Shown: positions 1 through 64,000 of the stretch, in pieces | How positions within the stretch are numbered: position 1 is the first letter of the stretch | How the letters are laid out: each line of letters starts with the position of its first letter | Assembly (NCBI GenBank): GCA_035498875.1 | Contig: DATJZP010000061.1 | Location: 71,321 to 135,320 of the forward strand | DNA: 64,000 nt | Direction of reading: 5' to 3' | Source of the DNA: Myxococcota bacterium | GTDB lineage: Bacteria > Myxococcota_A > UBA9160 > SZUA-336 | The notes under the pieces: model-generated | The model's input: the letters and a program-made list of their open reading frames with translations, nothing else | The model's database searches: none | What the model was told of the DNA's origin: nothing | Position numbers and translations under genes: made by a program

Positions 1-1182
1 CGGGCGCAGCATGAACACCCCGATCGAGCCGGTGAAGGTCGCGGGCTCGGCCACGATGGCGGTCGCGGCGCTGGCCACGTAGTAGCCGCCCGAGGCCGCG
101 GCGTCGGCCATCGAGACCACGATCGGCTTCTTGTCGCGCACGCGCTTCACCGCACGCCAGATCCGGTCCGAAGCCTGCGTCCCGCCGCCGGGTGAGTTGA
201 CGCGAAACACCACGGCTTTGATCTCGTCGTCCTTGGCCGCGGCGTCGAGCGCCTGCTCGGTCTCGTCGGCGGTGAAGAGCTTCTGCACCGAGCGGCTGCG
301 CTCGTCCACGATCGTGCCGTCGCCGAACACGAGCGCGATGCGCGGGCCCTTGCGCAGGCCGAGCGAGCTCGCGTCGGTGCGTTGGTACGCGTCGGCCTCG
401 ACTTCCTTGCCACCCGGGAAGTCACCCTTCTCGAGCGCCTCCTTGCGCCCGGCGATCGCGTCGGCGAGGCCGGCGTCGACGAGCTCCTGTGGCGTGCCCG
501 GCACGGACTGGAACAGCGCGCGCACCTTCTCGCCGCTGAGTGCGCGGCCCGAGGCGATGCCGTCGACGAGCTGCGCGAACACGCCGTCGATGAGCGCGTC
601 GGCGTTCTCGCGCGCCTTCGGGCTCATCTGGCGCGCGGCGAACTGCTCGACCGCCGACTTGTACTCGCCCACGCGCGAGTACTCCACGCGCACGCCGAGC
701 TTCTCGAGCATGCCCGCCAGGTGGAGGAACTGACCCGCCACGCCGCCCAGCGGCGCGAGCGTGCCGGGGTCGACCAGCACGCGGTTCGCGGCCGAGGCGA
801 GAAACAGCTCGCGCGTGCCGTTCAGGCTGGTCTCGTCGACCAGCGCGACCACGCGTTTGCCGGAGCTGCGCAGCTTGGACAAAGCGTCGCGCAGCTCTTG
901 CAGCCGGGCGTAGCCGATGCGCAGCGCCTTGATGTGCACGAGCACGCCGTCGACGCGCGTGTCGGCGGCCACCATGTCGAGCAAGAGCAGGATCGTCGGC
1001 AGCGCCGGACCGCGCGCGGTGAGCTGGCTGATCAGATCGCGCGGCGGCGCCTCTTCGAGGTCGCCCTCGAGCTCGAGCACGAGCACCGAGTGATCGGGCA
1101 GGTGGTGGCGTGCGGACCACACCGCGAGCCCGATCATGACCACGACCGCGAGCACGACCAATGCGATCAGCGAACGGCGCAT
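1..1182 (-). CDS. sppA: signal peptide peptidase SppA (S49 family), C-terminus cut by window start
   Basis: The reverse-strand translation from the ATG at 1182 reads MRRSLIALVVLAVVVMIGLAVW... (N-terminal TM helix). Later segments SMADAAASGGYY and VFRVNSPGG are typical of S49 ClpP-fold peptidases. It is absent from the ORF track because it runs off the window. Confidence 0.8.
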   Translation of the reverse strand, partial: MRRSLIALVVLAVVVMIGLAVWSARHHLPDHSVLVLELEGDLEEAPPRDLISQLTARGPALPTILLLLDMVAADTRVDGVLVHIKALRIGYARLQELRDALSKLRSSGKRVVALVDETSLNGTRELFLASAANRVLVDPGTLAPLGGVAGQFLHLAGMLEKLGVRVEYSRVGEYKSAVEQFAARQMSPKARENADALIDGVFAQLVDGIASGRALSGEKVRALFQSVPGTPQELVDAGLADAIAGRKEALEKGDFPGGKEVEADAYQRTDASSLGLRKGPRIALVFGDGTIVDERSRSVQKLFTADETEQALDAAAKDDEIKAVVFRVNSPGGGTQASDRIWRAVKRVRDKKPIVVSMADAAASGGYYVASAATAIVAEPATFTGSIGVFMLRP

Positions 1183-1254
1183 GCGTCTCCCATCACGTCT
1201 CGCCTCACGGTCGTGTGTCAATCGCCGCACGGCGCTGCCCGATCCGTGAGCGAG

Positions 1255-2838
1255 ATGCGCGAAGTCTACATCGCTGCCGTCGGACTCACCAAGGTCGACC
1301 TGACCGGGAGTGTCTTCGGCAACGTCTTCGATCTGTTCCAGAGTGCGTATCGGCGCGCGCTCGCCGATTCCCCGGTGCGCGAGTTCGACGCCGTGCAGGT
1401 CGGGATCATGGACGCCGAGGAGTTCGAGAACCGGGCGAACATCGCCACCAAGATCGTCGATCGGCTCGGACTGGTGGGCGTGCCCGCGGTCCGCTCGGAG
1501 ACGGCCTCGTCGACCGGCGCCGCCGCCTTCCACGAGGCCTGTTACAAGATCCGCTCCGGCGCCGCTTCGAGCGTTCTGGTGGTCGCGGGTGAGCGCATGA
1601 AGACGGTCACGACTCAGGTGGCGACCGAGATCATGTCGAAGACCGTCGATCCGGTGGAGCGCCGCTTCGGCTTCACCATGCCCGCGCTGATCGCGCTCGT
1701 GACTCAGGCCTTCTTCGGCCGCCACGGCGTGCGCGGCGAGCGTGTCGCCGACGTGCTCTCGCGACTCATGTTTCGCGCGCACGCGCTCGGCGCCGACAAC
1801 CCGCTGGCCGCGTTCGCGGGCAAGCCCGAGCCGATCGCGGCCTACTTCGACCGCAGCAAGAACCTGCCGGTGGCGACGCCGCTGCGGCGCAAGGACTGCT
1901 CGCCGATCTGCGACGGCGCGGCGGCGATCATCCTGACCGACCGCCCGCAGCCGGTGCGCGTGGCGGGGCTGGGCGCGGCCACCGACACGTCGTCGCTCCT
2001 GGACCGGGTCGCACTCGACTCACTGCCGGCGACGCGGCGCGCCGCCGCCTTCGCCTGGCGCGAGGCCGGCGTGGCCGACCCGCGCGCGCTCGAGGGGCTG
2101 GTGCTCGAGTCACACGACGCCTTCAACAGTCTCCTGCCGGTGAACCTGGTCGACCTGGGCCTGTGCGACCCGGAGCAGGCGCTCGAGGCGCTGGTGGGTT
2201 CGGCGCGGGGCGGTGAGCCGCCGCTCGATCCGTATGCGCACCCCTGGAGCGGGCCGGCCGGCGCGCGGCCCACGAACCTCTCGGGCGGGCTGAAGTCGCG
2301 CGGCCACCCGGTGGGCGGCACGGGCCTGTTCCAGCTGGCCGAGGTCTATCTCCAGCTCGCGCGCCGCTTCCCGAACCCTCGCGCGCAGGCCGCGGACGCG
2401 CGCTTGGGGCTGTCTCACTCGATCGGCGGACCGGGCAACAACGTGTATGTGACCCTGCTCGAGCGCGCCGACAGCAAGCGCAAGCGCGCGGCCGACCTGC
2501 CGCGGCCCGAGCGCCGCGCGGCTCCGCGCGCGCCTCAGCTCGCGCCGCTGGCGCTGCACGGCCAGGAGGCGCTGGTCGAGGCCGCGACCACGATCCACGT
2601 CACGGCCTCGGGCGAGTCACCGATCCACGTGGCGCTGTTGTCGGTGGGCGGGCGGCGCGTATTCGCGAAGTTCGACGCTCCGGGCAGCGACGGCGAAGAG
2701 CTCGCGCAGTCGCTCCCGGGCCGGCGCGCGCGCTTCCTGGTGACCGACCAGCGCGAGCACCGCTTCGAGCTGCTCGACGGCGCGGTCAGTTTGCCGGCGG
2801 AACCAGCCGGTGCAGCGAGATCTCGCGTGCGCAGTTGA
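1255..2838 (+). CDS. thiolase-like protein (SCP-x/lipid-transfer type) with a C-terminal OB-fold/DUF35-like domain
   Basis: Real-looking protein starts at MREVYIAAVGLTKVD (ATG 1255; alternative GTG 1246). It carries thiolase-like Cys/His/Gly-rich segments. The long 382..2838 ORF upstream of 1255 is R/A-rich GC-frame noise. Confidence 0.7.
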   Translation: MREVYIAAVGLTKVDLTGSVFGNVFDLFQSAYRRALADSPVREFDAVQVGIMDAEEFENRANIATKIVDRLGLVGVPAVRSETASSTGAAAFHEACYKIRSGAASSVLVVAGERMKTVTTQVATEIMSKTVDPVERRFGFTMPALIALVTQAFFGRHGVRGERVADVLSRLMFRAHALGADNPLAAFAGKPEPIAAYFDRSKNLPVATPLRRKDCSPICDGAAAIILTDRPQPVRVAGLGAATDTSSLLDRVALDSLPATRRAAAFAWREAGVADPRALEGLVLESHDAFNSLLPVNLVDLGLCDPEQALEALVGSARGGEPPLDPYAHPWSGPAGARPTNLSGGLKSRGHPVGGTGLFQLAEVYLQLARRFPNPRAQAADARLGLSHSIGGPGNNVYVTLLERADSKRKRAADLPRPERRAAPRAPQLAPLALHGQEALVEAATTIHVTASGESPIHVALLSVGGRRVFAKFDAPGSDGEELAQSLPGRRARFLVTDQREHRFELLDGAVSLPAEPAGAARSRVRS

Positions 2839-4048
2839 GGCGCACCGGCGGGCCGGCGACGCCCAGCCCGCGATTCACGTAGAGCAGGGCGCCCGTCTCG
2901 TCGTCGCGGAACAAGCCGCGCGTCCAGCGCGAGATCAGCCGCGAGACATTGTGCTGGTGCGCCAGCGGAAGCGCGATCTGGCCGCCGTGCGTGTGACCCG
3001 CGAGCGACAGCGGGTAGCCCAGGCGCGCGGCCTCCTTGAAGTAGCTCGGGCGGTGGATCAGGAGCAGCTTGGGCAGCTCGGCCGGCACCTCGGCCGCGAG
3101 CTTCGCCAGCGCGCCGTGCGTCGCGTCGCGCTCGGACCAGCCGTGGCCCGGGTCCTCGATGCCGACGAGCGCGAGCGCCGCGCCCGCGATCTCGACCCGC
3201 GTCCACTCGTCGCGCAGCACGCGGATCTTGGTGAGTGACTCGAGCCCGCGCGCGACCTCGTCCACGCCGGTGTAGACGTCGTGGTTGCCGAGCACGCAGT
3301 ACACGCCGAGCGGCGCGTCGAGCGCCGCCAGCTCGCGACAGCCCTCCTCGATGAACGACGGATCGAAGTCGAACACGTCGCCCGTGATCACGATCAGGTC
3401 CGCCTCGAGCGCGTTCACTTTGGCGCAAAGCTCGCGCAGGAGCGGCGCGCGCAGCTGCAGGCCGATGTGCAGGTCGGAGATCTGCGCCACGCGCAGGCCC
3501 GCGAGCGCGTCCGGCAGGTTCGGGAGCGGAAGATCGACGCGATCCACCTCGACCCGCCGCTGGCCCACCAGGTAGCCCCAGAAGATCGAGCCGAAGCCGA
3601 GCGCGACGGCGCCGCCGCCACCCGCGATCAGCAGGTCGCGCGCCACGTGACCGAGCGATGCGTTCGCGAGCGCGCCGAGCCAGGCCAGCGGCCCGAACAG
3701 CAGGAACACGAGCGCCAGCAAGGGCCCCGTGACCAGCGCCGCCACGCTCGCCACCAGCCACACGCGGCCCAGGTGGTACCCGGCCAGCCCGCGCCGCGCG
3801 ACGCGCGGCAGAGTCAGGAGCGTCGCGGCGTTCGCGAGAGTGAGTCCCGCGACGGTCAGCGCGAAGCCGGCCAGCCCGAGGCTGCCCGCGCCGACCGCGC
3901 GCAACAGCCACTCGACGATCAGCGCCTCCGAAGCTGCGCCGATCACGAGCGCGCTGAAGCGCGCGTTCTTCAGCGCGAGCCGCCCACCACCCGACATCTT
4001 CCGCGCTGCCACGCCCGAGAAGGTGGCGGTTCCCGCCCCGTCGCTCAA
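2786..4048 (-). CDS. membrane-anchored metallophosphoesterase (calcineurin-like, YkuE-type)
   Basis: N-terminal hydrophobic TM segments are followed by phosphoesterase signatures: ISDLHIG, ITGDVFD, GNHD and GHTHGGQ. The start overlaps the stop of the upstream leuA-like gene by 4 bp. Confidence 0.8.
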   Translation of the reverse strand: MSDGAGTATFSGVAARKMSGGGRLALKNARFSALVIGAASEALIVEWLLRAVGAGSLGLAGFALTVAGLTLANAATLLTLPRVARRGLAGYHLGRVWLVASVAALVTGPLLALVFLLFGPLAWLGALANASLGHVARDLLIAGGGGAVALGFGSIFWGYLVGQRRVEVDRVDLPLPNLPDALAGLRVAQISDLHIGLQLRAPLLRELCAKVNALEADLIVITGDVFDFDPSFIEEGCRELAALDAPLGVYCVLGNHDVYTGVDEVARGLESLTKIRVLRDEWTRVEIAGAALALVGIEDPGHGWSERDATHGALAKLAAEVPAELPKLLLIHRPSYFKEAARLGYPLSLAGHTHGGQIALPLAHQHNVSRLISRWTRGLFRDDETGALLYVNRGLGVAGPPVRLNCAREISLHRLVPPAN

Positions 4049-5202
4049 GCGGCCGCCCCCACGCAGATCGCGATCACGTCGCGATCGCCGACTTCACCGC
4101 GCTGGTCCGCCAGGCGTTGGAAGCGCTCGAAGGCGCGCTCCAGCGCCGGTCCGTCCAGCGCGAAGCCCAGCTCGCGCGCGCGAAACGCGAAGCCGTGCCG
4201 CCCCGACAGCTTGCCCAGCACGATCTCGGTGCCCGTGGGGTGACCGATCTCGGCCGGGTCGATCGCCTCGTAGTTGGCGCGGTGCTTCAAGACGCCGTCC
4301 TGGTGGATGCCCGAAGCGTGGCGGAACGCGTTCCGGCCCACGATCGCCTTGTTCGGCGGCACGGCGACACCGGAGTGTCTCGCGACCGCCTGCGACACGC
4401 GGTAGATGCCCTTCGCGTCCACGCCGCTGCGCACGCCCAGTGACTCGCCGTGCACTCGGATCGCCATCACCACCTCCTCGAACGCGGTGTTGCCTGCGCG
4501 CTCGCCGAGCCCGTTCACCGCCAGCTCGACCTGCCGCGCGCCCGCCGCGATCGCGGCCAGCGAGTTGGCGGTGGCCATGCCCAGGTCGTCCTGGCCGTGG
4601 AAGCTCGCAGTGACTCCGGCCAGCTCGGGCACGCGGCGGAACATGTCGCGGAACAGCTCCGCCACCTGATCCGGCCGCGCCCAGCCCACCGTGTCGGGCA
4701 GGTTGATCGTCGAGGCTCCCTCGGCGATCGCAGCGCGTACGACGCGCGCCACGAACTCGGGATTCGATCGTGTGGCGTCCATGCAGCTGAACTCGACGTT
4801 CGCGGTATGACTGCGGGCGCGCGCGACCGCCGCCTGCGCCATCGCCACGACCTCGTCCGCGCCGCGCCGCAGCTGGTGCGCCAGGTGGATCTCGGAGCTC
4901 GACAGGAACACGTGCAGGCGCGGATCGCGCGCACGCGCGATCGCCGCCCAGGTCGCGTCGACCTCCGCCGGCACGGCGCGCGTGAGCGCGCAGACCGTGG
5001 CGTTCCGCACGTGGCCGGCCACCGCCGCGACCGAGGCGTGCTCGCCCGGCGACGAGCTCGGGAAGCCCGCCTCGATCACGTCGACCGACATCGCCTCGAG
5101 CAGCTCCGCGATCTCGACCTTCGCGGTACGCGAAAAGAAGACCCCGGCCGCCTGCTCGCCATCTCGCAAGGTCGTGTCGAACACGACCACCTTGTCGCTC
5201 AT
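4045..5202 (-). CDS. short-form LeuA-family synthase (2-isopropylmalate/homocitrate/citramalate synthase-like)
   Basis: MSDKVVVFDTTLRDGEQ opening with the HMGL-like TIM-barrel motif, about 385 aa with no LeuA regulatory domain. The track start at 5259 is an upstream in-frame extension. Confidence 0.8.
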   Translation of the reverse strand: MSDKVVVFDTTLRDGEQAAGVFFSRTAKVEIAELLEAMSVDVIEAGFPSSSPGEHASVAAVAGHVRNATVCALTRAVPAEVDATWAAIARARDPRLHVFLSSSEIHLAHQLRRGADEVVAMAQAAVARARSHTANVEFSCMDATRSNPEFVARVVRAAIAEGASTINLPDTVGWARPDQVAELFRDMFRRVPELAGVTASFHGQDDLGMATANSLAAIAAGARQVELAVNGLGERAGNTAFEEVVMAIRVHGESLGVRSGVDAKGIYRVSQAVARHSGVAVPPNKAIVGRNAFRHASGIHQDGVLKHRANYEAIDPAEIGHPTGTEIVLGKLSGRHGFAFRARELGFALDGPALERAFERFQRLADQRGEVGDRDVIAICVGAAA

Positions 5203-5259
5203 CGCTTTCTCCTCTGAGCCTCGCCGTCGAAGCGAAAGCCGGAGAGCAGCTCTGGGCAC

Positions 5260-5294
5260 AAAAAAACCTCTCCGGCCGGCTTCGGCGGGAGAGG
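5260..5294 (-). terminator. rho-independent terminator/attenuator hairpin (minus strand) between candidate leader ORF and leuA-like start
   Basis: Minus-strand RNA reads CCUCUCC-CGCCGAAGCCGGCCGG-AGAGG followed by UUUUUUU. That gives a 7-bp outer stem plus 4-bp inner stem with an AAGC loop, then a U7 tract. It lies 58 nt upstream of the leuA-like ATG. Confidence 0.6.
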
Positions 5295-5318
5295 CCCGAT
5301 TTGGCTTGGCCCGGCGCT

Positions 5319-5402
5319 CTAGTCCGAGAGCGCAGGGTGGACCCCACCCGCCCCGGTAAGGAGGAGCGCCAGAGCGCGCTGGGTGTGGGTCCGATTCGTC
5401 AT
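5319..5402 (-). CDS. candidate Leu-rich leader peptide (27 aa) MTNRTHTQRALALLLTGAGGVHPALSD
   Basis: The small ORF starts 18 nt after the GNAT stop and ends 25 nt before the terminator hairpin. It contains LALLL encoded by CTG GCG CTC CTC CTT, which are rare Leu codons for this GC3-biased genome. A weak AAGG Shine-Dalgarno sits upstream. Confidence 0.35.
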   Translation of the reverse strand: MTNRTHTQRALALLLTGAGGVHPALSD

Positions 5403-5419
5403 TGGCACAGCACCTTACG

Positions 5420-6376
5420 CTAGAAACGGTCGGACGTCCAATAAGTCGCGGGCGGGCGAACGATCAGCGCGTCGAGCAGCTGCGCGTCGCTCGTCGACCC
5501 GGGAAGCGCCGCGATCTCGGCCAGTGACCCGCGGTCGAGCACGCGCCACATCGGCGAGGGATCCGCAGCCAGGCCGATCGCGATGCCGCGGCGCTCGAGC
5601 GCGTCGGCCAGCTCGGCGTCGCGCACGAACGGCACGTACAGCGCGCGTTCGCCGCTCGCGGCCCCCGCCAAGAGCGCCGCGAGTGACTCGGCGCCGCCCG
5701 GCGCGCGCGCGTACTCGAGCGCGCGCAGCCGGCCGTTGAAGCTCGCGCAGCGGAGGTAGGCGTCGAGCGCGCTGGCGCGCTCGCACAGCAGGAAGCGCTC
5801 CGACGGCGTGCCGGCCGTGCGCAGCTGGCCGCGCCAGTAGCGCGCGTCGCGCACGGTGGGGCCGGAGAGCGGTGCGACGAAGGCGTCGTAGAGGGCGCTC
5901 ACGCGCTCGAGGTCGGCGGCGGTGAACGGGCGGACCGCCGCTGCCGGCGCGGCGTCGGGCCGCGCGCGAGACAGCCGCAGCAGCGGCGCGGGAATCTTTC
6001 GCCAGCCGAGCCGCTCGTAGAGCGGCGCGACCGGCGCCGCGAACAGGAGCGAGATCGCCATCCCGCGGGCCCGCATGCGCTCGAGCGCGCGCTCCAGCAA
6101 GTCACTCGCGAGGCCCCCGCCGCGCTGACTCGCGTGCGTCGCGACCGAGCCGATCCCGCCGAGCCGCACGGCGCGGCCCCGCAGCCGGATCGTCTTCGCG
6201 AACACCTGCACGCAGGCCACCGGCGCGTCGCCGTCCAGCGCGAGCAGGAAATCGCCGTAGGCGAACTCCGGGTCGAAGTCCATGTAGCGCTCGAACAGCT
6301 CGCGGATCCCGAACGCGTGCTCGAGCAGGTCGAGCACGGCGCCGCGGTCCGCGCGCTGCATCTCCCGGAACCGCAC
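5420..6376 (-). CDS. GNAT family N-acetyltransferase (Eis-like, GNAT plus SCP2-like C-terminal)
   Basis: GNAT core segments RGGGLASDLLERALERMRARG. Length 318 aa. Sits between the leuB-like and leuA-like genes. Confidence 0.7.
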   Translation of the reverse strand: MRFREMQRADRGAVLDLLEHAFGIRELFERYMDFDPEFAYGDFLLALDGDAPVACVQVFAKTIRLRGRAVRLGGIGSVATHASQRGGGLASDLLERALERMRARGMAISLLFAAPVAPLYERLGWRKIPAPLLRLSRARPDAAPAAAVRPFTAADLERVSALYDAFVAPLSGPTVRDARYWRGQLRTAGTPSERFLLCERASALDAYLRCASFNGRLRALEYARAPGGAESLAALLAGAASGERALYVPFVRDAELADALERRGIAIGLAADPSPMWRVLDRGSLAEIAALPGSTSDAQLLDALIVRPPATYWTSDRF

Positions 6377-6383
6377 GCGGCCT

Positions 6384-7400
6384 CTAGGGCTGCGCCTTCG
6401 CGAGTGAGTCGGCGACGACCGCGGTGAAGCCGCGCGTGTCGAGCACGCCGCCCACGTCGCGCGTGGAGCGACCCTCGGCGATCGCGCCCAGCACCGCGGC
6501 GCGCAGCGCGTTGCCCTGCTCGAGCCGGCCCACGTGGTCGAGCAAGAGCCCGAACGCGAGCAGCGCGGCAGTCGGGTTGGCGATGCCCTTGCCCGCGATG
6601 TCGGGCGCGGTGCCGCCCGCGGGGTCGAACATGGCCACGTCGATCTTGCCGTCGCGCGTGAACGAGTAGTTTCCGCTCGCGCCCGTGCCGAGGCTCCCGA
6701 CCAGCCCGCACGCCATGTCCGACAGGAAGTCGCCGTACTCGTTCAGCACCAGCACCACCTGGTAGTCGTTCGGCTTCAAGATGATCTTGGCGAGCAGCGC
6801 GTCGAACAGCTCCACGCGGTGTCTCACGTCGGGATAGCCCTTCGCCACGTCGCGCACGATCGCCTCGAAGAAGCCGTCGGTGGCGCGCTGGATCGTGTGC
6901 TTCGACGACGAAGTCACCGACAGCCCGTACTTGCGCGCGAAGTCGAAGGCGAAGCGCGCGGCCTCGGTGCAGGGCCGGCGCTCCACGATGCGCAGCGAGA
7001 CCGCGACGTCCTCGCCGATGCGCTGGCCCGGGTCGTCGTAAGTGCCGCCGGTGGCCACGCGCACGATGTCGAGCGCGACGTTCTGCTTGAAGTTCGACGA
7101 GATGCCCAGGATCGAGAGCACCGGCCGGTGAATCACCGAGAAGTCGAGCCGCTGGCGCAGCACCGCGTTGGGACTCTCCGCGGCAGTCACGGTCGGGTAC
7201 TTCAGCCCGAGCTTGGTGTCTCGCAGAGAGGCCTCGGCGCGGTCGTAGGTGTCGGCGTGCTGCTTGCGACCTTCGAGCGACAGGTCGATCGGGATGAACT
7301 CGACGTCGAGCCCGAGCGCGCGCGCCACGGTGTGCACGGATTCGCGGAGCTCGGGCCCGATCCCGTCGCCCAGGAGCTCGGTGATGCGCAGTCGTTCCAT
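6384..7400 (-). CDS. isocitrate/3-isopropylmalate dehydrogenase family protein (LeuB-like/homoisocitrate DH-like)
   Basis: MERLRITELLGDGIGPE opening and NEYGDFLSDMACGLVGSLG, matching the beta-decarboxylating dehydrogenase signature. Length 338 aa. Confidence 0.8.
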   Translation of the reverse strand: MERLRITELLGDGIGPELRESVHTVARALGLDVEFIPIDLSLEGRKQHADTYDRAEASLRDTKLGLKYPTVTAAESPNAVLRQRLDFSVIHRPVLSILGISSNFKQNVALDIVRVATGGTYDDPGQRIGEDVAVSLRIVERRPCTEAARFAFDFARKYGLSVTSSSKHTIQRATDGFFEAIVRDVAKGYPDVRHRVELFDALLAKIILKPNDYQVVLVLNEYGDFLSDMACGLVGSLGTGASGNYSFTRDGKIDVAMFDPAGGTAPDIAGKGIANPTAALLAFGLLLDHVGRLEQGNALRAAVLGAIAEGRSTRDVGGVLDTRGFTAVVADSLAKAQP

Positions 7401-7435
7401 GAACCGACTATCGGCCTGCTAGACTCGATTGCGCA

Positions 7436-7753
7436 ATGTCCGAGCTGCGAAGTCTCTACCAACAGGCGTTCGATCTGATGGCGGCGGGGAAATATCCCGA
7501 GGCCGTCGGCGCCTACCAGAAGGTGCTGGCCGCCGACCGCAGCTTCGGGCTCGCCTATCAGGGCCTGGCCGAGGTCTACAGCCGCATGAACCGGCTCGAC
7601 GACGCCGTCGCGACGATCAAGAAGGCGATCGAGTGCGACCCCGACGAAGGGCTCTTCCACACGAGTCTCTCGCGTTTTCTCCAGCGGCAGGGGAAGATTC
7701 CCGAAGCGGAGGAGGCGGCGGCCGTCGCGGCTCGCAAGAGCGGGCGCCACTAG
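7436..7753 (+). CDS. TPR-repeat protein
   Basis: Three TPR-like repeats ([12 protein letters not shown]..., [31 protein letters not shown], ...). Length 105 aa. Confidence 0.6.
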
Positions 7754-7782
7754 CGGACGTCTCCGCCGCGGGGGATGCGGCG

Positions 7783-8672
7783 GTGAAGTCACTCGCGCTG
7801 GCGGCGCTCGTGGGCGTCATTCACGTCCACCACGCGCCGTCTCACGACAGCTCGGCTCCGTTCGAGGCCGTGCTCGCGGCGGCGGACCAGGCCGGCCTCG
7901 ACTTCGTGGTGCTGACCGATCACGCCGACGTGGCCGTGCCGTCCCCGCTGCCGGGAGTCGAGCACGCGGGCGTGCGCGTCGCGCCGAGCGGCCGGCCGAT
8001 CCTGGTCCTGGTGGGCGCCGAGCTCGCGACCGAGGACGGGCACCTGCTGGCGCTCCAGGTCGATCACGCCGTGCCCGCGCTCGGGCGTCCCGGCCGGGAC
8101 GTGATCGCCGAGATCCACGCCCAGGGCGGCTTCGCGGTCGTTCCGCACCCGTTCAGTCACGGTGGCTGGCGCGACTGGGGCGCCGACTTCGACGGCCTCG
8201 AGGTGCAGAACAGCGCCTCGGACTTCACGCGCCTGTACGGGCCGCTCCTGCCGCTGCGGCTGTTGCGGTTCGCGCTCGCGCCCGACGCCGAGCTCGCCGA
8301 GCTGTGGCGCCGTCCGGAGCAGGAGCTCGCGCAGTGGGACGCGCTGCTCGCGGCGGGCCGGCGCGTGCCGGGCTTCGCCGGCGTCGATGCACACCAGAAT
8401 GTGTCGCTCGGCGGTTGGCAGCTCGATCCCTACGCGCAGATGTTCCGCGGCGCGCGCATGGTCTGCCCGCAGGCCCGGCTCGAGCCCGCCCTGGTCTGGC
8501 GGCTGTTGCGCAGCGGCGCGTGCGTGATCCGCTTCGCCTTCTACGAGCCGCGTGCGGGCGAGGCGGTGGCGGTGACCAAGCCCTCGGGCCGGGTCGAGCT
8601 GCAGCTCGACGGCGGCGCGCGCGTGCTCGAGCTGCGCAATCCGAGCTTCGCGCCGCCGCTATACTCCGATCC

Positions 8673-8676
<4 letters not shown>
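7783..8676 (+). CDS. PHP (polymerase/histidinol-phosphatase) domain metal-dependent phosphoesterase
   Basis: [10 protein letters not shown] is an HxH motif and LTDHAD follows. In-frame GTG start at 7783. The ORF track start at 7429 is an out-of-frame readthrough of the TPR gene. Confidence 0.65.
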
Positions 8677-9679
<1,003 letters not shown>

Positions 9680-9683
<4 letters not shown>

Positions 9684-10099
9684 GCGCGCGCGGCCTGCGC
9701 TTCGAGTGCACCGGCTGCGGCGGCTGCTGCACCGCGCGCGGCGAGTACGCGCACGTGTACCTGAACCCGGACGAAGCCGAGGCGCTGGCCCAGGAGCTCG
9801 AGCTCCCGCTGCGCGAGTTCCGGCGCCGTTACACGTTCAAGGACGAATACGGCTACACCCAGCTCCGCTTCGACGACGCGACCTGCGTCTTTCTCGAGCG
9901 CGGCACCCGCCGCTGCACCGTCTACGGCGCGCGCCCGACCCAGTGCCGCACCTTCCCGTTCTGGCGCGACCTGGTGGCCGACGGACGCTGGACCGACGAG
10001 GCGCGCGCGCTGTGCGAGGGCATCGGCCGCGGGCCGCTCCACCGCATGAACGACGTCGAGGCTCGCATGCTCGAGATGGAGCTCGCGGACGAGGGCTAG
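9680..10099 (+). CDS. YkgJ/UPF0153 family Fe-S/zinc cluster protein
   Basis: CTGCGGCC plus downstream Cys ([26 protein letters not shown]) match the CxxCxxCC family. GTGA overlap with the ltaE stop. Confidence 0.6.
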
Positions 10100-10123
10100 C
10101 CGCCGGGCTATCCTAGAGGCGCG

Positions 10124-10795
10124 ATGTCCCGCACGACCGACCCGCGTGGCGCCGGCTCCTGGGGCGCGGTCGCGCAGCATTTGCGCGAGACGGCGCGCCT
10201 GCGCGCCGAGCTGCCACCCGAGCGCGTCGCGCTCCAGCACCAGGTCGTGCAGCTGGCCGGGCGCCTCTCGGGCGCGCGCGCGCTCGACGTCGGCTGCGGC
10301 ACCGGCGCGCTGGCGCGCCAGCTCGCCGCGGCGGGGGCGCAGGTGGTGGCGATCGACGTCTCGCCCGCGGCCATCCACGCCGCCGACCACGAGGCCAAGG
10401 AGTCGGGTGAGACGCCGCTGCCGCAGTTCCAGGTGGCCGACCTGCTCGCGCCGGCCTCGCTGCCGCGCGGCCCGTTCGAGCTCGTGACCTGCATGCTGGC
10501 GCTGCACGACAGCCCCGATCCCGAGCGCGCGCTGCGCGCGATCGCGAAGTCACTCCACCCGCTCGGGCGCCTGGTGCTGGCGCTCGAGCACCCGTGGGGC
10601 GTGCGCGCTCCCGCGGCCGGGCCACTGGCGAGCCTGCCCGAGCTGCTCGGCGCGCTGCGCGCCGCGGGCCTGCGTCTCATCGATGCCGCCGAGCCCGAGC
10701 CTGCGGGCTCGCCCAAGGGCGAGCGCCCGCACTACCTGGTGATCGCCGCCGAGCGCACGCGCAAGCGACCGCGGAACCGCGGCACCAGTCACTGA
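10124..10795 (+). CDS. class I SAM-dependent methyltransferase
   Basis: LDVGCGTGALARQLA is SAM-binding motif I. Length 223 aa. Confidence 0.75.
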   Translation: MSRTTDPRGAGSWGAVAQHLRETARLRAELPPERVALQHQVVQLAGRLSGARALDVGCGTGALARQLAAAGAQVVAIDVSPAAIHAADHEAKESGETPLPQFQVADLLAPASLPRGPFELVTCMLALHDSPDPERALRAIAKSLHPLGRLVLALEHPWGVRAPAAGPLASLPELLGALRAAGLRLIDAAEPEPAGSPKGERPHYLVIAAERTRKRPRNRGTSH

Positions 10796-10840
10796 AATCC
10801 GGCCGCCGCTGGTACACTCTCCCGAGCGGAGGTACCCAAG

Positions 10841-11365
10841 ATGTCTCGAAGCGAACGGCTCGCATCGCTGACTCGCCGGGAGCTGTTGTGGACCGGCTCG
10901 CTGGCTCTCGGCGCGGCCGCGCTCCTGCCGCGGCTCGCGCGCGCGCACGAGGGTCACGACGACTACGCGCTGCCGCAGGCCACGCAGGACGCGCTCACCA
11001 AGGAGCGGCTGGTGCACGTCTCGCCGCTGAAGTCGAACGGCAAGGAGAGCCGCTGTCACGCCGAGGTCTGGTACTTCTTCGACCGCGGCAGCGTCGTGAT
11101 CGCCACCGCGACCAAGGGCTGGAAGGTGCGCGCGGCGAAGCTCACCAGCCCCAAGGCGCGGCTCTGGATCGGCAGCTACGGCACGGGCGCGCCCACCTTC
11201 CTGGCCAGCGCCGCGATCGACGGCGACCCGGCGACGTTCGAGCGGCTGCTCGCCGCCTACGGCACGCGCTACCCCGACGAGTGGGGCAAGTGGAAGCCGC
11301 GCTTCGAGTCGAGTCACGCCGACGGCTCGCGCACGCTGGTTCGCTATACACCGATCGGTGCATAG
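10841..11365 (+). CDS. Tat-signal exported hypothetical protein
   Basis: TRRELLWTGSLALGAAALLPRLARA is a twin-arginine signal peptide. AGGAGG-like RBS upstream. No recognisable catalytic motif. Confidence 0.6.
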   Translation: MSRSERLASLTRRELLWTGSLALGAAALLPRLARAHEGHDDYALPQATQDALTKERLVHVSPLKSNGKESRCHAEVWYFFDRGSVVIATATKGWKVRAAKLTSPKARLWIGSYGTGAPTFLASAAIDGDPATFERLLAAYGTRYPDEWGKWKPRFESSHADGSRTLVRYTPIGA

Positions 11366-12864
11366 CGATAGCCGAGCGCCTCGGCCACGTGCGCGCTTGC
11401 GAGTGACTCGGCGCCGTCCAGGTCGGCGAGCGTGCGCGCGACGCGCAGGCTGCGCACGAACGCGCGCATGCTGAGCCCGAGCGCGCCGACCGAGCGCTCG
11501 AGCAGCGCGCGCGCCGCGGCGTCGAGCGCGCAGTGCTCGGAAAGCTTCGAGTGCGGGAGCTCGGCGTTGCTCTGCCACGGCGACCCGGCGAAGCGCCGCG
11601 CCTGGCGCGCGCGCGCCGCCACCACCCGCTCGCGCACGCGCGCGCTCCCCTCGCCCGAGCGGCCGCTCGCGAGCATGTCGCGCCACGGCACGGGCGCTAC
11701 CGCGAGGTGCAGGTCGATCCGGTCGAGCAGCGGCCCCGACAGCTTGCCGCGGTAGCGCGCGACCGCGGGCTCGAGACAGACACACTCGCGCGCGCTGACT
11801 CCGCGCCAGCCACAGGGGCAGGGATTCATCGCGGCCACGAGCTGGAAGCGCGCCGGCAGGCGCGCGCTGCCGTGCGCGCGCGCTACGCGGATCTCGCCCT
11901 CCTCGAGCGGCTGGCGCAGCGCCTCGAGCACCGGGCGTCGGAACTCGGGCAGCTCGTCCAGGAACAGGACGCCGCGGTGCGCGAGCGAGATCTCGCCCGG
12001 GCGCAGCGGCCGGCCGCCGCCCGCCATGCCGGCGTCGGAGATCGTGTGGTGCGGCGCGCGGAAGGGCGGCTCCACCAACAGCGAGTCACTCGTGAGCGCG
12101 CCGGCGGCGCTGTGGATGCGCGTCGCCTCGAGCGCGGCCGCGAGCTCGAGCGGCGGCAGGATGCCGGGCAGCCGGCGCGCGAGCAGCGTCTTGCCGCTGC
12201 CCGGCGGCCCCACGAAGAGCAGCCCGTGACCGCCCGCCGCCGCCACCTCGAGCGCGCGCTTGGCGGCCTCCTGGCCGTGGACCTCGGCCAGATCGGGCGG
12301 CGGCGCGCCCGCTGCGAGTGAGTCGCGCGCCGGGCCGGGCGTCTCGAGCGCGCGCTCACCGCGCAGCCAGGCCAGCACCTCCCCCAGGCTCTCGGCGCCG
12401 AGCGCGCCGAGCTCCCCGGCCAGCGCGGCCTCGCCCAGGTTCCCGCGCGCGACCACCACCTGGCGAATCTCCGCGCCATCGGCGGCGCCCAGCATCGCCA
12501 GCACGCCGCGCACTGGCCGCAGCCCGCCGTCCAGGCCGAGCTCGCCCAGAAACAACGTGCGCGCCAGCCGCGCCGCCTCGAGCTCGACGCGCGTGCCCGC
12601 GATCGCGAGCGCGATCGGCAGGTCGAGCGCGGAGCCGACCTTGGGCAGGCCCGTCGGCGCGAGATTCACGGTCACGCGACCCGGCGGAAACTCGAGACCC
12701 GACTGGCGGAACGCGGCGCGGATCCGCTCGCGGCTCTCGAACACGACGCGGTCCGCCTGGCCTACGATGTGAAACGACGGCAACCCCGCGCCGGCCTCGA
12801 CCTCGACCGAGACACGCACGCCCTCGATCACGTGGAGCGTGGCGCCGAACACGCGCAGCAACAC
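11344..12864 (-). CDS. YifB/ComM family Mg-chelatase-like AAA+ ATPase
   Basis: N-terminal Lon-like domain (VFGATLHVIEGVRVSVEVEAG...), Walker A GPPGSGKT, LFLDELPEF, and a C-terminal Mg-chelatase domain. The track start at 13308 is an R-rich spurious extension. GTG start at 12864. Confidence 0.85.
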   Translation of the reverse strand: MLLRVFGATLHVIEGVRVSVEVEAGAGLPSFHIVGQADRVVFESRERIRAAFRQSGLEFPPGRVTVNLAPTGLPKVGSALDLPIALAIAGTRVELEAARLARTLFLGELGLDGGLRPVRGVLAMLGAADGAEIRQVVVARGNLGEAALAGELGALGAESLGEVLAWLRGERALETPGPARDSLAAGAPPPDLAEVHGQEAAKRALEVAAAGGHGLLFVGPPGSGKTLLARRLPGILPPLELAAALEATRIHSAAGALTSDSLLVEPPFRAPHHTISDAGMAGGGRPLRPGEISLAHRGVLFLDELPEFRRPVLEALRQPLEEGEIRVARAHGSARLPARFQLVAAMNPCPCGWRGVSARECVCLEPAVARYRGKLSGPLLDRIDLHLAVAPVPWRDMLASGRSGEGSARVRERVVAARARQARRFAGSPWQSNAELPHSKLSEHCALDAAARALLERSVGALGLSMRAFVRSLRVARTLADLDGAESLASAHVAEALGYRYAPIGV

Positions 12865-12921
12865 CGGCTTCTCCCCGGGACCGCGGGGGTGTCTTGGTCG
12901 AGTCGCTCTGGCGCGCGTTCG

Positions 12922-13899
12922 GTGGCGCGCGTCGGCGCGCCCGGTACCCTGCCGGCCTTGCATCGGGGGTTGTCTCTCGCGCTCGTGTGTCTGTGCGCCG
13001 CCGCGGCGTGCGGGGATCGCGCCGCGGCGCCGCCCGTGGCCGCGGCAGCCGCCGCGACGGCGGATTTCGACGGCGCGCGCGCCTTCAAGGACCTCGAGGC
13101 GCTGGTAGAGCTGGGGCCGCGTCCGGCCGGCTCGGAAGGCGCGGCACAGGCGCGTGCGCTGATCCGCGAGCGTCTCAAGCAGGCCGGCTGGCGGGTCGAG
13201 ACACACGACTTCAGCGTGCCGCGGCCGGGCGCGAGCGCCGTGGCGATGACCAACCTGATCGCGCACCGCGGCAGCGCGAGCGGCCCGCACACGCTGCTCA
13301 TCACTCACTACGACACCAAGAACATCCCGGGCATGAAGTTCGTGGGCGCGAACGACGGCGCGTCGGGCGTGGCCGTGCTGCTCGAGCTCGCGCGAGTCAC
13401 CGCCGCCGATCCCGGCTCGGCGCAGCTCGAGCTCGTGTTCTTCGACGGCGAGGAGGCCTTCGGCAAGAACATCGACCAGAACGACGGCCTCTACGGCAGC
13501 AAGGCGCTGGCCGAGCGCATGGCAAAGGACGGGTCACTGGCGCAGGTGAAGGCGATCGTGCTGGTCGACATGGTCGGCGACAGTGACTTGAACCTCGCGA
13601 CAGACCTGCGCTCCGCGCCCGAGCTGCGCAAGGCGTTCGAAGCCGCCGCCGCGCGGCTCGGCCTGCCGCCGCCGTTCGATCCCGCGCAGGAGATGGGCGT
13701 GATCGACGACCACACGCCGTTCCAGGAGCACGGCGTCGAGCAGGCGCTGGCGCTGATCGACTTCCAGTACGGCTCGCGCCGCTCCCCCGGTCCCCGCTGG
13801 CACACCGCCAGCGACACCCTCGACGCCGTCTCCGCACAGAGCCTCGACCGGGTCGGCAAGATCCTGGTCGAGATGCTGCGCAGACCTGAGCATGGGTAG
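12922..13899 (+). CDS. M28 family zinc peptidase (lipoprotein)
   Basis: LSLALVCLCAAAACG lipobox-like signal, and FFDGEEAFG with HYDT/metal-ligand segments of the M28 family. Start uncertain (GTG 12889, GTG 12922, TTG 12958). The stop codon lies inside the REP-like hairpin. Confidence 0.7.
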   Translation: MARVGAPGTLPALHRGLSLALVCLCAAAACGDRAAAPPVAAAAAATADFDGARAFKDLEALVELGPRPAGSEGAAQARALIRERLKQAGWRVETHDFSVPRPGASAVAMTNLIAHRGSASGPHTLLITHYDTKNIPGMKFVGANDGASGVAVLLELARVTAADPGSAQLELVFFDGEEAFGKNIDQNDGLYGSKALAERMAKDGSLAQVKAIVLVDMVGDSDLNLATDLRSAPELRKAFEAAAARLGLPPPFDPAQEMGVIDDHTPFQEHGVEQALALIDFQYGSRRSPGPRWHTASDTLDAVSAQSLDRVGKILVEMLRRPEHG

Positions 13900-13912
13900 G
13901 GTGCCCATGCGA
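13889..13912. repeat. REP-like palindromic element copy 1 (aGCATGGG-TAGGGTG-CCCATGCga)
   Basis: Conserved core GGGTAGGGTGCCC with complementary flanks. Overlaps the M28 stop codon. Confidence 0.8.
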
Positions 13913-13975
13913 CCATAAGGCGGTTCTTTGCGTCACATCTACGTGGGTTTCAGCCACTTCAGGGCGGTCCCTGCG

Positions 13976-14584
13976 ATGGCCATTCTTCGAACTCTTGCTG
14001 CGGCGGCTGCTCTGGCGATCTCGGCTTGCGCGCAGAACCCGCCGCCCGCGGTTCCCGCGGCCGAGCCCGCGCCTGCGAGCGCGCAGCCCGCGGTGACCAG
14101 CAGCGCGGCGCTGCGCGTGGTCACCAGCGGACCGGTCGGCAGCTATCTCGAGCGCCAGCAGGCGGAGCTCGCCGCCGGCGGTGCGCAGGTCGAGCGCAAG
14201 AAGGACGCGCTGGTGGTGAGCCTCGACGGCGACACTCTCTTCGACGGCAGCTCGGCGCAGCTCTCAGCCGCGGGCGTCGAGCGCGTGCGCGCGCTCGCGC
14301 ACACGCTCCAGCCCTATCCGAAGCAACGCCTGATCGTCAAGGGCCACACAGACGGTCAGTCGGACGAGCGCGCGGGCCAGCGCCTGTCCGAAGAGCGCGC
14401 CGACAGCGTGCGCAACCTGTTGGTGGCCGAGGGCGTGCTGCCCTCGCGCATCAGCGCGGTCGGCCTGGGCGCGAGCCTGCCCGTGGCCAGCAACTCCACC
14501 GCCGAGGGCCGGGAGCAGAACCGGCGGCTCGAGATCGAGCTCCTGCCCGATGACGACGTGCTGCAAGGGGAGCCCTCCCAGTGA
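13976..14584 (+). CDS. OmpA-family lipoprotein (OmpA C-terminal peptidoglycan-binding domain)
   Basis: MAILRTLAAAAALAISAC is a lipobox. The C-terminal OmpA_C motif includes GHTDGQSDERAGQRLSEERADSVRNLL. Confidence 0.75.
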   Translation: MAILRTLAAAAALAISACAQNPPPAVPAAEPAPASAQPAVTSSAALRVVTSGPVGSYLERQQAELAAGGAQVERKKDALVVSLDGDTLFDGSSAQLSAAGVERVRALAHTLQPYPKQRLIVKGHTDGQSDERAGQRLSEERADSVRNLLVAEGVLPSRISAVGLGASLPVASNSTAEGREQNRRLEIELLPDDDVLQGEPSQ

Positions 14585-15972
14585 CTCGCCGGCGTGATAA
14601 GGTCGCGTCCCGCATGGTGCCGCACGCGCTCCGTTGCTTCCGCTGCGCAGGCTCCGCGGCGCTCGCCGCGGCGCTGCTCTCGGCGCCCGCCGCGCGCGCG
14701 CAGGACGCCAAGGGCGACGCGCTGCCCGTGAAGATCGAGATCCGCTCGCCCAAGCCCGGCGAGACGCTGAAGAACAAGACCGACATGGCCCCGCTCGCGG
14801 GCCTGGCGATCGCGGGCGAGCGCGCCGTGAACTTCGACGTGATGATCGTGATCGACATCTCCGGCTCGACGGAGTACCCGAGCGGGATCGACGTCGACGG
14901 CGACGGAGTCACCGGCGTGACCGAGCGCTCGGTGACTCCCGGCGTGGACGACACGGTCAACACCGATCCCGACGACTCGATCCTGGCCGCCGAGGTCGCC
15001 GCCGCGAAGTCACTCTTGGGCGGGCTCGACCCGAGCCGCGTGCACGTGGGCGTGGCCTCGTTCTCGGGCGAGATCGACCCGAACACCGGCCGCGGCGTGA
15101 ACGCCGCCAACGACGCGCAGCTCGAGCTGCCGCTCTCCGCCGACTTCAACGCCGCGCGCGGCGCGCTCGAGGCGATCCGGCTGCGCGGCGCGAGCGGCGG
15201 CACCAACATGCAGGCGGGCGTGAAGCTCGCGCTGCGCGAGCTGGCGGGTCTGCCCGGCGCGCAGTCACAGCCGCGCGCCAACGCCAAGAAGGTGATCCTG
15301 TTCCTGACCGACGGCCGGCCCTCGCTGCCGTTCGGGCTGGCGAACGTGGAGGACAAGGAAGACCAGCTTGCCGCGATCGACGCCGCGTCGCTCGCCAAGG
15401 TGGCCGGTGTGATGCTGAACGTGTACGGGCTGGGCCCGAACGCGATCGACTATCCCGTGGCCGCGATCGAGATGGCCAAGGCCACCAACGGCACCTATAC
15501 ACCGGTGCGTGTACCCGGCGACATCGTGTCGCTGCTCTCCGGCGTGTCGTTCGCGAACGTCGAGGACGTGGTCGCGGTGAACCTCACGCTGAACGAGTGG
15601 GCCGGGCCGAACGACATCCTGCTCTTGCCCGATGGCTCGTTCAAAGGCTTCGTGCCGGTGCGGCCGGGCATGAACCGGATCCGCGTCTCGGCGCTGGCCA
15701 GCGACGGCTCGCGCGGCTCGACCGAGTTCGACCTCTCGTTCGCGAGTCAGGGCATGACCACGCTCGAGCTGCAGGCCGAGCAGGAGCGGATCCGCCAGCG
15801 CACGAAGGAAATCCAGCTCCGGCTCGAGCGCGACAAGCAGGAGGCGTTCCGCAAGCAGGAGCGCGAGCGCACGCTCGAGATCAAGGTCGATCCCGGTGCG
15901 CAGAAAACGACCCCGCCGAGCGAGCCGAACGCTCCGGCGGTGCCGCCGAAGCCTTCGATCGAACCTCGCTAG
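14581..15972 (+). CDS. secreted von Willebrand factor type A (VWA) domain protein
   Basis: Signal peptide, then a DxSxS MIDAS motif (DISGST) with VILFLTDGRP, and a C-terminal coiled-coil/Pro-rich tail. ATGA overlap with the OmpA-like stop. Confidence 0.75.
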   Translation: MTRRRDKVASRMVPHALRCFRCAGSAALAAALLSAPAARAQDAKGDALPVKIEIRSPKPGETLKNKTDMAPLAGLAIAGERAVNFDVMIVIDISGSTEYPSGIDVDGDGVTGVTERSVTPGVDDTVNTDPDDSILAAEVAAAKSLLGGLDPSRVHVGVASFSGEIDPNTGRGVNAANDAQLELPLSADFNAARGALEAIRLRGASGGTNMQAGVKLALRELAGLPGAQSQPRANAKKVILFLTDGRPSLPFGLANVEDKEDQLAAIDAASLAKVAGVMLNVYGLGPNAIDYPVAAIEMAKATNGTYTPVRVPGDIVSLLSGVSFANVEDVVAVNLTLNEWAGPNDILLLPDGSFKGFVPVRPGMNRIRVSALASDGSRGSTEFDLSFASQGMTTLELQAEQERIRQRTKEIQLRLERDKQEAFRKQERERTLEIKVDPGAQKTTPPSEPNAPAVPPKPSIEPR

Positions 15973-15980
15973 TCCGAAGA

Positions 15981-16005
15981 TCGCGTGGGCACCCTACCCA
16001 CGCTC
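15981..16005. repeat. REP-like palindromic element copy 2 (reverse orientation)
   Basis: tcGCGTGGG-CACCCTA-CCCACGCtc. Sits between two convergent stops. Confidence 0.8.
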
Positions 16006-17506
16006 AGTTCACCATGTTCGGGTCGGCGACTTCCTTGCGGACGAGCTTGCCCTTCTCGTAGTACGAGGTGACGTCGATCACGCCGTCGAAGTTGGTGTCT
16101 TCTTCGCGGCGCACCAGCACCACCTTGGCCGGGTCGGTGCCCTCGAAATACTCGAACACGTCGGGCTTGCCGTCCTCGTTCTTGTCGCGCTCGACGCGGA
16201 CCAGCACGCCCTTGTCGTTGAAGTAGGTGCGTGAGTCCATCACGCCGTTCAGGTTCGTGTCTTCGATCTCGACCGTGCGCTTGCCGTTGGTGTACTCGAT
16301 CCGGCGGTCGATCTTGCCGTCGTTGTTGTTGTCGTACTCCTCGTACGCCAGCACGCCGTTCTGGTACTGCAGGAACCCGTCGCGCTTGCCGTCGAAGTTG
16401 CGGTCGACCTCGACGCGTGTCGCGGTCTCGCCGCCGTCGTAAGTCAGCCAGCGGTCGGGCTTGCCGTCGTTGTTGGTGTCCTCCGCGCGCTCCTTCAAGC
16501 GCCCGTCGGGGAGGTAGGTATTCACGGCGTCGAGCGTGCCGTCGAAGTCGGTGTCTTCCTCGCGAGTCAGCACCTGCCCGGTCTTCGGATCGATCGTGAT
16601 CTTGATCTCGGGCTTGCCGTCGCGATCCGCGTCGAGTGTCTTCACGAGCAGCTCTTGCTTGCCCTGCTTCACGGTCTTGGTCTCGAAGATCGAGTCAGGA
16701 ATCTCGCGCTGGCAGGGGCGCTTCGGCGCCGCGGTGGCGTCCTGCGGGGTGGCCGCGCCGCCGTTGCAGTCCTTCGACTCCTGCTGGAGCGTCTTGTTGA
16801 CCTCTTCCTGCTTGTTGATGGCGGCGAGCAGCTCTTCCTGGTGCTTCAGCTCGGCTTCGATCTCGGCCTCGAGGTCTTCCTGCTTCTTGACCTCCTGGTC
16901 GACCTCGTTCTCCATGTCCTCGTCGTTGCCCTTCGAGTGACCACCGCCTCCGCCCTGCGGGCTCTGGCGGCGGCCGGAGTCGAACGGAACGTCGCCGGTG
17001 ATCACGCCGTACAGGCCGAAGGCCGCGGCGCCGGCGATCGCGCCGATGCCGCCGAACTGCGCGCCGATCACGACGCCGATGATCATGCCCTCGAGCCCGG
17101 CCTCGGCGCGCCGGCCGATGTCACTCTGGCGCCGGCGCTGCGCCTGGGTCGCGGTCTTGTGACTGCTCTTCTTCGGCGGCGCGTTGTCGGTGTCGTCGTC
17201 CGGATCCGCGCTCGCGGTCTTCGGGTCGCTGCTCGCGGGCGTGGCGGCCGGGTCCGAGCTCGCGGGCGCATTCGCCGGGTTCGAGACCGGAGTCACTCCG
17301 GGATTCGCGGGCGCCGGATCGGGCGTCGCTGCGGGCGCCGTCTGGGGCGGCGTGGCGCTCGGCGTCGAGGCATCCGAGGTCTTCGCGGGATCCGTCGGCG
17401 CGGACGTCGCGGGCGCCGGCGGCGTGGCCGTCGCGCAGGCCAGGCTGGTGCACAGAAAGCCGATCAGAATCAGCTGAGAAACGTCGCTACTCGGCTTGCG
17501 CTTCAT
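16004..17506 (-). CDS. lipoprotein with glycine-zipper segment, acidic coiled coil and seven tandem ~23-aa Ca-binding-like repeats (D-x-[DN]-x-DG-x-x-D)
   Basis: MKRKPSSDVSQLILIGFLCTSLAC is a lipobox. Pro/Ala/Thr linker. GMIIGVVIGAQFGGIGAIAGAAAFGLYGVITG is a glycine zipper. The repeats are EDTDFDGTLD / EDTNNDGKPD / VDRNFDGKRD / YDNNNDGKID / EDTNLNGVMD / RDKNEDGKPD / EDTNFDGVID. The track start at 17593 is an upstream extension. Confidence 0.7.
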   Translation of the reverse strand: MKRKPSSDVSQLILIGFLCTSLACATATPPAPATSAPTDPAKTSDASTPSATPPQTAPAATPDPAPANPGVTPVSNPANAPASSDPAATPASSDPKTASADPDDDTDNAPPKKSSHKTATQAQRRRQSDIGRRAEAGLEGMIIGVVIGAQFGGIGAIAGAAAFGLYGVITGDVPFDSGRRQSPQGGGGGHSKGNDEDMENEVDQEVKKQEDLEAEIEAELKHQEELLAAINKQEEVNKTLQQESKDCNGGAATPQDATAAPKRPCQREIPDSIFETKTVKQGKQELLVKTLDADRDGKPEIKITIDPKTGQVLTREEDTDFDGTLDAVNTYLPDGRLKERAEDTNNDGKPDRWLTYDGGETATRVEVDRNFDGKRDGFLQYQNGVLAYEEYDNNNDGKIDRRIEYTNGKRTVEIEDTNLNGVMDSRTYFNDKGVLVRVERDKNEDGKPDVFEYFEGTDPAKVVLVRREEDTNFDGVIDVTSYYEKGKLVRKEVADPNMVN

Positions 17507-17645
17507 CCGCGGCCTCTCACCCAACTCTACATCGACCCGGCGGAAATTGCCCCACACACCGATCGGCTCGGGGAAACTCGCGCTTGAGAACACGTTTCCC
17601 CCGTGGAGCTGCGTGTGCAGTGATGACGGTTGCGTTCCAGTATTG

Positions 17646-17673
17646 TTGACTTCCGTGACGCGCTGCGTAAGCT
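17646..17673 (+). promoter_or_regulatory. candidate sigma70-like promoter (TTGACT-16 nt-TAAGCT) upstream of patatin gene
   Basis: TTGACT at 17646-17651 and TAAGCT at 17668-17673, about 40 nt upstream of the GTG at 17713. Confidence 0.3.
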
Positions 17674-17712
17674 CGATCGCGATTTGGCCGATGGCGCTTT
17701 CATGAGGGGCGT

Positions 17713-19023
17713 GTGGGCCTCACGCTGATCCAGCGCAGCTCGGGGACGAGGCCGCCAAAGAATCCGAAGATCGCGCTCGTGCTGGCGGGGGGCGCGGTCA
17801 CCGGCGGTGCGTTCAAAGTCGGCGGCCTGAAGGCGCTCGACGAGTTCCTGGTCGGCCGCAAGGTCACCGACTTCGACTCGTACATCGGTCTGTCCGCCGG
17901 CGCCTTCCTGGCCACCTCGCTCGCCGCCGGCATCACGCCCGACGAGATGATCGAGGCGCTCGAGGGCACGTCGGAGCGGCTGGAACAGCTCCGCCCGATC
18001 GACTTCTACAACCCGAACATCGGCGAAGTGATTGGCCGCGGCGCCGTGTTCAGCGCGCGGCTGGCCGCCTATCTGCCGGGCTTGCTGATCGATCTCTTGT
18101 CGGTCCTGCCCGACCTGCCCGCAAAGGTCGGGCCGACGCTGCGCCGACTGGCCGACGAGCCGAGCTACACGAACCTGGAAGCCTTCCTGATGGAGCTCTA
18201 CGCCGAGGTCTCGCCCAAGCGCGAGTTCCCCTCGGTGGGGGCGCTCTTGCCGTCCGGCATCTTCGAGAACGCGCCGCTCGAGCGCTGGCTCGCGAACAAC
18301 ATGGCCAAGCTCGGCGTGCCCAACTACTTCGCCGACTTCTACCGCGAGACCGGCCGCAAGCTCTACATCACCGCCACCAACCTCGACACGGCCGAGCGCG
18401 TGCTGTTCGGGCCCGAGAACGACCACGGACTCACGATCTCCGAGGCCGTGCAGGCCTCGAGCGCGCTGCCCGGCTTCTTCAAGCCCGCGCGCATCAACGG
18501 CGTGGACTACGTCGACGGCGGCATTCGCCATACCGCGCACATCGACGTGGCGGTGGAGCAGGGGGCCGACCTGATCATCTGTTACAACCCGTTCCGCCCG
18601 TACTTGAACGAGCCGCACGCGCCCGGCCGCGTCGGCAGTCGCTATCTCTCCGACCGCGGGCTGCAGACGGTGATGAACCAGGTGCTGCGCACGCTGCTCC
18701 ACACCCGACTGGCGATGGGGCTCCGCGCGTACATGTACGACGAGCACTTCCGCGGCGACATCGTGGTGATCGAGGCGCGCGAGACCGACGAGAAGTTCTT
18801 CGATTTGAATCCGCTCGTGTTCTGGCGCCGCGCCGACGCGGTGCGCCACGGGCTCGAGTCCGTGCGCAAGACGCTGCTCGACTCGGCCGACGTGCTGCAG
18901 CCGATCTTCGCGCGCTACGGCGTCGACTTCCAGGCGCCCGACGCGCGTACCATGGCCGAGGACGAGGAGTCGATCGAGCGCCCGCGGCGCTCGGGACCGA
19001 ACTTGCGGGTCGTTTCCGGCTAG
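17713..19023 (+). CDS. patatin-like phospholipase
   Basis: GGAVTGGAF oxyanion G-rich box, the GxSxG nucleophile elbow GLSAG, and a DGG catalytic Asp motif (VDGGIRH). GTG start. Confidence 0.85.
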   Translation: MGLTLIQRSSGTRPPKNPKIALVLAGGAVTGGAFKVGGLKALDEFLVGRKVTDFDSYIGLSAGAFLATSLAAGITPDEMIEALEGTSERLEQLRPIDFYNPNIGEVIGRGAVFSARLAAYLPGLLIDLLSVLPDLPAKVGPTLRRLADEPSYTNLEAFLMELYAEVSPKREFPSVGALLPSGIFENAPLERWLANNMAKLGVPNYFADFYRETGRKLYITATNLDTAERVLFGPENDHGLTISEAVQASSALPGFFKPARINGVDYVDGGIRHTAHIDVAVEQGADLIICYNPFRPYLNEPHAPGRVGSRYLSDRGLQTVMNQVLRTLLHTRLAMGLRAYMYDEHFRGDIVVIEARETDEKFFDLNPLVFWRRADAVRHGLESVRKTLLDSADVLQPIFARYGVDFQAPDARTMAEDEESIERPRRSGPNLRVVSG

Positions 19024-19075
19024 TTCCGCCCTATCTTGAGCCCGAGCGCCCCGCGTGATAGCTTGGGCCGCGATT

Positions 19076-19096
19076 TTCCACGGCCGTGCCGTGGAA
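19076..19096. promoter_or_regulatory. perfect palindrome TTCCACGG-ccgtg-CCGTGGAA upstream of NRDE gene
   Basis: 8-bp inverted arms with a 5-nt centre. No U-tract on either strand. Confidence 0.25.
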
Positions 19097-19212
19097 TCGG
19101 CGCTTGGACCGGGGTTCGCGAGTCGCGGCGGCGCGCGCCCGAGCCGCTCCAGGGCTGAACCGCATCGCCCGCGTTGCGGGCGCGCCGAGTCGACCTGAAA
19201 ACACGTGGAGCC

Positions 19213-19977
19213 ATGTGCACGCTGATCCTGCTGGACCGCGTCGTGCCGCAGATCCCCGTGATCGCGGCCACCAACCGGGACGAGTTCTTCGCGCGGCCTG
19301 CGCTCGCGCCTGCCCTGATTCCGGGCGCAGGCAAGCGCCCGGCCTGCGTGGCGCCCCGCGATCTCGATGCCGGGGGCACCTGGATGGGGGTAAATGCGCG
19401 CCGGCTCTTCGTCGGGCTCACCAACCGGCCCGTGGCCGCGAAGCCCCTGGGCGCACGCTCCCGCGGGCTCCTGGTGCTCGATGCGCTGGCGCAGACCAGC
19501 GCCGAGGCGGTGGTCTCCGAAACCGAGCGCCAGGAGAGCATCCGCTACGCGCCCTTCAACTTGCTTTCCGCCGATGGGAACGAGACTTGGCTGGTGCGGC
19601 GAACCCACGAGGGCCAGACCGCCCGGGCGCTCGACCCGGGCATTCACGTCGTCTGCAACCGCGATCCCGAGGATCCCAGCTCCGAGAAGGTGCGGCGGAT
19701 CGAGAAGGAGGTCGCCGGCATCCAACTGGGGCTGCCGCCGGAACGGCTGCTCCAGGAGCTGTTCCGGGTGCTGCGCTCGCATCCATCGGGGTCGAATCCC
19801 TTCGAAAACCCCTGCGTCCATACCGGCGAGTACGGCACCCGCTCCTCGTCCGTCCTGTTCGTCGGGGAGTCGCGGAGCGCGTACTGGTACGCGGATGGCG
19901 CCCCCTGCGAGTCCGAGTACCGCGATTTCACTGGCCTGCTCGACGACCTTCGTGCGTCGGCAGGTGTGAGGGCGTAA
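19213..19977 (+). CDS. NRDE family protein (TANGO2-like, DUF833)
   Basis: MCTLILL opening and the literal NRDE motif (AATNRDEFFARP). Confidence 0.8.
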   Translation: MCTLILLDRVVPQIPVIAATNRDEFFARPALAPALIPGAGKRPACVAPRDLDAGGTWMGVNARRLFVGLTNRPVAAKPLGARSRGLLVLDALAQTSAEAVVSETERQESIRYAPFNLLSADGNETWLVRRTHEGQTARALDPGIHVVCNRDPEDPSSEKVRRIEKEVAGIQLGLPPERLLQELFRVLRSHPSGSNPFENPCVHTGEYGTRSSSVLFVGESRSAYWYADGAPCESEYRDFTGLLDDLRASAGVRA

Positions 19978-19981
19978 GCAC

Positions 19982-20302
19982 TTGAAGAGAATCGGAAGCA
20001 ACCTTCGGCCTGCGGACCAGAAGCCGCACCGCAACCTGCGCAGCATCATTCGCTACTCGACCAGCGAGAAGCCGTTCAACGACTACCCGCGCCGCATCCT
20101 GTCGCCGCCCACGCCCAAGGAGTGCTGCACGGACGAGAACCGCGAGCTCGTGGGCAACACCCGCGAGATCGACGGCTTCAAGTTCTGCTACAAGATCTGC
20201 AAGACCTGCGGGCACGCCGTCCGCTACTTCTACCCCGCAGTCGAGAGCAACGACGAGGCCGTGAGCAAGTACCGCGCGTGGAAGCGCTACATGGCTCAGT
20301 GA
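19982..20302 (+). CDS. Cys-rich small protein (106 aa), candidate substrate or partner of adjacent radical-SAM/SPASM enzyme
   Basis: Five Cys residues: CC at 46-47 and FCYKICKTCGH at 69-76. Basic N-terminal half. Starts 4 nt after the NRDE stop and lies 39 nt upstream of the rSAM gene. Lower GC3 codons (aga, gga, ctt). Confidence 0.55.
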   Translation: MKRIGSNLRPADQKPHRNLRSIIRYSTSEKPFNDYPRRILSPPTPKECCTDENRELVGNTREIDGFKFCYKICKTCGHAVRYFYPAVESNDEAVSKYRAWKRYMAQ

Positions 20303-20341
20303 CTCGCGCCCGCTGACTCACGCCTCTCGGGGGGAAGGCTC

Positions 20342-21376
20342 GTGAAGCTCTGGAACAGAGCTCGAATCGCTCGCGAAGAGCTGCGGTTCCTGTCGCCGCG
20401 GAAGCTGTACAACCTCGCGCTCGAGGCGATCGCGCCGCGGCTCGGCCTTGTTACGCTGCCCTACAAGCCGACCAAGATCACGGTCGAGTCGGGCAACGTC
20501 TGCAACCTGCGCTGTCCGCTCTGTCCCACCGGGCAGGGCGACCGCTCGGCGCAGAAGGGCATGCTGCCCTGGGACACGTTCGTGAAGGTCCTCGACCAGC
20601 TCGACAAGGACCTGATCACGCTGCGCCTGTACAACTGGGGTGAGCCGCTCTTGAACAAGCACATCGTGAAGATGTGCCAGCTCGCCTACGACCGGCGCGT
20701 GTCGGTGAAGCTGTCGAGTCACTTGAACGACCTGACGCCCGAGCTGGCCGAGGGCCTGCTGCGCGCCAAGGTGAAGAAGATCTACATCTCGGCCGACGGC
20801 GCCACGCCGGAGAGCTACGCGATCTACCGGCGCGGCGGTGACTGGAAGCGGGTGATGGACAACATCCGCATGCTGGTGGCCAAGAAGAAGGAGCTGGACG
20901 CGTACTTCACGCGCGTGGTCTGGCTCTTCCACGTGTTCCGGCACAACGAGCACGAGGTGCCGATCGCGCGCAAGCTGGCCGCCGAGCTCGGCGTCGAGCT
21001 GCAGCTCAACAAGGCGCGCACAGACATGGGCAAGGAGATCTTCGAGACCGCCGAGCAGGCGCTCGAGCGCGATGGTCACTGGCTGCCCGAGTCGAGCGAG
21101 TATCTCGCGTACGACCGCGAAGAGAAGACCGCCCAGCGCGAGGCGATGTGCACGCTGCCCTGGAAGGACACCGCCATCAACTGGGACGGCAAGGTGCTGG
21201 CCTGTTGCAGCGTGTACAGCGAGAAGCACCACTACGGCTCGATCCACGAGCACGACTTCGGCGAGATCTGGAACGGCGAGCTCTACACCGAGGCGCGCCG
21301 CGAGATCGTCGGCCAGTCACCGACCAAAGACACGATCTGCAAGACCTGCAAGCACAACGGCTACTTGTTCTTGTAG
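20342..21376 (+). CDS. radical SAM enzyme with C-terminal SPASM/twitch-like Cys cluster
   Basis: CNLRCPLC is a CxxxCxxC motif and NWGEPLL binds SAM. C-terminal AINWDGKVLACCSVY...ICKTCKHNGY matches the SPASM pattern (I-x-x-DG-x-V-x-x-C). Length 344 aa. Confidence 0.8.
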   Translation: MKLWNRARIAREELRFLSPRKLYNLALEAIAPRLGLVTLPYKPTKITVESGNVCNLRCPLCPTGQGDRSAQKGMLPWDTFVKVLDQLDKDLITLRLYNWGEPLLNKHIVKMCQLAYDRRVSVKLSSHLNDLTPELAEGLLRAKVKKIYISADGATPESYAIYRRGGDWKRVMDNIRMLVAKKKELDAYFTRVVWLFHVFRHNEHEVPIARKLAAELGVELQLNKARTDMGKEIFETAEQALERDGHWLPESSEYLAYDREEKTAQREAMCTLPWKDTAINWDGKVLACCSVYSEKHHYGSIHEHDFGEIWNGELYTEARREIVGQSPTKDTICKTCKHNGYLFL

Positions 21377-21501
21377 GCGGAGTCATGGGTTAGTCTCTCG
21401 ACCTGCCGGTCACCGAGACTCGAGTGATCGAGTGTGTGGCGGTCGGAGCTAAAGTCAGTGCCCATCCAGCGCCGTTCAACCTCCCGGAGGCTGGAGGCGC
21501 G

Positions 21502-21999
21502 ATGGCGATCAAGTGCAAGGTCTGCGATTCGGGCACCCTTTCGCGGAAGAGGAAGTACCGCCTGAGTGGGCCCGCGGTGTTCATCGGCTACGTCCTCCTG
21601 ATTCCCTCGGTGTTTGGCGTTTTGCTGGGCGGGCTCATGCTGGTCGCGTCCGGCGGGGTCGGAGTCGCAGCCCCGACTGCAGCGAGGACCGCCATGGTCG
21701 AACAGCTGCAACGTGCAGACATTCCTCAGCCGATCATCGAAGAAGTGGTCGCGACGAACGACGTGAGTTCGAGCAGCCTCGTTCAGTTGACGTCTGCCCA
21801 GGTCGAGGCGATCGACAGCGCCAAACTGGCTCGTAGTGCAGGAGCCACGGGCGCCGCTGCGGGCGCGGTGATTGCGGGGGGAGTCTCCATCTTCTTGATG
21901 GTCGCTTCCCTCTGCAGTGGCCTGCTGGGTTGGCTGCTGACGATGAAGAAGAGAGTGCTCCAGTGCGGTGACTGCGAAGCGGTCGTTCAAGCGTCCTGA
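21502..21999 (+). CDS. small membrane protein with split zinc ribbon (N-terminal CxxC, two TM helices, C-terminal CxxC)
   Basis: MAIKCKVCDSG ... two hydrophobic helices ... LQCGDCEAV. Start taken at the ATG at 21502 rather than the track start 21424. Codon usage is more AT3-rich than the flanks. Confidence 0.5.
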   Translation: MAIKCKVCDSGTLSRKRKYRLSGPAVFIGYVLLIPSVFGVLLGGLMLVASGGVGVAAPTAARTAMVEQLQRADIPQPIIEEVVATNDVSSSSLVQLTSAQVEAIDSAKLARSAGATGAAAGAVIAGGVSIFLMVASLCSGLLGWLLTMKKRVLQCGDCEAVVQAS

Positions 22000-22007
22000 C
22001 TGAGGCC

Positions 22008-23144
22008 CTAGTCGACGAACTCGAACGCCTGCGGGTTGGCGAGCAGCGCGCCATGGGCGGTGAAGCGCCAGTGCGGCGGTGAGTTGAAGCGGCCGTAGGG
22101 CGCGAGCGCGGCCAGCGCGCGGCCGATCACCTGGTCGGCCGGCTGGCGGGGCAGCGCCGTGCCCGGGTCGAGCAGCTCGACGCGGGCGCCGTCGAGCCGC
22201 ACCGGGCGGAGCGCGGGCAGGCCCAGGCGCTCGAGCTGGTGCGCGCGCACCCAGCAGCGCAGTGACTCCTCGGCGCCGAGCTCGAGCCGCAGCGTCTTGG
22301 CGCCGGCGCGCGCGCGCACCACCCAGCCCGCGCCCTCGCGCGCCAGGTTGCGGCCCTCGGAGAGCGCGGCGGCGGCGGCGCGGCGCGCGTCGCGGCTGCG
22401 GATGCGCCGGAACTCGGGCCAGATCTTCTGCCAGGCGGCGCGGCGCTCGGCCCGGCCGGCGCCGGGCCCGAGATAGCTGCGCAGGAAGCGCAGCCGCTCC
22501 GTGCGAGTCACTCCGAAGTCGCGGCGGTGCAGCTTGGCCAGCTGCCTGAAGCCACGCTCGCCCAGCGGCCCGCGGCGCACGCGCGCGCGCTCGAAGTCGA
22601 TCAGCACGAAAGCGCCATCCGGGCGCAACAGGAAGTTGTTGGGCGAGAAGTCGTCCTGGTCGACGCCCAGGTCGTGGAGCTTGCGCGCGAACGCGGCGAA
22701 GCGCTCGAGTAACTCGCGGCGCTCCGCGGTCCGTTCGCGCAGGCCTTCGAGCACGGCGCGCAGGTCGCGCGCGCCGACGTCGCGACTCACCGCGAAGCTG
22801 CGCTCGAGCAGGCCGCGCCGCCGCACTTCGCCCACCGCCACCGGCCGCGCCACGTCGAGCCCGAGCGCGGCGATCCGGCGCGCCACGTCGCGCTCGCGCC
22901 GCGCCTTCGAGGGGCGCAGGAAATAGCGCCAGCGCGCGGCCGCTGGCAGCGAGAACACCTTCACGTACAGCGCCGGCTCGCCACCGGCGTCGAGCCGGTA
23001 GAAGCGTTTGCGGCCGGCGGACTCGCGAGCCACACTGCCCGGACCCGCGAGCACGCGCTCGGGCTCCGCCAAGAGGGCCTCGAGGCGCGGAGTGCGCTCG
23101 CCGTCGACCCACCAGCGAAGGCTCGTCTCGGAGCGCGCCATCAC
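22008..23144 (-). CDS. lipopolysaccharide/Kdo kinase family protein (PF06293-like)
   Basis: DFSPNNFLL catalytic-loop motif typical of KdkA/WaaP-like kinases, and a Lys-containing YVKVF. Length 378 aa. Confidence 0.7.
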   Translation of the reverse strand: MMARSETSLRWWVDGERTPRLEALLAEPERVLAGPGSVARESAGRKRFYRLDAGGEPALYVKVFSLPAAARWRYFLRPSKARRERDVARRIAALGLDVARPVAVGEVRRRGLLERSFAVSRDVGARDLRAVLEGLRERTAERRELLERFAAFARKLHDLGVDQDDFSPNNFLLRPDGAFVLIDFERARVRRGPLGERGFRQLAKLHRRDFGVTRTERLRFLRSYLGPGAGRAERRAAWQKIWPEFRRIRSRDARRAAAAALSEGRNLAREGAGWVVRARAGAKTLRLELGAEESLRCWVRAHQLERLGLPALRPVRLDGARVELLDPGTALPRQPADQVIGRALAALAPYGRFNSPPHWRFTAHGALLANPQAFEFVD

Positions 23145-23165
23145 GAGGCCCCAAGGCTAGCAGAG

Positions 23166-24461
23166 ATGTCGATCGAAACGCTGCGCGAAGCCGAGCGCTA
23201 TCTCGACGGACTCATCAACCGCGAGCAGAAGACTCAGTACGACTACGAGCGACTCGGGCTCGGTCCGATCCGCGCGCTGCTCGCCGCTGCCGGCCACCCG
23301 GAGCGCGGCTTCCCGTGTCTCTTGATCGCGGGCTCGAAGGGGAAGGGCACCACCACGCTCGCCGCCGAGCAGCTGCTGCGCGCCGCCGGACGGCGCGTGG
23401 GCACGTTCACCAAGCCCCATCTCGAGAGCTGGCGCGAGCGCTTCCGGATCGACGGCGAGCTCGTGCCCGAGGCCGACCTGGTGCGCGCGCTCGCCGACCT
23501 GCAGCCCGCGATCGAGGCGCTGCGCGGCGACACCGAACGGTGTCCCAGCTTCTTCGACGTGACCGTCGCGCTGGCGCTGCTGCTGTTCCGGCGCGCGGGC
23601 GCGGACGTGGGCGCGATCGAGGTGGGGCTGGGCGGACGGCTCGATTCGACCAACGCGGTCGACGCGCGCGTCACCGTGGTCACGGCGATCCAGCTCGAGC
23701 ACACCGACAAGCTCGGCGACACGCTCGAGGCGATCGGCCGCGAGAAGGCGGGCATCTTCCGCAAGGGCGTGCCGGCGCTGCACGGGCCGCTGCACCCCGA
23801 GGCCTGGGGCGCGATCGCCGCGCAGGCGATCGCCGCCGACGCCCCGCTCGACGAAGTGACTGCCCACGAGGCGCGCTGCGACCACGACGGCATCCGCTTC
23901 CGGCTGGCCGACGGCCGCGCGCTGCAGAGCCCGGTGCTCGGCGTCCACCAGGCCACGAACCTGGCGCTGGCCGTGCGTGCGGTCGAAGTCTGGCTGGGCC
24001 GACAGCTCTCGGCGCGCGAGCTCGAGTCACTGGGCGCGCTGCGCCTGCCCGCGCGGCTCGAGCGGATCGGCGAGGCGCTGGTCGACGACGCTCACACGCC
24101 CGACTCGGCGCGCGCGCTGCGCGAGACGCTCGAGCGCTTGTGGCCGGGCACGCGCTTCGCGTTCGTGCTCTCGATCTCGCGCGACAAGGACGCCGCGGGG
24201 CTGCTCGCCGAGCTCGCGCCGGTGACTCGCGCCTGCGTCGCGACCGCGGCCGAGCCCACGCGCTCGCTCGATCCGGAGGAGCTGGCCACGCTGGCCTGGG
24301 CCGCGGGCATCGAAAAGGTCGAGAGCGAGCCCGATCCGCTGCAGGCGCTGGCGCGCGCGCGGTCGCTGCTCTTGCCCGGCGACCGGCTGTGCGTCACCGG
24401 CTCGATCTTTCTCGCGGGCCGGCTGCGCCGCCACTTGGTGGCCGCGGCGGGCCCCGTGTAG
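23166..24461 (+). CDS. folC: bifunctional folylpolyglutamate synthase/dihydrofolate synthase
   Basis: IAGSKGKGTT P-loop, IEVGLGGRLDSTN, and Mur-ligase family architecture. Length 431 aa. Confidence 0.85.
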   Translation: MSIETLREAERYLDGLINREQKTQYDYERLGLGPIRALLAAAGHPERGFPCLLIAGSKGKGTTTLAAEQLLRAAGRRVGTFTKPHLESWRERFRIDGELVPEADLVRALADLQPAIEALRGDTERCPSFFDVTVALALLLFRRAGADVGAIEVGLGGRLDSTNAVDARVTVVTAIQLEHTDKLGDTLEAIGREKAGIFRKGVPALHGPLHPEAWGAIAAQAIAADAPLDEVTAHEARCDHDGIRFRLADGRALQSPVLGVHQATNLALAVRAVEVWLGRQLSARELESLGALRLPARLERIGEALVDDAHTPDSARALRETLERLWPGTRFAFVLSISRDKDAAGLLAELAPVTRACVATAAEPTRSLDPEELATLAWAAGIEKVESEPDPLQALARARSLLLPGDRLCVTGSIFLAGRLRRHLVAAAGPV

Positions 24462-24488
24462 ACTGCCGCCCCCCGACGCGAACATCGG

Positions 24489-24512
24489 AGCGTGGGTAGG
24501 GTGCCCACGCGA
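24489..24512. repeat. REP-like palindromic element copy 3 (aGCGTGGG-TAGGGTG-CCCACGCga)
   Basis: Same core as the other copies. Intergenic between folC and the maoC-like gene. Confidence 0.8.
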
Positions 24513-24535
24513 AAATCGGTACCGGAGACCCCCCG

Positions 24536-25600
24536 TTGGCCTTGATCCGCAAGAAGACCGGCAACTTTCTCGAAGACTTCCGACTCGGTCAGCTGTTCCG
24601 GCACAAGGGCGGACGCACCGTGACCGAGGGCCTCACCGCTCACTTCACCGACTTCTCGTTCACCGCCAACCCGCTGCACCGCAACCTGCGCTACGCGCAG
24701 CGCTACGGCTACGAGGCGATGCCGATCACGCCCGGGCTGGTGATGGCGGTGGCGTTCAGTCAGACCGTGGAAGACATCTCCGAGAACGCGCGCGCCAACC
24801 TCGAGTACATCGACATGCGCTTCGGCGCGACGGTCTACGTGGGTGACACGATCGAGACCGAGACCACGGTGCTGGGCGTCCGGAGCTCGTCGAGCCGGCC
24901 CGAGCTCGGCGTCGTGCACGTGCAGAGCATCGCGCGCAAGCAGACCGGCCAGATCGTGCTCGCCTACCAGCGCAAGGTGCAGGTGTTCCGGCACGAGGCC
25001 AGCGCCAAGCTCGACGAGGGCGAGCTGCCGGCGGCGCCGGTCGACGTGGCGCTCGAGCTCCCGGCCTACGACTCCAACGCCGGCTATGCCGAGCTCGCGC
25101 ACCTGTCGAACGCCGACACCTACTTCGAGGACTTCACCCCTGGAGACACGATCGAGCACTCGCGCGGCCGCGTGATGACCGACGAGCACATCTTCCTGAC
25201 CGGCATGCTCGACAACACCAGCCAGGTGCACTGCAACCAGACCATGATCGACCGCGATCCCAGCCGCTATCTCGGCGGGAAGCTCGTGGTCTACGGCGGC
25301 ATTCCGTTCACGCTGTGTCTCGGTCTTTCGAGCCCCGACATCTCGGACAACAGCCTGGGCGACATCGTGTACAAGACCGGCCGCCACACCGCGCCGATCT
25401 TCTCGGGCGACACCGTCTTCGCCTCGACCGAGATCCGCGGCAAGAAGGACTACGCCGGCCGCCCCGACCTGGGCCGGCTCGAAGTCACCCTGCGCGGTCA
25501 CAAGTTCGAGCGCTCGGGCAGCGAGGAGAAACGCGTGCAGATCTTCGAGCTCGAGCGCGAGCTGACGGTCAAGCGCCGCACTCACTACGCGAAGTCTTAG
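24536..25600 (+). CDS. MaoC-family dehydratase with double hotdog fold
   Basis: Two hotdog halves across 354 aa (mesaconyl-CoA hydratase or (R)-enoyl-CoA hydratase-like). No Cys-rich or cofactor motifs. Confidence 0.7.
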   Translation: MALIRKKTGNFLEDFRLGQLFRHKGGRTVTEGLTAHFTDFSFTANPLHRNLRYAQRYGYEAMPITPGLVMAVAFSQTVEDISENARANLEYIDMRFGATVYVGDTIETETTVLGVRSSSSRPELGVVHVQSIARKQTGQIVLAYQRKVQVFRHEASAKLDEGELPAAPVDVALELPAYDSNAGYAELAHLSNADTYFEDFTPGDTIEHSRGRVMTDEHIFLTGMLDNTSQVHCNQTMIDRDPSRYLGGKLVVYGGIPFTLCLGLSSPDISDNSLGDIVYKTGRHTAPIFSGDTVFASTEIRGKKDYAGRPDLGRLEVTLRGHKFERSGSEEKRVQIFELERELTVKRRTHYAKS

Positions 25601-25755
25601 GGCTGTACCGCGCGCGGGCGGCCGCGCGCTAGCCCCTCCGCTCGGCTGCGCCTCGCTGCGCGCCTTCGGCTTGCCGGCTGGCGCTGGACCCGGCGCCAGC
25701 TGCTGCCTCTGGTGACTCTAAAGTCCCGGAGTGTCTTCGCCGAAGCAGTCATGTC

Positions 25756-26094
25756 ATGAAGAGGAAGCTGCTGACGTTCCTGCTGGTCCTCGTGTTGCCT
25801 TCGGGCTTCGTGCATGCCGACTGCTGGCCAGGCAATCCTGGCTACCGCGAGTGTCTGAACAACCAGGGTTCGACGCTTCGCGCGATGCAAGCGCAAGAGG
25901 CACTCGATCGGCAAGCGGCCGCCCAGGAAGAGCAGGTCCGTCTAATGAGGCAGCAGCTCCAGCTGCAGCAAGAGATGATGAGACAGCAACAAATCCAGCA
26001 AGCGCCGCCCGGCTCGGCGTACCAGCGGATGTTGATCCTCAATCAGGGCTTTCAGAAGTTCAACTGCAGCGTGACGCCTCAAAACTGCAGATAG
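25756..26094 (+). CDS. small secreted Gln-rich protein with four Cys (signal peptide, 112 aa)
   Basis: MKRKLLTFLLVLVLPSGFVHA signal. DCWPGNPGYREC ... FNCSVTPQNC gives two Cys pairs. A QQ-rich helical middle segment. Markedly lower GC and GC3 than neighbours. Confidence 0.55.
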   Translation: MKRKLLTFLLVLVLPSGFVHADCWPGNPGYRECLNNQGSTLRAMQAQEALDRQAAAQEEQVRLMRQQLQLQQEMMRQQQIQQAPPGSAYQRMLILNQGFQKFNCSVTPQNCR

Positions 26095-26107
26095 CGGCGC
26101 CCGCTCG

Positions 26108-28036
26108 TCAGCTCGCGGCTTGTAGCTCCACGAAGTGCCGGTACGCGCCGCCTGGAATGGCGACCAGCTCGGAGTGAGTCCCGCGCTCTTCGATCACTCC
26201 ATCGCGCAGGAACAGGATCTGGTCGGCCTCGCGCACGGTCGTGAGCCGGTGCGAGACCAGTAAGACGATCCGGTCGCGCGCGGCCTCGCGCAGCGCGCTC
26301 ACCAGCCGGCGCTCGGTCTCGGGGTCGAGCGCCGAGCTGGGCTCGTCGAGGATCAGGATCGGCGCGTCGCGGAGCAGCGCGCGCGCGATCGCCAGCCGCT
26401 GCTTCTGGCCGACCGAGAGACCCGCGCCGCCGCGACCCAGGCGCGTGGCCCAGCCGTCGGGCAGCGCGCGCACGAACTCGTCGACGCCCGCGATCTGCGC
26501 CGCGCGCCGCAGCTCGAAGTCGCTCGCGCCGGGCTTGGCCAGGCGCAGGTTCTGCTCGAGCGTGCCCGCGAACAGCGCGGTCTCCTGGAACACGAACGCG
26601 ATCGCGGCGCGCAGCGAATCGAGCGTCACTTGGGCCACGTCCTGCTCGCCCACGAGCACCCGGCCGCGCTGCGGCGACAGGAAGCGCGGCACGTGCCAGA
26701 GCAGCGTCGTCTTGCCCGCGCCCGCGGGACCCACGATCGCCGTGACTGCTCCGCGGCGGGCTTCGAAGGACACGTCGCGCAGGCCCACACCCGCCTGCGG
26801 GTGAGTGAAGTCCACGTGCTCGAAGCGCAGCGACGCGGGCGGCCCGGCCAGGGCGTGTGCGCCCACGGCGTCGCGCTCGCTCTCCTCGTCGAGCAGCGCG
26901 AATACGCGCTCGAGTCCCGGCGCCGCGAGGTTCAAGGTGAACCAGAGCCCGCCCAGGTACGAGCACGCGACCATGATCTGCACGAAATAGGTGACGAGCA
27001 GCGACACGTCGCCCAGGCTGATCTGTCCGGCGATGCGCAGGTCGACCACCTCGAGGAAGGCGCCGCGCACGATCCACACGCCCGGCAGCAGCGCGCAGAA
27101 GATCCCGGCCATGGCCATGCCGATGACTCCCCGGTGCTCGCCGAACGAGGCCGAGCTGTCGCGGTCGAAGCGCGCGCGCTCGTGTGACTCGGCGCTCTGG
27201 CTCTGCACCGCCACGATGTTGGTGACGCCCTCCTCGAGCGCGCTGATCGTGGTCGAGCCGGCGGCGCGGCTGCGCAGCATGCGCCGCCGGACCAGCTCTG
27301 CGAACGGCCAGGTCGCGACCAGGACGGCGGCGCCGAGCGCGAACGCGTAGTAGGCGAGCTGGGGCGCGCGGTAGCTGTCCCAGAGCGCGTACGAGTAGAG
27401 CGCCACGGAGAGCGGAGACACGCACAGGATCAGGATCAGCCGGTAGCAGGTCGTGGTGATCGAGGGCGTGTCGTACATCAGCCGGTACACGGCATCGCCG
27501 ATGCGCGCGTCCTCGAGCTTCGAGAGCGGGAGGCTCTGGATGCGCTCGAACAGCTGCGAGCGGAAGTGGTGGGTCAGGTCCTGACTCAGTCGGATGGTCC
27601 AGCGGAAGTCGAGCCAGCCAATCAGGCCGCCCAGGAAGCTGAAGCCCAGATTGGCCGAGTTCTCGGTGGTGGTGGCGGCGTCCACGCCGCTGCCGAGGAA
27701 CGCCGTGGTCTGGTCGCGCTCGCCGCCACTCGTCCCGATCTGGCCGATCGCGACGAGCAGCACGCTCTGCGCAGCCACGGTGATCCAGAGCAGCTCCATG
27801 CGCGAGGCGCCGACCAGCGGCTCGAGCAGCGGCCGCACCAGGAACGGGAACGAGGCGATCCGGTCGGCGAGCGGCAGGTCGCCGATCACGTGGTCGATCA
27901 CGAGCTTGATCGGCACGGGCAGGACCAGCAGCGGCAGCACCGAGAGCGCCTGGAACAGTGTCTTCACCGCGAAGCGTCCGCGCAGCGGCCAGGCGAAGCG
28001 CAGCGCGCGCCACAGCGCGAGGAACGCGGGACTCAC
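26108..28036 (-). CDS. ABC transporter permease/ATP-binding fusion protein (exporter half-transporter)
   Basis: Six-helix TMD, then an NBD with Walker A GPAGAGKTT, signature LSVGQKQR and Walker B ILILDE. GTG start at 28036. The track N-terminal extension is spurious. Confidence 0.8.
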   Translation of the reverse strand: MSPAFLALWRALRFAWPLRGRFAVKTLFQALSVLPLLVLPVPIKLVIDHVIGDLPLADRIASFPFLVRPLLEPLVGASRMELLWITVAAQSVLLVAIGQIGTSGGERDQTTAFLGSGVDAATTTENSANLGFSFLGGLIGWLDFRWTIRLSQDLTHHFRSQLFERIQSLPLSKLEDARIGDAVYRLMYDTPSITTTCYRLILILCVSPLSVALYSYALWDSYRAPQLAYYAFALGAAVLVATWPFAELVRRRMLRSRAAGSTTISALEEGVTNIVAVQSQSAESHERARFDRDSSASFGEHRGVIGMAMAGIFCALLPGVWIVRGAFLEVVDLRIAGQISLGDVSLLVTYFVQIMVACSYLGGLWFTLNLAAPGLERVFALLDEESERDAVGAHALAGPPASLRFEHVDFTHPQAGVGLRDVSFEARRGAVTAIVGPAGAGKTTLLWHVPRFLSPQRGRVLVGEQDVAQVTLDSLRAAIAFVFQETALFAGTLEQNLRLAKPGASDFELRRAAQIAGVDEFVRALPDGWATRLGRGGAGLSVGQKQRLAIARALLRDAPILILDEPSSALDPETERRLVSALREAARDRIVLLVSHRLTTVREADQILFLRDGVIEERGTHSELVAIPGGAYRHFVELQAAS

Positions 28037-29979
28037 GAGGCCGCTCCCGCGAGCTCGAGCTCGGCCAGCGCCCGGAAGCTCCCGGCGGGGCGAGTCAAGA
28101 GCTCGTCCGGCGCGCCCGCCTCGATCACCTTGCCGCGGTCGAGCACCACCACCCGACGCGCCAGACGGACGGTCGACAACCGGTGAGTCACGAGCAGGAT
28201 GCAGCGGCCACGGCCCCACTCCGCCAGGTTCTCCACCAGCCGCTGCTCGGTCTCGGCGTCGAGCGCCGCCGTCGGCTCGTCGAGCAGGAGCACCTGTGGA
28301 TCCTTGAGCAGCGCGCGCGCCAGGGTCAGTCGCTGGCGCTGGCCCGTCGAGAGACCCGCGCCGCGCTCGCCCAGCACCGTATCGTAGCCGCGGGGCAGCC
28401 GGGCGATGAAGTCGTCGGCGCAGGCGACGCGCGCCGCCTCGCGCACCTGCGCCTCGCTCGCGCCGGGCCGGCCATAGCGGATGTTCTCGCCGATGCTGGA
28501 CGCGAACAGCACGTTCTCCTGCAGCGCGATCGCGATCGCGGCGCGCAGCTCGGCCACGCGCAGCTTGCGCAGGTCGATACCGTCCCAGGTGATCGCGCCG
28601 GCGTCGGGGTCGAACAGCCGCAAGAGCAGCGCCATGACCGTGCTCTTGCCCGCACCGGTGGCGCCGACCAGCGCAGTGACTCCGCCGACCGGAAGCTCGA
28701 GCTCCACGCCGACCAGCGCCGGGCGATCCGCCCGATAGGCGAACGACACGTCGCGGAACGCGATCCCGCGCTGCAGCGGGGCCAGCGCCACGGCGTCGGG
28801 CGCGTCCGCGATCTCCGGCTCGCGCTCGAGCAGCTCGAACGCGCGGTCGAGACCGACGGCGATGTCCTGCGCGTTCACCCAGATCCGGAACACGTCACTG
28901 ATCCCGTCGGAGCCGTTCGAGTAGAGACCTTTCCAGGCGTTGTACTGACCCAGGGTCCAGACCGAGAAGGCGGCGCCGATCAGGAGTGACTGCAGGCGCG
29001 GCACACTGAGCCGGTCGACCTGCTCGGCGAGCCACAGCGGCGCGCCTGCGACGGTGGCCAGCGTCGCAAGCGCGGTGCCGGCGATGATCACCACGCCGAT
29101 CAGCCAGAATACGCCCACGCCGAAACCGGCCGCCCAGCTGCGGGCCGTGCGCGCGCCGTCGAAGGCAGTGAGCGACGCCGCCTCGAAACGCTCCTGCTCG
29201 AGGCGCTCGAGGCCGAACGCCTTCACCACACGCATGCCCGTGAGTGTCTCCTGGATCTGCGAGGTGAGCGCGCTGTTCGTGGCGCGCGCGACCCGGAACT
29301 GCCCGCGCATGCGCTGCCCGAGCGCCCGTCCGAAGAGCGCCGTCGGCAGCCACACGGCGCAGAGCGCGAGCGCGAGCCCGGGCGAGAACGCGAACAGCAT
29401 CACGCTCACCACGGCGAAGCGCAGCAGCGCGAACGCCGGCGCGAGCATGAACGACTGCACCAGCTGAGTCACCATGGCACTGTCCTGCACCGTGCGGTAG
29501 ATCGCGTCGCCCACGCGGCTCTCTTCGTGGAAGCGCAGCGACAGTGCCTGCAGGCGGTCGACCAGCTGCATGCGCAGCGACTGATTCAGGCGTTGCAGGA
29601 TCCAGACGCCGTAGTAGAAGACGCCCATGCCGGCCGCGGTCATCGCGACGGCGATGCCGCCCAGGACCCAGGTGAGTCGCCCGGCGGCCGTGCGCCGCAG
29701 CTCGGGAGTGAGTCCGGCGCTCGTGTCGAGCGCCAGCAGCCGCGCGACCAGCGGCGAGAAATGGTCGCCCTGGAACACTCCGTCCCAGAGCGCGGGCGCG
29801 AAGGCCAGAAAGCTACTCAGGCCCACCAGCAGCAGCAGCGTGGCGGCGGCCGCGAGCAGCAAGAGGTGTCTGCGCACGCCGCGCAGGAGCGGCAGGGCAC
29901 GGCGCAGCAGATGTGCAAGTCCGCGCAGGTCGAGCTCTGCGTCGCGAGCCGGGGCGAGCTCGGGTCCGTTCCAGCTCAT
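28033..29979 (-). CDS. ABC transporter permease/ATP-binding fusion protein (partner half-transporter)
   Basis: TMD plus GATGAGKST, LSTGQRQR and LLLDEP. 4-bp overlap with the downstream partner implies a heterodimeric exporter. Confidence 0.85.
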   Translation of the reverse strand: MSWNGPELAPARDAELDLRGLAHLLRRALPLLRGVRRHLLLLAAAATLLLLVGLSSFLAFAPALWDGVFQGDHFSPLVARLLALDTSAGLTPELRRTAAGRLTWVLGGIAVAMTAAGMGVFYYGVWILQRLNQSLRMQLVDRLQALSLRFHEESRVGDAIYRTVQDSAMVTQLVQSFMLAPAFALLRFAVVSVMLFAFSPGLALALCAVWLPTALFGRALGQRMRGQFRVARATNSALTSQIQETLTGMRVVKAFGLERLEQERFEAASLTAFDGARTARSWAAGFGVGVFWLIGVVIIAGTALATLATVAGAPLWLAEQVDRLSVPRLQSLLIGAAFSVWTLGQYNAWKGLYSNGSDGISDVFRIWVNAQDIAVGLDRAFELLEREPEIADAPDAVALAPLQRGIAFRDVSFAYRADRPALVGVELELPVGGVTALVGATGAGKSTVMALLLRLFDPDAGAITWDGIDLRKLRVAELRAAIAIALQENVLFASSIGENIRYGRPGASEAQVREAARVACADDFIARLPRGYDTVLGERGAGLSTGQRQRLTLARALLKDPQVLLLDEPTAALDAETEQRLVENLAEWGRGRCILLVTHRLSTVRLARRVVVLDRGKVIEAGAPDELLTRPAGSFRALAELELAGAAS

Positions 29980-30005
29980 GCGCGGGCGATGTTACCCTCT
30001 GGGCA

Positions 30006-30869
30006 ATGGTTCGACCGCTGACTCTCGCCGACACGGCCGATGCCCGCAGTCTGTTGCGGGCGCGGCCGCTGCGGAACGTCTTCCTCGACTACGTGGTCTC
30101 GGCGGGCGCCCTGGGCCGCGCTCCCGGCTTCTTCGGCTTCGAGGCCCGCGGCCGGCTGATGGGGATCATGCTGATCGGCCCGCTGGGCGGCACCGCGCTC
30201 GAGGTCCAGGATCCCGCGGCGCACGGCCCGCTGGCCGACGTCGCCGCGCACGCCTACCTGCGGCCCCGGCACATCGTGGGCAGCGAGGACGTCACCCAGC
30301 CGTTCTGGGACGAGTACGCGCGCCACGCGCCGGTGCTGCGCTGGTCGCGGCGCGAGCCCGTGTTCGTGATGCGGGCCGAGGACCTGGCGCGCGCCTCGGA
30401 CGGCTCGCGGCTGGTGCGCGTCGACGCCGCGCGCCTGGAAGAAGCCGAGGAGATCACCGAGAACAGCGCCCAGCAGCACCGCGAAGACCTGGGCGACGAC
30501 CGCTACGCGGCGGACGAGGCGGGCTTCATGGAGCGCCACCACCGCGACGTGCGCGAGGGCCGCTGGTGGGTCTCGCGGCAGCGCGGGAAGATCGTGTTCC
30601 AGGCCCACGTGGGCGCGGCCAGCGCCACCGCGGTGCAGCTCGGCGGGGTGTTCGTGCCCAGCTGGGCGCGCGGGCGCGGCAACGCCACGCGCGGGCTGCG
30701 CGCGCTGGCGGCCCGCATGCTCGAGCGCCACGACATGGTGACGCTCTACTGCGACGAGGCGAACACCGCGGCGCGCCGGGTCTACGAGAGACTCGGCTTC
30801 CGGCGCGTGTTCTCGAACCGCAGCTATCTCCTCGACGAGCCGCTCGAGGGCTCGTCCGCCCCGACGTGA
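30006..30869 (+). CDS. GNAT family acetyltransferase (two-domain)
   Basis: C-terminal GNAT motif RGRGNATRGLRALAARMLE. ATG at 30006 (MVRPLTLAD), with the upstream track extension discounted. Confidence 0.6.
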   Translation: MVRPLTLADTADARSLLRARPLRNVFLDYVVSAGALGRAPGFFGFEARGRLMGIMLIGPLGGTALEVQDPAAHGPLADVAAHAYLRPRHIVGSEDVTQPFWDEYARHAPVLRWSRREPVFVMRAEDLARASDGSRLVRVDAARLEEAEEITENSAQQHREDLGDDRYAADEAGFMERHHRDVREGRWWVSRQRGKIVFQAHVGAASATAVQLGGVFVPSWARGRGNATRGLRALAARMLERHDMVTLYCDEANTAARRVYERLGFRRVFSNRSYLLDEPLEGSSAPT

Positions 30870-30888
30870 GTCGCAGGTAGCCTCGGGC

Positions 30889-31962
30889 GTGCGGAAGCTC
30901 GCGCTGCCCCTGTTGGCCGTCTTCACCGTGGTGCTCACGCTCGGGCTGGGCGAGCTCTTGCTGCGCGCGCTCTGGCGCAACCCGTTCCGGCGCGAGTCAC
31001 CCGAGCTCGTGCTGACGCTGCGCGCGCAGCACGCCAACAGCGACCGCGAGTTCGACCGCAGCGCGCTGCACCTCGATCCGCCCAGGATCCGCTTCCGCAC
31101 CGACGCGCACGGCTTCATCGAGCCGGTCGAGCGCATCCCCGACCCCGAGCTGCGGCTGGCCGTCCAGGGCGGCTCGACCACGGAGTGTCTGGTGGTGCAG
31201 GAGGAACTGCGCTGGCCGAACCAGGTGGCGGTGCAGCTCGAGCCGCTGGGCTTCCGCGTGAACGTCTGGAATGCCGGTCTGTCGGGCAACACCGCCCACG
31301 ACTCACTCGTGAACCTGATCGAGATCGTGGCGCCGCTCCACCCCGACGCGGTGCTGTTGATGAACGCGATCAACGACGCGGGCCTGCTCGCCGACGGCGG
31401 CTACGCGCTGCGCGCGCCGCTGCCCGACGGCTGGCGCGCCGGCGGCCGCTTCCTGTTGCAGAAGCTCTCGGCCGACTCGTCGATCATGGGCCTGGTGCGC
31501 CGCTCACTGGCGTTCGAGAAGCAGGTGATCCACCGCTCGGGCGAAGAGCCGATGGCCTACGCGCACACGCCCGACCCCGAGCCCTACGCCGCGCGCCTGC
31601 GCAGCTGGGTGCGCACCGCGCGCGCGTTCGGGATCGAGCCGGTGCTCGTGACCGAGCCGCTCTCGACCTTGCGCAACGAGCTCACTCCGCCCTGGACCGA
31701 CGCCGGGGCGCTGGCGGTGTTCAACGCGCGCGTGCGCGCGGTGGGCAGCGAAGAGGGCGCGGCGGTGATCGACCTGGCGGCGCTGGTGCAGGCGCAGCCC
31801 GAGTTCCAGGAGCCGGCGAAGTTCTTCTACGACGGCATGCACGTGAACGACGACGGCGCGCGCATCTACGGGAGACTCGTGGCGACCGAGCTGGCGCGCG
31901 AGGTGCTGCCCAAGCTGCGCGCCGCGCGCGCGAGTCAGCCGCCGCCGCAGATCGCACGGTAG
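30889..31962 (+). CDS. SGNH/GDSL-like hydrolase family membrane-anchored protein
   Basis: N-terminal TM anchor, a GGSTTE block resembling GDSxT, and DGMHVND as a DxxH-like block at the C-terminus. Confidence 0.55.
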   Translation: MRKLALPLLAVFTVVLTLGLGELLLRALWRNPFRRESPELVLTLRAQHANSDREFDRSALHLDPPRIRFRTDAHGFIEPVERIPDPELRLAVQGGSTTECLVVQEELRWPNQVAVQLEPLGFRVNVWNAGLSGNTAHDSLVNLIEIVAPLHPDAVLLMNAINDAGLLADGGYALRAPLPDGWRAGGRFLLQKLSADSSIMGLVRRSLAFEKQVIHRSGEEPMAYAHTPDPEPYAARLRSWVRTARAFGIEPVLVTEPLSTLRNELTPPWTDAGALAVFNARVRAVGSEEGAAVIDLAALVQAQPEFQEPAKFFYDGMHVNDDGARIYGRLVATELAREVLPKLRAARASQPPPQIAR

Positions 31963-33395
31963 CTGCGCCAGGAGTCGACCAGCCACTGGTTGGCGCGCTT
32001 CTCGGCCGCCGCGCGCTGCGACGCGGGCACGTCGCCGCGGATCGCGTACAGGGTCATCGGCCGGCTGCCGAACAGTGCCTGGCGCGGAGCCGCCGCGAGC
32101 TGCGAGCGCCAGCCGCTCTGCACCGGCTTGCCCTCGTACACCACCAGTGACTCGATCACGGTCGCGCTGCGGTGCGGCTCGGTCTCGAGCTTCGAGCGCA
32201 CGATCGGCAGCTTCTCGTCGTCGGCGTCGATCCAGCCCGGCTGGTCGCCGCCCGCCTCGATGTCCCACCACAGCCGGCGCGTGCCGCGGTAGTAGAGCTG
32301 CTTGGGATCGTACGAGCGCACGATCGCGAACTGCAGCTCGGGCACGCCTTCGCTCGCGGGCAGCCGGCCCTCGCGCCACTGGTGGATGTCGAAGTTGCGG
32401 CGCATGTAGGCGTCGCGCTCCCCGCCGTCGCCGTCGGGGGTCATGGGCGGCACCAGCGCCTCGGGATTGGCGCAGTCGTCGCGCCGCAAGTGCAGATACG
32501 AGTGGACGGTCACGGGCACGAGCGCGATCGCGAACAGCGCCGCGGCCGCCAGCGCGTAGCGGTCCGAGAGCGGCGGGCGCGCGTTGCCCGGCGCCGAGCG
32601 CAGCGCCTCGCGGCCGGCCAGCCAGACCAGCGCGCCGATCACGAACACGAACAGGAAGAGACCGGACGCGGGATGGATCCAGGTCTGCAGGATCTCACCG
32701 CCGAAGTAGCGCACCAGGATCGTGAGCACGGTGACTCGCGCGAAGTTGCAGACCAGCGCCAGCGGCACCGCCGCCGTCAGCACGAGAGCGCGCCGGCGCG
32801 GGTCGCGCGACAGGTGCGCGAGGATGATCGCGGTCAGGATCGCCGCGTACAGCGTCGCGAAGCCGCTGCAGTTGTCGGCGACCTCGACCACCTGGCCGGG
32901 CACGGCGAGCGTCGTGCCCTCGCGCGCGACCGGCACGCCCAGGAACGGCAGCACCGCCGCCACCACCGTGGCGGTGATCAGCCGCAGCACCATGAACAGC
33001 GCCGAGATCGCGCCCGCGGGGATCGGCAGCATGAACAGCCCGATCGCGAGCGGCAGCGCGATCGCGCTCGTGCGCACCCGGCCCAGGAACAGGAGCGACA
33101 GCCCCGGCAGCGCCAGCACCAGCGCGAACGCCGACAGCAGCTGCGTCTTGATCGCGCTGTCCAGGATCAGCAGCACCACCGAGGCGGCCACGAAGCCGAA
33201 GCCCAGTGCCGAGGCGCGCGGCTGGGGGTCCGGGTCCTGCTTCAGCGCGTCGAGCGCGAGATAGGCGATCAGGAACGGCACGAAGATGCCGTGGCCGTTG
33301 CGGTAGATCGACTCGGTCCAGCGTCCCACGAGCCACGCCAGGGTGGGCGCGAACGCGAGCGCGAAGATCGGCAGCCAGAGCCAGCGGCGAGTCAT
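31935..33395 (-). CDS. exosortase (EpsH/XrtA-like) fused to EpsI-like C-terminal domain
   Basis: Eight TM segments. Catalytic-motif candidates DNCSGF (Cys) and CNFARV (Arg). The periplasmic C-terminal domain resembles EpsI. ATG at 33395 (MTRRWLWLPIFALAF). Confidence 0.7.
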   Translation of the reverse strand: MTRRWLWLPIFALAFAPTLAWLVGRWTESIYRNGHGIFVPFLIAYLALDALKQDPDPQPRASALGFGFVAASVVLLILDSAIKTQLLSAFALVLALPGLSLLFLGRVRTSAIALPLAIGLFMLPIPAGAISALFMVLRLITATVVAAVLPFLGVPVAREGTTLAVPGQVVEVADNCSGFATLYAAILTAIILAHLSRDPRRRALVLTAAVPLALVCNFARVTVLTILVRYFGGEILQTWIHPASGLFLFVFVIGALVWLAGREALRSAPGNARPPLSDRYALAAAALFAIALVPVTVHSYLHLRRDDCANPEALVPPMTPDGDGGERDAYMRRNFDIHQWREGRLPASEGVPELQFAIVRSYDPKQLYYRGTRRLWWDIEAGGDQPGWIDADDEKLPIVRSKLETEPHRSATVIESLVVYEGKPVQSGWRSQLAAAPRQALFGSRPMTLYAIRGDVPASQRAAAEKRANQWLVDSWRSYRAICGGG

Positions 33396-33412
33396 CTTCG
33401 GCCTGTGACCCT

Positions 33413-34231
33413 CTAGACGCGCGGAAACTTCGGCGGCCGGCGCTCCAGGAAGGACTGCACGCCCTCCTTGAAGTCCGGTCGGCTGAAGCTCTCCACCATC
33501 AGCTTCACCGCCTCGTCGAGCGAGGGCCCGAGCTCGCGCGTGAGCTGTTGGTACACCTGGCGCTTCATCACCATCATGGACGCGGGCGACGAGTTCGCCG
33601 CCAGCTCGCGCACGTAGTCCTGGCAGTGACTCACGAGCTGCTCGTCGGGCAGCACCCGGTTCACCAGCCCGATGCGCTCGGCCTCGCGCGCGTCGATCTT
33701 GCGGCCCGACAGCAGTAAGTCGAGCGCGTGCGCGCTGCCGACCAGGCGCGGCAGGGTCCAGGCGAGACCCCATTCCGCGATCAGCCCGCGGCGCACGAAC
33801 GCGGTGGTGAAGCTGGCCGACTCACCTGCGAAGCGCAGGTCGCAGAACAGCGCGATCGGCATCGCCATGCCGGCGCACGGGCCGTTGATCGCGGCGATCA
33901 CGGGCTTCCGGACCGACCAGAGATACGAGTAGTTCTTGCGGAAGTCGTCGCCCATGGCCGGGTCGCCCGGGTCGGCCGCCAGCTCGCTCTTTTCGCGAGC
34001 GCCGCGCTCGCCCACGCTGATCGCCTGCAAGTTCCGGAGGTCGGCGCCCGCGCAGAAGCCACGGCCGGCGCCGGTCAGCACGATCCCGACCACGCTCTTG
34101 TCGCGCTCGGCGGCGGCGAAGGCGTGCTTCACTTCCTCGCCCATGCGGTCGGTCCAGGCGTTCAGGCGCTCGGGCCGGTTCAGGCGGATGGTCGCCACCG
34201 GGTCGGACACTTCGTACAGGATCTCTTGGTA
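33413..34231 (-). CDS. enoyl-CoA hydratase/isomerase (crotonase) family protein
   Basis: LNRPERLNA, GAGRGFCAGADL and the crotonase oxyanion motifs. GTG start preceded by AGGGAGG. Confidence 0.8.
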   Translation of the reverse strand, partial: YQEILYEVSDPVATIRLNRPERLNAWTDRMGEEVKHAFAAAERDKSVVGIVLTGAGRGFCAGADLRNLQAISVGERGAREKSELAADPGDPAMGDDFRKNYSYLWSVRKPVIAAINGPCAGMAMPIALFCDLRFAGESASFTTAFVRRGLIAEWGLAWTLPRLVGSAHALDLLLSGRKIDAREAERIGLVNRVLPDEQLVSHCQDYVRELAANSSPASMMVMKRQVYQQLTRELGPSLDEAVKLMVESFSRPDFKEGVQSFLERRPPKFPRV

Positions 34232-34245
34232 CACGGGAACCTCCC

Positions 34246-35802
34246 TCAGGGCCTCATGCCGCGAAGCTTGGGGCCGATTTCGCTGGGCAGCAGACGATAC
34301 GCGGTCTCGACCCACTCACACAGCAGGGGCCGAGTGTCTCGCGGGTCGATGATTTCTTCCACTCCGAAGATTTCGGCGGTCCGGAACGGCGAGCGCATGG
34401 CGCCGAGCTTCTCCTCGAGCTCGCGGCGCAGCGCGTCGGGGTCGGCCGCCGCGAGCAGCTCGCGCTTGTAGGCGGCCTCGACGCCGCCCTCGATCGGCAG
34501 CGACCCCCACTCGCCCGACGGCCAGGCATAGCGCAGGTTCAGCTTCGAGTGATTGCCGTGGGCGGCGCCGGCCACGCCGAACACGCGCCGCACGATGACC
34601 GAGCACCACGGCACGGTCGCCTGGTACACGGCCGCGATCGCGCGCGCGCCGCGCCGGATCGTGCCCTGGCGCTCGCCGGTCACGCCGATCAGGAAGCCGG
34701 GGTTGTCGACGAAGTTCACGACCGGCAGGTGGAAGGTGTCACACAGGTCGACGAAGCGCGTCCACTTGTCGGACGCGGGCCCGTCGATCGCGCCGCCCAG
34801 CCACTTCGGATCGTTGGCGAGCACGCCCACGGGCCGGCCCGCGAGCCGCCCGAAGCCGGTCACGAGCGAGCGGCCGAAGCGCGGCTGGAGCTCGAAGAAG
34901 CTCTCGGAGTCACAGACCAGGCGGATGATGCGGCGCACGTCGTGCGGCTGGCGCCGGCTGCGCGGCACGATCTGCAAGAGCTCGTCCTCGCGGCGAGTCA
35001 CCGGGTCGGCACAGGGCGCGACCGGCGGGAGCTCGTAGACCGAGCTCGGCAGGTACGACAGGAAGCGGCGGATCTGCGCGAAAGCCTCGTCCTCGCTCGC
35101 GACCTCGTTGTCGACGGCGCCGCTCTCACGGGTGTGGATCTGTGAGCCGCCGAGCGTCTCCTTGTCGACGTCCTGGCCGACGCCGCGGCGCACCACCGGC
35201 GGACCGGCCACGAACAGCTGCGCGCTGCCGCGCGGCATGACCGAGAAGTGCGACAGCACCACGCGCGCCGCGCCCAAGCCCGCGACCGGTCCGAGCGCCG
35301 CCGCCACCACCGGCACCGTGGCCAGTGACTCGGTCATGATCTCCATGGCCGGGTTGGCGGGCACGTAGGTGCGGCGCGTGCTCTCGAGTGACTTCACGCT
35401 GCCGCCGCCACCGGTGCCGTCGACCAGCCGCACGATCGGCAGGCGCAGCTCGAGCGCCATGCGCTCGGCGTAGCCCGCCTTGTAGCCGACCGTGCCGTCC
35501 GCCGCGCCGCCGCGCACGGTGAAGTCGTCGCCGCCCAGGACCACCCGGCGCCCGTCCAGGCGCGCGCTGCCCGCCACGAAGTTCGAGGGCCGGATCTCGA
35601 CCAGCCGATCGCCCTCGTATACCGGCACCCCGGTGAGCGCGCCCAGCTCGTGGAAGCTGCCGGGGTCCGCCAGGCGCTCGATCCGCTCCCGCACGGTGAG
35701 CCGGCCGGCATCGTGCTGGCGCTGCACGCGCTCCTCGCCGCCCATGCGCCGGGCCAGCTCCTCGCGCCGGCGCAGCTCGTCCACCTCGGGCTTCCAGCTC
35801 AT
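34246..35802 (-). CDS. acyl-CoA carboxylase carboxyltransferase (beta) subunit (propionyl/methylcrotonyl/geranyl-CoA carboxylase family)
   Basis: Two crotonase-like CT halves, GGSARLDGRRV-type motifs and VANDPKWLGGAID. Length 518 aa. Confidence 0.8.
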   Translation of the reverse strand: MSWKPEVDELRRREELARRMGGEERVQRQHDAGRLTVRERIERLADPGSFHELGALTGVPVYEGDRLVEIRPSNFVAGSARLDGRRVVLGGDDFTVRGGAADGTVGYKAGYAERMALELRLPIVRLVDGTGGGGSVKSLESTRRTYVPANPAMEIMTESLATVPVVAAALGPVAGLGAARVVLSHFSVMPRGSAQLFVAGPPVVRRGVGQDVDKETLGGSQIHTRESGAVDNEVASEDEAFAQIRRFLSYLPSSVYELPPVAPCADPVTRREDELLQIVPRSRRQPHDVRRIIRLVCDSESFFELQPRFGRSLVTGFGRLAGRPVGVLANDPKWLGGAIDGPASDKWTRFVDLCDTFHLPVVNFVDNPGFLIGVTGERQGTIRRGARAIAAVYQATVPWCSVIVRRVFGVAGAAHGNHSKLNLRYAWPSGEWGSLPIEGGVEAAYKRELLAAADPDALRRELEEKLGAMRSPFRTAEIFGVEEIIDPRDTRPLLCEWVETAYRLLPSEIGPKLRGMRP

Positions 35803-35825
35803 CGCGTGCAGTATAAAGCTCGTGG

Positions 35826-37713
<1,888 letters not shown>

Positions 37714-37727
<14 letters not shown>

Positions 37728-38838
37728 GCGGGCGCAGCCGCAGCACGTTGTGCGCGGGGACCGCGCGCTGGAAGCCCTTCAGCGCGAGCTCCCCCACGGG
37801 CTCGGTCTCGACCCACGACTCGACCTGGGTGCGCAGGCGCTCCGAGATCAGGATCTGCCCGCCGCCCGCGGCTTCGCACAGGCGCGCGGCCTGGTTGGTC
37901 ACCGTGCCGATCGCGGCGTAGTCGCGGCGCTGGTCGAAGCCGATCGCGCCCAGCGTCGCGTAGCCGTGGGTGATGCCGATGCCGAGCTCGAGCGCGTGAC
38001 CGCGGCGGCGCCAGCGCTCGGCCAGGGTCTGGAGCGCGGCGCGCATCTCGAGCGCCATCTGCACCGCGCGGCGCTCCGGGTCGGGAAGCTCGATCGGGTC
38101 GTTGAAGAACACCATCAGGCCGTCGCCGGTGAAGCGCTCGAGCGTGCCTTCGTGAGTCATCACGAGGCTGCCCATGGCGGCGTGGTACTCGCCCAGGAGC
38201 TCCATGACTTCTTCGGGCTCGGACGACTCGGCGAAGGCGGTGAAGCCGCGCAGGTCGAGAAACACCACGGTGACTCGCCGGCGGTGCGGGCGCAGGATCT
38301 CGGGGCCGCCGGCGGCGATTGCCTCGGCGATCTGCGGCGCCAGGAAGCGCTTCAGCCCCGACAGCCGCTCGAGCTCGGTGACCTGCGCCTGCACGCGCGC
38401 CTCGAGCTCGCGGTTCCAGCTCGCGAGCTGCAGCGCCTGCTGGCGCACCGTCTCGTGCAGCGCGCGGATCCGCAAGAGTGACCGCACGCGGCCCAGCACC
38501 TCGCCCAGGTTCACGGGCTTGGTCAGGAAGTCGTCGGCGCCGGCCTCGAGCCCGCGCATGCGCTCCTCGTCGGGATCGAGCGCGGTGACCAGGATGACGG
38601 GCAGGTAGCCGGTGTCCTCGCGGCGGCGGATCTCGCGACACACGTCGTAGCCGCTCATGCCGGGCATCACCACGTCGAGCAGCACCAGGTCGGCCGGCTC
38701 CTTGCGCAGGAGCTCGAGCGCCTCGGGGCCCGAGGCCGCCGTCGCCACGGCGAAGCCGTTCGCGGCCAAGAGATCGGCCAACAGCTTGGCGTTGCGGGGC
38801 GTGTCGTCGACCACCAGGATGCTCGCGCCGGCAGTCAT
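37714..38838 (-). CDS. response regulator fused to class III adenylate/guanylate cyclase domain
   Basis: Receiver (VLVVDD ... DLVLLDVVMPGMSG ... K), then a cyclase domain (VTVVFLDLRGFT ... GDGLMVFF). Confidence 0.8.
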
Positions 38839-38842
38839 CGAG

Positions 38843-39223
38843 TCACTCCGGCTCCGAGGGCACGAAGCGGCGCACCTCGGCCAGCAGGTCCTTCACCGAG
38901 ATCGGCTTGGCCTGGTAGCCGTCGAAGCCCGCGCGCAGGATCGACTCGCGCTCGAGCGGCATGGCCGAGGCAGTCACCGCGATCACCGGGATGTGCGCGG
39001 TCTTCGGATCGGCCTTCAGCGCCGCGACCGCCGCCATGCCGTTCATGCCGGGGAGCTGGATGTCCATCAGGATCAGCGCGGGCGCGCGCTCGCGCGCCAG
39101 CGTGAGTCCCAGCTCGGCGCTCTCGGCTTCCGCGACCTCGTAGCCGCTCACCGTGAGCACGTCGCGCAAGAGCTTCGCGTTCATCGGCCGGTCTTCGACC
39201 ACGAGCACGAGCCGGTTCGCCAC
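38843..39223 (-). CDS. single-domain CheY-like response regulator
   Basis: LVLVVED, ALILMDIQLPGMNG and AVTA...K. Length 126 aa. Confidence 0.85.
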   Translation of the reverse strand: MANRLVLVVEDRPMNAKLLRDVLTVSGYEVAEAESAELGLTLARERAPALILMDIQLPGMNGMAAVAALKADPKTAHIPVIAVTASAMPLERESILRAGFDGYQAKPISVKDLLAEVRRFVPSEPE

Positions 39224-39224
39224 G

Positions 39225-40619
<1,395 letters not shown>

Positions 40620-40660
40620 GCCACCTCCTCGCTCGCCGGAAGAGTAACACGCGATGAGTG

Positions 40661-41881
40661 CTATTCGTCGACGAAGCGGGCGCGCGGCCGCAGGACGTGC
40701 GGCGTCTCACTCTGCTCGAGCACGTGGGCGACCCAGCCCGCCGAGCGTCCGATCGCGAACAGGGCCGCTCCCATGCCGATCGGTAAGTCCAGCGCGGCGC
40801 AGGCCGCGGCCAGCGCGGTGTCGACGTTGGGCTTGGCCCGGCCGGCCTCCTGCATCGTGGCCACCAGCGCCGCGATCGTGCGCACGCGCGGCGCGCGCGG
40901 CGCGAGCGCCAGCGCGGCCTCGTACAGTGGCGGGTGGCGCGGATCGCCCTGGGCGTAGAGCGGGTGGCCGAAGCCCGGCAGTAATTCGCCGCGGCGCATC
41001 CGGTCGCGCACGGTGGCGGCGGCGCGCGCCGGGTCGCCGGCCTCGCGCGCCAGCACCTCGACCTGCTCGCTGGCGCCGCCGTGGCGCGGTCCGCTGAACG
41101 CGGCCAGGCCGGCGGTCAGGCAGGCGTACAGGTCGGCGCCGGTCGAGGCCGCGACCCGCGCCGCGAAGGTCGAGGCGTTGAGCTCGTGGTCGGCGCACAA
41201 GACCAGCGCCAGCTCGAGCAGCGCCAGTGACTTCTTGCGCAGCGGCACGCCGAGCGCGAGCGCCAGCGCCCGCACCGGATCCGAGGTCTCGAGCGCGGGC
41301 TCGAGCCGCGCCGGGTCGAGCGCCAGCGCGAACGAGGCGGCCAGTTTCGGAATGAGTCGCCGCGCGCGCCCGCGCACCGCCTCGGGCGAGCCGTCGAAGC
41401 GCAGTGGATCGGCCGCGGCCAGCGCGGGCAGCGCCAGCGCCAGCGCTGCCAGCGGCGGGCTGCCCACGGGCACGAGCCGGCCGAGCTCGCGCACGGGCAG
41501 GACCGGGCCGTCGCCGGGCCAGTGCGGCCGGGCGTCGGGGAGGCTGCCGGTCCAGAGCAGCTCGGCCACGGCCGTGAACGGAACGCCCTGGCGCGCGAGC
41601 ACCACGGCGGGGCGGCCGCGGTACTCGGGACCCTCCGGAGTCATGCGCGTGATGCGCGTCTCGAGCACGGGGTCGCCGAAGCGCAGCGCGCTGGCCGCCG
41701 GCCCTTCGCTGCGCGCGCGCAGGCCCTCGAGATCGGCCCGGGTGTAGTGCCGGCCGCGGCCCCCGCCCGGGGCGCGCGTGCCCGTCACCAGCCCGCGGCT
41801 GGCGTAGGCGTAGAGCGTCTCGAGCTTGATGCCCAGGAAGTCCGCCGCCTGCCGCGAGGTCATGCGGTCGCCGCGCTTCAT
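40661..41881 (-). CDS. HTH (excisionase/MerR-like) DNA-binding domain fused to citrate-synthase-like domain
   Basis: N-terminal MTSRQAADFLGIKLETLYAYASRGLV is a helix-turn-helix. The remaining ~330 aa are citrate-synthase-like (GPRHGGASEQV, GFGHPLY). The track ORF to 43090 is a spurious extension. Confidence 0.7.
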   Translation of the reverse strand: MKRGDRMTSRQAADFLGIKLETLYAYASRGLVTGTRAPGGGRGRHYTRADLEGLRARSEGPAASALRFGDPVLETRITRMTPEGPEYRGRPAVVLARQGVPFTAVAELLWTGSLPDARPHWPGDGPVLPVRELGRLVPVGSPPLAALALALPALAAADPLRFDGSPEAVRGRARRLIPKLAASFALALDPARLEPALETSDPVRALALALGVPLRKKSLALLELALVLCADHELNASTFAARVAASTGADLYACLTAGLAAFSGPRHGGASEQVEVLAREAGDPARAAATVRDRMRRGELLPGFGHPLYAQGDPRHPPLYEAALALAPRAPRVRTIAALVATMQEAGRAKPNVDTALAAACAALDLPIGMGAALFAIGRSAGWVAHVLEQSETPHVLRPRARFVDE

Positions 41882-41899
41882 GGCCCGAATCTTGATTGA

Positions 41900-41917
41900 T
41901 TGATCAACGTTGATCAA
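41900..41917. promoter_or_regulatory. perfect 18-bp AT-rich palindrome TTGATCAACGTTGATCAA (plus adjacent TTGATTGA half-site) in divergent intergenic region
   Basis: Exact inverted repeat in a 70% GC genome. Sits between the divergent starts at 41881 (-) and 41963 (+). Confidence 0.6.
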
Positions 41918-41962
41918 GTTCCTCCGACGCGGCACCGTACCGGAAACCAGAAGGAGAGAGCG

Positions 41963-43066
41963 ATGACCTCGGACGGACTCGAGGGTGTGGTGGTGGCCGA
42001 TACGCAGCTCAGCGACGTCGACGGCGAGCGCGGCCGGCTGGTGGTGCGCGGGCACGACGTGGAGGAGCTCGCGCTGTCGAACGACTTCGAAGCGGTCTGC
42101 GCGCTGCTCTGGAACGGCGCGCTGCCAGGCGCTGCCGAGCACGCGGAGCTGCGCGCGCGCCTGGGGCGGGCGCGCGTCCGCGCCTTCGGGCGGCTGCCCT
42201 ATCTGGGCGACGCGCTCGACGGCGCCGACGGCATGGAGTGTCTGCGCGCGGCGCTCGCGCACCTGCGCGCCAGCGCGCTCGATCCAGCGGAGCTGCATGT
42301 CGACCTGACCGCGGCGGTGGCCGTGTTCGCCGCGGCCTGGGCGCGCAAGCGGCGCGGAGTCTCCGCGCTCGCGCCCGACCCGAGCCTCTCGCACGCGGCC
42401 GACTTCCTGCGCATGGCCAGCGCGCACGGCAGCGACCCCGAGCGCAGCCGCGCGCTCGACGCGTATCTCGTGACTGCCGCCGATCACGGCATGAACGCGT
42501 CGACCTTCACCGCACGCGTGGTGGCCTCGACCGCGTCGGACCCGGTCTCCGCGGTCGTGGCCGCGATCGGCGCGCTGAAAGGCCCGTTGCACGGCGGCGC
42601 GCCGGGCCCGGTGCTGGCGATGCTCGACGAGATCGGCTCGCCCGAGCGCGCGTCGGCCTGGATCGCCGCCGAGCTCGCGGCCGGTCGCCGCATCATGGGC
42701 ATGGGCCACCGCGTCTACCGCGTGCGCGATCCGCGCGCGGCGGTGCTGGAGCGCGCCGTCGAGCGGCTGCGCGCCTCCGGGCTGCGCAGTGACCGGCTCG
42801 ACCTCGCGCGCGCCGTCGAAGCCGTGGCGGTCGCGTCGCTCGGCGAGCGCCGCCCGGAGCGCCGGCTCGCGGCGAACGTCGAGTTCTACACCGCGGTCGT
42901 GCTCGACGCGATCGGCCTGCCGCAGGAGCTGTTCTCGCCCACCTTCGCGGTGGCGCGCGTCGCCGGCTGGCTGGCGCACGTCGACGAGCAGGCGCGCGGC
43001 GGGCGGCTGATCCGACCCGCCTCGCACTACGTGGGCCCCGCGCCGGTGACTCCCGCGGCTGCCTGA
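41963..43066 (+). CDS. citrate synthase family protein (short form, 2-methylcitrate/citryl-CoA lyase-like)
   Basis: GPLHGGAPGPV and GMGHRVY motifs. ATG at 41963 preceded by AAGGAGAG. Paralogous to the divergently transcribed fusion gene. Confidence 0.75.
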   Translation: MTSDGLEGVVVADTQLSDVDGERGRLVVRGHDVEELALSNDFEAVCALLWNGALPGAAEHAELRARLGRARVRAFGRLPYLGDALDGADGMECLRAALAHLRASALDPAELHVDLTAAVAVFAAAWARKRRGVSALAPDPSLSHAADFLRMASAHGSDPERSRALDAYLVTAADHGMNASTFTARVVASTASDPVSAVVAAIGALKGPLHGGAPGPVLAMLDEIGSPERASAWIAAELAAGRRIMGMGHRVYRVRDPRAAVLERAVERLRASGLRSDRLDLARAVEAVAVASLGERRPERRLAANVEFYTAVVLDAIGLPQELFSPTFAVARVAGWLAHVDEQARGGRLIRPASHYVGPAPVTPAAA

Positions 43067-43156
43067 ACGAGTTGCGGGTGAGTTGCGCATGAGTCGCGGG
43101 TCACTTCAGGGGTCCCCCTGGGAAGCCGATCCAAGGGGGACCCAGGAGGACCCGCC

Positions 43157-43774
43157 ATGCCGACCCTCCCGTCGATCAAAGGCTCCGTGTTCGCCGGCCT
43201 CGTCGAGGACGTGCAGAAGCTGCTCGCGGCCAGGAAGCTGAAGCGCGAAGAGCTCACGCGCTGGCTCAAGCCCAAGGACATCCAGTTACTCGACGCACCC
43301 GTGCAGCCGTTCGAGTGGTACGACATCCGCAGCTACAACCACTTGAGCCTGCTGCTCCGCGACGTCGAGGGCGGCGGCAGCAACGAGTATCTGCGCGAGC
43401 GCGGCGCGCGCAACGCGCGGCGCCTGCTCGAGGCCGGCCTCTACCAGCAGCTCGAGTACACGCGCCGCACGCTGTTCGCGCGCGAGAGCGACAAGAACGC
43501 GCGCTTCGAGGCGTTCGGGCGCGACCTCGCGCGACTCACCACGATCAGCTCCAGCATCCTCAACTTCGGGCGTGCGACTCATCGGCCGGATCCCGACCGC
43601 AAGATGCGCTGGATCATCGAGAACATGCAGGCCAAGGAGTACCCCGAGACGCTGGTCTGGGCCTCGGACGGCTTCACCAACGAGATGGCCCGCCAGCACA
43701 ACACGCCCGACCTGTGGGCGTGGGAGCGGCCGGAGCCGGACCGCATCGTCTGGCACATGACGCGCGAGATCTGA
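43157..43774 (+). CDS. hypothetical protein (205 aa)
   Basis: Plausible composition and an AGGAGG RBS. No motifs recognised. Possibly a member of a lineage-specific paralogous family. Confidence 0.5.
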   Translation: MPTLPSIKGSVFAGLVEDVQKLLAARKLKREELTRWLKPKDIQLLDAPVQPFEWYDIRSYNHLSLLLRDVEGGGSNEYLRERGARNARRLLEAGLYQQLEYTRRTLFARESDKNARFEAFGRDLARLTTISSSILNFGRATHRPDPDRKMRWIIENMQAKEYPETLVWASDGFTNEMARQHNTPDLWAWERPEPDRIVWHMTREI

Positions 43775-43808
43775 GCGCGAACCAGGTTCTGATACGTTAA
43801 GCCTGCGA

Positions 43809-43931
43809 AGGCCGAGCGAGGCCGCAAGTGCCGGGAGGCACGCGCAGTGAGGCGCAGGCGAAGGCCGAGCGAGGGCCGTCCCGAGCGAGGCCGCAAGTGC
43901 CGGGAGGCACGCGCAGTGAGCCGCAGGCGAA
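43809..43931. repeat. intergenic direct repeat: two ~51-bp copies of ccgagcgaggccgcaagtgccgggaggcacgcgcagtgag(g/c)cgcaggcgaa with 69-bp period
   Basis: Copies at 43812-43862 and 43881-43931 differ at one position. Each contains the GTGCC-ggga-GGCAC hairpin. The spacer repeats ggccgagcgagg. Confidence 0.75.
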
Positions 43932-43945
43932 CGAAGTAAATCGGA

Positions 43946-44791
43946 ATGGACGGTCGCATCACGCTCGCGGACGGCAGAACGGTCGGTTACGCCGACTACG
44001 GAACACCCGGACAGACGCCGGTGCTGTGGTGTCACGGCGGACCCGGCAGCCGGCTCGAGCCGAGCGGCATCGCGCCCGCGGCCGGCGCAGCCGGATTCCG
44101 GATCATCGGCATCGACCGGCCCGGCTATGGCTTGTCGACGCCGCAGCCCGGGCGCGCGATCGCGGACTGGGTGAACGACGGGCTCACCGTCGCGAGTCAC
44201 TTGGGCGTGCGCGAGTTCCTCTGCGTGGGTGTCTCGACGGGCGGTGCCTACGCGCTCGCGCTGGCCGCGGCGACGCCTCGCGCGCGCGGCGTGATCGCGT
44301 GCTGCGCGCTCAGCGACATGCGCTCGCCCGAGCTCCGCTCACGCATGCTCGAGAATCCGGGCATGGGGATCTGGAGGGCGGAGAGCCGCGACGCCGCGAT
44401 CGCCTTCGCGACCGATCTGATGGGCGCCGACGGCAGCAAGCTGTTCGCGCCCGGTGGCGCCGCGTCGAACCTGCCGCCCTCCGATCTCGCGCTCATGGCC
44501 GATCCCGCGTTCATGGCCGGCATGGCCTCCGCGTTCCCGGCGATGTTCGCGTTCGGCGTCCAGGGCTACGCCGACGACCGGCTCGCCGACGGCCCGGGCT
44601 GGGGCAGCTTCGACGTGAAGGAGATCCGCTGCCCGGTCACCGTGCTGCACGGCGCCAGTGACTCGATCTGCCCGGTCGAGCACGCGCGCCACACCGCGTC
44701 GGTCGTCCCGGGCGCGCGCCTCGAGATCCGCCCCGAGCTCGGTCACTTCAGCATCATCTCCGAGGTGCTGGGGGAGCTGGCGCGGCTTTGA
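43946..44791 (+). CDS. alpha/beta hydrolase fold protein
   Basis: HGGPGS, a nucleophile elbow GVSTGG, and C-terminal Asp/His segments. Length 281 aa. Confidence 0.75.
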   Translation: MDGRITLADGRTVGYADYGTPGQTPVLWCHGGPGSRLEPSGIAPAAGAAGFRIIGIDRPGYGLSTPQPGRAIADWVNDGLTVASHLGVREFLCVGVSTGGAYALALAAATPRARGVIACCALSDMRSPELRSRMLENPGMGIWRAESRDAAIAFATDLMGADGSKLFAPGGAASNLPPSDLALMADPAFMAGMASAFPAMFAFGVQGYADDRLADGPGWGSFDVKEIRCPVTVLHGASDSICPVEHARHTASVVPGARLEIRPELGHFSIISEVLGELARL

Positions 44792-45365
44792 AGTGGAACT
44801 CGCCGGGCCGACTGCGCACGTACTCGAGCATCTTGGCCCGTAAGTCGCTGCGTCTCTCCAGCGCGTAGAGCCTCTCGTCGAGATCTTCGAACTCCGAGGC
44901 GAAGCGCTCGATCTGTTGCTGCCGCTCGGACTCGAGGCGTGAAGGAGATCCCCCCATGCGCTTCGCTGCCTCGCGCAGGATCTTGGCGCCCTCGGGAACC
45001 TGGATCGTTTCGAACGCCGCCAGCGCATCGGGCCAGACGATGCCGGTCTCGTTCTCGAAGAACTGGGCGTGGCCGCCGTCGTCGACCTCTGCCAGGTACA
45101 AGCTCAGCGCGAGCAAGAGCCGCTGAGCTCGAGAGAAGGGGGAAAGACTCGACTCGTATCCCTCGAGAGAGTCGCAATTCAGCGCGGCGTCGACGGGCTC
45201 CAGGATCTCGGACAGGTGGGCGTGAGCAATGAATGCGTCATCGATGTCGACCTGACCCCGTTCGCTGCGCGCCTCCGTACTCCGTGGCGGGGCAGCCGAG
45301 GGCGTGCTGCAAGCGAGGCAGGCGGCGAGGACGCACGAGAGTGACTGGCTCGGTCGCAGAGGCAC
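44754..45365 (-). CDS. DUF4375/DMP19-like lipoprotein
   Basis: LSCVLAACLACS lipobox. A GGHAQFFEN-containing C-terminal domain typical of DUF4375. Confidence 0.55.
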   Translation of the reverse strand: MPLRPSQSLSCVLAACLACSTPSAAPPRSTEARSERGQVDIDDAFIAHAHLSEILEPVDAALNCDSLEGYESSLSPFSRAQRLLLALSLYLAEVDDGGHAQFFENETGIVWPDALAAFETIQVPEGAKILREAAKRMGGSPSRLESERQQQIERFASEFEDLDERLYALERRSDLRAKMLEYVRSRPGEFHFKAAPAPPAPRR

Positions 45366-45407
45366 GGCGCCACTCTAGCATCGGCGATCGGATACCCTGG
45401 ATCGCGC

Positions 45408-46595
45408 ATGCCCGACCCAATCACCGCGCTCGAAGCGATCGAACGCGCGCGCAAGATCGTGCCGCGCGTCGCGGCGACGAGCGCGCGCAGCGAAGAGCTG
45501 CGCCGGCTCGACGACGACGCGGTGGCCGCGCTGCGCGAGCAGCGGCTCGCCAGCTTGCTCACGCCGCGCCGCTTCGGCGGCTTCGAGCTGTCCCCTCGCG
45601 CGCACCTGCTGGCCGTCGCCGAGCTCGGGCACGGTTGCTCGGCCGCGAGCTGGGTGCTCATGGTGTGCGGCGCACACACCTACGTGGCCGGGCGTTTCCC
45701 CGAACCGTGCCAGCAGGAAGTCTTCGGACCGGACCCCGACGTGCTGATCGCGGGAACGCTCTCCCCGCAGGGCGTGGTGCGCGCGACCGACGGCGGCTGG
45801 GTCCTGAACGGCCGCTGGCAGTTCGGCAGCGGCTGCGACCACGCGCCGTGGCTCTTGATCGGCGCGCGCGTCCACGAGCCGAAGCCCGGCGCATGGAAGC
45901 ACTACCACGTGATCGTGCCGACGCGAGAGATCGCGCTCGACGACACCTGGCACACGCTCGGCATGCGCGGCACCGGCTCGAAGGATCTGGTCGCGAAGGA
46001 CGTATTCGTGCCGGCGCACCGCGCCACGCCCACGCGCCCCAGCTTCATCGGTGACTGCCCGCAGGCCTCGAGCGCGCTGTACCGGCTGCCGGTGCTCGGC
46101 GCGCTCTCGTCGATGGTCGCCGCCAGCGTGCTCGGCATCGCCGAGCGCGGCTTCGAGCAGTTCGCGCGGCGCGCGCGCGAGCGGCGCGATCCGCTCGGCG
46201 GCACCAAGGCCGAGAACCCGGTCGTGCAGGCGAGATTCTCCGAGTCACGCGCCGAGCTACAGGCCGCGCGCCTCCTGCTCGTGAACTTGTGCGACCGCTT
46301 CGAAGAAGTCATGAAGGCGGACGCCGGGCCACTACCGGTCGAGAAGCGCCTCGAACTCCGGGCCGACGCGGCCTACGTGGTCGAGCTCTGTCAGCGCGCG
46401 CTGGCGCGGCTGTTCGCCGCCGCCGGCGCGCACGCGATCTACGACGAGCCGAGCGAGCTGCAGCGCATCCACCGCGACCTCGGCACCGCCACTCACCACG
46501 CGATCGTCGACTACGACTCGATCTCGCAGCTCGCCGGCGCAGTCACCCTGGGCCTCGACGTTGGCGAAGACCCGCTCGGCTTCCCGTTCGCCTGA
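45408..46595 (+). CDS. acyl-CoA dehydrogenase family protein (type-2/flavin-dependent monooxygenase-like)
   Basis: ACAD N-terminal, middle and C-terminal domain pattern: GGFELS, GTGSKD and a C-terminal four-helix domain. Length 395 aa. Confidence 0.7.
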   Translation: MPDPITALEAIERARKIVPRVAATSARSEELRRLDDDAVAALREQRLASLLTPRRFGGFELSPRAHLLAVAELGHGCSAASWVLMVCGAHTYVAGRFPEPCQQEVFGPDPDVLIAGTLSPQGVVRATDGGWVLNGRWQFGSGCDHAPWLLIGARVHEPKPGAWKHYHVIVPTREIALDDTWHTLGMRGTGSKDLVAKDVFVPAHRATPTRPSFIGDCPQASSALYRLPVLGALSSMVAASVLGIAERGFEQFARRARERRDPLGGTKAENPVVQARFSESRAELQAARLLLVNLCDRFEEVMKADAGPLPVEKRLELRADAAYVVELCQRALARLFAAAGAHAIYDEPSELQRIHRDLGTATHHAIVDYDSISQLAGAVTLGLDVGEDPLGFPFA

Positions 46596-46600
46596 GGGGG

Positions 46601-48538
46601 CTACGAGCTCAGCTCGCTCCTGCCGCGGAACTGCTCCAGGGCCTCCGGATTCGCCAGCGCCTCGAGATTTTTCGGGGTCCGGCCGTGGACCACGTCTCTC
46701 ACCGCCAGCTCGACGATCTTGCCGCTCTTCGTGCGGGGGATGTCGGTGACCTGGGCGATGCGGGCGGGCACGTGGCGCGGGGTGGCGTGAGTGCGGATGG
46801 CGGCGCGGATCTCGCGCTCGAGCTCGGGCGACAGGGTGACTCCTTCGCGGAGGCGCACGAACAGCACCACGCGCACGTCCGAGTCCCAGTCCTGGCCCAC
46901 GGCGATGGCCTCGACCACGTCGTCGAGCTGCTCCACGGGCCGGTAGATCTCGGCGGTGCCGATGCGCACGCCGCCGGGGTTCAGCACCGCGTCGGAGCGG
47001 CCGTACAGGGTCATGCCGCCGTGCTCGGTGAGCTCCACCCAGTCGCCGTGGTGCCACACACCGGGGTAGCGCTCGAAGTAGGCGGCGCGGTAGCGCGCGC
47101 CGTCGGGGTCGTTCCAGAAGCCGACGGGCTGGGTGGGAAAGGCGCGCGTGCACACGAGCTCGCCCTTCTCGCCCGGCGGGAGTGACCGGCCGCGCTCGTC
47201 GAACACCTCGACCTTCATGCCCAGCGCGAGGCACTGCGCCTCGCCACGGTACACGGGCAGGGTGGGGCTGCCGGCGACGAAGCAGCCGGCGATGTCGGTG
47301 CCGCCCGAGATCGAGGACAAGAGCACGTCTTGCTTGATGCCCTCGTACACGAAGTCGAAGCTCTCGGGCGCCAGCACCGAGCCCGTCGACAGGATCGTCT
47401 TCACCGACGACAGGTCGTGCGTTCGCTCGGGCACGAGTCCCGACTTGCGGATCGCGTCGAGATACTTCGCCGAGGTGCCGAACACGGTGATGCGCTCGCG
47501 CTCGGCCAGGTCCCAGAGCGCGCGCTCGCTGGGCTGGAACGGCGAGCCGTCGAACAGGACCAAGGTCGCGCCGGTCGCCAGCCCGGTGGCGAGCCAGTTC
47601 CACATCATCCAGCCGCAGGTCGTGAAATAGAACAGCCGGTCGTCGCGCGACACGTCGCAGTGAAGCCGCTGCTCGACCGCGATCTTCAGCAACAGCCCGC
47701 CCGCGCAGTGCACGATGCCCTTGGGGATCCCCGTCGTGCCCGACGAGAACAGGATGAACAGCGGGTGGTCGAACGGGAGTCTCTCGTACTGCGGCGTGTG
47801 CCGGCCGGAGCGCACGATGCGCTCGAAGCTCTCTGTCCCCCCGAGTGGCTTCTCACCGACGAACGAAATCGATACCACGTGCGCGAGCGACGGCAGGCCG
47901 CGGTAGATCTCGGCTACGCGCGCTTCCAGGTCGTGGGTCTTGCCGCCGTACCAGTAGCCGTCGGCCGCGAACAACACCTTGGGCTCGATCTGGCCGAAGC
48001 GGTCGAGCACGCCGCGCACGCCGAAGTCGGGCGAGCACGACGACCAGATCGCACCGACCGACGCCGCGCCGAGCATGGCGACGATCGCCTCGGGACAGTT
48101 CGGCACGATGCCGGCCACGCGGTCGCCGACACCGACGCCCGCGCTGCGCAGCCAGGCCGCGACCGCCGCCACCTGCGCGCGGAGCTCCGCCCACGACAGC
48201 TCGCGGCGCGCGCCCGTCTCGCTCACGAACACGAGCGCGGGGGCATCGTCGCCGCGCGCGAGCAGGTTCTCGGCGTAGTTCAGGCGTGACTCGGGGAACC
48301 ACTTCGCGCCCGGCATGCGGTCGTCGACCAGGAACGGCGCCCAGCCAGGCTCACCGACCAGCTCGCAGAACTCCCAGGCCGCGCGCCAGAATGCCGCGCG
48401 CTCGTCGACCGACCAGCGCCACAGCTCGGCGTAGCTCGGCAGTGACTGCCCGGTCTGCCGCTCGATCCGCCGCCGGAACGCCGTCATGGCCGCGCGCTCC
48501 ACGCGCGGGGCCGACGGCGTCCAGAGTGGACCAGTCAC
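46601..48538 (-). CDS. acetoacetyl-CoA synthetase
   Basis: AMP-binding motifs [11 protein letters not shown] and [16 protein letters not shown]. The ~645 aa length and N-terminal region are typical of AacS. Confidence 0.8.
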
Positions 48539-48545
48539 TCTCTTC

Positions 48546-49592
48546 TCAGCGCAGCCCGCGCTTCATCAGCTCTTCGGCGATCTGCACCGCGTTCAGCGCG
48601 GCACCCTTGCGCAGGTTGTCGCCCACGGTCCAGAGCCAGAGCCGGTCACTGTTCAGGTCGCGGCGGATGCGGCCCACCAGGATGTCGTCGCCGCCCGCGC
48701 AGTCCAGGGGGGTCGGGAAGACGTCGTGCGCGGGATCGTCCATCACGCGAATGCCGGGGAACGCCGCGATCGCCGCGCGCGCCTGCTCCGGCGTGATCGC
48801 CGGCTCGGTCTCGAGCAGCACCGACGCCGAGTGACCCACGGGCACGGGCACGCGCACGCAGGTCATGGCCACGTCGAGGCTCGGGTCTTCCAAGATCTTC
48901 CGTGTCTCGTGCAGCAGCTTCACCTCTTCGGTCGTGTAGCTGTCGTTCGGGCGGAAGGTCTCGCACACCGGCACCACGTTGTTCGCGATCTGCGCCTTGA
49001 ACTGCTTCGGCTTCGGCACGGGCTGGCCCGTGGCGATGGCCTTCAGCTGGCCGTCCAGCTCTTCGATGCCCGGCAGACCGGCGCCCGAGGCCGACTGGAA
49101 GGTGGTGACCACGATGCGCTTCAGCTTTGCGAGCTTTCGCAGCGGCGCGAGCGCCATGGCGAACGGCGTGGTGGTGCAGTTCGGGCTGGCGATGATGCCC
49201 TGGTGCTTCTCGAGCGCTGCGCCGTTGATCTCGGGAATGACCAGCGGCACCTGCGGATCCATGCGCCAGGTGTTCGACTTGTCGATCGCGATCCCCCCGC
49301 GCTTGGCGACCTCGGGCGCGAGCTCCCTGGCCAACGCGCCGGTCGCGGCGAAGAACACGAAATCCACGCCGTCGAAGGCCTCAGGCCGCGCGAGCTGCAC
49401 CGGGAGCTTCTTGCCGCGGAAGGTGATCGTGGCCGTGCCGGCGGAGCGCTCGCTCGCCAGCGGGCGCAGCTCCGAGACAGGAAAGTTGCGCTGCTCCAGG
49501 ATCTGGAGCAGCACCTCGCCGACGGCGCCCGTCGCGCCGGCGATCGCGACCACGCGGCCGCGGGACAGGTCGGGGGTGTTCTTCTGGGCCAT
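48546..49592 (-). CDS. asd: aspartate-semialdehyde dehydrogenase
   Basis: [11 protein letters not shown] Rossmann fold and the active-site segment SPNCTT. 348 aa from the ATG at 49592 ([20 protein letters not shown]). The track extension to 50348 is spurious. Confidence 0.85.
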
Positions 49593-49625
49593 GGGACCGC
49601 GAATCCTATCGTCGCCCGCGGGTTC

Positions 49626-50222
49626 GTGCCAAGCTCCGCCCTGGTGGAGTCTCTGCAGTCGATTCACGAGTCGGTGTGGATCGCGCCCGGCGTCCAGGTC
49701 TACGGCCGGGTCACGATCGGCGCGCATTCCAGTCTGTGGCCGCACGCGGTGATCCGCGCCGAGGCGCAGGAAGTGCGCATCGGGCGCATGACCAACATCC
49801 AGGACTTCGCGATGCTGCACGTGGGCTACGAGATCGGCACCGTGATCGGTGACTTCTGCTCGATCACCCACCGCGCCACGATCCACGGCTGCACGATCGG
49901 CGACCACTGTCTCGTCGGCATCGGCGCCACGATCATGGACGGCGCGGTGATCGGAACGGGGTCGATCGTGGGCGGCGGCGCGCTCGTGCCTGAAGGCAAG
50001 CAGTTCCCGCCCGGCTCGATCCTGGTGGGCGTGCCGGCGAAGCTGGTGGCCACGCGTGACTCGTCGCGCGCCAACCGGCTGAACGCCTGGCAGTACCAGC
50101 GCAACGCGACTCACTACCGGCGCGGCCTGCACCGCGCCTGGGACGGGCCCGACTATCTGGCCTGGGTCGCCGCCAAGCGCGCCGAGGTCGAGGCCGACCG
50201 CGACCTCGAGGTCGAGCCATGA
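49626..50222 (+). CDS. gamma-carbonic anhydrase family / hexapeptide-repeat (LbH) protein
   Basis: Left-handed beta-helix hexapeptide repeats (IAPGVQVYGRVTIGAHSSLWPHAVIRAE...). His ligands in ITHRATIHG. Start uncertain (GTG 49626 or 49644). Confidence 0.7.
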   Translation: MPSSALVESLQSIHESVWIAPGVQVYGRVTIGAHSSLWPHAVIRAEAQEVRIGRMTNIQDFAMLHVGYEIGTVIGDFCSITHRATIHGCTIGDHCLVGIGATIMDGAVIGTGSIVGGGALVPEGKQFPPGSILVGVPAKLVATRDSSRANRLNAWQYQRNATHYRRGLHRAWDGPDYLAWVAAKRAEVEADRDLEVEP

Positions 50223-51097
50223 GCCGGATCGCCTGCGTGGGGGTGGGCGCGATCGGCGGGGCGCTGGCGGCGCCGCTCGTGGCCATGGGCGAGCACGAGG
50301 TCGTCTTGTGCGTGCGCGAGCCGTTCGCGCGGCTCGTGGTCGAGTCACCGACGCGGAGCTTCGACCTAGAGGTGCGCTGCGAGACCGATCCGGTGCGCGT
50401 CGGTCCCGTCGACTGGCTGCTGCTCGCGACCAAGGCCCAGGACGTGCCCGGCGCCGCGAAGTGGCTGGCCGAGCTGGCGCGGCCGGGAACGGTGGTCGCG
50501 GTGCTCCAGAACGGGGTCGAGCAACGCGAACGGGTGACTCCGTTCGCAGGCTCGGCCGAGGTGCTGCCGGTGGTGGTCGAGCTGCCCGCGCGGCGCAGCG
50601 CGCCGGGCCGGATCCGGATGCGCGGCGGCGCGCGGCTCTCCGTCCCCGAAGGGCCGAGCGGGCACGCCTTCGCGGCGCTCTTCGCCGGCAGCGACGTGCT
50701 CGTGGAAGAGACCGCCGACTTCACCACCAGCGCCTGGCGCAAGCTGTGTCTCAACGCCGCGAGCGGGGCGCTCCTGGCTGCGACCTCGCGCCCGATCGAG
50801 GTGCTGCACGAGCCCGGCATGGCCGAGCTCGCGCGCGGCATCATGCGGGAGTGTCTGGCCGTGGGCCGCGCCGAGGGCGCCCGGGTCCCGGACGCCATCG
50901 CCGACGCGATCCTGACCCGGCTGCTCGCCTTGCCAGCGGGCTCGGGCAACTCGATGCTCTACGACCGCCTGGCGGGCAAGCCGCTCGAGCTCGACGCGCG
51001 CAACGGGGTGATCGTGCGCAAGGGCCGGCAGCACGGGGTCGCGACGCCGCTCAACGCCGCGCTCTGCGCGCTGCTCGCCGCACAGGAGGGACGATGA
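50219..51097 (+). CDS. panE: 2-dehydropantoate 2-reductase (ketopantoate reductase family)
   Basis: IACVGVGAIGG Rossmann fold and the ApbA C-terminal domain (NSMLYD). ATGA overlap with the upstream stop. Confidence 0.7.
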   Translation: MSRIACVGVGAIGGALAAPLVAMGEHEVVLCVREPFARLVVESPTRSFDLEVRCETDPVRVGPVDWLLLATKAQDVPGAAKWLAELARPGTVVAVLQNGVEQRERVTPFAGSAEVLPVVVELPARRSAPGRIRMRGGARLSVPEGPSGHAFAALFAGSDVLVEETADFTTSAWRKLCLNAASGALLAATSRPIEVLHEPGMAELARGIMRECLAVGRAEGARVPDAIADAILTRLLALPAGSGNSMLYDRLAGKPLELDARNGVIVRKGRQHGVATPLNAALCALLAAQEGR

Positions 51098-51462
51098 AGG
51101 CAACGGCCGCGATTCCGCAGCTCCGTACCACCGACCTGGCCGGCTCGATCCGCTTCTACACGCAGGTGCTCGGCTTCGAGCTGGCCTTCCAGTACCAGGA
51201 TTTCTACGCCGGCGTCTGCGCCGGGAGTCAGGCGGTGCACCTGAAGCTCGTCGACGCGCCCGACCCGTCGCTCGCGTTCGTGCGCGACGGCGCGCACGTG
51301 CACCTGTACGTCGAGATCGACGACGTGCGCGCGGCCGCGCGGGAGCTGCGCGAGAAGGGCGTGCGACTCACACGCGACGTCTACGAGACCCCGTACCGCA
51401 CCCGCGAGCTCTCGCTCGAGGACGACCAGGGTCACTCGCTCTACCTGTTCGAGAACCTGTAG
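51094..51462 (+). CDS. VOC (glyoxalase/bleomycin-resistance) family protein
   Basis: MKATAAIPQLRTTDLAGSIRFYTQVLGFEL matches the VOC beta-alpha-beta-beta-beta module. ATGA overlap with the panE stop. Confidence 0.7.
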   Translation: MKATAAIPQLRTTDLAGSIRFYTQVLGFELAFQYQDFYAGVCAGSQAVHLKLVDAPDPSLAFVRDGAHVHLYVEIDDVRAAARELREKGVRLTRDVYETPYRTRELSLEDDQGHSLYLFENL

Positions 51463-53292
51463 ATGGCCGAGCGATCGCTCGACAGCGCGCGCGAGCTCTC
51501 GCCGCTGCGCAAGACCACGAACGCGCAGAGCGTCGAGGCGCTGGTGCGCGAGCAGCTCCTGCACTTCTCGCTCGACCCGGCGAGCCCGCTGGGGCGCGAG
51601 CTGGCCGAGGTGGCGACTCACGTCTACCGCGCCAACCAGGCCATGCACGGGCTGTGGGACGCCACCGTCGCGCGCCTGGCCGGGCTCGACCGCGGCGACC
51701 GGATCGCGTTCTGGAACGCCAAGCGCTTCCTGTGCTTCCAGCTGGCGAAGCTGCTCGACACGCTGCAGAACCCGATGCGCAAGACCTGGCAGTCGCTCGC
51801 GCCCGAGCGCGGCTCGCCGGCGCAGCGCGGGCCCTACGCCACGTTCGACAACGTGACCGCGATCTTCAGCTCGACCCCGGTCATCACGCGCACCGCGACC
51901 TACCTGTACGCCTGCACCGAGTGGATCGACGACGCCTTCCAGGGGAAGGAGCTCTTGCACGAGATCTACTCGCGGCTCATGAACCCGACCTCGACCTGCC
52001 TCGCGAACTTCATCGTCGACGTCGAGGCCGGCCCGCTCGCCGGCGAGTACTTCGCCTGGAACTTCAACTCGGGCATGGCCGCGATCGACGCCGTGCTCGC
52101 GCACCTGGTCGGTTACCGCGACATCGTGCTGTCGAGCCGCAACGTCTACGGCGGCGCGCACCAGCTGCTCGCCGACTGGTACGGCAAGCGCAGCAACCTG
52201 GACGTGGCGGTGGAGTGGTTCGACGGCTTCGAGGCGCGCGACTTCGAGCTGGCGCTGGCCGAGCTGCGGCTCGTGCACGCCGACCGGCTAGCGCAGGGCC
52301 GACACATCTACGTGTACCTCGAGTCGCCCTGCAACCCGCACGGCTACGTGCTCGACGTGCCCGCGATCTCGCGCGCGGCCCACGCCGCCGGGCTCGAGGT
52401 GATCTGTGACTCGACCGTGGGCACGCCGTTCCTGCACCCGGTGCTGCGCCGCGCCGACCCGCGCGAGCGCCCGGACTTCGTGATCCACTCCTACACCAAG
52501 GACCTGGTCGGCACCGGCACCACCACCGCCGGGGTGGCGATCGCCCGCAACGAGCGCATGTTCCTGCCCAAGGGCAGCCGAGTCACCGTCGACTCGCTCG
52601 CGGGCGGCCGCCAGGAGATCGACTGGAGCGAGACGCTGTTCTGGAACGTGTACTACGTGAAGGGCGCGTTCCTGGACGCCGACAAGGCCTTCGAGGTGAT
52701 CAACGGCATGCGCACGCTCGAGCTGCGCATGCTGCAGAAGTGCATATCCACGGCCACGCTGGCCCGTGCGCTGGCCCGCCACCCCGACATCCGCGTGCAC
52801 TGCAACGCGGTGCCCGGCAACGAGAACCAGAAGCTGGCCGAGCGCGCGCTCACGCTCGGGCTGTCGGCGCCGCTGTTCACGATCTCGTTCGACGCGCCCG
52901 GCAGCGACGCGCCGATCGTGCCGATCGCGGCCTTCAAGCGCTTCTTCGACTGTCTCGAGCCGGCGTTCGGGCTGCAGGTGAGCCTGGGTCAGGTGAACAC
53001 GGTGGTGCTCTGCCCGGCCCAGACGAGTCACTCCGAGCTCTCGCCCGAGGCGCTGCGCGCCGCCGGGATCTCGCCGACCACGATCCGGATCGCGGTCGGC
53101 GACGAGGACCCGCGCGTGCTGCTGGCGCACTTCCAGCGCGCGGCCGAGCTCGCGCTCGACCCGGTCCGGCCGGGTTTCTCGGCGCGCCTTCCCGCTCCCG
53201 ACGAGGTCGACGCGCTCTACCGCGCGATCTACCTCGAGACACACGAGCGCTGGGTGCGCGCGCAGCCCACGATGGCCGAGCTCCTGCGCTAG
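51463..53292 (+). CDS. PLP-dependent Cys/Met-metabolism family enzyme (CGS/OAH-sulfhydrylase-like) with ~170-aa N-terminal extension
   Basis: HSYTKDLVG holds the PLP-Lys. 609 aa is far longer than canonical members (~400 aa). ATG immediately after the VOC stop. Confidence 0.7.
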   Translation: MAERSLDSARELSPLRKTTNAQSVEALVREQLLHFSLDPASPLGRELAEVATHVYRANQAMHGLWDATVARLAGLDRGDRIAFWNAKRFLCFQLAKLLDTLQNPMRKTWQSLAPERGSPAQRGPYATFDNVTAIFSSTPVITRTATYLYACTEWIDDAFQGKELLHEIYSRLMNPTSTCLANFIVDVEAGPLAGEYFAWNFNSGMAAIDAVLAHLVGYRDIVLSSRNVYGGAHQLLADWYGKRSNLDVAVEWFDGFEARDFELALAELRLVHADRLAQGRHIYVYLESPCNPHGYVLDVPAISRAAHAAGLEVICDSTVGTPFLHPVLRRADPRERPDFVIHSYTKDLVGTGTTTAGVAIARNERMFLPKGSRVTVDSLAGGRQEIDWSETLFWNVYYVKGAFLDADKAFEVINGMRTLELRMLQKCISTATLARALARHPDIRVHCNAVPGNENQKLAERALTLGLSAPLFTISFDAPGSDAPIVPIAAFKRFFDCLEPAFGLQVSLGQVNTVVLCPAQTSHSELSPEALRAAGISPTTIRIAVGDEDPRVLLAHFQRAAELALDPVRPGFSARLPAPDEVDALYRAIYLETHERWVRAQPTMAELLR

Positions 53293-53303
53293 TCAGTCAA
53301 AAT

Positions 53304-53385
53304 GGGGCGGGCGGTGAGCTGCTGCCCGTCCGATGCGTCGAGTGTAAAAGGGGCGGGCGGTGAGCTGCTGCCCACCGTCCGCCCC
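53304..53385 (+). repeat. tandem copies of GGGGCGGGCGGTGAGCTGCTGCCC; second copy forms an 11-bp GC hairpin (GGGGCGGGCGG...CCGTCCGCCCC)
   Basis: Copies at 53304-53332 and 53350-53385. Located in the ~280-nt leader between the PLP-enzyme stop and the response-regulator start. Confidence 0.7.
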
Positions 53386-53573
53386 GCGGAGCCACCCTTG
53401 AAACCCGGTTGCTTCGTGGATCGCTCGGGGTGCGAGAGGGAAGGGATTCGTTCTCGCAACCGGCATACAGGTTGCGCTGTTCCGAGGCCTCCCGGAATGC
53501 AAGTTTCCTTGCAGGTAACTTCTTCGTTCGAACCGATCGATCCGTGGTAGGTTTCCGGCGAAGGGGCGGCGCA

Positions 53574-54161
53574 ATGTTCCCACAGCCCGAACGGGTCCTG
53601 ATCGTGGAAGACCACCGGCCGCTGCGGCAGGCGATCGCCCGGGCCAGCCGGGGCTGGGGAGCCGAGGTCCTGGAGGCCGGCACCGTGCGCGAGGGTCAGG
53701 AGCTGCTCGCGCGCCTGCCGGACGTGGTGATCGTGGACGTGGCCCTACCGGACGGCCAGGCGTTGCCGATCGTCGAGGGCGCCGTGGCTCTGAAGCCGGC
53801 CGCCGCGGTGATCGCGATGAGTGGCCAGGCTTCCGCCGAGGAAGCCTTCCAGCTCGCGCGCTCGGGCGCCCGCCGCTATCTGCGCAAGCCGATCTCGCTG
53901 CAGGACCTGACTCGCTCGGTCGAGGAGGCCTTGGCCGATCGACCCAACCTGGGCGCGTTCGTCGCGGCTCACGTCGGCAACACGCCGCTGCGCGAGGTGC
54001 AGGGGGAGGTGCGGCGCGTGATGATCGAGCAGGCCCTGGCCAAGGCCAACAACAGCCGCAGCGGCGCGGCCCGTCTGCTCGACCTGACTCGCCAGGCCGT
54101 GCAGCAGATCGTGCGCGAGCTCGACGCGCACGAGCGCCGCCGCGACCGCGAGTCGAGCTAG
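53574..54161 (+). CDS. response regulator (receiver plus Fis-type HTH, NtrC-family lacking AAA+ domain)
   Basis: RVLIVEDH, VVIVDVALPDG and K. C-terminal Fis-like HTH (NNSRSGAARLLDLTRQAV). ATG at 53574 with a GAAGGGG RBS. Confidence 0.8.
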   Translation: MFPQPERVLIVEDHRPLRQAIARASRGWGAEVLEAGTVREGQELLARLPDVVIVDVALPDGQALPIVEGAVALKPAAAVIAMSGQASAEEAFQLARSGARRYLRKPISLQDLTRSVEEALADRPNLGAFVAAHVGNTPLREVQGEVRRVMIEQALAKANNSRSGAARLLDLTRQAVQQIVRELDAHERRRDRESS

Positions 54162-54183
54162 CGAGGCCGGTCGAGCCGTAGGC

Positions 54184-55089
54184 ATGGGCGGCCTCGCGCT
54201 GTTCTTGCTGGGCGCCTTCGTCGGAGCGATCCCGCCGTTTCTCTTGTCGCGCCGGCTGCTTCAGGCGGTGCGCACACGCCGCCGGCGCGAGCACGCGCTG
54301 CGCGCGGCCGTCCAGGCGCGCATCTGGGAGGACGAGGTCGCAAAGGTGAGTCCCCTGGGCGGTGACTCGCCTCAGCTCGCGCAGCGCCGTCACGAGGCCA
54401 ACAACGCGCTCTCGACCGCACTGCTCTCGGCGCAGTTCCTGTCTGCGCTGGCCTGCGCCAGTGACTCCGAACGCGCGCAGGCCGGCGCCGAGCAGAAGCT
54501 GGCCGCCACCGAGCTGGTCGAGGCGCTGCTGCGCCTGAAGGGCATGCTGGCCGACGCGGGCGCCTCGCAGACCACCACCCCGCCGCGCGCGCCCGGTGTG
54601 GTGGCGGTGCCGCTCTGCGAGCTCGTGACCGCCCGAGCGGCACGCGTGCGCGCGCGCCATCCCCAGGTGGCGATCGAGGTCGTGCTCGCGCGCCCTTCGC
54701 TCGAGCAAGTGCGGGTGCGGATCTGCGCCGGCGCGGAGGGGCTGGCGAGCGTGCTCGACGCGCTGTTCGCGAACGCCTGCGAGGGCGACGGCGTGCGCGG
54801 CGCGCAGCGGCTCCGGCTGCGGATCGGAACCGAGGGCGAGATCGGCGCCGTGTCACTCGAGCTCGAGGACGACGGCCCGGGCTTCACGGCCGCTCAGCTC
54901 GCCGAGCCGCCGCGGCCACTCGGCAGCACGAAGCCCGGCCGGCTCGGCCTGGGCCTCTACACCGTCCAGCACGTGCTGGCCGCCAGCGGCGGCTCGCTGC
55001 GGCGCGAGAACCTGAGCGAAGGCGGCGCTCGAGTGACTGCCTTCTTGCCTGCGGTGTCGAGTGACTCACTGGGAGCTCCGGGTCAGTAA
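54184..55089 (+). CDS. sensor histidine kinase
   Basis: N-terminal TM, H-box RRHEANNALS, and G-boxes EDDGPGF and GRLGLGLY. Length 301 aa. Confidence 0.7.
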   Translation: MGGLALFLLGAFVGAIPPFLLSRRLLQAVRTRRRREHALRAAVQARIWEDEVAKVSPLGGDSPQLAQRRHEANNALSTALLSAQFLSALACASDSERAQAGAEQKLAATELVEALLRLKGMLADAGASQTTTPPRAPGVVAVPLCELVTARAARVRARHPQVAIEVVLARPSLEQVRVRICAGAEGLASVLDALFANACEGDGVRGAQRLRLRIGTEGEIGAVSLELEDDGPGFTAAQLAEPPRPLGSTKPGRLGLGLYTVQHVLAASGGSLRRENLSEGGARVTAFLPAVSSDSLGAPGQ

Positions 55090-56315
55090 ATCGCGCCGGC
55101 GATGGCGGCGGTGAGGAAGCTCGCGAGAGATCCCGCCACCAGCGCGCGCAGCGCGTCGCGGGCCACGTCGCTCCGGCGCTCGGGCGCGATCCCGCCCAGG
55201 CCGCCGATCTGGATCGCGAGCGAGCCGAAGTTCGCGAATCCGCACAGCGCGTAGCTGGCGATCACGATCGAGCGCGGATCGAGCGAGCCCTTGGCCTGCG
55301 ACAGCATGCCGAAGGCGATGAACTCGTTCAGCACGGTCTTCACGCCGAGCAGCTCGCCGATCTTGGCGGCGTCGTGCCAGGGCACGCCCAGGATGAACGC
55401 CAGCGGCGCGAGCGCGCCGCCCAGCACCGACTCGAACGAGGCGTTGGGCGCGCCGACCCACGCGCCCAGCCAGGCCAGGAGCGCGTCGGCCATGTGGATC
55501 AGCGCCACGAACGCGATCAGCATGCCGCCGATGTTGAGCGCGAGCCCGACGCCGTCGATCGCGCCGGTGGCGGCCGCGTCGATCGCGTTCACGGTGGCGC
55601 GCGGCACGTCCACGGGAGTGTCTCCCGAAGTCAGGGGCACGCCTTCCTCGGGCACCATCAGCTTGGCCACGGCCACCGCTGCGGGCGCGGCCATGAAGCT
55701 CGCCGCCACCAGGTGCCCCGCGTAGCTCGGGCCCAGCATCCCCATGTACGCCACCAGCACCGAGCCCGCGACCGTGGCCAGCCCCGCGGTCATCACGCAG
55801 AACAGCTCGCTGCGGGTCAGCGTGGGCACGTAGGCGCGGATCAGGAGCGGCGATTCGGCCATGCCCAGGAAGATCTCGGCGATCACCGCCAGTGACTCGG
55901 CGCCGCTGGTGCGCAGGCTGCGGCGCAGGCCGCGGGCCAGCACCTCGACCACGCGCTGCAACACACCGAAGTGTTGCAGCACGGCGAATACGCTGCTCAT
56001 GAACACGATGATCGGCAGCACCCGGATCGCGAACACGTAGGGCAGCCGCACCGGCTGGCCGCCGGGCCCGAGCACTTCTTCGGGCCAGCGCCCGAACACG
56101 AACTCGATGCCGGCCGTGGCCGCGCTCACGAACGCATCGGCGGCGTCGTTCGCCTTGCCGAACAGCCACGCGCCCCAGGGCGTGCGCAGCACGAACAGCG
56201 CGATCGCGAGCTGCATCGCCAGCGCGATCGCGATCGTCGACCAGCGGATCGCGCGCCGATTGCTCGACAGAAGCCACGCCGCGCCGAGCAGCACGCAGAT
56301 CCCCACCACACTCAT
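55083..56315 (-). CDS. NupC/NupG-type concentrative nucleoside transporter
   Basis: About 12 TM helices with CNT-family conserved stretches (GIEFVFG, NEFIAFGML). ATG at 56315 (MSVVGICVLL). Confidence 0.75.
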   Translation of the reverse strand: MSVVGICVLLGAAWLLSSNRRAIRWSTIAIALAMQLAIALFVLRTPWGAWLFGKANDAADAFVSAATAGIEFVFGRWPEEVLGPGGQPVRLPYVFAIRVLPIIVFMSSVFAVLQHFGVLQRVVEVLARGLRRSLRTSGAESLAVIAEIFLGMAESPLLIRAYVPTLTRSELFCVMTAGLATVAGSVLVAYMGMLGPSYAGHLVAASFMAAPAAVAVAKLMVPEEGVPLTSGDTPVDVPRATVNAIDAAATGAIDGVGLALNIGGMLIAFVALIHMADALLAWLGAWVGAPNASFESVLGGALAPLAFILGVPWHDAAKIGELLGVKTVLNEFIAFGMLSQAKGSLDPRSIVIASYALCGFANFGSLAIQIGGLGGIAPERRSDVARDALRALVAGSLASFLTAAIAGAIY

Positions 56316-56350
56316 CGCGCGTTCCAAGCGCTGCGGACTCCTGGGGGGAG

Positions 56351-56982
56351 CTAGGACTGGAAGCGGCCGCGAAGGTAACGCGTCGCGGCCGCGGGATCCG
56401 GTGCGTCGGCCACGGCCGAGATCACCGCCGCCGCGCGCGCGCCCGCGGCGCGCACCGCCGGCAGGTTCTCGGCGCCGATCCCGCCGATCGCCACCAGCGG
56501 ATGCTCGGCCAGTGACACGGCCTCGCGCAGGCCCTCGAGCCCGCGCGCGCCGTACTCCGAGACCTTCGAGCCGGTGCCGAACACGGGCCCGTAGGCCAGG
56601 TAGTCGATCGGCCGCGCGCGGCTGGCCTCGACCTGCGCGCGCGTGTGAGTCGAGAAGCCGATCAGGAGCCCGCGCGCCTCGGCCGGCAGCTCCTCGGGCG
56701 CGAGGTCGTCCTGACCCAGGTGCACGCCGTCGGCGCCGGCGAGCAGGGCCAGGTCGAAGCGGTCGTTCACGAACAAGAGCGAGCCCGCGGCGCGCGCGCG
56801 CTCGGCCGCCCAGCGCGCCAGCGCCAGCGCCGCGCCATCGGGCGTGTGCTTCAGCCGGAGCTGCAGCACCTCGGCGCCGCCGGCCAGCGCGCCCTCGAGC
56901 TGCGCGCGCACGTCGTTCTTCCAGCGCGGGTCGTCGTCGCAGAGCACGTACACGCCGCGCACGCGCTCGACGCCGGCGCGAG

Positions 56983-56986
<4 letters not shown>
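56351..56986 (-). CDS. thiE: thiamine-phosphate synthase
   Basis: VYVLCDDD, LQLRLKH, VNDRFDLA and IGGIG are TMP-TENI family motifs. Confidence 0.85.
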
Positions 56987-58427
<1,441 letters not shown>

Positions 58428-58431
<4 letters not shown>

Positions 58432-59513
58432 GACGGCTTCCGCAGCGGCAGCTCTACACGCATTCGTGTGCCCATGCCCACACGGCTCGTGACTTGGATC
58501 CGCCCGCCCTGGCGCACGGTCCAGTGCTGGGCGACCGCGAGCCCGAGCCCGGTCCCTTCCTTGCGTCGCGTGAAGAACGGCGTGAACAAGAGCGGCAGGT
58601 CCTCCTCGGGAATGCCCGGTCCGGTGTCTTCCACGTCGACGCGCACCATGCGCGCGCGCTCGGGTCCGACATGCTCCAGGTGATAGGTCGCCTCGATGCG
58701 CGTGCGCAGCGTGAGCGTGCCCTTGCCCGCCATCGCCTGGATCGCGTTCCGCACCAGGTTCAACAGCACCTGCGTGCTGCGGTCCGGATCGAACTCGAAC
58801 TCGGGGATGCTCGGGTCGTACTCGCGCACCACGCGGATGCCGCGCCAGCTCTCGCTCTTGCCGTGCAGCTCGACCAGGTCGTCGATCGCGCGGTGCAGGT
58901 TGGCGCGGCGCGGCCGCAAGTCACCGCCGTGCGTGAGCTGCGCCAGGTCGTCGAGCAGCCGGCGCATGCGCTCGGTCTCGCTGCGGATCAGCTCGGCGTA
59001 GCGCTGCTGGGTTGCGTCTTCCAGCTTGCCCAGGAGCAGCTCGGCGGCGCCGCGGATCCCGCCCAGCGGGTTGCGCAGCTCGTGCGCGATGCCCGCCGCG
59101 AGCTGCGCGAACAGCTCCGAGCGCGCGCGCTGGCCGAGCAGGTCTTCGAGCTCGAGGCCGATCGTGCGGTCGGCGAGCGACAGCACCGCGCCGCGGATCT
59201 CGCGCCCGACGCCGATCGGCGATGCGGTCAGGTCGACGACCAGCGCCCGGCCACCCAGGCGCTCGCGCAGCCGGCAGCCGTGCTCGGCCACCTCGCGGCC
59301 CTCGTTCAGCGCGGCCTCGAGCACCGTGACCGCGGGATGGGTGGGCCCGAGCGTCTCCGAGAGCGGCCGGCCCAGCGTGGCGACGCCCGACAGTCCCAGG
59401 ATCCGGCTGGCCTCGGGGTTCTGCAGCTCGACCCGGCCATCGGCGTCGGCGGCGAGCACCCCCACCCGGAGCGAGCCGAGAACGGCGTCCAGGCGCTCTG
59501 CCGTCTCGCTCAT
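58428..59513 (-). CDS. PAS-domain sensor histidine kinase (NtrB-like, cytoplasmic)
   Basis: PAS N-terminal domain, H-box AHELRNPL, and G-boxes DTGPGI and GTGLGL. Confidence 0.85.
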
Positions 59514-59557
59514 CAGGGGGTTTCCTCTTCATATACTGGGGCTTTCAGGGATCCCGG

Positions 59558-59581
59558 AGCGCGGGTAGGGTGCCCGCGCGA
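59558..59581. repeat. REP-like palindromic element copy 4 (aGCGCGGG-TAGGGTG-CCCGCGCga)
   Basis: Same core and compensating flanks. Lies in the divergent region between the ntrB-like HK and moeA. Confidence 0.8.
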
Positions 59582-59642
59582 TCAACGGAGGGGCTGCCTG
59601 AAATTGCCTAATCTTTGGGCAGACTAACATCGAGGAGGGCCG

Positions 59643-60899
59643 ATGCGCGAGGGGCAGGTCGAAGCGGAGCGGACGTCGGTCGGCGTGGCCGAGGCGCGCG
59701 AGCTGATCCTGGGCGCGGTCGCGCCGCTCGGCACCGAGACGGTCGGGCTGGCCGAGGCCAGCGGCCGGGTACTCGCGGAGTCGATTCGAGCGGGTATCTC
59801 GCTCCCGCCGGCCGACAACTCCGCGATGGACGGCTACGCCGTGCGCGCGGCCGACACCGCCGGCGCGCCGGTGACTCTGCGCATGGGTGAGGACCTGCCC
59901 GCCGGCAAGCGCAGCCAGCGCAAGCTCGTCGCCGGCGAGGCCGCGCGCATCATGACCGGCGCCGCACTGCCCGAGGGCGCGGACGCGGTGGTGATGGTGG
60001 AAGACACAGAGACCGACGGCGCGCGCGTGGTCCTACACAGAAGTGCGTCGCTCGGCCAGCACGTGCGCCGCGCCGGCGAGGACGTGCGGCCCGGCACGCC
60101 GATCGCCGAGCCCGGAGCGGTGCTGCGCGCGCCGCTGGTCGGCATGCTGGCGGCGCTGGGCCGCGCGCTGGTGTCGGTGCGCACGCGCCCGCGCGTGGCC
60201 GTGCTCGCCACCGGCGACGAGCTGGTGGAGCCCGATCGGCTGCGCGACGACGGCCGGATCGCGAGCTCGAATTCCTACGCGCTGTGCGCCGCGCTGCGCG
60301 AGATCGGCGCCGAGCCCGTGTATCTCGGCATCGCGCCCGACGAGCCGGAAGTGATCGCGCAGCGCTTCCGCGCCGCGCTCGCCTGCGACGCGGTGATCTC
60401 GAGCGGCGGTGTCTCGGTCGGCGACCGCGACTGGATCAAGCGGGTGCTGGTGAGCCTGGGCGGCAAGATGCGGCTGTGGCGGATCGCGATGAAGCCCGGC
60501 GCGCCGCTCGCGTTCGTGTGGGTCGACGGCAAGCCCGTGTTCGGGCTGCCCGGAAATCCGGTCTCCACGTTCGTGACCTTCGAGCAGTTCGTGCGGCCGG
60601 CGCTGCTGCGCATGATGGGACACACGAAGATCTTCCGGCCGGTGACTCGCGCGAGGCTCGACGCCGAATACACGAAGCCCGCGGGCCGCGCCCACTTCGT
60701 GCGCGTGGCGCTCGAAGAGCGCGCCGGTGAGTGGTGGGCCACGCAGAGCGGGGAGCAGGGCTCGAACATCCTGTTGTCGCTGGTGCGCGCGGACGGGCTC
60801 GCGTTCGTGCCCGCCGAGGCCACCCGGCTCGCGCGCGGCGAGTCCGTGGCGGTGCAGCGCGTGCACGACGCAGCGCTCGCGGCCGAGCCCGGGATTTGA
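59643..60899 (+). CDS. moeA: molybdopterin molybdotransferase
   Basis: MoeA N-terminal, MoCF-binding and C-terminal domains. GGVSVGDRD motif. Confidence 0.85.
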   Translation: MREGQVEAERTSVGVAEARELILGAVAPLGTETVGLAEASGRVLAESIRAGISLPPADNSAMDGYAVRAADTAGAPVTLRMGEDLPAGKRSQRKLVAGEAARIMTGAALPEGADAVVMVEDTETDGARVVLHRSASLGQHVRRAGEDVRPGTPIAEPGAVLRAPLVGMLAALGRALVSVRTRPRVAVLATGDELVEPDRLRDDGRIASSNSYALCAALREIGAEPVYLGIAPDEPEVIAQRFRAALACDAVISSGGVSVGDRDWIKRVLVSLGGKMRLWRIAMKPGAPLAFVWVDGKPVFGLPGNPVSTFVTFEQFVRPALLRMMGHTKIFRPVTRARLDAEYTKPAGRAHFVRVALEERAGEWWATQSGEQGSNILLSLVRADGLAFVPAEATRLARGESVAVQRVHDAALAAEPGI

Positions 60900-61480
60900 A
60901 GCTCACTCACGTCGAGGCCGCGGTGCTGTGCGGCGGCGCGTCGACGCGCATGGGCCGCGACAAGGCGACGCTCCTCTACGAGGGCGTGCCGCTGGCGCGG
61001 CGCGTCGCCGAGGCGCTGGGCGCGTGCGTCGAGCGCGTCCGGCTCGTGGCCAAGACGCCGCACGAGTCACTGGCCGCGCTCGGCTACGAGCTCGTCGTCG
61101 ACCGCCATCCCGAGGCCGCGGCGATGGTGGGGGTGGCGGCGGCGCTCGCGGCCAGCAGCGCGCCCGCGGTGTTCGTGGCGGCCTGCGACCTGCCGTTCGC
61201 CGACCCGCGCGTGGCGCTGGCGCTCTTGGCGCTCGCGCCGGTCGACGGCGCGGCCGACGTGATCGCGCCCGCGGGTCCGCGCGGCGTCGAGCCGCTGTTC
61301 GCGATCTACCGCACGCGGCTCTTGCCCGAGCTCGAGCGCCGCATCGCGCGCGGCGCGCTCGGCCTGCAAGCGCTGGTGCGCGAGGTCGCAAACCTGGTCG
61401 TTCCCGAGTCCGCGCTGCGCGCGCTCGACCCGACCCTGCGCTCGCTGCGCAACGCGAACTCGCCCGACGATCTGCGGTAG
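60896..61480 (+). CDS. mobA: molybdenum cofactor guanylyltransferase
   Basis: AAVLCGGASTRMGRDKA is the MobA N-terminal GTP-binding motif. TTG start overlaps the moeA stop (TTGA). Confidence 0.75.
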   Translation: MKLTHVEAAVLCGGASTRMGRDKATLLYEGVPLARRVAEALGACVERVRLVAKTPHESLAALGYELVVDRHPEAAAMVGVAAALAASSAPAVFVAACDLPFADPRVALALLALAPVDGAADVIAPAGPRGVEPLFAIYRTRLLPELERRIARGALGLQALVREVANLVVPESALRALDPTLRSLRNANSPDDLR

Positions 61481-61489
61481 GCTGCCGCC

Positions 61490-62935
61490 ATGGCCAACGA
61501 CCTCACCTGGATGGACGCCCTCGGACAAGCGGAGCTCGTGGCGAAGAAGGTGGCCTCGCCGCGCGAGCTCACCGAGGCCGCGATCGCGCGGATCGAGAAG
61601 CTGAACCCGGCGCTGAACGCGGTGGTGACTCCACTGTTCGAGAAGGCGCGCGCGCAGGCCGCGGGTGACTTGCCGAAAGGGCCGTTCCGCGGCGTGCCTT
61701 TCCTGCTGAAGGATTTGATCTGCGCGACGCAGGGCGATCCGCTGTACAGCGGGAACCGGCTGATGAAGGCCATGAACCTGACTCCGCCGATCGACACCAA
61801 CCTGGCGGCGCGCTACCGCGCCGCCGGCCTGGTGTTCCTGGGCAAGACCGCGACGCCCGAGTTCGGACTCACCGCCACCAGCGAGGCGCTGGCCTACGGC
61901 CCGACCAAGAACCCCTGGGACGTGACTCGCTCGCCCGGCGGCTCGAGCGGCGGCTCGGCGGCGGCCGTGGCCTCGGGCATGGTGCCGGCGGCGCACGCGA
62001 ACGACGGCGGGGGCTCGATCCGCATTCCCGCCAGCGCCAACGGGATCGTGGGGCTGAAGACGTCGCGCGGCCGGATCTCGCTCGGCCCGCTGGCCGGCGA
62101 GGGCTGGAACGGCCTGGCCGGCGAGCACGTGGTGTCGCGCACGGTGCGCGACTCGGCGGCGTTTCTGGATGCGACCGAGGGCTACATGGCCGGCGATCCC
62201 TACGCCGCGCCCAAGCCCGAGCGCCCGTTCCTCTCCGAAGTGACTCGCGCGCCGGGCAAGCTGCGCATCGGCTTCATGGAGCGCTCGCCGAGCTGGTCGC
62301 CAGAGCCCCTGCACCCGGACTGCGTGGCGGCGGTGCGCGACGCGGCCAAGCTGCTCGAGTCACTCGGCCACACGCTCGAGACCAAGCACCCGGCGGCGGC
62401 CGACGACGCGGCCGTCGCGAAGACGCTCCACGACATCATCATCGCGCAGACCGCGGCGCTGCTCGCGATCGTCGAGGGCACGGTCGGCCGCCCGATCACA
62501 CCCGACGAGCTCGAGGTCTGGACCTGGGAGCTGTGGCAGCAGGGCAAGAAGATCTCGGCCCTCGACTTCCTGTCGGCGGTCGAGTGGCGCAACGTGCTGT
62601 CGCGCTCGTTCGGTGAGTTCTACGCGTCGGGCTACGACTTGCTCTTGACGCCCACGCTGGGCGCGCCGCCGCTGCCGCTCGGCACGCTTACCTGCGCGAA
62701 GGGCAACTACAAGGCGACCTGGGACAAGCTGCTCGGGTTCATTCCGTTCACGCCGATGCAGAACATCACCGGTGAGCCGGCGATCTCGCTGCCGCTGTAC
62801 TGGAACAAGGCGAATCTGCCGATCGGCGTGCAGCTCGTGGCGCCGTGGGGTCGCGAGGATCTGCTGATCCGCGCGGCGGGACAGCTCGAGCAGGCCCGGC
62901 CGTGGCGCGACCGCCGCCCGCCGGTGCACGCGTGA
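61490..62935 (+). CDS. amidase (amidase-signature family)
   Basis: [12 protein letters not shown] is the AS signature and [10 protein letters not shown] follows. Length 481 aa. Confidence 0.85.
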
Positions 62936-62942
62936 GCCGGCC

Positions 62943-64000
62943 ATGAAGTTCGGCGCGATGGTCGCGACCAAGGTCGACGACTGGAAGATCTTCAAGGACG
63001 TCGAGTCACTGGGCTACGACCACGGCTGGGCGCCCGACTCGCAGATGATCTGGTCCGATTGCTACGCCACCCTGGCGCTCGCGGCGGCGAACACGTCGCG
63101 CATCAAGCTGGGCACGGGCGTGGCGATCGCGCCGACGCGGCTCGCGCCGGTGACCGCGCACTCGATCGCCTCGATCGCGCGGCTCGCGCCGGGCCGGGTC
63201 TTCCTCGGCATCGGCACGGGTCACACCGCGATGCGAGTCATGGGCATGAAGCCGATGGTGCCGCGCGAGTTCCGCGAGTATCTGCGCGTGGTGCGGGCGC
63301 TGCTGGCGGGCGAGGAGGTCGAGTACACCCACGGCACCGAGAGGCGCGCGATCCGCTTCCTGCACCTGGACGAGAAGTTCATCGAGCTCACGCCACGGAT
63401 TCCGATCTGGGTCGCCGCGAACGGCCCCGGCGCGCTGCGCGCCGCCGGCGCTTACGGCGACGGCCGGATCTCGGCGCTGAACGAGCCGCCGGAGATGACC
63501 CGGCGCAGTCTCGCGGCCATGGAGCAGGGTGCGCGCGAGCTCGGCCGCAAGCTGCCTGCCGACTTCCACACCGCCGCGCTCACCACGGCGGTCGTGCTGC
63601 GTCCGGGCGAGACACTCCGGAGCGAGCGCGTGATCGACGCCTGCGGCTCGCAGGTGGCCGCCGCCTGGCACTACGCCTGGGAAGGCTGGCGCATGAACCC
63701 CGACGACGGGCCGCCGGTGCCTCCGGGCCTGGTGAGCCTGTTCGAGGAGTACTGCGCCCACGTGGACAAGATGGAGACGCCGCCCGAGAAGCGGTATCTG
63801 CAGATCCACGAGGGTCACTGCACCTTCCTGGTGCCCGAGGAGCGCCGCTTCGTGACTCCCGACGCGATCCGGACCTGGATCCTGGCCGGCACGCCCGACG
63901 AGCTGATCGCGCAGCTCCACGCCGCCGAGGCCGCCGGGCTGCGCGAGATCACGCTCCTGCCGCCGATGGCGTCGGCGCGCGAGCTGTTCCGCGACTTCGC
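62943..64000 (+). CDS. LLM-class (luciferase-like) flavin/F420-dependent oxidoreductase, 3' end beyond window
   Basis: ATG at 62943. MKFGAMVATKVDDWKIFKDVESLGYDHGWAPDSQMIW is typical of LLM TIM-barrel oxidoreductases. No stop before the window end. Confidence 0.7.
   Translation, partial: MKFGAMVATKVDDWKIFKDVESLGYDHGWAPDSQMIWSDCYATLALAAANTSRIKLGTGVAIAPTRLAPVTAHSIASIARLAPGRVFLGIGTGHTAMRVMGMKPMVPREFREYLRVVRALLAGEEVEYTHGTERRAIRFLHLDEKFIELTPRIPIWVAANGPGALRAAGAYGDGRISALNEPPEMTRRSLAAMEQGARELGRKLPADFHTAALTTAVVLRPGETLRSERVIDACGSQVAAAWHYAWEGWRMNPDDGPPVPPGLVSLFEEYCAHVDKMETPPEKRYLQIHEGHCTFLVPEERRFVTPDAIRTWILAGTPDELIAQLHAAEAAGLREITLLPPMASARELFRDF

Follow-up and report, generated by a model that had tools for sequence, protein, structure and literature searches.

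A candidate leader-peptide attenuator upstream of a short-form leuA gene in Myxococcota

Does the seemingly empty DNA between a GNAT gene and the leuA-like gene that follows it in a Myxococcota bacterium control the latter, and if so, in response to what? Leader-peptide attenuation is a textbook mechanism, and most of the documented cases come from the Gammaproteobacteria, Firmicutes and Actinobacteria. We analyzed a stretch of 64 kb from contig DATJZP010000061.1 (hereafter the window) together with related loci from Myxococcota MAGs and metagenomes, 14 loci in all. The region is very likely to be a transcription attenuator of the ribosome-mediated (leader-peptide) type, with charged tRNA-Leu as its signal and the short-form leuA as its target. 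The transcription start, the translation of the leader ORF, the termination and the response to leucine are what we infer from the sequence and its conservation.

The leader ORF and the gene downstream

The genes and signals of the locus in the window, given in the direction of transcription, are the following.

5441–5412, minus strand: promoter-like site, with a −35 element TTGGAC/TGGACG (5441–5435), a spacer of 17–18 nt and a −10 element TAAGGT (5417–5412)
5422–5420, minus strand: stop codon TAG of the GNAT gene, read from the sequence
5402–5319, minus strand: leader ORF of 27 codons plus TAG (5321–5319), with its ATG at 5402, MTNRTHTQRALALLLTGAGGVHPALSD
5366–5358, minus strand: putative regulatory Leu codons CTC CTC CTT, with a further CTG at 5372–5370
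5214–5209, minus strand: Shine-Dalgarno (SD) sequence GAGGAG for the LeuA-like gene, with 6 nt between it and the ATG at 5202
5202–4045, minus strand: homolog of short-form 2-isopropylmalate synthase (IPMS), 385 aa, identified with Pfam and NCBIfam
4048–2786, minus strand: calcineurin-like phosphoesterase gene, with a 4-nt overlap between its start and the LeuA stop

The original prediction, made from the sequence of the window, placed a 27-codon Leu-rich ORF after the GNAT stop and a short-form LeuA-family synthase downstream, and both are found as described. The synthase contains the HMGL-like (PF00682) and HCS_D2 (PF22617) domains and has no Pfam match to PF08502, which means that it is without the C-terminal leucine-binding regulatory (LeuA_dimer) domain. 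Its best NCBIfam match is to the IPMS model NF002086 (503 bits, model positions 4–381 of 516), a score below the equivalog cut-off of 532, and the closest solved structure is 3RMJ, a catalytic-domain construct of the IPMS from N. meningitidis (339 bits). The protein is closest to bacterial IPMS, and we infer this activity from the similarity. The clade of short LeuA proteins to which it belongs includes at least 120 clusters of 359–425 aa, with two outliers of 288 and 473 aa, and several of these are named Myxococcota.

The 4-nt overlap with LeuA suggests that the phosphoesterase gene is probably co-transcribed with LeuA, and hence under the same putative attenuator, in the subclade of the window only: it follows LeuA in L001, L162, L163 and L166 and is absent in the other loci, and the gene after LeuA in L164 has no Pfam match. 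No tRNA genes were found in the window.

The Leu codons of the leader ORF are CTG, CTC, CTC, CTT and CTC, and the peptide contains the run LALLL. Among the 83 ATG-initiated ORFs of 15–45 codons on both strands of the window, this is the only one with three or more consecutive Leu codons. The codons CTC CTC CTT had been described as uncommon in the genome, which is correct for CTT (2.1% of the Leu codons) and incorrect for CTC (40%), with the codon usage of genes taken from 36 proxy genes of the window.

Conservation of the module across loci

In the short-LeuA clade, upstream DNA was available for 14 loci, with LeuA proteins that are 63–100% identical, and the module is present in 14 out of 14. 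The gene upstream differs among these loci and may encode a regulator, a DSBA protein, a glycosyltransferase, a GST, a DJ-1/PfpI protein or a PNP oxidase, or be divergently oriented. This bears on the reading that the hairpin and U tract described below are the terminator of the upstream GNAT/Iso_dh unit and that the Leu-rich ORF is a chance frame, a reading whose first half was already raised with the original prediction. The element does share its strand with the GNAT gene and follows the stop of the latter at a distance of about 125 nt, but the module also precedes LeuA orthologs with unrelated or divergent upstream genes (L003, L004, L081, L084, L085, L165, L167 and L168). Furthermore, the window has no second such element, and its antiterminator shows both conservation and covariation. 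We reject this reading as highly improbable because the element travels with LeuA, whatever the upstream gene, and not with GNAT.

A covariance model that we built scored the family members at 72–101 bits and the best non-members at 12–32 bits. A search of the window and 168 loci with this model revealed no second copy of the element in the window; matches on the minus strand and in L031 were rejected as copies, being hairpin palindromes or coding sequence. Rfam contained no leader family, including Leu_leader (RF00512), that matched positions 4000–8000 of the window at E ≤ 10, and no relevant family that matched L003 and L167 at E ≤ 1. The literature search, which did not cover the broad attenuator survey of Lopatovskaya et al. 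(2010), found no earlier description in the Myxococcota or Deltaproteobacteria. The RNA family is absent from Rfam, and is an uncatalogued example of a well-known mechanism.

The promoter-like site is part of the conserved module. In the window it overlaps the GNAT stop codon, with its end 9 nt upstream of the leader ATG, and the same arrangement is seen at the same position in all 14 loci, with TTGAC(G/A) in 12 of them, a spacer of 16–17 nt and a TAnnnT-like −10 element. The distance from the −10 element to the in-frame start codon is 6–12 nt in every locus, too short to accommodate an SD sequence. This conserved site directly before the leader ORF indicates that the predicted attenuator unit has its own promoter and that the leader mRNA is probably leaderless or nearly so. 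The start codon is GTG or TTG in four loci; such codons support leaderless initiation only poorly in E. coli.

Homologous leader ORFs of 20–38 codons, 19–35% of which encode Leu, were identified in all 14 loci. Taken together, Leu accounts for 25% of the codons in the leaders vs. 11.4% in genes, and CTT for 28% of the Leu codons in the leaders vs. 2.1% in genes, which is a 13-fold enrichment. At least three of the last five codons that precede the pairing segment called region 2 below encode Leu in each locus, and the last position of the Leu run is invariably CTT. The variation in the run is mostly synonymous (CTG/CTC/CTT), with a Gly codon (GGC) interrupting it in four loci.

An alternative is that the region is a structured 5′ leader that answers to an RNA-binding protein or a small ligand, much like a riboswitch, and that the small ORF is incidental. 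The conserved peptide pattern LLL-x-x-AG-x-G largely coincides with the RNA-pairing segments, so that peptide conservation is not independent evidence, and open frames are cheap at a GC content of 71%, with a probability of about 0.6 for 27 codons. In addition, leader-codon mutations in leuA and ilvB of Streptomyces contradict the expectation for classical attenuation, as these experiments are cited in PMC1262725. However, all 14 loci have an in-frame start 6–12 nt after the −10 element and a stop codon that is always placed between regions 2 and 3, and the Leu run, in which variation is mostly synonymous, changes in length and layout yet stays Leu-rich beyond what RNA pairing demands. Likewise, the alignment contains no conserved unpaired core that resembles a ligand pocket, and there is no Rfam match. 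We consider this alternative very unlikely and favor a leader ORF that is translated.

Alternative helices and the output of the putative switch

The predicted RNA segments and structures in the window are listed below.

5392–5382, minus strand: additional upstream partner of region 2, GGACCCACACC, present in the window and the closest relatives according to per-sequence folds
5367–5359, minus strand: region 1, the stretch of Leu codons (G CUC CUC CU); its pairing with the 5′ portion of region 2 gives the anti-antiterminator
5352–5339, minus strand: region 2, GGCGGGUGGGGUCC, located within the leader ORF, which pairs with region 1 or region 3
5352–5339 and 5297–5284, minus strand: antiterminator helix 2:3, mutually exclusive with the terminator
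5337–5310, minus strand: spacer hairpin over the leader stop codon, CCC.GCGCUCU-CGGACU-AGAGCGC.GGG, in the interior of the antiterminator loop
5297–5267, minus strand: terminator hairpin from folding, GGGCCUCUCC-C-GCCG AAGC CGGC-C-GGAGAGG(UUU), with its core stem at 5294–5267
5297–5283, minus strand: region 3, the 5′ arm of the terminator, GGGCCUCUCC-C-GCCG, complementary to regions 2 and 4
5282–5279, minus strand: terminator loop AAGC
5278–5267, minus strand: region 4, the 3′ arm of the terminator, CGGC-C-GGAGAGG
5266–5260, minus strand: U7 tract of the predicted intrinsic terminator
5247–5236, minus strand: downstream copy of CUCUCCGGC, within the 5′ UTR of LeuA; this motif complements region 4 and, in part, the SD sequence

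The hairpin and U7 tract that had been predicted upstream of the LeuA-like ATG are both in place, and the distances given for the layout (18 nt from the GNAT stop to the ORF, about 25 nt from the ORF to the hairpin and 58 nt from there to the ATG) were right to within 1–4 nt. The proposed sequence of leader peptide, terminator and biosynthetic gene is supported by the conservation of the ORF, the Leu run, the antiterminator and the hairpin in 14 of 14 loci, as is the suggestion that orthologous regions should share the small ORF with its Leu codons and the hairpin. Likewise, an antiterminator that is mutually exclusive with the terminator had been named as a check, and the pairing of region 2 with region 3 is kept, with compensatory changes, throughout the 14 loci.

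All three helices are well conserved in the alignment of 14 sequences. Pairing reaches 91.8% in helix 2:3, which has three covarying pairs and 14 cells in which both sides have changed, and 93.8% in helix 3:4, which has four pairs with both sides changed and a covariation score of 0.238; neither result was matched by any of 500 shuffles. Helix 1:2 is 93.9% paired and shows a compensatory change from U-A to G-C at columns 20:36, and 9 of 500 shuffles do as well. Controls in which the segments were slid reached at most 61% paired for helix 2:3 and at most 75% overall, and RNAalifold predicted helices 1:2 and 3:4 unprompted. The covariation rests on few subclades, and thus on few independent events. 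Region 2 has the consensus GGCGGG(A/U)G(A/G)GG, and the distance from the start of CTCCTT to its GGCGGG is exactly 11 nt in every locus. Region 3 is the best-conserved stretch of the alignment, with a nearly invariant CCUCUCCCGCCG. The sequence of the spacer hairpin is conserved in the closest relatives only, and some hairpin is usually present elsewhere.

The terminator hairpin in the window has a predicted free energy of −23.7 kcal/mol (z = −3.4 vs. shuffles), and the A7/T7 at 5260–5266 is the sole homopolymer run of A or T of six or more in the window, where about 0.09 would be expected. A simple promoter and terminator scan of positions 1–12000 found nothing. It missed the hairpin because of the internal C.C mismatch, and the promoter copy of the window, which is the weakest of the 14 (7/12), was missed by the strict scan. 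Since both fall outside the rules of the scan, its null result is not evidence of absence.

We hypothesize that transcription would begin at a sigma-70-type promoter ending 9 nt before the leader ATG, and that the leader ORF would be translated from a leaderless or near-leaderless mRNA. When Leu-tRNA is plentiful, the ribosome would pass the Leu codons and region 2 and reach the stop codon, so that region 2 would be covered or re-paired with region 1; helix 3:4 would then form, and the hairpin and U7 tract would stop transcription 58 nt upstream of leuA. Under a shortage of Leu-tRNA, the ribosome would stall on the CUC-CUC-CUU run, which is region 1, and region 2, which starts 8–14 nt downstream of the A-site codon, would be free as region 3 emerges. 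The 2:3 antiterminator would thus form first, no terminator would be made, and the RNA polymerase would read into leuA and, in the subclade of the window, also into the phosphoesterase gene.

Folding of the individual sequences is in part consistent with this scheme. When the ribosome footprint was set with its A site on the first Leu codon of the run and the transcript was truncated before region 4, the predicted probability of helix 2:3 was 0.76–1.00 in all 14 loci, with a mean of 0.97. With CUU in the A site, the assumed +12 footprint covers part of region 2 and the mean probability was 0.31. Helix 2:3 was still predicted in nine of the 14 loci in the absence of a stalled ribosome when region 4 was omitted, and the contrast at equilibrium between stalled and unstalled states was clear in only five. 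Once region 4 was included, the terminator won at equilibrium under any ribosome mask, with a probability of at least 0.94 in most loci. Since the terminator dominates at equilibrium and helix 2:3 is often predicted without a stall, the folding models imply that discrimination by the putative attenuator must be kinetic, as in classical attenuators. Masked equilibrium folding with region 4 showed no switch, as expected of a kinetic attenuator, and this speaks neither for nor against the scheme.

Not all members of the family have a canonical terminator. A T-rich tail follows the hairpin in 12 of the 14 loci, with U7 or U8 in the window and the closest relatives. The ORF, region 2 and the hairpin are kept in L081 and L168 without a U tract, and several other loci have tails of the UUUCGUGU type only. 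We therefore also considered that the leader ORF and the helices are real, and that the output is the translation of leuA, mRNA stability or Rho-dependent termination rather than (only) intrinsic termination. The leuA SD, which in each of the 14 loci is of the GGAG type and located 5–7 nt upstream of the start codon, is mostly paired in the predicted folds of all of them (unpaired probability of 0.00–0.43), and the downstream motif in the subclade of the window has complementarity to region 4 as well as to the SD. However, the hairpin and U7/U8 of the window and closest relatives are canonical, and forcing helix 2:3 over helix 3:4 leaves the accessibility of the SD unraised (mean of 0.15 vs. 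0.18). We consider an output of this kind unlikely, and continue to favor intrinsic termination.

A conserved hairpin in the leuA 5′ UTR that may sequester the SD is a possible example of an output other than termination. The duplex between the CUCUCCGGC motif and region 4 has a predicted energy of −20.9 kcal/mol, which was reached by none of 200 shuffles, and the motif is conserved in the subclade of the window. One model examined was a relay of five segments, in which helix 2:3 frees region 4, which pairs with the CUCUCCGGC motif and thereby releases the leuA SD. This relay was rejected because the SD accessibility from forced-pair partition-function folding was no higher in the ON state than in the OFF state (0.15 vs. 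0.18), and because the other subclade does not have the motif consistently.

Significance and comparison with known systems

The locus provides a well-supported comparative case of leader-peptide attenuation in the Myxococcota and defines an RNA family missing from Rfam, with a working covariance model. It makes it possible to test whether an attenuating leader peptide is translated from leaderless mRNA, whether one rare synonymous codon, kept in 14 of 14 loci, sets the sensitivity of the switch, and whether transcriptional attenuation has taken the place of a lost allosteric feedback domain in IPMS. The annotation of operons and gene starts in the LeuA clade should also be corrected, in that the “empty” upstream gap of about 250 nt would be regulatory. 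A bolder scenario, which we find rather doubtful, is that leucine control in this uncultured clade is exerted entirely via an attenuator that replaces the allosteric domain of IPMS, with a leader peptide made from leaderless mRNA, with tRNA-Leu charging read via the invariant and almost unused CUU codon, and with a switch in L081 and L168 that acts without intrinsic termination.

Enzymes that share the catalytic TIM barrel and post-HMGL subdomain and lack the Leu-binding domain, whether by nature or through engineered truncation, include the NCBIfam families IPMS_Lepto LeuA2 and IPMS_Sufob and the 3RMJ construct. The LeuA of the window falls below the cut-offs of both models (230/500 and 318/600, respectively) and is closest to the long-form bacterial LeuA, which is why it looks like an independent loss of the regulatory domain. 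Engineered truncated IPMS enzymes are impaired (PMC9860122).

A Leu-rich leader ORF and a terminator before leuA, with a peptide core (LLGLLLS/T) that resembles the one described here, are also found in other phyla, in L007 (Leptospirales), L128 and L103. These loci were weakly matched by the covariance model (12–25 bits vs. 72–101 for members), and their LeuA is of the long, full-length form, with unrelated RNA segments. They are likely to represent parallel solutions and not members of the same family as the window.

How leu operon attenuation works, and what the rare Leu codons of leuL contribute to it, is well established. The enterobacterial leu attenuator (leuL; RF00512) resembles the element of the window in having a short ORF with a Leu run that includes a rare codon, the helices 1:2, 2:3 and 3:4, and a GC-rich hairpin with a U tract before leuA, whereas no sequence or structure similarity was detectable with Rfam at E ≤ 10. 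The enterobacterial attenuator precedes leuABCD and leuL uses CUA codons, whereas the element of the window precedes a mono- or bicistronic short-form leuA in a Myxococcota host with a GC content of 71%, uses CUC and CUU codons, and has a promoter-like site that abuts the start codon.

The LEU element upstream of leuA in the Actinobacteria likewise involves CU-rich Leu codons in RNA pairing (Seliverstov et al., 2005; PMC1262725). That element is a pseudoknot formed by pairing of the Leu run to the SD of leuA, and has no obvious terminator (PMC1262725), whereas a canonical terminator and a chain of three helices are predicted here, and there is no sequence relationship between the two. The leader of ilvBNC in Corynebacterium (ilvB-II motif; PMC10272879) is alike in being a uORF-mediated attenuator of a branched-chain amino-acid gene, and differs in the ilvB gene, the mixed Ile/Val/Leu codons, the RNA and the phylum. 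The title of Morbach et al. (2000), cited in PMC10272879, refers to the formation of a leader peptide without a ribosome-binding site and, as far as this title goes, the Corynebacterium leader parallels the SD-less, promoter-abutting leader proposed for the Myxococcota.

The leader region and the gene it precedes

The original prediction placed a leucine-type attenuator before a short leuA-like gene. Its coordinates and distances hold on reading the minus strand, and the attenuator interpretation is supported, once corrected as to codon rarity and promoter placement.

Features of the leader region in the window
5420-6376, minus: GNAT gene (Pfam Acetyltransf_9), stop codon 5422-5420
5441-5435 and 5417-5412, minus: promoter-like site, TTGGAC/TGGACG and TAAGGT, overlapping the 3' end of GNAT
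ATG 5402 to TAG 5321-5319, minus: leader ORF of 27 codons, MTNRTHTQRALALLLTGAGGVHPALSD, read from the sequence
5297-5267, minus: hairpin GGGCCUCUCC-C-GCCG AAGC CGGC-C-GGAGAGG, dG -23.7 kcal/mol, z = -3.4
5266-5260, minus: U7 tract directly after the hairpin
5214-5209, minus: Shine-Dalgarno (SD) GAGGAG, within the 57 nt between U7 and the LeuA ATG
ATG 5202, minus: LeuA-like gene (385 aa), downstream of U7

The A7/T7 run is the sole A/T homopolymer of at least 6 nt in the 64 kb (71% GC; about 0.09 expected), and among the 83 ATG-initiated ORFs of 15-45 codons on both strands of the window only the leader ORF contains three consecutive Leu codons. Chance is no explanation for the coincidence of the two directly before a LeuA homologue.

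The 385-aa protein consists of an HMGL-like TIM barrel and an HCS_D2 accessory subdomain (Pfam), and is predicted to be a 2-isopropylmalate synthase (IPMS). Its top NCBIfam match is the bacterial enzyme NF002086, with a score (503 bits) just under the cut-off (532) because the alignment reaches only positions 4-381 of 516. The nearest solved structure is the catalytic-domain construct of the N. meningitidis IPMS (3RMJ), with far lower scores for homocitrate and citramalate synthases, and a 100% identical protein from a Myxococcota MAG carries the annotation 2-isopropylmalate synthase. The 385-aa protein has no C-terminal leucine-binding regulatory domain, and since the enzyme thus lacks an allosteric domain, the attenuator may be its main leucine control. 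The short-form clade comprises at least 120 clusters, nearly all of 359-425 aa and at least 63% identical. The window belongs to an 85-kb metagenome contig, on which LeuA has no leuCD genes nearby and the order around it is Iso_dh, GNAT, leader, LeuA, Metallophos.

Conservation of the module

Loci were collected from a scan of species-representative genomes, a metagenome scan and look-ups of seven further clade members. Thirteen other loci had a short-form orthologue (62-84% identity) and enough upstream DNA, and all 13 carry the same module, giving 14 of 14 with the window. The feature is real, with conserved parts.

Parts of the conserved module
Small ORF: 20-38 codons; 14/14 loci
Leu run ending in CTT: 14/14 loci
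GGCGGG(A/U)G(A/G)GG: at a spacing of exactly 11 nt, counted from the first base of CTCCTT, followed by the stop codon; 14/14 loci
Hairpin CC(C)UCUCCCGCCG-loop-CGGCCGGAG(A/G)GG: after the stop codon; 14/14 loci
T-rich tail after the hairpin: 12/14 loci, missing in L081 and L168

The small ORF, Leu codons and hairpin are thus kept in all 14 orthologous regions, as an attenuator would require. The upstream neighbour is GNAT in the syntenic subclade, and the hairpin could there be read simply as the terminator of that gene. Elsewhere, the neighbour is a large AAA_16/Trans_reg_C regulator, a DSBA protein, a glycosyltransferase, GST, DJ-1/PfpI, PNP oxidase or a divergently transcribed hydrolase, and the genes downstream of LeuA are likewise variable, or convergent. 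Because the neighbours vary and the module stays with LeuA, also behind unrelated or divergent genes, the element belongs to LeuA and a GNAT terminator is ruled out. The module is absent from the long-form LeuA loci (about 50% identity) returned by the same scans.

The two loci without a U tract (L081, 2926-2962; L168, 2886-2935) retain leader ORF, region 2 and hairpin, and both have CUCUCUCGCC in region 3; any termination there would have to be non-canonical, or the switch may work otherwise. In L168 the gap upstream of the leader is unusually long (1.1 kb) and contains short GC-rich tandem repeats, (CGCGCC/TGCGCC)n in type (about 2580-2700).

The order Iso_dh-GNAT-leader-LeuA-phosphoesterase is kept in three other loci (L001, L162, L163) and partly in L164. 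The Iso_dh-family gene (6384-7400, minus), two genes upstream of leuA, scores far under every NCBIfam equivalog cut-off (isocitrate DH 195/510, LeuB 104/353, homoisocitrate DH 179/540). The calcineurin-like phosphoesterase (2786-4048, minus), with weak LpxG/YaeI similarity, has a 4-nt overlap with the leuA stop and would in the window's subclade come under the leucine attenuator, a functionally odd pairing.

In the 36 proxy genes of the window used as codon reference, Leu makes up 11.4% of codons, with CTG at 52%, CTC at 40%, TTG at 5% and CTT at 2.1% of Leu codons. The CTC codons of the run were thus wrongly described as uncommon, and the description fits CTT. Across the 14 leaders, Leu accounts for 25% of codons (19-35% per leader) and CTT for 26 of 94 Leu codons (28%). 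The final codon of the run is CTT in all 14 (5358-5360, minus, in the window), which may reflect slow wobble decoding or a constraint at the RNA level. Most differences inside the run are synonymous (CTG/CTC/CTT), a Gly codon (GGC) breaks it in four loci, and the peptide outside it varies in length and sequence.

A sigma-70-like site is found at a fixed position, ending 6-12 nt ahead of the leader's start codon, in 14/14 loci (TTGAC(G/A) in 12, spacer 16-17 nt, TAnnnT-like -10); that of the window is the weakest. The start codon is GTG or TTG in four loci. Since the gap from this predicted promoter to the start codon is short and in most leaders contains no SD-like sequence, we infer a leaderless or near-leaderless mRNA.

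Alternative helices and the proposed switch

Folding of each sequence and a 14-sequence alignment identified three mutually exclusive helices among four segments: the Leu codons (region 1), a segment inside the leader ORF (region 2) and the 5' and 3' arms of the terminator (regions 3 and 4). Helix 3:4, the terminator, has 93.8% of its cells paired and both-side changes at four pairs; its covariation score (0.238) is reached by 0/500 shuffles, and slid controls give at most 65%. The mutually exclusive antiterminator expected of such a system is helix 2:3 (5352-5339 with 5297-5284), with 91.8% of cells paired and 14 cells with both-side changes at three pairs (G-C/U-A and C-G/U-A); 0/500 shuffles equal it and slid controls give at most 61%. 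The anti-antiterminator 1:2, between Leu codons 5367-5359 and the 5' part of region 2, was predicted by unguided RNAalifold (93.9% of cells paired; equalled by 9/500 shuffles), with U-A to G-C compensation where GGC replaces CTC in three leaders. Region 3 is almost invariant because it must pair with both regions 2 and 4; in one locus (L165) regions 2 (GGCGGGAGGGG) and 4 both carry changes that match one in region 3 (CCCCUCCCGCC). Independent compensatory events are few, as the sequences fall into a few subclades.

Ribosome stalling was simulated in the 14 loci by forcing a 27-nt footprint to be unpaired in transcripts that ended immediately ahead of region 4. P(2:3) was 0.76-1.00 in every locus (mean 0.97) when the A site held the first Leu codon of the final run. 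With the last codon (CUU) there, the mean fell to 0.31, as part of region 2 then lies under the assumed footprint. Without a ribosome, 1:2 was favoured in five loci including the window (P(2:3) = 0.02), and 2:3 was still predicted in the remaining nine. When region 4 was included, the terminator dominated at equilibrium whatever the mask, so the decision must be kinetic, set by the first available partner of region 3. The classical trp and leu attenuators also decide kinetically. The attenuator model is consistent with the folding energies, which do not prove it.

We hypothesize that when Leu-tRNA is plentiful, the ribosome would clear the Leu codons and cover region 2 or let it re-pair with region 1, whereupon helix 3:4 would form and transcription would end at the U tract. 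Under a shortage of Leu-tRNA, the ribosome would stall on the Leu run, leaving region 2 free as region 3 emerges, so that 2:3 would form and the polymerase would enter leuA, with read-through extending into the overlapping phosphoesterase gene in the window's subclade.

The CUCUCCGGC / CCUCCUCCGG motif occurs a third time beyond the terminator (5236-5247, minus), with equivalent sites in the leuA 5' UTR of L001, L162-L164 and L166. This copy shows complementarity both to the 3' arm of the terminator (-19 to -26 kcal/mol) and to the leuA SD; in L162-L164 it folds into an SD-sequestering hairpin of 10-11 bp that includes a compensatory change. A folding test gave no support to a relay through this motif from attenuator to SD.

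Comparison with known leucine leaders

No Rfam family, Leu_leader included, matches the element, and a literature search that did not take in the broadest attenuator survey (Lopatovskaya et al. 2010) found no such leader described for Myxococcota. A covariance model of the element scores its members at 72-101 bits and, at 12-25 bits, recovers unrelated-looking Leu leaders and terminators before the full-length leuA genes of a Leptospirales MAG and of two metagenome contigs. The small ORFs at these three loci (L007, 5678-5815, MSQTSGKLYLLGLLLSLLHIGPGL; L128, 2113-2266, MNRRFLLSLSHEQLSGGLLLDLLLVRLG; L103, about 2390-2505, ..TLRLALTLLLSGAIAQS) are Leu-rich, each is followed by a clean hairpin and U-run terminator upstream of the full-length leuA, and none belongs to an Rfam family. 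Leu leaders of such general design are thus widespread and under-catalogued.

In the actinobacterial LEU element a Leu-rich leader likewise precedes leuA, but there is no terminator, and the Leu codons instead pair with the SD in a pseudoknot (PMC1262725). For the SD-less translation proposed here, a precedent is the C. glutamicum ilvB leader, for which PMC10272879 cites a paper whose title reports that the leader peptide is formed in the absence of a ribosome-binding site. The layout itself is that of the enterobacterial leu attenuator. The proposed mechanism is textbook attenuation, and what is new is the RNA family, the host lineage and the coupling to an IPMS without a regulatory domain.

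Follow-up and report, generated by a model that had tools for sequence, protein, structure and literature searches.

One short hairpin recurs four times in the 64,000 nucleotides of Myxococcota DNA analysed here (hereafter the window), always between genes or at their ends. The genes that adjoin the four copies are functionally unrelated to one another. A first-pass annotation described the hairpin as a 24-nt REP-type element that might act as a terminator, among other roles.

The repeat is an undescribed REP-like family; it belongs to the known REP class and is no new kind of system. Overall, the evidence is probably best explained by a family of roughly 35-nt units confined to a clade of uncultured soil Myxococcota, with copying in trans and effects on RNA as inferred activities. 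To our knowledge, work on REP-like repeats has been confined almost wholly to Proteobacteria. The main REP/RAYT surveys make no mention of Myxococcota, and a literature search with the core sequence on both strands returned an unrelated primer match only.

Four copies of the repeat in the window

The 13-nt core GGGTAGGGTGCCC has four exact matches in the window, at 13894 (+), 15987 (-), 24494 (+) and 59563 (+), and a search of the whole window with up to two mismatches yields no further site. The 23-nt pattern GCRYGGGTAGGGTGCCCRYGCGA likewise matches four times, against 0.00 expected from 100 dinucleotide-preserving shuffles, and the copies lie where the first-pass annotation had placed them. 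We built a covariance model (R1) from 85 related copies and ran it on the window: the four copies score 49-56 bits, the next-best site 15 bits. This fifth candidate, at 38950-38991, was rejected since it is coding sequence and its apex is missing. The model reveals no degenerate or decayed copies in the window. Neither does a further 8.7 kb of the same contig add a copy, which leaves four in the 72.7 kb examined; the flank was taken from the 85-kb soil-metagenome contig in ENA assembly ERZ27256511 whose bases 19760-83759 are the window. Rfam gives no match at gathering score over the whole window, and at E values as high as 10 none over 13840-16060 that touches a copy.

Copy 1 (13884..13921, +; hairpin proper at 13890-13910, +) carries the stem GCAT/ATGC. 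It matches the pattern exactly and scores 54.1 bits with the covariance model (E=1e-12), with a degenerate version of the conserved 3' tail (GACCATAAGG). An M28 peptidase gene lies upstream and an OmpA-family gene is next. The peptidase ORF (12922/12769-13899; Pfam Peptidase_M28, 4e-32) terminates inside the repeat: its last codons, GAG CAT GGG TAG, are repeat-derived sequence, and the TAG stop (13897..13899, +) belongs to the apical GTAG of the hairpin. The protein ends in ...LRRPEHG*, whereas its homologues have about ten residues past LR. Its closest homologues come from Myxococcota bacterium MAGs, at 74-78% identity, and on this basis the source of the window is assigned to Myxococcota.

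Copy 2 (15972..16009, -; stem GCGT/ACGC; 54.3 bits) takes up the entire 31-nt spacer between two convergent stops, TAG at 15970-15972 and TGA at 16004-16006. Its neighbours are a VWA-domain gene and a convergent minus-strand gene for a 529-aa repeat protein with no Pfam match. The GA of the minus-strand TGA is at the same time the first two nucleotides of the conserved 5' GAGC of the repeat.

Copy 3 (24484..24521, +; stem GCGT/ACGC; 49.3 bits) is found 26 nt past the stop of a Mur-ligase-like gene (23166-24461) and 23 nt ahead of the TTG start of a mesaconyl-CoA hydratase gene (24536-25600). Copy 4 (59553..59590, +; stem GCGC/GCGC; 56.1 bits) occupies the divergent intergenic region between a PAS histidine kinase gene (58428-59513, -) and moeA (59643-60899, +). 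All four are intergenic or overlap nothing other than a stop codon, and the annotated setting at gene ends, with the peptidase stop within copy 1 and convergent stops around copy 2, holds throughout.

Anatomy, fold and covariation

The annotated 24-nt unit had the right core and the right sites; it was too short, as conservation and the covariance model give about 35-38 nt. The consensus of about 35 nt reads cCNGA-GCRY-GGGTAGGGTGCCC-RYGC-GANCAYCGG. A 7-bp G+C-rich stem, GCRYGGG/CCCRYGC, stands under the near-invariant apex TAGGGTG. GTAG is formed by the last G of the stem and the first three bases of the apex (GG-GTAG-GGTGCCC), the 5' end of the unit being cCNGA.

As annotated, the stems of the window differ from one another by complementary pairs. 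The same holds across at least 176 distinct copies collected from related DNA (see below), in which GCGT/ACGC occurs 70 times, GCAT/ATGC 60, GCGC/GCGC 17 and GCAC/GTGC 8, a covariation count part or even much of which may stem from four expanding master copies instead of many independent events. These four fully complementary variants make up 88% of the listed distinct copies, and most of the others have one wobble or mismatch. In an all-against-all comparison, mutual information is highest for the pairs (-2,14) and (-1,13), with 0.88 and 0.52 bits; at these two variable stem positions covariation is nearly perfect. In an alignment of 42 copies (38 distinct), 98.8% of the cells of the 9-pair apex-proximal helix are paired, with shuffled or slid partners giving values far below this. 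The aligned copies show a stem that compensatory changes keep paired, under a constant apex.

After the two stem pairs, the strongest long-range signal is a third covarying pair, (-7,19), with 0.26 bits. Its partners are the bases that immediately flank the conserved GA, on the 5' side in one arm and on the 3' side in the other, and among 167 copies it is seen as A-T (23), G-C (36), G·T (60), T-A (11) or C-G (4). Between it and the stem lies a tandem G·A step (5'-GA-3'/3'-AG-5'), replaced in about ten copies by G-C/C-G. We rejected a kink-turn reading of this step on inspection of the sequence: the unpaired bases are 3' of the GA on that strand, not 5'. Below the helix follows a conserved single-stranded tail, C-A-Y-C-G-G.

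For every copy a stem of 7-9 bp is predicted as RNA and as DNA, and both DNA strands fold. The predicted RNA fold adds U·G and A-U pairs in the apex around a GGG triloop, with a hairpin contribution of about -16 kcal/mol. Wobbles on the motif strand number 11 G·T against 6 A·C, a difference that is not significant for the strand of action. A mosaic around some related copies forms no consistent larger fold.

A family in soil Myxococcota

Two sequence collections were scanned for the repeat. The first scan, of one genome per species with GGGTAGGGTGCCCNNGC, returned at least 110 loci. Most of these are single chance matches without the 5' arm, from unrelated taxa, and at least 21 come from four Myxococcota MAGs (DATFUE01, JBGQIB01, DATJZN01 and JBBDXF01), where the unit is complete and often in tandem. 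The second, of JGI metagenomes with GCNNGGGTAGGGTGCCCNNGCG, gave at least 118 soil-metagenome loci, nearly all of them family members on contigs of 65-74% G+C. The repeat is essentially absent from IMG/VR viral contigs, with one match.

Pooling the Myxococcota MAGs with the soil metagenomes, we count at least 205 copies at no fewer than 163 sites, at least 176 of them distinct when 20-25 nt of flank are included. The flanks of these distinct copies are unrelated sequences. Both scans demanded the exact 13-nt core and therefore overstate its invariance: bystander copies, which did not trigger the fetch of their own locus, have the exact core in 32 of 44 cases and are otherwise one or two bases off. 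Copies can be located with model R1 or, alternatively, with the pattern GCRYGGGTAGGGTGCCCRYGC.

The 71% G+C of the window, together with the few related copies that fall in long ORFs (L161, L164 and L225), might suggest chance recurrence or a conserved coding motif. The shuffles produced no match, the window copies are extragenic or stop-overlapping, and the distinct copies have unrelated flanks. We regard this explanation as having next to no probability; it is already refuted by the shuffles and the flanks. The first-pass annotation had itself named a small number of copies, an absence of covariation and membership in coding sequence as findings that would speak against it, and none of the three is what we see. 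Its view of a REP-type dispersed palindrome whose stem is under structural constraint agrees with the number of distinct copies, with the covariation and with the filled and empty orthologous loci described below.

Arrays and gene context of related copies

Among the sites listed (at least 163), 133 hold a single copy, 19 a doublet, 10 a triplet and one a quadruplet. All 30 arrays are head-to-tail, with a period of 30-36 nt. No inverted doublet occurs, and at none of these sites is there an opposite-strand neighbour within 300 nt. The arrays are often close to contig ends.

Another reading takes the repeat for a palindromic operator: a dimeric transcription factor would bind it in double-stranded form and control a regulon. 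Its 7-bp inverted arms around a 7-bp spacer have the outline of an operator, and copy 4 falls within a divergent promoter region. Yet the neighbouring genes are unrelated in function, most copies are at gene 3' ends, and tandem arrays reach four units. Moreover, it is the arms that change in concert, and conservation is found in the asymmetric spacer and the one-sided tail, the reverse of the pattern expected from half-site recognition. We consider an operator very improbable.

To place the neighbouring genes, we used frame-specific GC3 in 330-nt flanks and oriented every site by the strand of the repeat. Most of the 151 related sites classified in this way lie outside genes or touch no more than a stop codon. 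A few related copies inside long ORFs, those already mentioned, were also seen. For 105 sites classified on both sides, the context is co-directional sense in 39, co-directional antisense in 24, convergent in 22 and divergent in 20. This split is close to that of indiscriminate insertion into spacers, with a weak sense bias. The sense preference that the window suggests (four out of four) was dismissed given the 39 against 24 among related sites. With so weak an orientation bias and 20 of 105 sites divergent, the data do not demand a strand-specific RNA function.

At 41 of the 72 sites that have an upstream gene on the same strand, the repeat overlaps the stop or begins no more than about 4 nt past it. 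Three distances to the upstream sense stop recur. At -12 nt the apical TAG is itself the stop codon (6 sites, copy 1 and five others), at -2 nt a TGA stop overlaps the 5' GA (12 sites), and from -1 to +4 nt the repeat begins at the stop or just past it (17 sites). In the TGAGC subfamily the T covaries with an A on the other arm, which indicates that there the repeat itself supplies the TGA. Targeting of stop codons was rejected as a cause, as repeats that face a convergent stop lie equally close to it on their 3' side when the tail is included. Much of the adjacency to stop codons therefore comes from native spacers that are very short.

The same figures can be read in favour of terminators, or other hairpins of RNA 3' ends, that arose in place, were kept for gene regulation and are not mobile. 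The hairpin is stable, it commonly begins at an upstream stop, and its sense bias, though mild, has the expected direction. Repeated conserved hairpins downstream of genes, without a proper U-tract, are known from G+C-rich genomes, the mycobacterial TRIT motif being one example; the Myxococcota family differs from such hairpins in that it also occurs between divergent genes, antisense to genes and as tandem arrays. No T/U tract follows any copy of the window (tails GACCATAAGG, GATCTTCGGA, GAAAATCGGT and GATCAACGGA), so that the G+C-rich hairpin is not a canonical intrinsic (Rho-independent) terminator, and copies 1 and 2 both go unreported in a terminator/promoter scan of 13500-16500. The terminator role offered in the first-pass annotation is accordingly not borne out. 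As for the wider family, the 20 sites between divergent genes and the 24 antisense to both neighbours are out of place for terminators. Independent origin could not have given more than 160 unrelated sites one identical 13-nt apex and a conserved tail, and head-to-tail arrays together with empty orthologous sites indicate proliferation. Hairpins that arose in place are, in our judgement, an improbable account of the family.

Gain and loss at orthologous loci

Three contigs (L231, L232 and L233) keep the gene order of the window around copies 1 and 2: Mg-chelatase, M28 peptidase, OmpA, VWA and the unknown convergent gene. At the junction of the M28 and OmpA genes, the repeat is present in the window only and all three contigs are empty. 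At the junction of the VWA and unknown genes it is present in the window and in L232, at an equal distance from the VWA stop. There, L231 has a 10-nt spacer and L233 a different, longer one, both without the repeat. Conversely, L232 and L233 have degenerate copies at other junctions where the window is empty.

The copy that L232 shares with the window at the VWA junction has the stem GCAT/ATGC against GCGT/ACGC in the window, i.e. one stem pair changed between G-C and A-T. Either an inherited copy acquired a compensatory substitution, or conversion from another subfamily produced the difference. Altogether, the family is dispersed in extragenic DNA, gained and lost at orthologous sites, and locally amplified into head-to-tail arrays.

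Search for a candidate mobilising enzyme

We searched for genes of the Y1/RAYT, IS200 and IS605 types and found none in the window, in its 8.7-kb flank or in 1.66 Mb of loci (231 loci). The phmmer queries were E. coli TnpA-REP, verified against 4ER8, and the TnpA of IS200 and IS608. A three-sequence HMM and a HUH...Y regular expression were also run over all ORFs of the 231 loci. The result refers to the sampled loci, and single-sequence queries are of limited reach. One weak match, in L221 (E=0.007), was rejected as a transposase: it is a NYN/OST-HTH protein. ORFs between oppositely oriented copies are ordinary, encoding adenylate cyclase, acyl-CoA dehydrogenase, ROK and TGT proteins according to Pfam (L151, L172, L190 and L213); those of L188, whose translations were inspected by eye, are ordinary genes too.

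RAYTs are single-copy genes, and to miss one in partial data is thus expected (PMC5581495). One alternative is a classical REPIN-RAYT arrangement, in which each copy would be half of an inverted REP doublet, moved by a RAYT whose gene occurs once and is itself flanked by the repeat. A short GC-rich hairpin with GTAG, extragenic dispersal, compensatory stem variation and insertion polymorphism are all in line with it. We nevertheless think it unlikely, while granting it some real weight. The lack of any close opposite-strand neighbour and the uniform head-to-tail arrays do not fit inverted doublets, GTAG is located inside the hairpin apex with no 5' terminal tag, and no Y1 transposase was detected in the loci searched. 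What the Myxococcota repeat probably shares with REPIN-RAYT systems (Bertels and Rainey 2011; Nunvar et al. 2010; Ton-Hoang et al. 2012) is an inferred logic of action in trans by an HUH Y1 enzyme: a non-autonomous hairpin, folded as single-stranded DNA, whose recognition bases are conserved and whose stem is free to covary. It differs from them by the absence of the inverted doublet and, in the sampled DNA, of a repeat-flanked RAYT.

Comparison with known REP families

On the features tested the repeat agrees with the broad definition of a REP. REPs typically exceed 100 copies per genome; the counts here, four copies in 72.7 kb of the contig and at least 176 distinct ones across MAG and metagenome loci, refer to sampled DNA. 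Like the REPs (PUs) and BIMEs of E. coli and other Enterobacteriaceae, it is a 20-40 nt imperfect GC-rich palindrome, extragenic and multicopy, which can cluster, often lies a few nucleotides from stop codons and forms a stable hairpin without a U-tract. REP hairpins of E. coli reportedly stabilise upstream mRNA and can affect translation termination, findings attributed to Newbury et al. in 1987 and Liang et al. in 2015. In BIMEs the orientation of the REPs alternates, and IHF or gyrase is bound between them (PMC2817692). The Myxococcota clusters, by contrast, are all head-to-tail at 30-36 nt and never alternate; the repeats have no sequence similarity to these REPs or BIMEs and come from another phylum.

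A second comparison is with the GTAG-tagged REP superfamily, which includes the REPs of Stenotrophomonas and Pseudomonas (Di Nocera et al. 2013, PMC3733652). Their stems of 6-13 bp show complementary changes, and their TAG can be the stop codon of a flanking ORF (PMC3733652). All three traits, GTAG, a compensated stem and TAG used as a stop, recur here. In the superfamily, however, GTAG forms a terminal tag on the 5' side of the stem, and HH/TT dimers predominate with HT negligible (PMC3733652). The Myxococcota repeat departs on both points, with GTAG in the hairpin apex and HT arrays only. No family from Myxococcota or deltaproteobacteria is mentioned in that work (PMC3733652).

Proposed mechanism

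We propose that the unit is a non-autonomous element, which would be copied in trans by a protein that reads the folded single strand. This protein would make its contacts at the invariant apex and at the G·A platform; in mid-stem, pairing would be the sole requirement. A conserved apex, G·A platform and tail around a mid-stem constrained only to pair are the signature expected of protein recognition of a folded single strand. Recognition of this kind by IS200/IS605 and RAYT enzymes is said to have been described by Ton-Hoang et al. in 2012. These enzymes recognise their hairpins as folded single strands (PMC3479197). The most likely candidate for the mobilising enzyme would be an HUH/Y1 (RAYT-like) transposase, although none turned up in the loci searched.

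Single copies are preceded by (C/T)(G/T)GA, which the CGGA tail of the unit resembles. Insertion beside an existing copy could for this reason yield head-to-tail arrays; replication slippage may be an alternative source of them.

At the RNA level, a hairpin in a 3' UTR or an intercistronic spacer might form a barrier to 3'-5' exonucleases, as the REPs of E. coli do, and one that abuts a stop codon might form a barrier to ribosome release. Stable at its predicted energy and without a U-tract, it is predicted to be a REP-like barrier and not an intrinsic terminator.

A different reading dispenses with RAYTs. The repeat would then be a class of hairpins that spreads as single units and head-to-tail arrays, by insertion beside a (N)GGA/TGA-like sequence, which the CGGA tail of the unit would regenerate. 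A Myxococcota-specific protein, e.g. an undescribed domesticated nuclease or RNA-binding factor, would bind the invariant apex, GGGUAGGGUGCCC on the tandem G·A step. We hold this reading, as a whole, to be rather unlikely. If true, REP-like repeats would come about outside Proteobacteria by a second route, different in mechanism.

Significance

The repeat family does not suggest a new biological principle. What it adds is a well-defined case from a soil clade of uncultured Myxococcota, described by its consensus, its structure and a covariance model. By supplying or overlapping stop codons it trims the C-termini of proteins, in the M28 peptidase of the window and at about 20 of the 72 related sites with an upstream same-strand gene. 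Its arrays may break metagenome assemblies, and as a clade marker it could help binning. Since its order is strictly head-to-tail and no RAYT was found in the loci searched, the family, probably best understood as a REP-like element copied in trans, offers a useful test of whether all REP-like repeats need RAYT-type enzymes.

Coding context of the repeat in the window

Copy 1 of the REP-like repeat (13884–13921, plus strand) lies at the end of the M28 peptidase ORF (12922–13899, plus strand), where it encodes the last three residues of the protein and its stop codon. In at least 30 homologues the C-terminal tail is about five residues longer than that of the window's M28 peptidase. Out of frame with the ORF, a TGA at 13887–13889 stands in the sequence CCTGAGC; the closest homologue, on the syntenic contig L232, has its stop codon in a similar setting, CCCTGAGC.

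Copy 2 (15972–16009, minus strand) adjoins a 529-aa ORF (16004–17593, minus strand) with coding-like GC3 and six or more internal repeats, whose period is 72–75 nt (24–25 aa). No Pfam match was found for this ORF at E≤0.001; its gene is conserved and syntenic in all three contigs that share the surroundings of the M28, OmpA and VWA genes (L231, L232 and L233).

Elsewhere in the window, a 300-nt direct repeat (26300–26599 versus 28234–28533; 70% identity, spacing 1934 nt) probably corresponds to paralogous coding segments.

Variants and arrays outside the window

At three loci, paralogous genes encoding about 190 aa stand in tandem at intervals of 600–690 nt, each followed by one to four head-to-tail copies of the repeat, whose number is unequal between the paralogues (L008, 122–816; L157, 6805–7459; L209, 493–1876). 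The one paralogue tested, from L008, is pilin-like, with a weak match to Pfam N_methyl that narrowly misses the curated cut-off (E=2.4e-4).

A symmetric-flank variant, GCGCATGGGTAGGGTGCCCATGCGC, occurs at L161 482–506, L164 894–918 and L225 1378–1402, the 3' arm being GTGCGC in L225. In all three contigs it apparently falls within a long opposite-strand ORF, some 1.35 kb in and at an equal relative position, and it may be either an intragenic copy or an artefact of gene calling.

About 24 copies in related loci (L024, L060, L095, L127, L151, L180, L190, L197, L203, L218 and others) are embedded in a larger recurring mosaic, with a left module ending in CGAGCGAGGGCCGTCCCGAGCGAGGCCCGCAAGCGGCG and a right module GCGCGCAGTGAGCCGCAGGCGAACGAAGTC, in some cases repeated at 77 or 170 nt. 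Folding the mosaic gave no consistent larger structure, and both modules are absent from all window copies of the repeat.

Two inverted copies of the 13-nt core, about 380 nt apart, were also found in an unrelated Cyanothece contig (L107; 5689, plus strand, and 6066, minus strand). Their flanks are similar to each other, TCCAGAA(C/A)TTAGGGTAGGGTGCCCGC. This is a different inverted-repeat element, which has the core in common with the repeat by chance or convergence.

Repeat copies at contig ends

Among the pooled copies, 22 of 205 lie within about 130–160 nt of a locus end, which is also the contig end in the examples L023 (6341–6429), L093 (17–105), L024 (84–185), L127 (40), L149 (26) and L226 (5489). 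This placement suggests that repeat arrays break short-read metagenome assemblies.

Follow-up and report, generated by a model that had tools for sequence, protein, structure and literature searches.

Two citrate synthase-like genes are encoded back to back in the window (the whole 64-kb stretch of Myxococcota DNA analysed here). One of them carries an N-terminal helix-turn-helix (HTH) domain, and an AT-rich palindrome lies between the two. The arrangement raises the question of whether the fusion protein is a second enzyme or a transcription regulator that uses an enzyme fold to sense a metabolite. From the comparison of sequences and structure models, we consider it likely that the fusion is a local one-component transcription regulator with a citrate-synthase-fold sensor, acting on the conserved element between the genes. 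The features of the locus are:

40661..41881, minus strand: HTH-citrate-synthase fusion gene, 406 aa including the stop codon (ORF and translation)
41717..41863, minus strand: MerR-type winged helix-turn-helix, residues 7–55 (Pfam, AF2 and fold matches)
41669..41701, minus strand: flexible linker, residues 61–71 (AF2 pLDDT <50)
40682..41671, minus strand: complete citrate-synthase fold, residues 71–400 (Pfam, AF2, Foldseek and residue table)
41892..41917, no strand: operator-like element, unique in the window, matching the family consensus and the only conserved intergenic block
41951..41956, plus strand: Shine-Dalgarno-like AAGGAG, 6 nt ahead of the start codon of the CitA-type gene (read from the sequence)
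41963..43066, plus strand: CitA-type citrate synthase gene, 367 aa (matches to NF009005 and 2c6x)

The fusion protein contains a MerR-type helix-turn-helix

The translation of the minus-strand gene begins MKRGDRMTSRQAADFLGIKLETLYAYASRGLV and includes both GPRHGGASEQV and GFGHPLY. Pfam searches and the ORF translation bear out the original prediction that this gene encodes a MerR/excisionase-like HTH joined to a complete citrate-synthase fold. The HTH region matches MerR_1 with 25.4 bits (cutoff 21.6). Its score against the excisionase family HTH_17 (PF12728) is 24.6 bits, just below the Pfam gathering threshold of 27, and PF12728 is listed for nearly all homologues of the fusion in precomputed Pfam hits. 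The HTH is modelled as a beta-alpha-alpha-beta-beta-alpha fold (AF2, pLDDT 70–88). The solved folds closest to it are those of RacA, HiNmlR, BldC, CvkR, SoxR, CarH and Xis (TM 0.6–0.73), with further MerR-type matches to MtaN, CueR and BmrR, and the predicted fold agrees with DNA-bound MerR-type domains. The recognition-helix motif TLYAY(A/V)SRG in the second HTH helix is near-invariant across phyla. In the AF2 structures, which are monomer models only, the canonical antiparallel coiled-coil dimerisation helix of MerR proteins is absent; a short helix (residues 48–59) is followed by the disordered linker and then by the citrate-synthase fold.

An annotation artefact, with the true start further downstream, would have removed the HTH from the protein. 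Residues 4–112 are kept at 39–69% identity in tblastn matches from at least 579 genomes, and both candidate start codons, at 41881 and at Met7 (41863), lie upstream, so that even the shorter protein would include the HTH. Since the HTH is kept as an amino-acid sequence across phyla, it is translated. Close homologues have the N-terminus MKR...M(T/S)SREAA in common, and a protein from a Myxococcota MAG (P0001) is 100% identical to the window fusion. No Shine-Dalgarno sequence was read upstream of the fusion start codon in the window. A role of the HTH_17-like domain in excision or in a mobile element was rejected, since in all these phyla the domain stays joined to the citrate-synthase fold and alongside a chromosomal partner gene; the ORF lists inspected contained no integrase.

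The fusion and its partner differ at the catalytic base

The Citrate_synt profile (PF00285) aligns to residues 71–400 of the fusion with E=1.6e-66, spanning profile positions 6–357 of 357. This part of the AF2 model has pLDDT >90 and TM values of 0.7–0.8 to PrpC and short citrate synthases (Foldseek), at 27–30% identity to solved enzymes. The catalytic His, His and Asp and the oxaloacetate-binding Arg residues, whose retention the original prediction had left to be checked, are all kept. The equivalents of the pig residues are H232 (His238), N235 (Asn242), H267 (His274), H306 (His320), R315 (Arg329), D354 (Asp375), R379 (Arg401) and R398 (Arg421'), and these eight residues are conserved in 46–49 of the 49 fusions having a CitA-type partner. 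The Arg residues were assigned from the pig C-terminal sequence and alignment offsets to Thermoplasma acidophilum citrate synthase. A reading in which the Arg of LRPRA was taken as pig Arg401, leaving the fusion without Arg421', was discarded, since both positions are accounted for and conserved.

The fusion has the fold and all active-site residues in common with short (type I-like) citrate synthases and 2-methylcitrate synthases (TIGR01800, PrpC). It differs from them by about 66 extra N-terminal residues and by scores far below the family cutoffs. Its best NCBIfam score is 186 bits against TIGR01800, for which the cutoff is 421, and it falls below the cutoff in all 22 NCBIfam models of the citrate-synthase family and citryl-CoA lyase, methylcitrate synthase included. 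The retention of all eight residues in CitA-partnered fusions is the pattern that an active enzyme would show. The complete active site may nevertheless belong either to an enzyme or to a pure sensor.

The plus-strand gene had been described as a short-form citrate or 2-methylcitrate synthase-like paralogue. The first part of the description stands and the second does not: the protein is a citrate synthase of the CitA type, with Glu at the catalytic-base position, and not a methylcitrate synthase. It passes the NCBIfam model NF009005 'citrate synthase' (PRK12350) with 396.3 bits against a cutoff of 332, and its best PDB match is Bacillus subtilis CitA (2c6x, 1.6e-78). In the partner, Glu replaces the catalytic Asp (ANVEFY); 2c6x likewise has NVEFY, and N[VL]EF[YF] occurs in each of the 42 partner genes with a readable motif. 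The raw ORF list starts this gene at TTG 41900; the gene begins instead at ATG 41963, with AAGGAG upstream.

A half-site array is conserved between the two genes

Read along the direction of the fusion gene, the intergenic element is TTGATCAA-CG-TTGAT-caatca-ATCAA. It comprises the exact 18-bp palindrome TTGATCAACGTTGATCAA (41900–41917), with the strict 12-bp core ATCAACGTTGAT at 41903–41914, and the adjoining TTGATTGA (41892–41899), of which positions 41892–41896 form a third half-site. The palindrome, the adjacent half-site and the AT-rich character were all as predicted: the 18-bp sequence is unique in the window even when three mismatches are allowed, none of 100 shuffles has one, and local GC is 0.58–0.60 at the element versus 0.70–0.84 in the flanks. 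A copy of the core with one mismatch occurs at 15880, within long ORFs.

The element fits the family consensus tTGATCAAtgTTGATTc.acaATCaA, and in alignments across phyla tTGATCAA-NN-TTGATTc-acaATCAA stands out as the sole conserved stretch of the intergenic gap. Absence of the palindrome from orthologous loci would have counted against the original prediction; its core is instead kept in those of Myxococcota, Alpha-, Beta- and Gammaproteobacteria, Chloroflexota and Actinomycetota. At least nine of ten core bases of the element are present in 46 of 53 CitA-partnered loci, compared with 11 of 1264 background windows (0.9%). The strict form ATCAANNTTGAT was found in 41 copies in 39 of 81 loci (about 0.6 Mb), nearly all of them in the gap beside the fusion gene, against a chance expectation of about 0.06 copies estimated from base composition. 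The DNA half-site is near-invariant across phyla, and 32 of 42 non-redundant loci retain the third half-site. The array precedes the CitA-type gene by 45–195 nt; relative to the fusion gene, it falls at the 5' end or shortly ahead of it. Depending on the locus, the motif falls into differing reading frames or outside the ORF; therefore, its conservation is at the level of DNA. The string 'LINVD(R/Q)xIKI', considered as a conserved N-terminal peptide of over-long ORFs, was rejected because the same DNA elsewhere reads MVDQRRFDNQ or is not part of an ORF. In Sorangium and in one further locus (L018), the motif is located about 60–70 nt from the CitA-type gene, with the fusion gene 200–1000 nt away. 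Burkholderiales loci have a related motif, situated between the fusion stop codon and the downstream TctC/TPP-enzyme operon. Judged from these positions, the motif goes with the presumed regulated gene.

The element had been called a textbook operator for a dimeric HTH protein. It is a conserved operator-like element, as that description implied, but it has three to four half-sites and is not a simple two-half-site dimer site. In the strict palindrome, only 7 bp separate the centres of the half-sites, an awkward distance for a symmetric dimer. The pair TTGAT-N6-ATCAA, with its 11-bp spacing, would suit a dimer better than the arms of the palindrome do.

Alternatively, the AT-rich element could be a core promoter or the site of an unlinked regulator, with the fused HTH binding elsewhere or nowhere. 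For example, back-to-back −35-like TTGAT(C/T) boxes with a TAnAAT-like −10 could drive transcription of a leaderless fusion mRNA. TTGAT is similar to the −35 consensus, in several loci TACAAT, TATAAT or GACAAT overlaps the third half-site 5–9 nt before an ATG, and the start codon of the window fusion has no Shine-Dalgarno sequence. However, phyla with different promoter conventions share the exact half-site, the 2-bp spacer and the third site, and the same motif is found beside fusion genes with differing neighbours and gene orientations while being almost absent from the rest of the fetched loci. In Kofleriaceae-type loci, the motif is positioned within the first ten or so codons of the ORF, and therefore cannot be the −35 box of that gene. 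A scan of the gap for sigma-70 promoters and terminators gave no match, although promoters of this phylum are poorly modelled, and hand-fitted −35/−10 and leaderless readings were dropped as inconsistent across loci. We regard a promoter or an unlinked regulator's site as a very unlikely explanation of the element. An operator that overlaps a promoter is compatible with regulation by the fusion as well. In the MerR family, operators sit inside an over-long (19–20 bp) −35/−10 spacer.

The gene pair recurs across phyla

The fusion is widespread over several phyla. Species-level GTDB genomes containing it in tblastn searches number at least 579, and the proteins form about 530 clusters (50% identity, E<=1e-10). 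A CitA-type gene lies next to the fusion gene in about 50 of 80 loci. In the loci compared, nothing else is conserved beside the pair: apparent further neighbour clusters proved to be antisense shadow ORFs in GC-rich DNA, and the histidine kinase, receiver and cyclase genes found downstream in the window do not accompany the module elsewhere. For the fusions of Burkholderiales and cyanobacteria, and for some of those of myxobacteria, no CitA-type gene lies within 4 kb.

The pair appears to be present in Caulobacter crescentus as citB (CCNA_03757) and citC (CCNA_03758), an assignment that draws on published primers and a close relative. Both genes were treated as putative citrate synthases; CitB complements an E. 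coli gltA mutant and CitC, in a single negative assay, does not (Berge et al. eLife 2020, PMC7083601). A term search of that paper found no mention of an HTH (PMC7083601). A Caulobacter-like contig (L081), retrieved with the published citB primer, contains a divergent CitA-type gene with NVEFY that is 53% identical to the window partner, and a 392-aa HTH_17 and Citrate_synt protein (HTH_17 27.5 bits) that is 38% identical to the window fusion. Between these two genes, a gap of 74 bp contains GTCAATCTTGATcaatatAATCAAT. Translated, the citC primers give MTDWMD... and ...SPSSSS*, which match the two ends of the ORF of this 392-aa protein. Papers on Streptomyces sco5831/sco5832 call both genes putative citrate synthases only. 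Our literature searches found no paper describing an HTH-citrate-synthase protein or a regulator with a citrate-synthase fold, and the HTH-citrate-synthase proteins are probably an unrecognised family of gene regulators in which an enzyme fold serves as metabolite sensor.

Co-conservation of the pair, with nothing else conserved nearby, could also mean that the fusion is a structural or regulatory subunit of a hetero-oligomer with the CitA-type synthase, its HTH tethering the complex to DNA or being vestigial. The active sites of citrate synthases span the dimer interface, and the residues at the base position are complementary, the Asp of the fusion being paired with a Glu of the partner. We consider such a complex extremely improbable, because the fusions of several groups lack a nearby CitA-type gene, the HTH is under clear purifying selection, and CitB on its own complements the E. 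coli gltA mutant (PMC7083601).

In Burkholderiales, fusion paralogues adjoin TctC and TPP-enzyme genes. The paralogues lacking a CitA-type partner have lost the equivalents of His274, Asp375 and Asn242, among them the acetyl-CoA-activating His and Asp, and have kept the carboxylate-binding His320, Arg329, Arg401 and Arg421. The loss of catalytic residues together with the retention of carboxylate-binding ones is the pattern expected of a binding rather than a catalytic domain.

These paralogues bear on the possibility that the window fusion is a trigger enzyme, that is, an active citrate or methylcitrate synthase with a DNA-binding domain, in which turnover sets the affinity for DNA and which makes a real contribution to flux. 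Judged from its sequence, the fusion has both a DNA-binding domain and an intact active site. The conserved residues include H267, H306 and D354, the fold is complete and confidently modelled, and with Glu at the base position of the partner, the active site of the fusion looks more canonical than that of its neighbour. Against catalysis stand the failure of Caulobacter CitC in the assay in which CitB succeeded (PMC7083601), the position of the fusion far under every NCBIfam equivalog cutoff, and the relatives in which catalytic residues are gone but the HTH and the motif remain, which suggest that regulation and not catalysis is common to the family. We therefore judge a trigger enzyme to be unlikely. 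The residue losses in paralogues of other operons and the non-complementation by CitC give indirect support to a sensor role, and the interpretation of the fusion as a transcription factor, put forward in the original prediction, is supported by the comparative data.

Proposed mechanism of regulation

We propose that the two genes and the element between them constitute a self-contained regulatory module. To our knowledge, the citrate-synthase fold forms an obligate dimer in all known citrate synthases. The dimer of the fusion protein would present its N-terminal MerR-type winged-HTH domains on flexible linkers, and we infer that these domains bind the array of ATCAA/TTGAT half-sites upstream of the CitA-type gene. 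Occupancy of the citrate-synthase active site would alter the presentation of the HTH domains. The ligand is most likely oxaloacetate or a carboxylate related to it, perhaps in combination with acetyl-CoA, and the signal may be carried by the open-to-closed domain movement that is known for the citrate-synthase fold. By binding DNA, the regulator would adjust how strongly the alternative citrate synthase and its own gene are expressed, most likely as a repressor whose effect the ligand relieves.

A wider formulation is offered more tentatively. The fusions may constitute a phylum-spanning one-component family in which an enzyme's paralogue that still has an intact active site senses the substrates of that enzyme, oxaloacetate with or without acetyl-CoA, through domain closure, which would free the three- to four-half-site operator and switch on the CitA-type synthase. 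In Burkholderiales, the scaffold may have radiated to other carboxylates and control TctC-dependent uptake and catabolic operons. By the same reasoning, Caulobacter CitC and probably one of sco5831/sco5832 would be mis-annotated regulators.

Comparison with known regulatory systems

In B. subtilis, the minor citrate synthase gene citA reportedly has a divergent LysR-type regulator gene, citR. As in the window, a CitA-type synthase with Glu at the base position is accompanied by a divergently encoded dedicated regulator, but CitR is unrelated to the MerR-type fusion and its operator is unrelated to the element described here.

PutA, BirA and NadR are trigger enzymes, and members of the MocR/GabR family combine an HTH with an aminotransferase-like domain. 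Like them, the window fusion joins a DNA-binding domain to a complete enzyme fold, whose ligand site is proposed to set the output. As in MocR proteins, catalytic residues are kept in some members of the HTH-citrate-synthase family and lost in others. The family differs from both groups in that the enzyme fold is citrate synthase and the HTH is MerR/excisionase-like. The N-terminal beta-alpha-alpha-beta-beta-alpha fold is common to the fusion and to BldC, RacA, CarH, GlnR/TnrA and excisionases. CarH likewise has a separate sensor or oligomerisation module in place of the MerR dimerisation helix, and BldC and CarH, like the proposed regulator, are associated with DNA sites of more than two half-sites. 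The fusion is set apart from all these proteins by its citrate-synthase module, and we know of no ATCAA/TTGAT recognition sequence for any of them.

Implications

If the proposed regulation is correct, the citrate-synthase fold would join the small set of enzyme folds that transcription factors have taken over as effector domains, and the fusion would be a natural sensor for oxaloacetate or acetyl-CoA, central metabolites for which we know of few dedicated bacterial sensors. The failure of Caulobacter CitC to complement a gltA mutant would have a possible reason, and the module would suggest how CitA-type minor citrate synthases are controlled. The defined operator, and the correlation of catalytic-residue loss with a change of target operon, provide testable predictions and a possible biosensor scaffold. 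Hundreds of 'citrate synthase' genes would need re-annotation, and under their current labels, too many paralogues would be counted when metabolism is reconstructed for Myxococcota, Burkholderiales, Caulobacter and probably Streptomyces.

Organization of the gene pair

The HTH–citrate-synthase fusion is encoded on the minus strand of the window and diverges from a plus-strand citrate synthase gene of the CitA type. The region contains the following features:

37714–40619, minus strand: genes for a histidine kinase, a stand-alone receiver and a receiver–adenylate/guanylate cyclase fusion, directly downstream of the fusion gene
40661–41881, minus strand: HTH–citrate-synthase fusion ORF (406 aa, N-terminus MKRGDRMTSRQAADFLGIKLETLYAYASRGLV)
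41892–41899: third half-site sequence TTGATTGA, abutting the palindrome
41900–41917: exact 18-bp palindrome TTGATCAACGTTGATCAA, in the 81-bp gap between the two starts
41963 (start ATG), plus strand: CitA-type citrate synthase gene (367 aa, AAGGAG upstream)
43157–43774: 205-aa ORF with no Pfam hit, on one side of the repeats
43812–43931: a pair of 51-nt direct repeats with 98% identity, their starts offset by 69 nt, and a 17-nt sub-repeat
43946–44791: alpha/beta hydrolase gene, on the other side of the repeats
44754–45365, minus strand: DMP19-like protein (PF14300, E=1.6e-22), near the module and with no apparent connection to it

Pfam searches confirmed the predicted fusion of a HTH to a complete citrate-synthase-like fold. 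Residues 7–55 form a MerR-type HTH (MerR_1, 25.4 bits, over the cutoff; HTH_17, 24.6 bits, slightly under it), and a full-length Citrate_synt domain spans residues 71–400 (E=1.6e-66). The AF2 model (mean pLDDT 88) contains an N-terminal beta-alpha-alpha-beta-beta-alpha domain, a disordered linker at residues 61–71 and a confident citrate-synthase fold. In a separate model of the N-terminal domain, the nearest structures are DNA-bound MerR-type winged HTHs (RacA, HiNmlR, BldC, CvkR, SoxR, CarH and Xis; TM 0.6–0.73). No PDB chain spanning both parts together was found. A 100% match to the protein is already recorded from a Myxococcota MAG, and homologues are labelled "citrate synthase", "citrate synthase family protein" or "helix-turn-helix domain-containing protein".

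The phylogenetic distribution of the fusion was determined by tblastn with its N-terminal 112 residues against one genome per GTDB species, which gave at least 579 confirmed matches in multiple phyla. The 80 retained loci, from Myxococcota, Burkholderiales, Xanthomonadales, Alphaproteobacteria, Cyanobacteria, Chloroflexota and Actinomycetota, match residues of about 4–112 with 39–69% identity. When 1.84 billion representatives were searched exhaustively with HMMER, 530 clusters were found at E≤1e-10, and most hits among the matches listed are 380–450 aa long. The HTH residues are conserved and both candidate start codons, 41881 and 41863, lie upstream of them, which indicates that the HTH is translated and is not an annotation artefact. 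In a Burkholderiales MAG (locus L016, about 4000–5833), the HTH–citrate-synthase protein has 608 aa; its C-terminal extension of ~200 aa looks MarR-like by eye and would provide a second DNA-binding domain.

The divergent paralog clears the NCBIfam CitA-type model NF009005 (396 bits, cutoff 332). Its best PDB match is B. subtilis CitA (2c6x), which shares the NVEFY motif with Glu at the catalytic-Asp position found in all 42 partner genes with a readable motif. A CitA-type gene lies immediately upstream of the fusion gene, nearly always divergently, in about 50 of the 80 loci; no other gene family conserved beside the pair was found in them, and the kinase, receiver and cyclase genes are not conserved there. 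The fusion might form a hetero-oligomer with the CitA-type enzyme as one of its subunits, which we consider one of the weaker rival explanations.

Conserved element between the genes

The palindrome has no second copy in the 64 kb when up to three mismatches are tolerated, none of 100 shuffles contains one, and GC content drops locally to 0.58–0.60. Its conservation across loci, judged from sequence comparison, is the strongest result of the analysis. The strict core ATCAANNTTGAT occurs in 41 copies in 39 of 81 loci (about 0.6 Mb), for which base composition predicts about 0.06 copies by chance, and nearly all copies sit in the gap adjoining the fusion gene. Core scores of at least 9/10 were reached in 46 of 53 loci with a CitA-type partner vs 11 of 1264 background windows. 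The element is the sole conserved block in a gap alignment of eight loci, and the consensus over non-redundant loci is tTGATCAAtgTTGATTc.acaATCaA. A one-mismatch core copy, ATCAAGGTCGAT, at 15880–15891 inside long ORFs, is probably a chance match.

In many homologues, the over-long ORF calls open with "LINVD..IKI", which is the palindrome in translation. Protein-level conservation of this peptide was rejected: other loci read the same DNA as MVDQRRFDNQ or have it outside the ORF, and the conservation is therefore at the DNA level.

The adjacent third half-site is real, since a third ATCAA is kept 17–19 nt beyond the first in 32 of 42 non-redundant loci. The original prediction of a textbook dimeric-HTH operator holds for a conserved palindromic element, a predicted operator, but not for a simple two-half-site arrangement. 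The arm centres of the strict palindrome are 7 bp apart, whereas the 11-bp spacing of TTGAT-N6-ATCAA would suit a dimer.

Distances from the motif centre are 45–195 nt to the CitA-type start codon (median 72) and 26–313 nt to the first HTH codon (median 43). In Sorangium and locus L018, where the pair has drifted apart, the motif remains with the CitA-type gene. It could instead represent promoter architecture or the site of another factor, a weaker reading. In Kofleriaceae-type loci, which have a gap of just about 24 bp, the motif lies inside codons 1–10 of the fusion ORF, which would fit negative autoregulation.

Relation to described citrate synthase pairs

Caulobacter crescentus citB (CCNA_03757) and citC (CCNA_03758) are neighbouring citrate-synthase-like genes, and CitB, not CitC, complements E. 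coli gltA (PMC7083601); a term search of that paper found no mention of a HTH. The published citB primer encodes MSDGLEGV, in agreement with the N-terminus of the window partner, and the citC primers encode MTDWMD... and ...SPSSSS*. Scanning metagenomes with the citB primer recovered a Caulobacter-like contig (L081) with a CitA-type gene 53% identical to that of the window. The divergent 392-aa protein (38% identity to the window fusion) contains HTH_17 (27.5 bits) and Citrate_synt and ends in YSPSSSS, and the 74-bp gap contains GTCAATCTTGATcaatatAATCAAT. Judged by the primers and this contig, citB/citC probably share the divergent layout and motif, so that the module in the window appears to be of the citB/citC type. 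As published, S. coelicolor sco5831/sco5832 also resemble the pair: both are described as "putative citrate synthases", and they share an intergenic region (PMC12323332). A two-component system adjoins SCO5831 (PMC9739823), which may parallel the kinase and receiver genes beside the window fusion.

Active site and proposed mechanism

All eight active-site residues are present in the window fusion: H232, N235, H267, H306, R315, D354, R379 and R398, corresponding to pig His238, Asn242, His274, His320, Arg329, Asp375, Arg401 and Arg421'. They are retained in 46–49 of 49 partnered fusions. This full retention keeps the main rival explanation, a true trigger enzyme, plausible. Among 27 fusions that lack a CitA-type neighbour, mostly from Burkholderiales, His320 (25/27), Arg329 (27/27), Arg401 (26/27) and Arg421' (27/27) are kept, whereas His274 (kept in 5/27), Asp375 (kept in 5/27) and Asn242 (kept in 6/27) are otherwise replaced. 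Many of these loci adjoin TctC-family receptors, TPP enzymes, class II aldolase or an MFS transporter. They bear a related motif, e.g. TTGATTCAnnGTTCAAGATTGAA, in several cases between the fusion stop codon and the downstream operon. In three Burkholderiales loci (L021, L038, L040), the core TCAATCTTGA overlaps the final codons and the stop of the fusion (...NQS*) and seems to constrain its C-terminal peptide. Three Myxococcota fusions (L032, L048, L062) keep all eight residues and two from Cyanobacteria and relatives (L056, L066) most or all; for these five, neither a CitA-type gene within 4 kb nor a clear motif in the upstream region searched was found. The residue, HTH and motif patterns therefore indicate that a HTH, a half-site and a carboxylate-binding pocket, not catalysis, are common to the whole family.

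Enzyme-fold regulators are a known kind, and MerR-type HTHs also occur on alternative sensor modules, e.g. in CarH. Our literature searches turned up no description of a regulator based on the citrate-synthase fold. The best-supported reading makes the fusion a local one-component regulator, for which we infer DNA binding, ligand and direction of control. A dimer of the citrate-synthase fold would bear MerR-type HTHs; by binding to the ATCAA/TTGAT array, these would regulate both the CitA-type gene and the gene of the regulator itself, with the ligand pocket of the citrate-synthase fold as the putative sensor.
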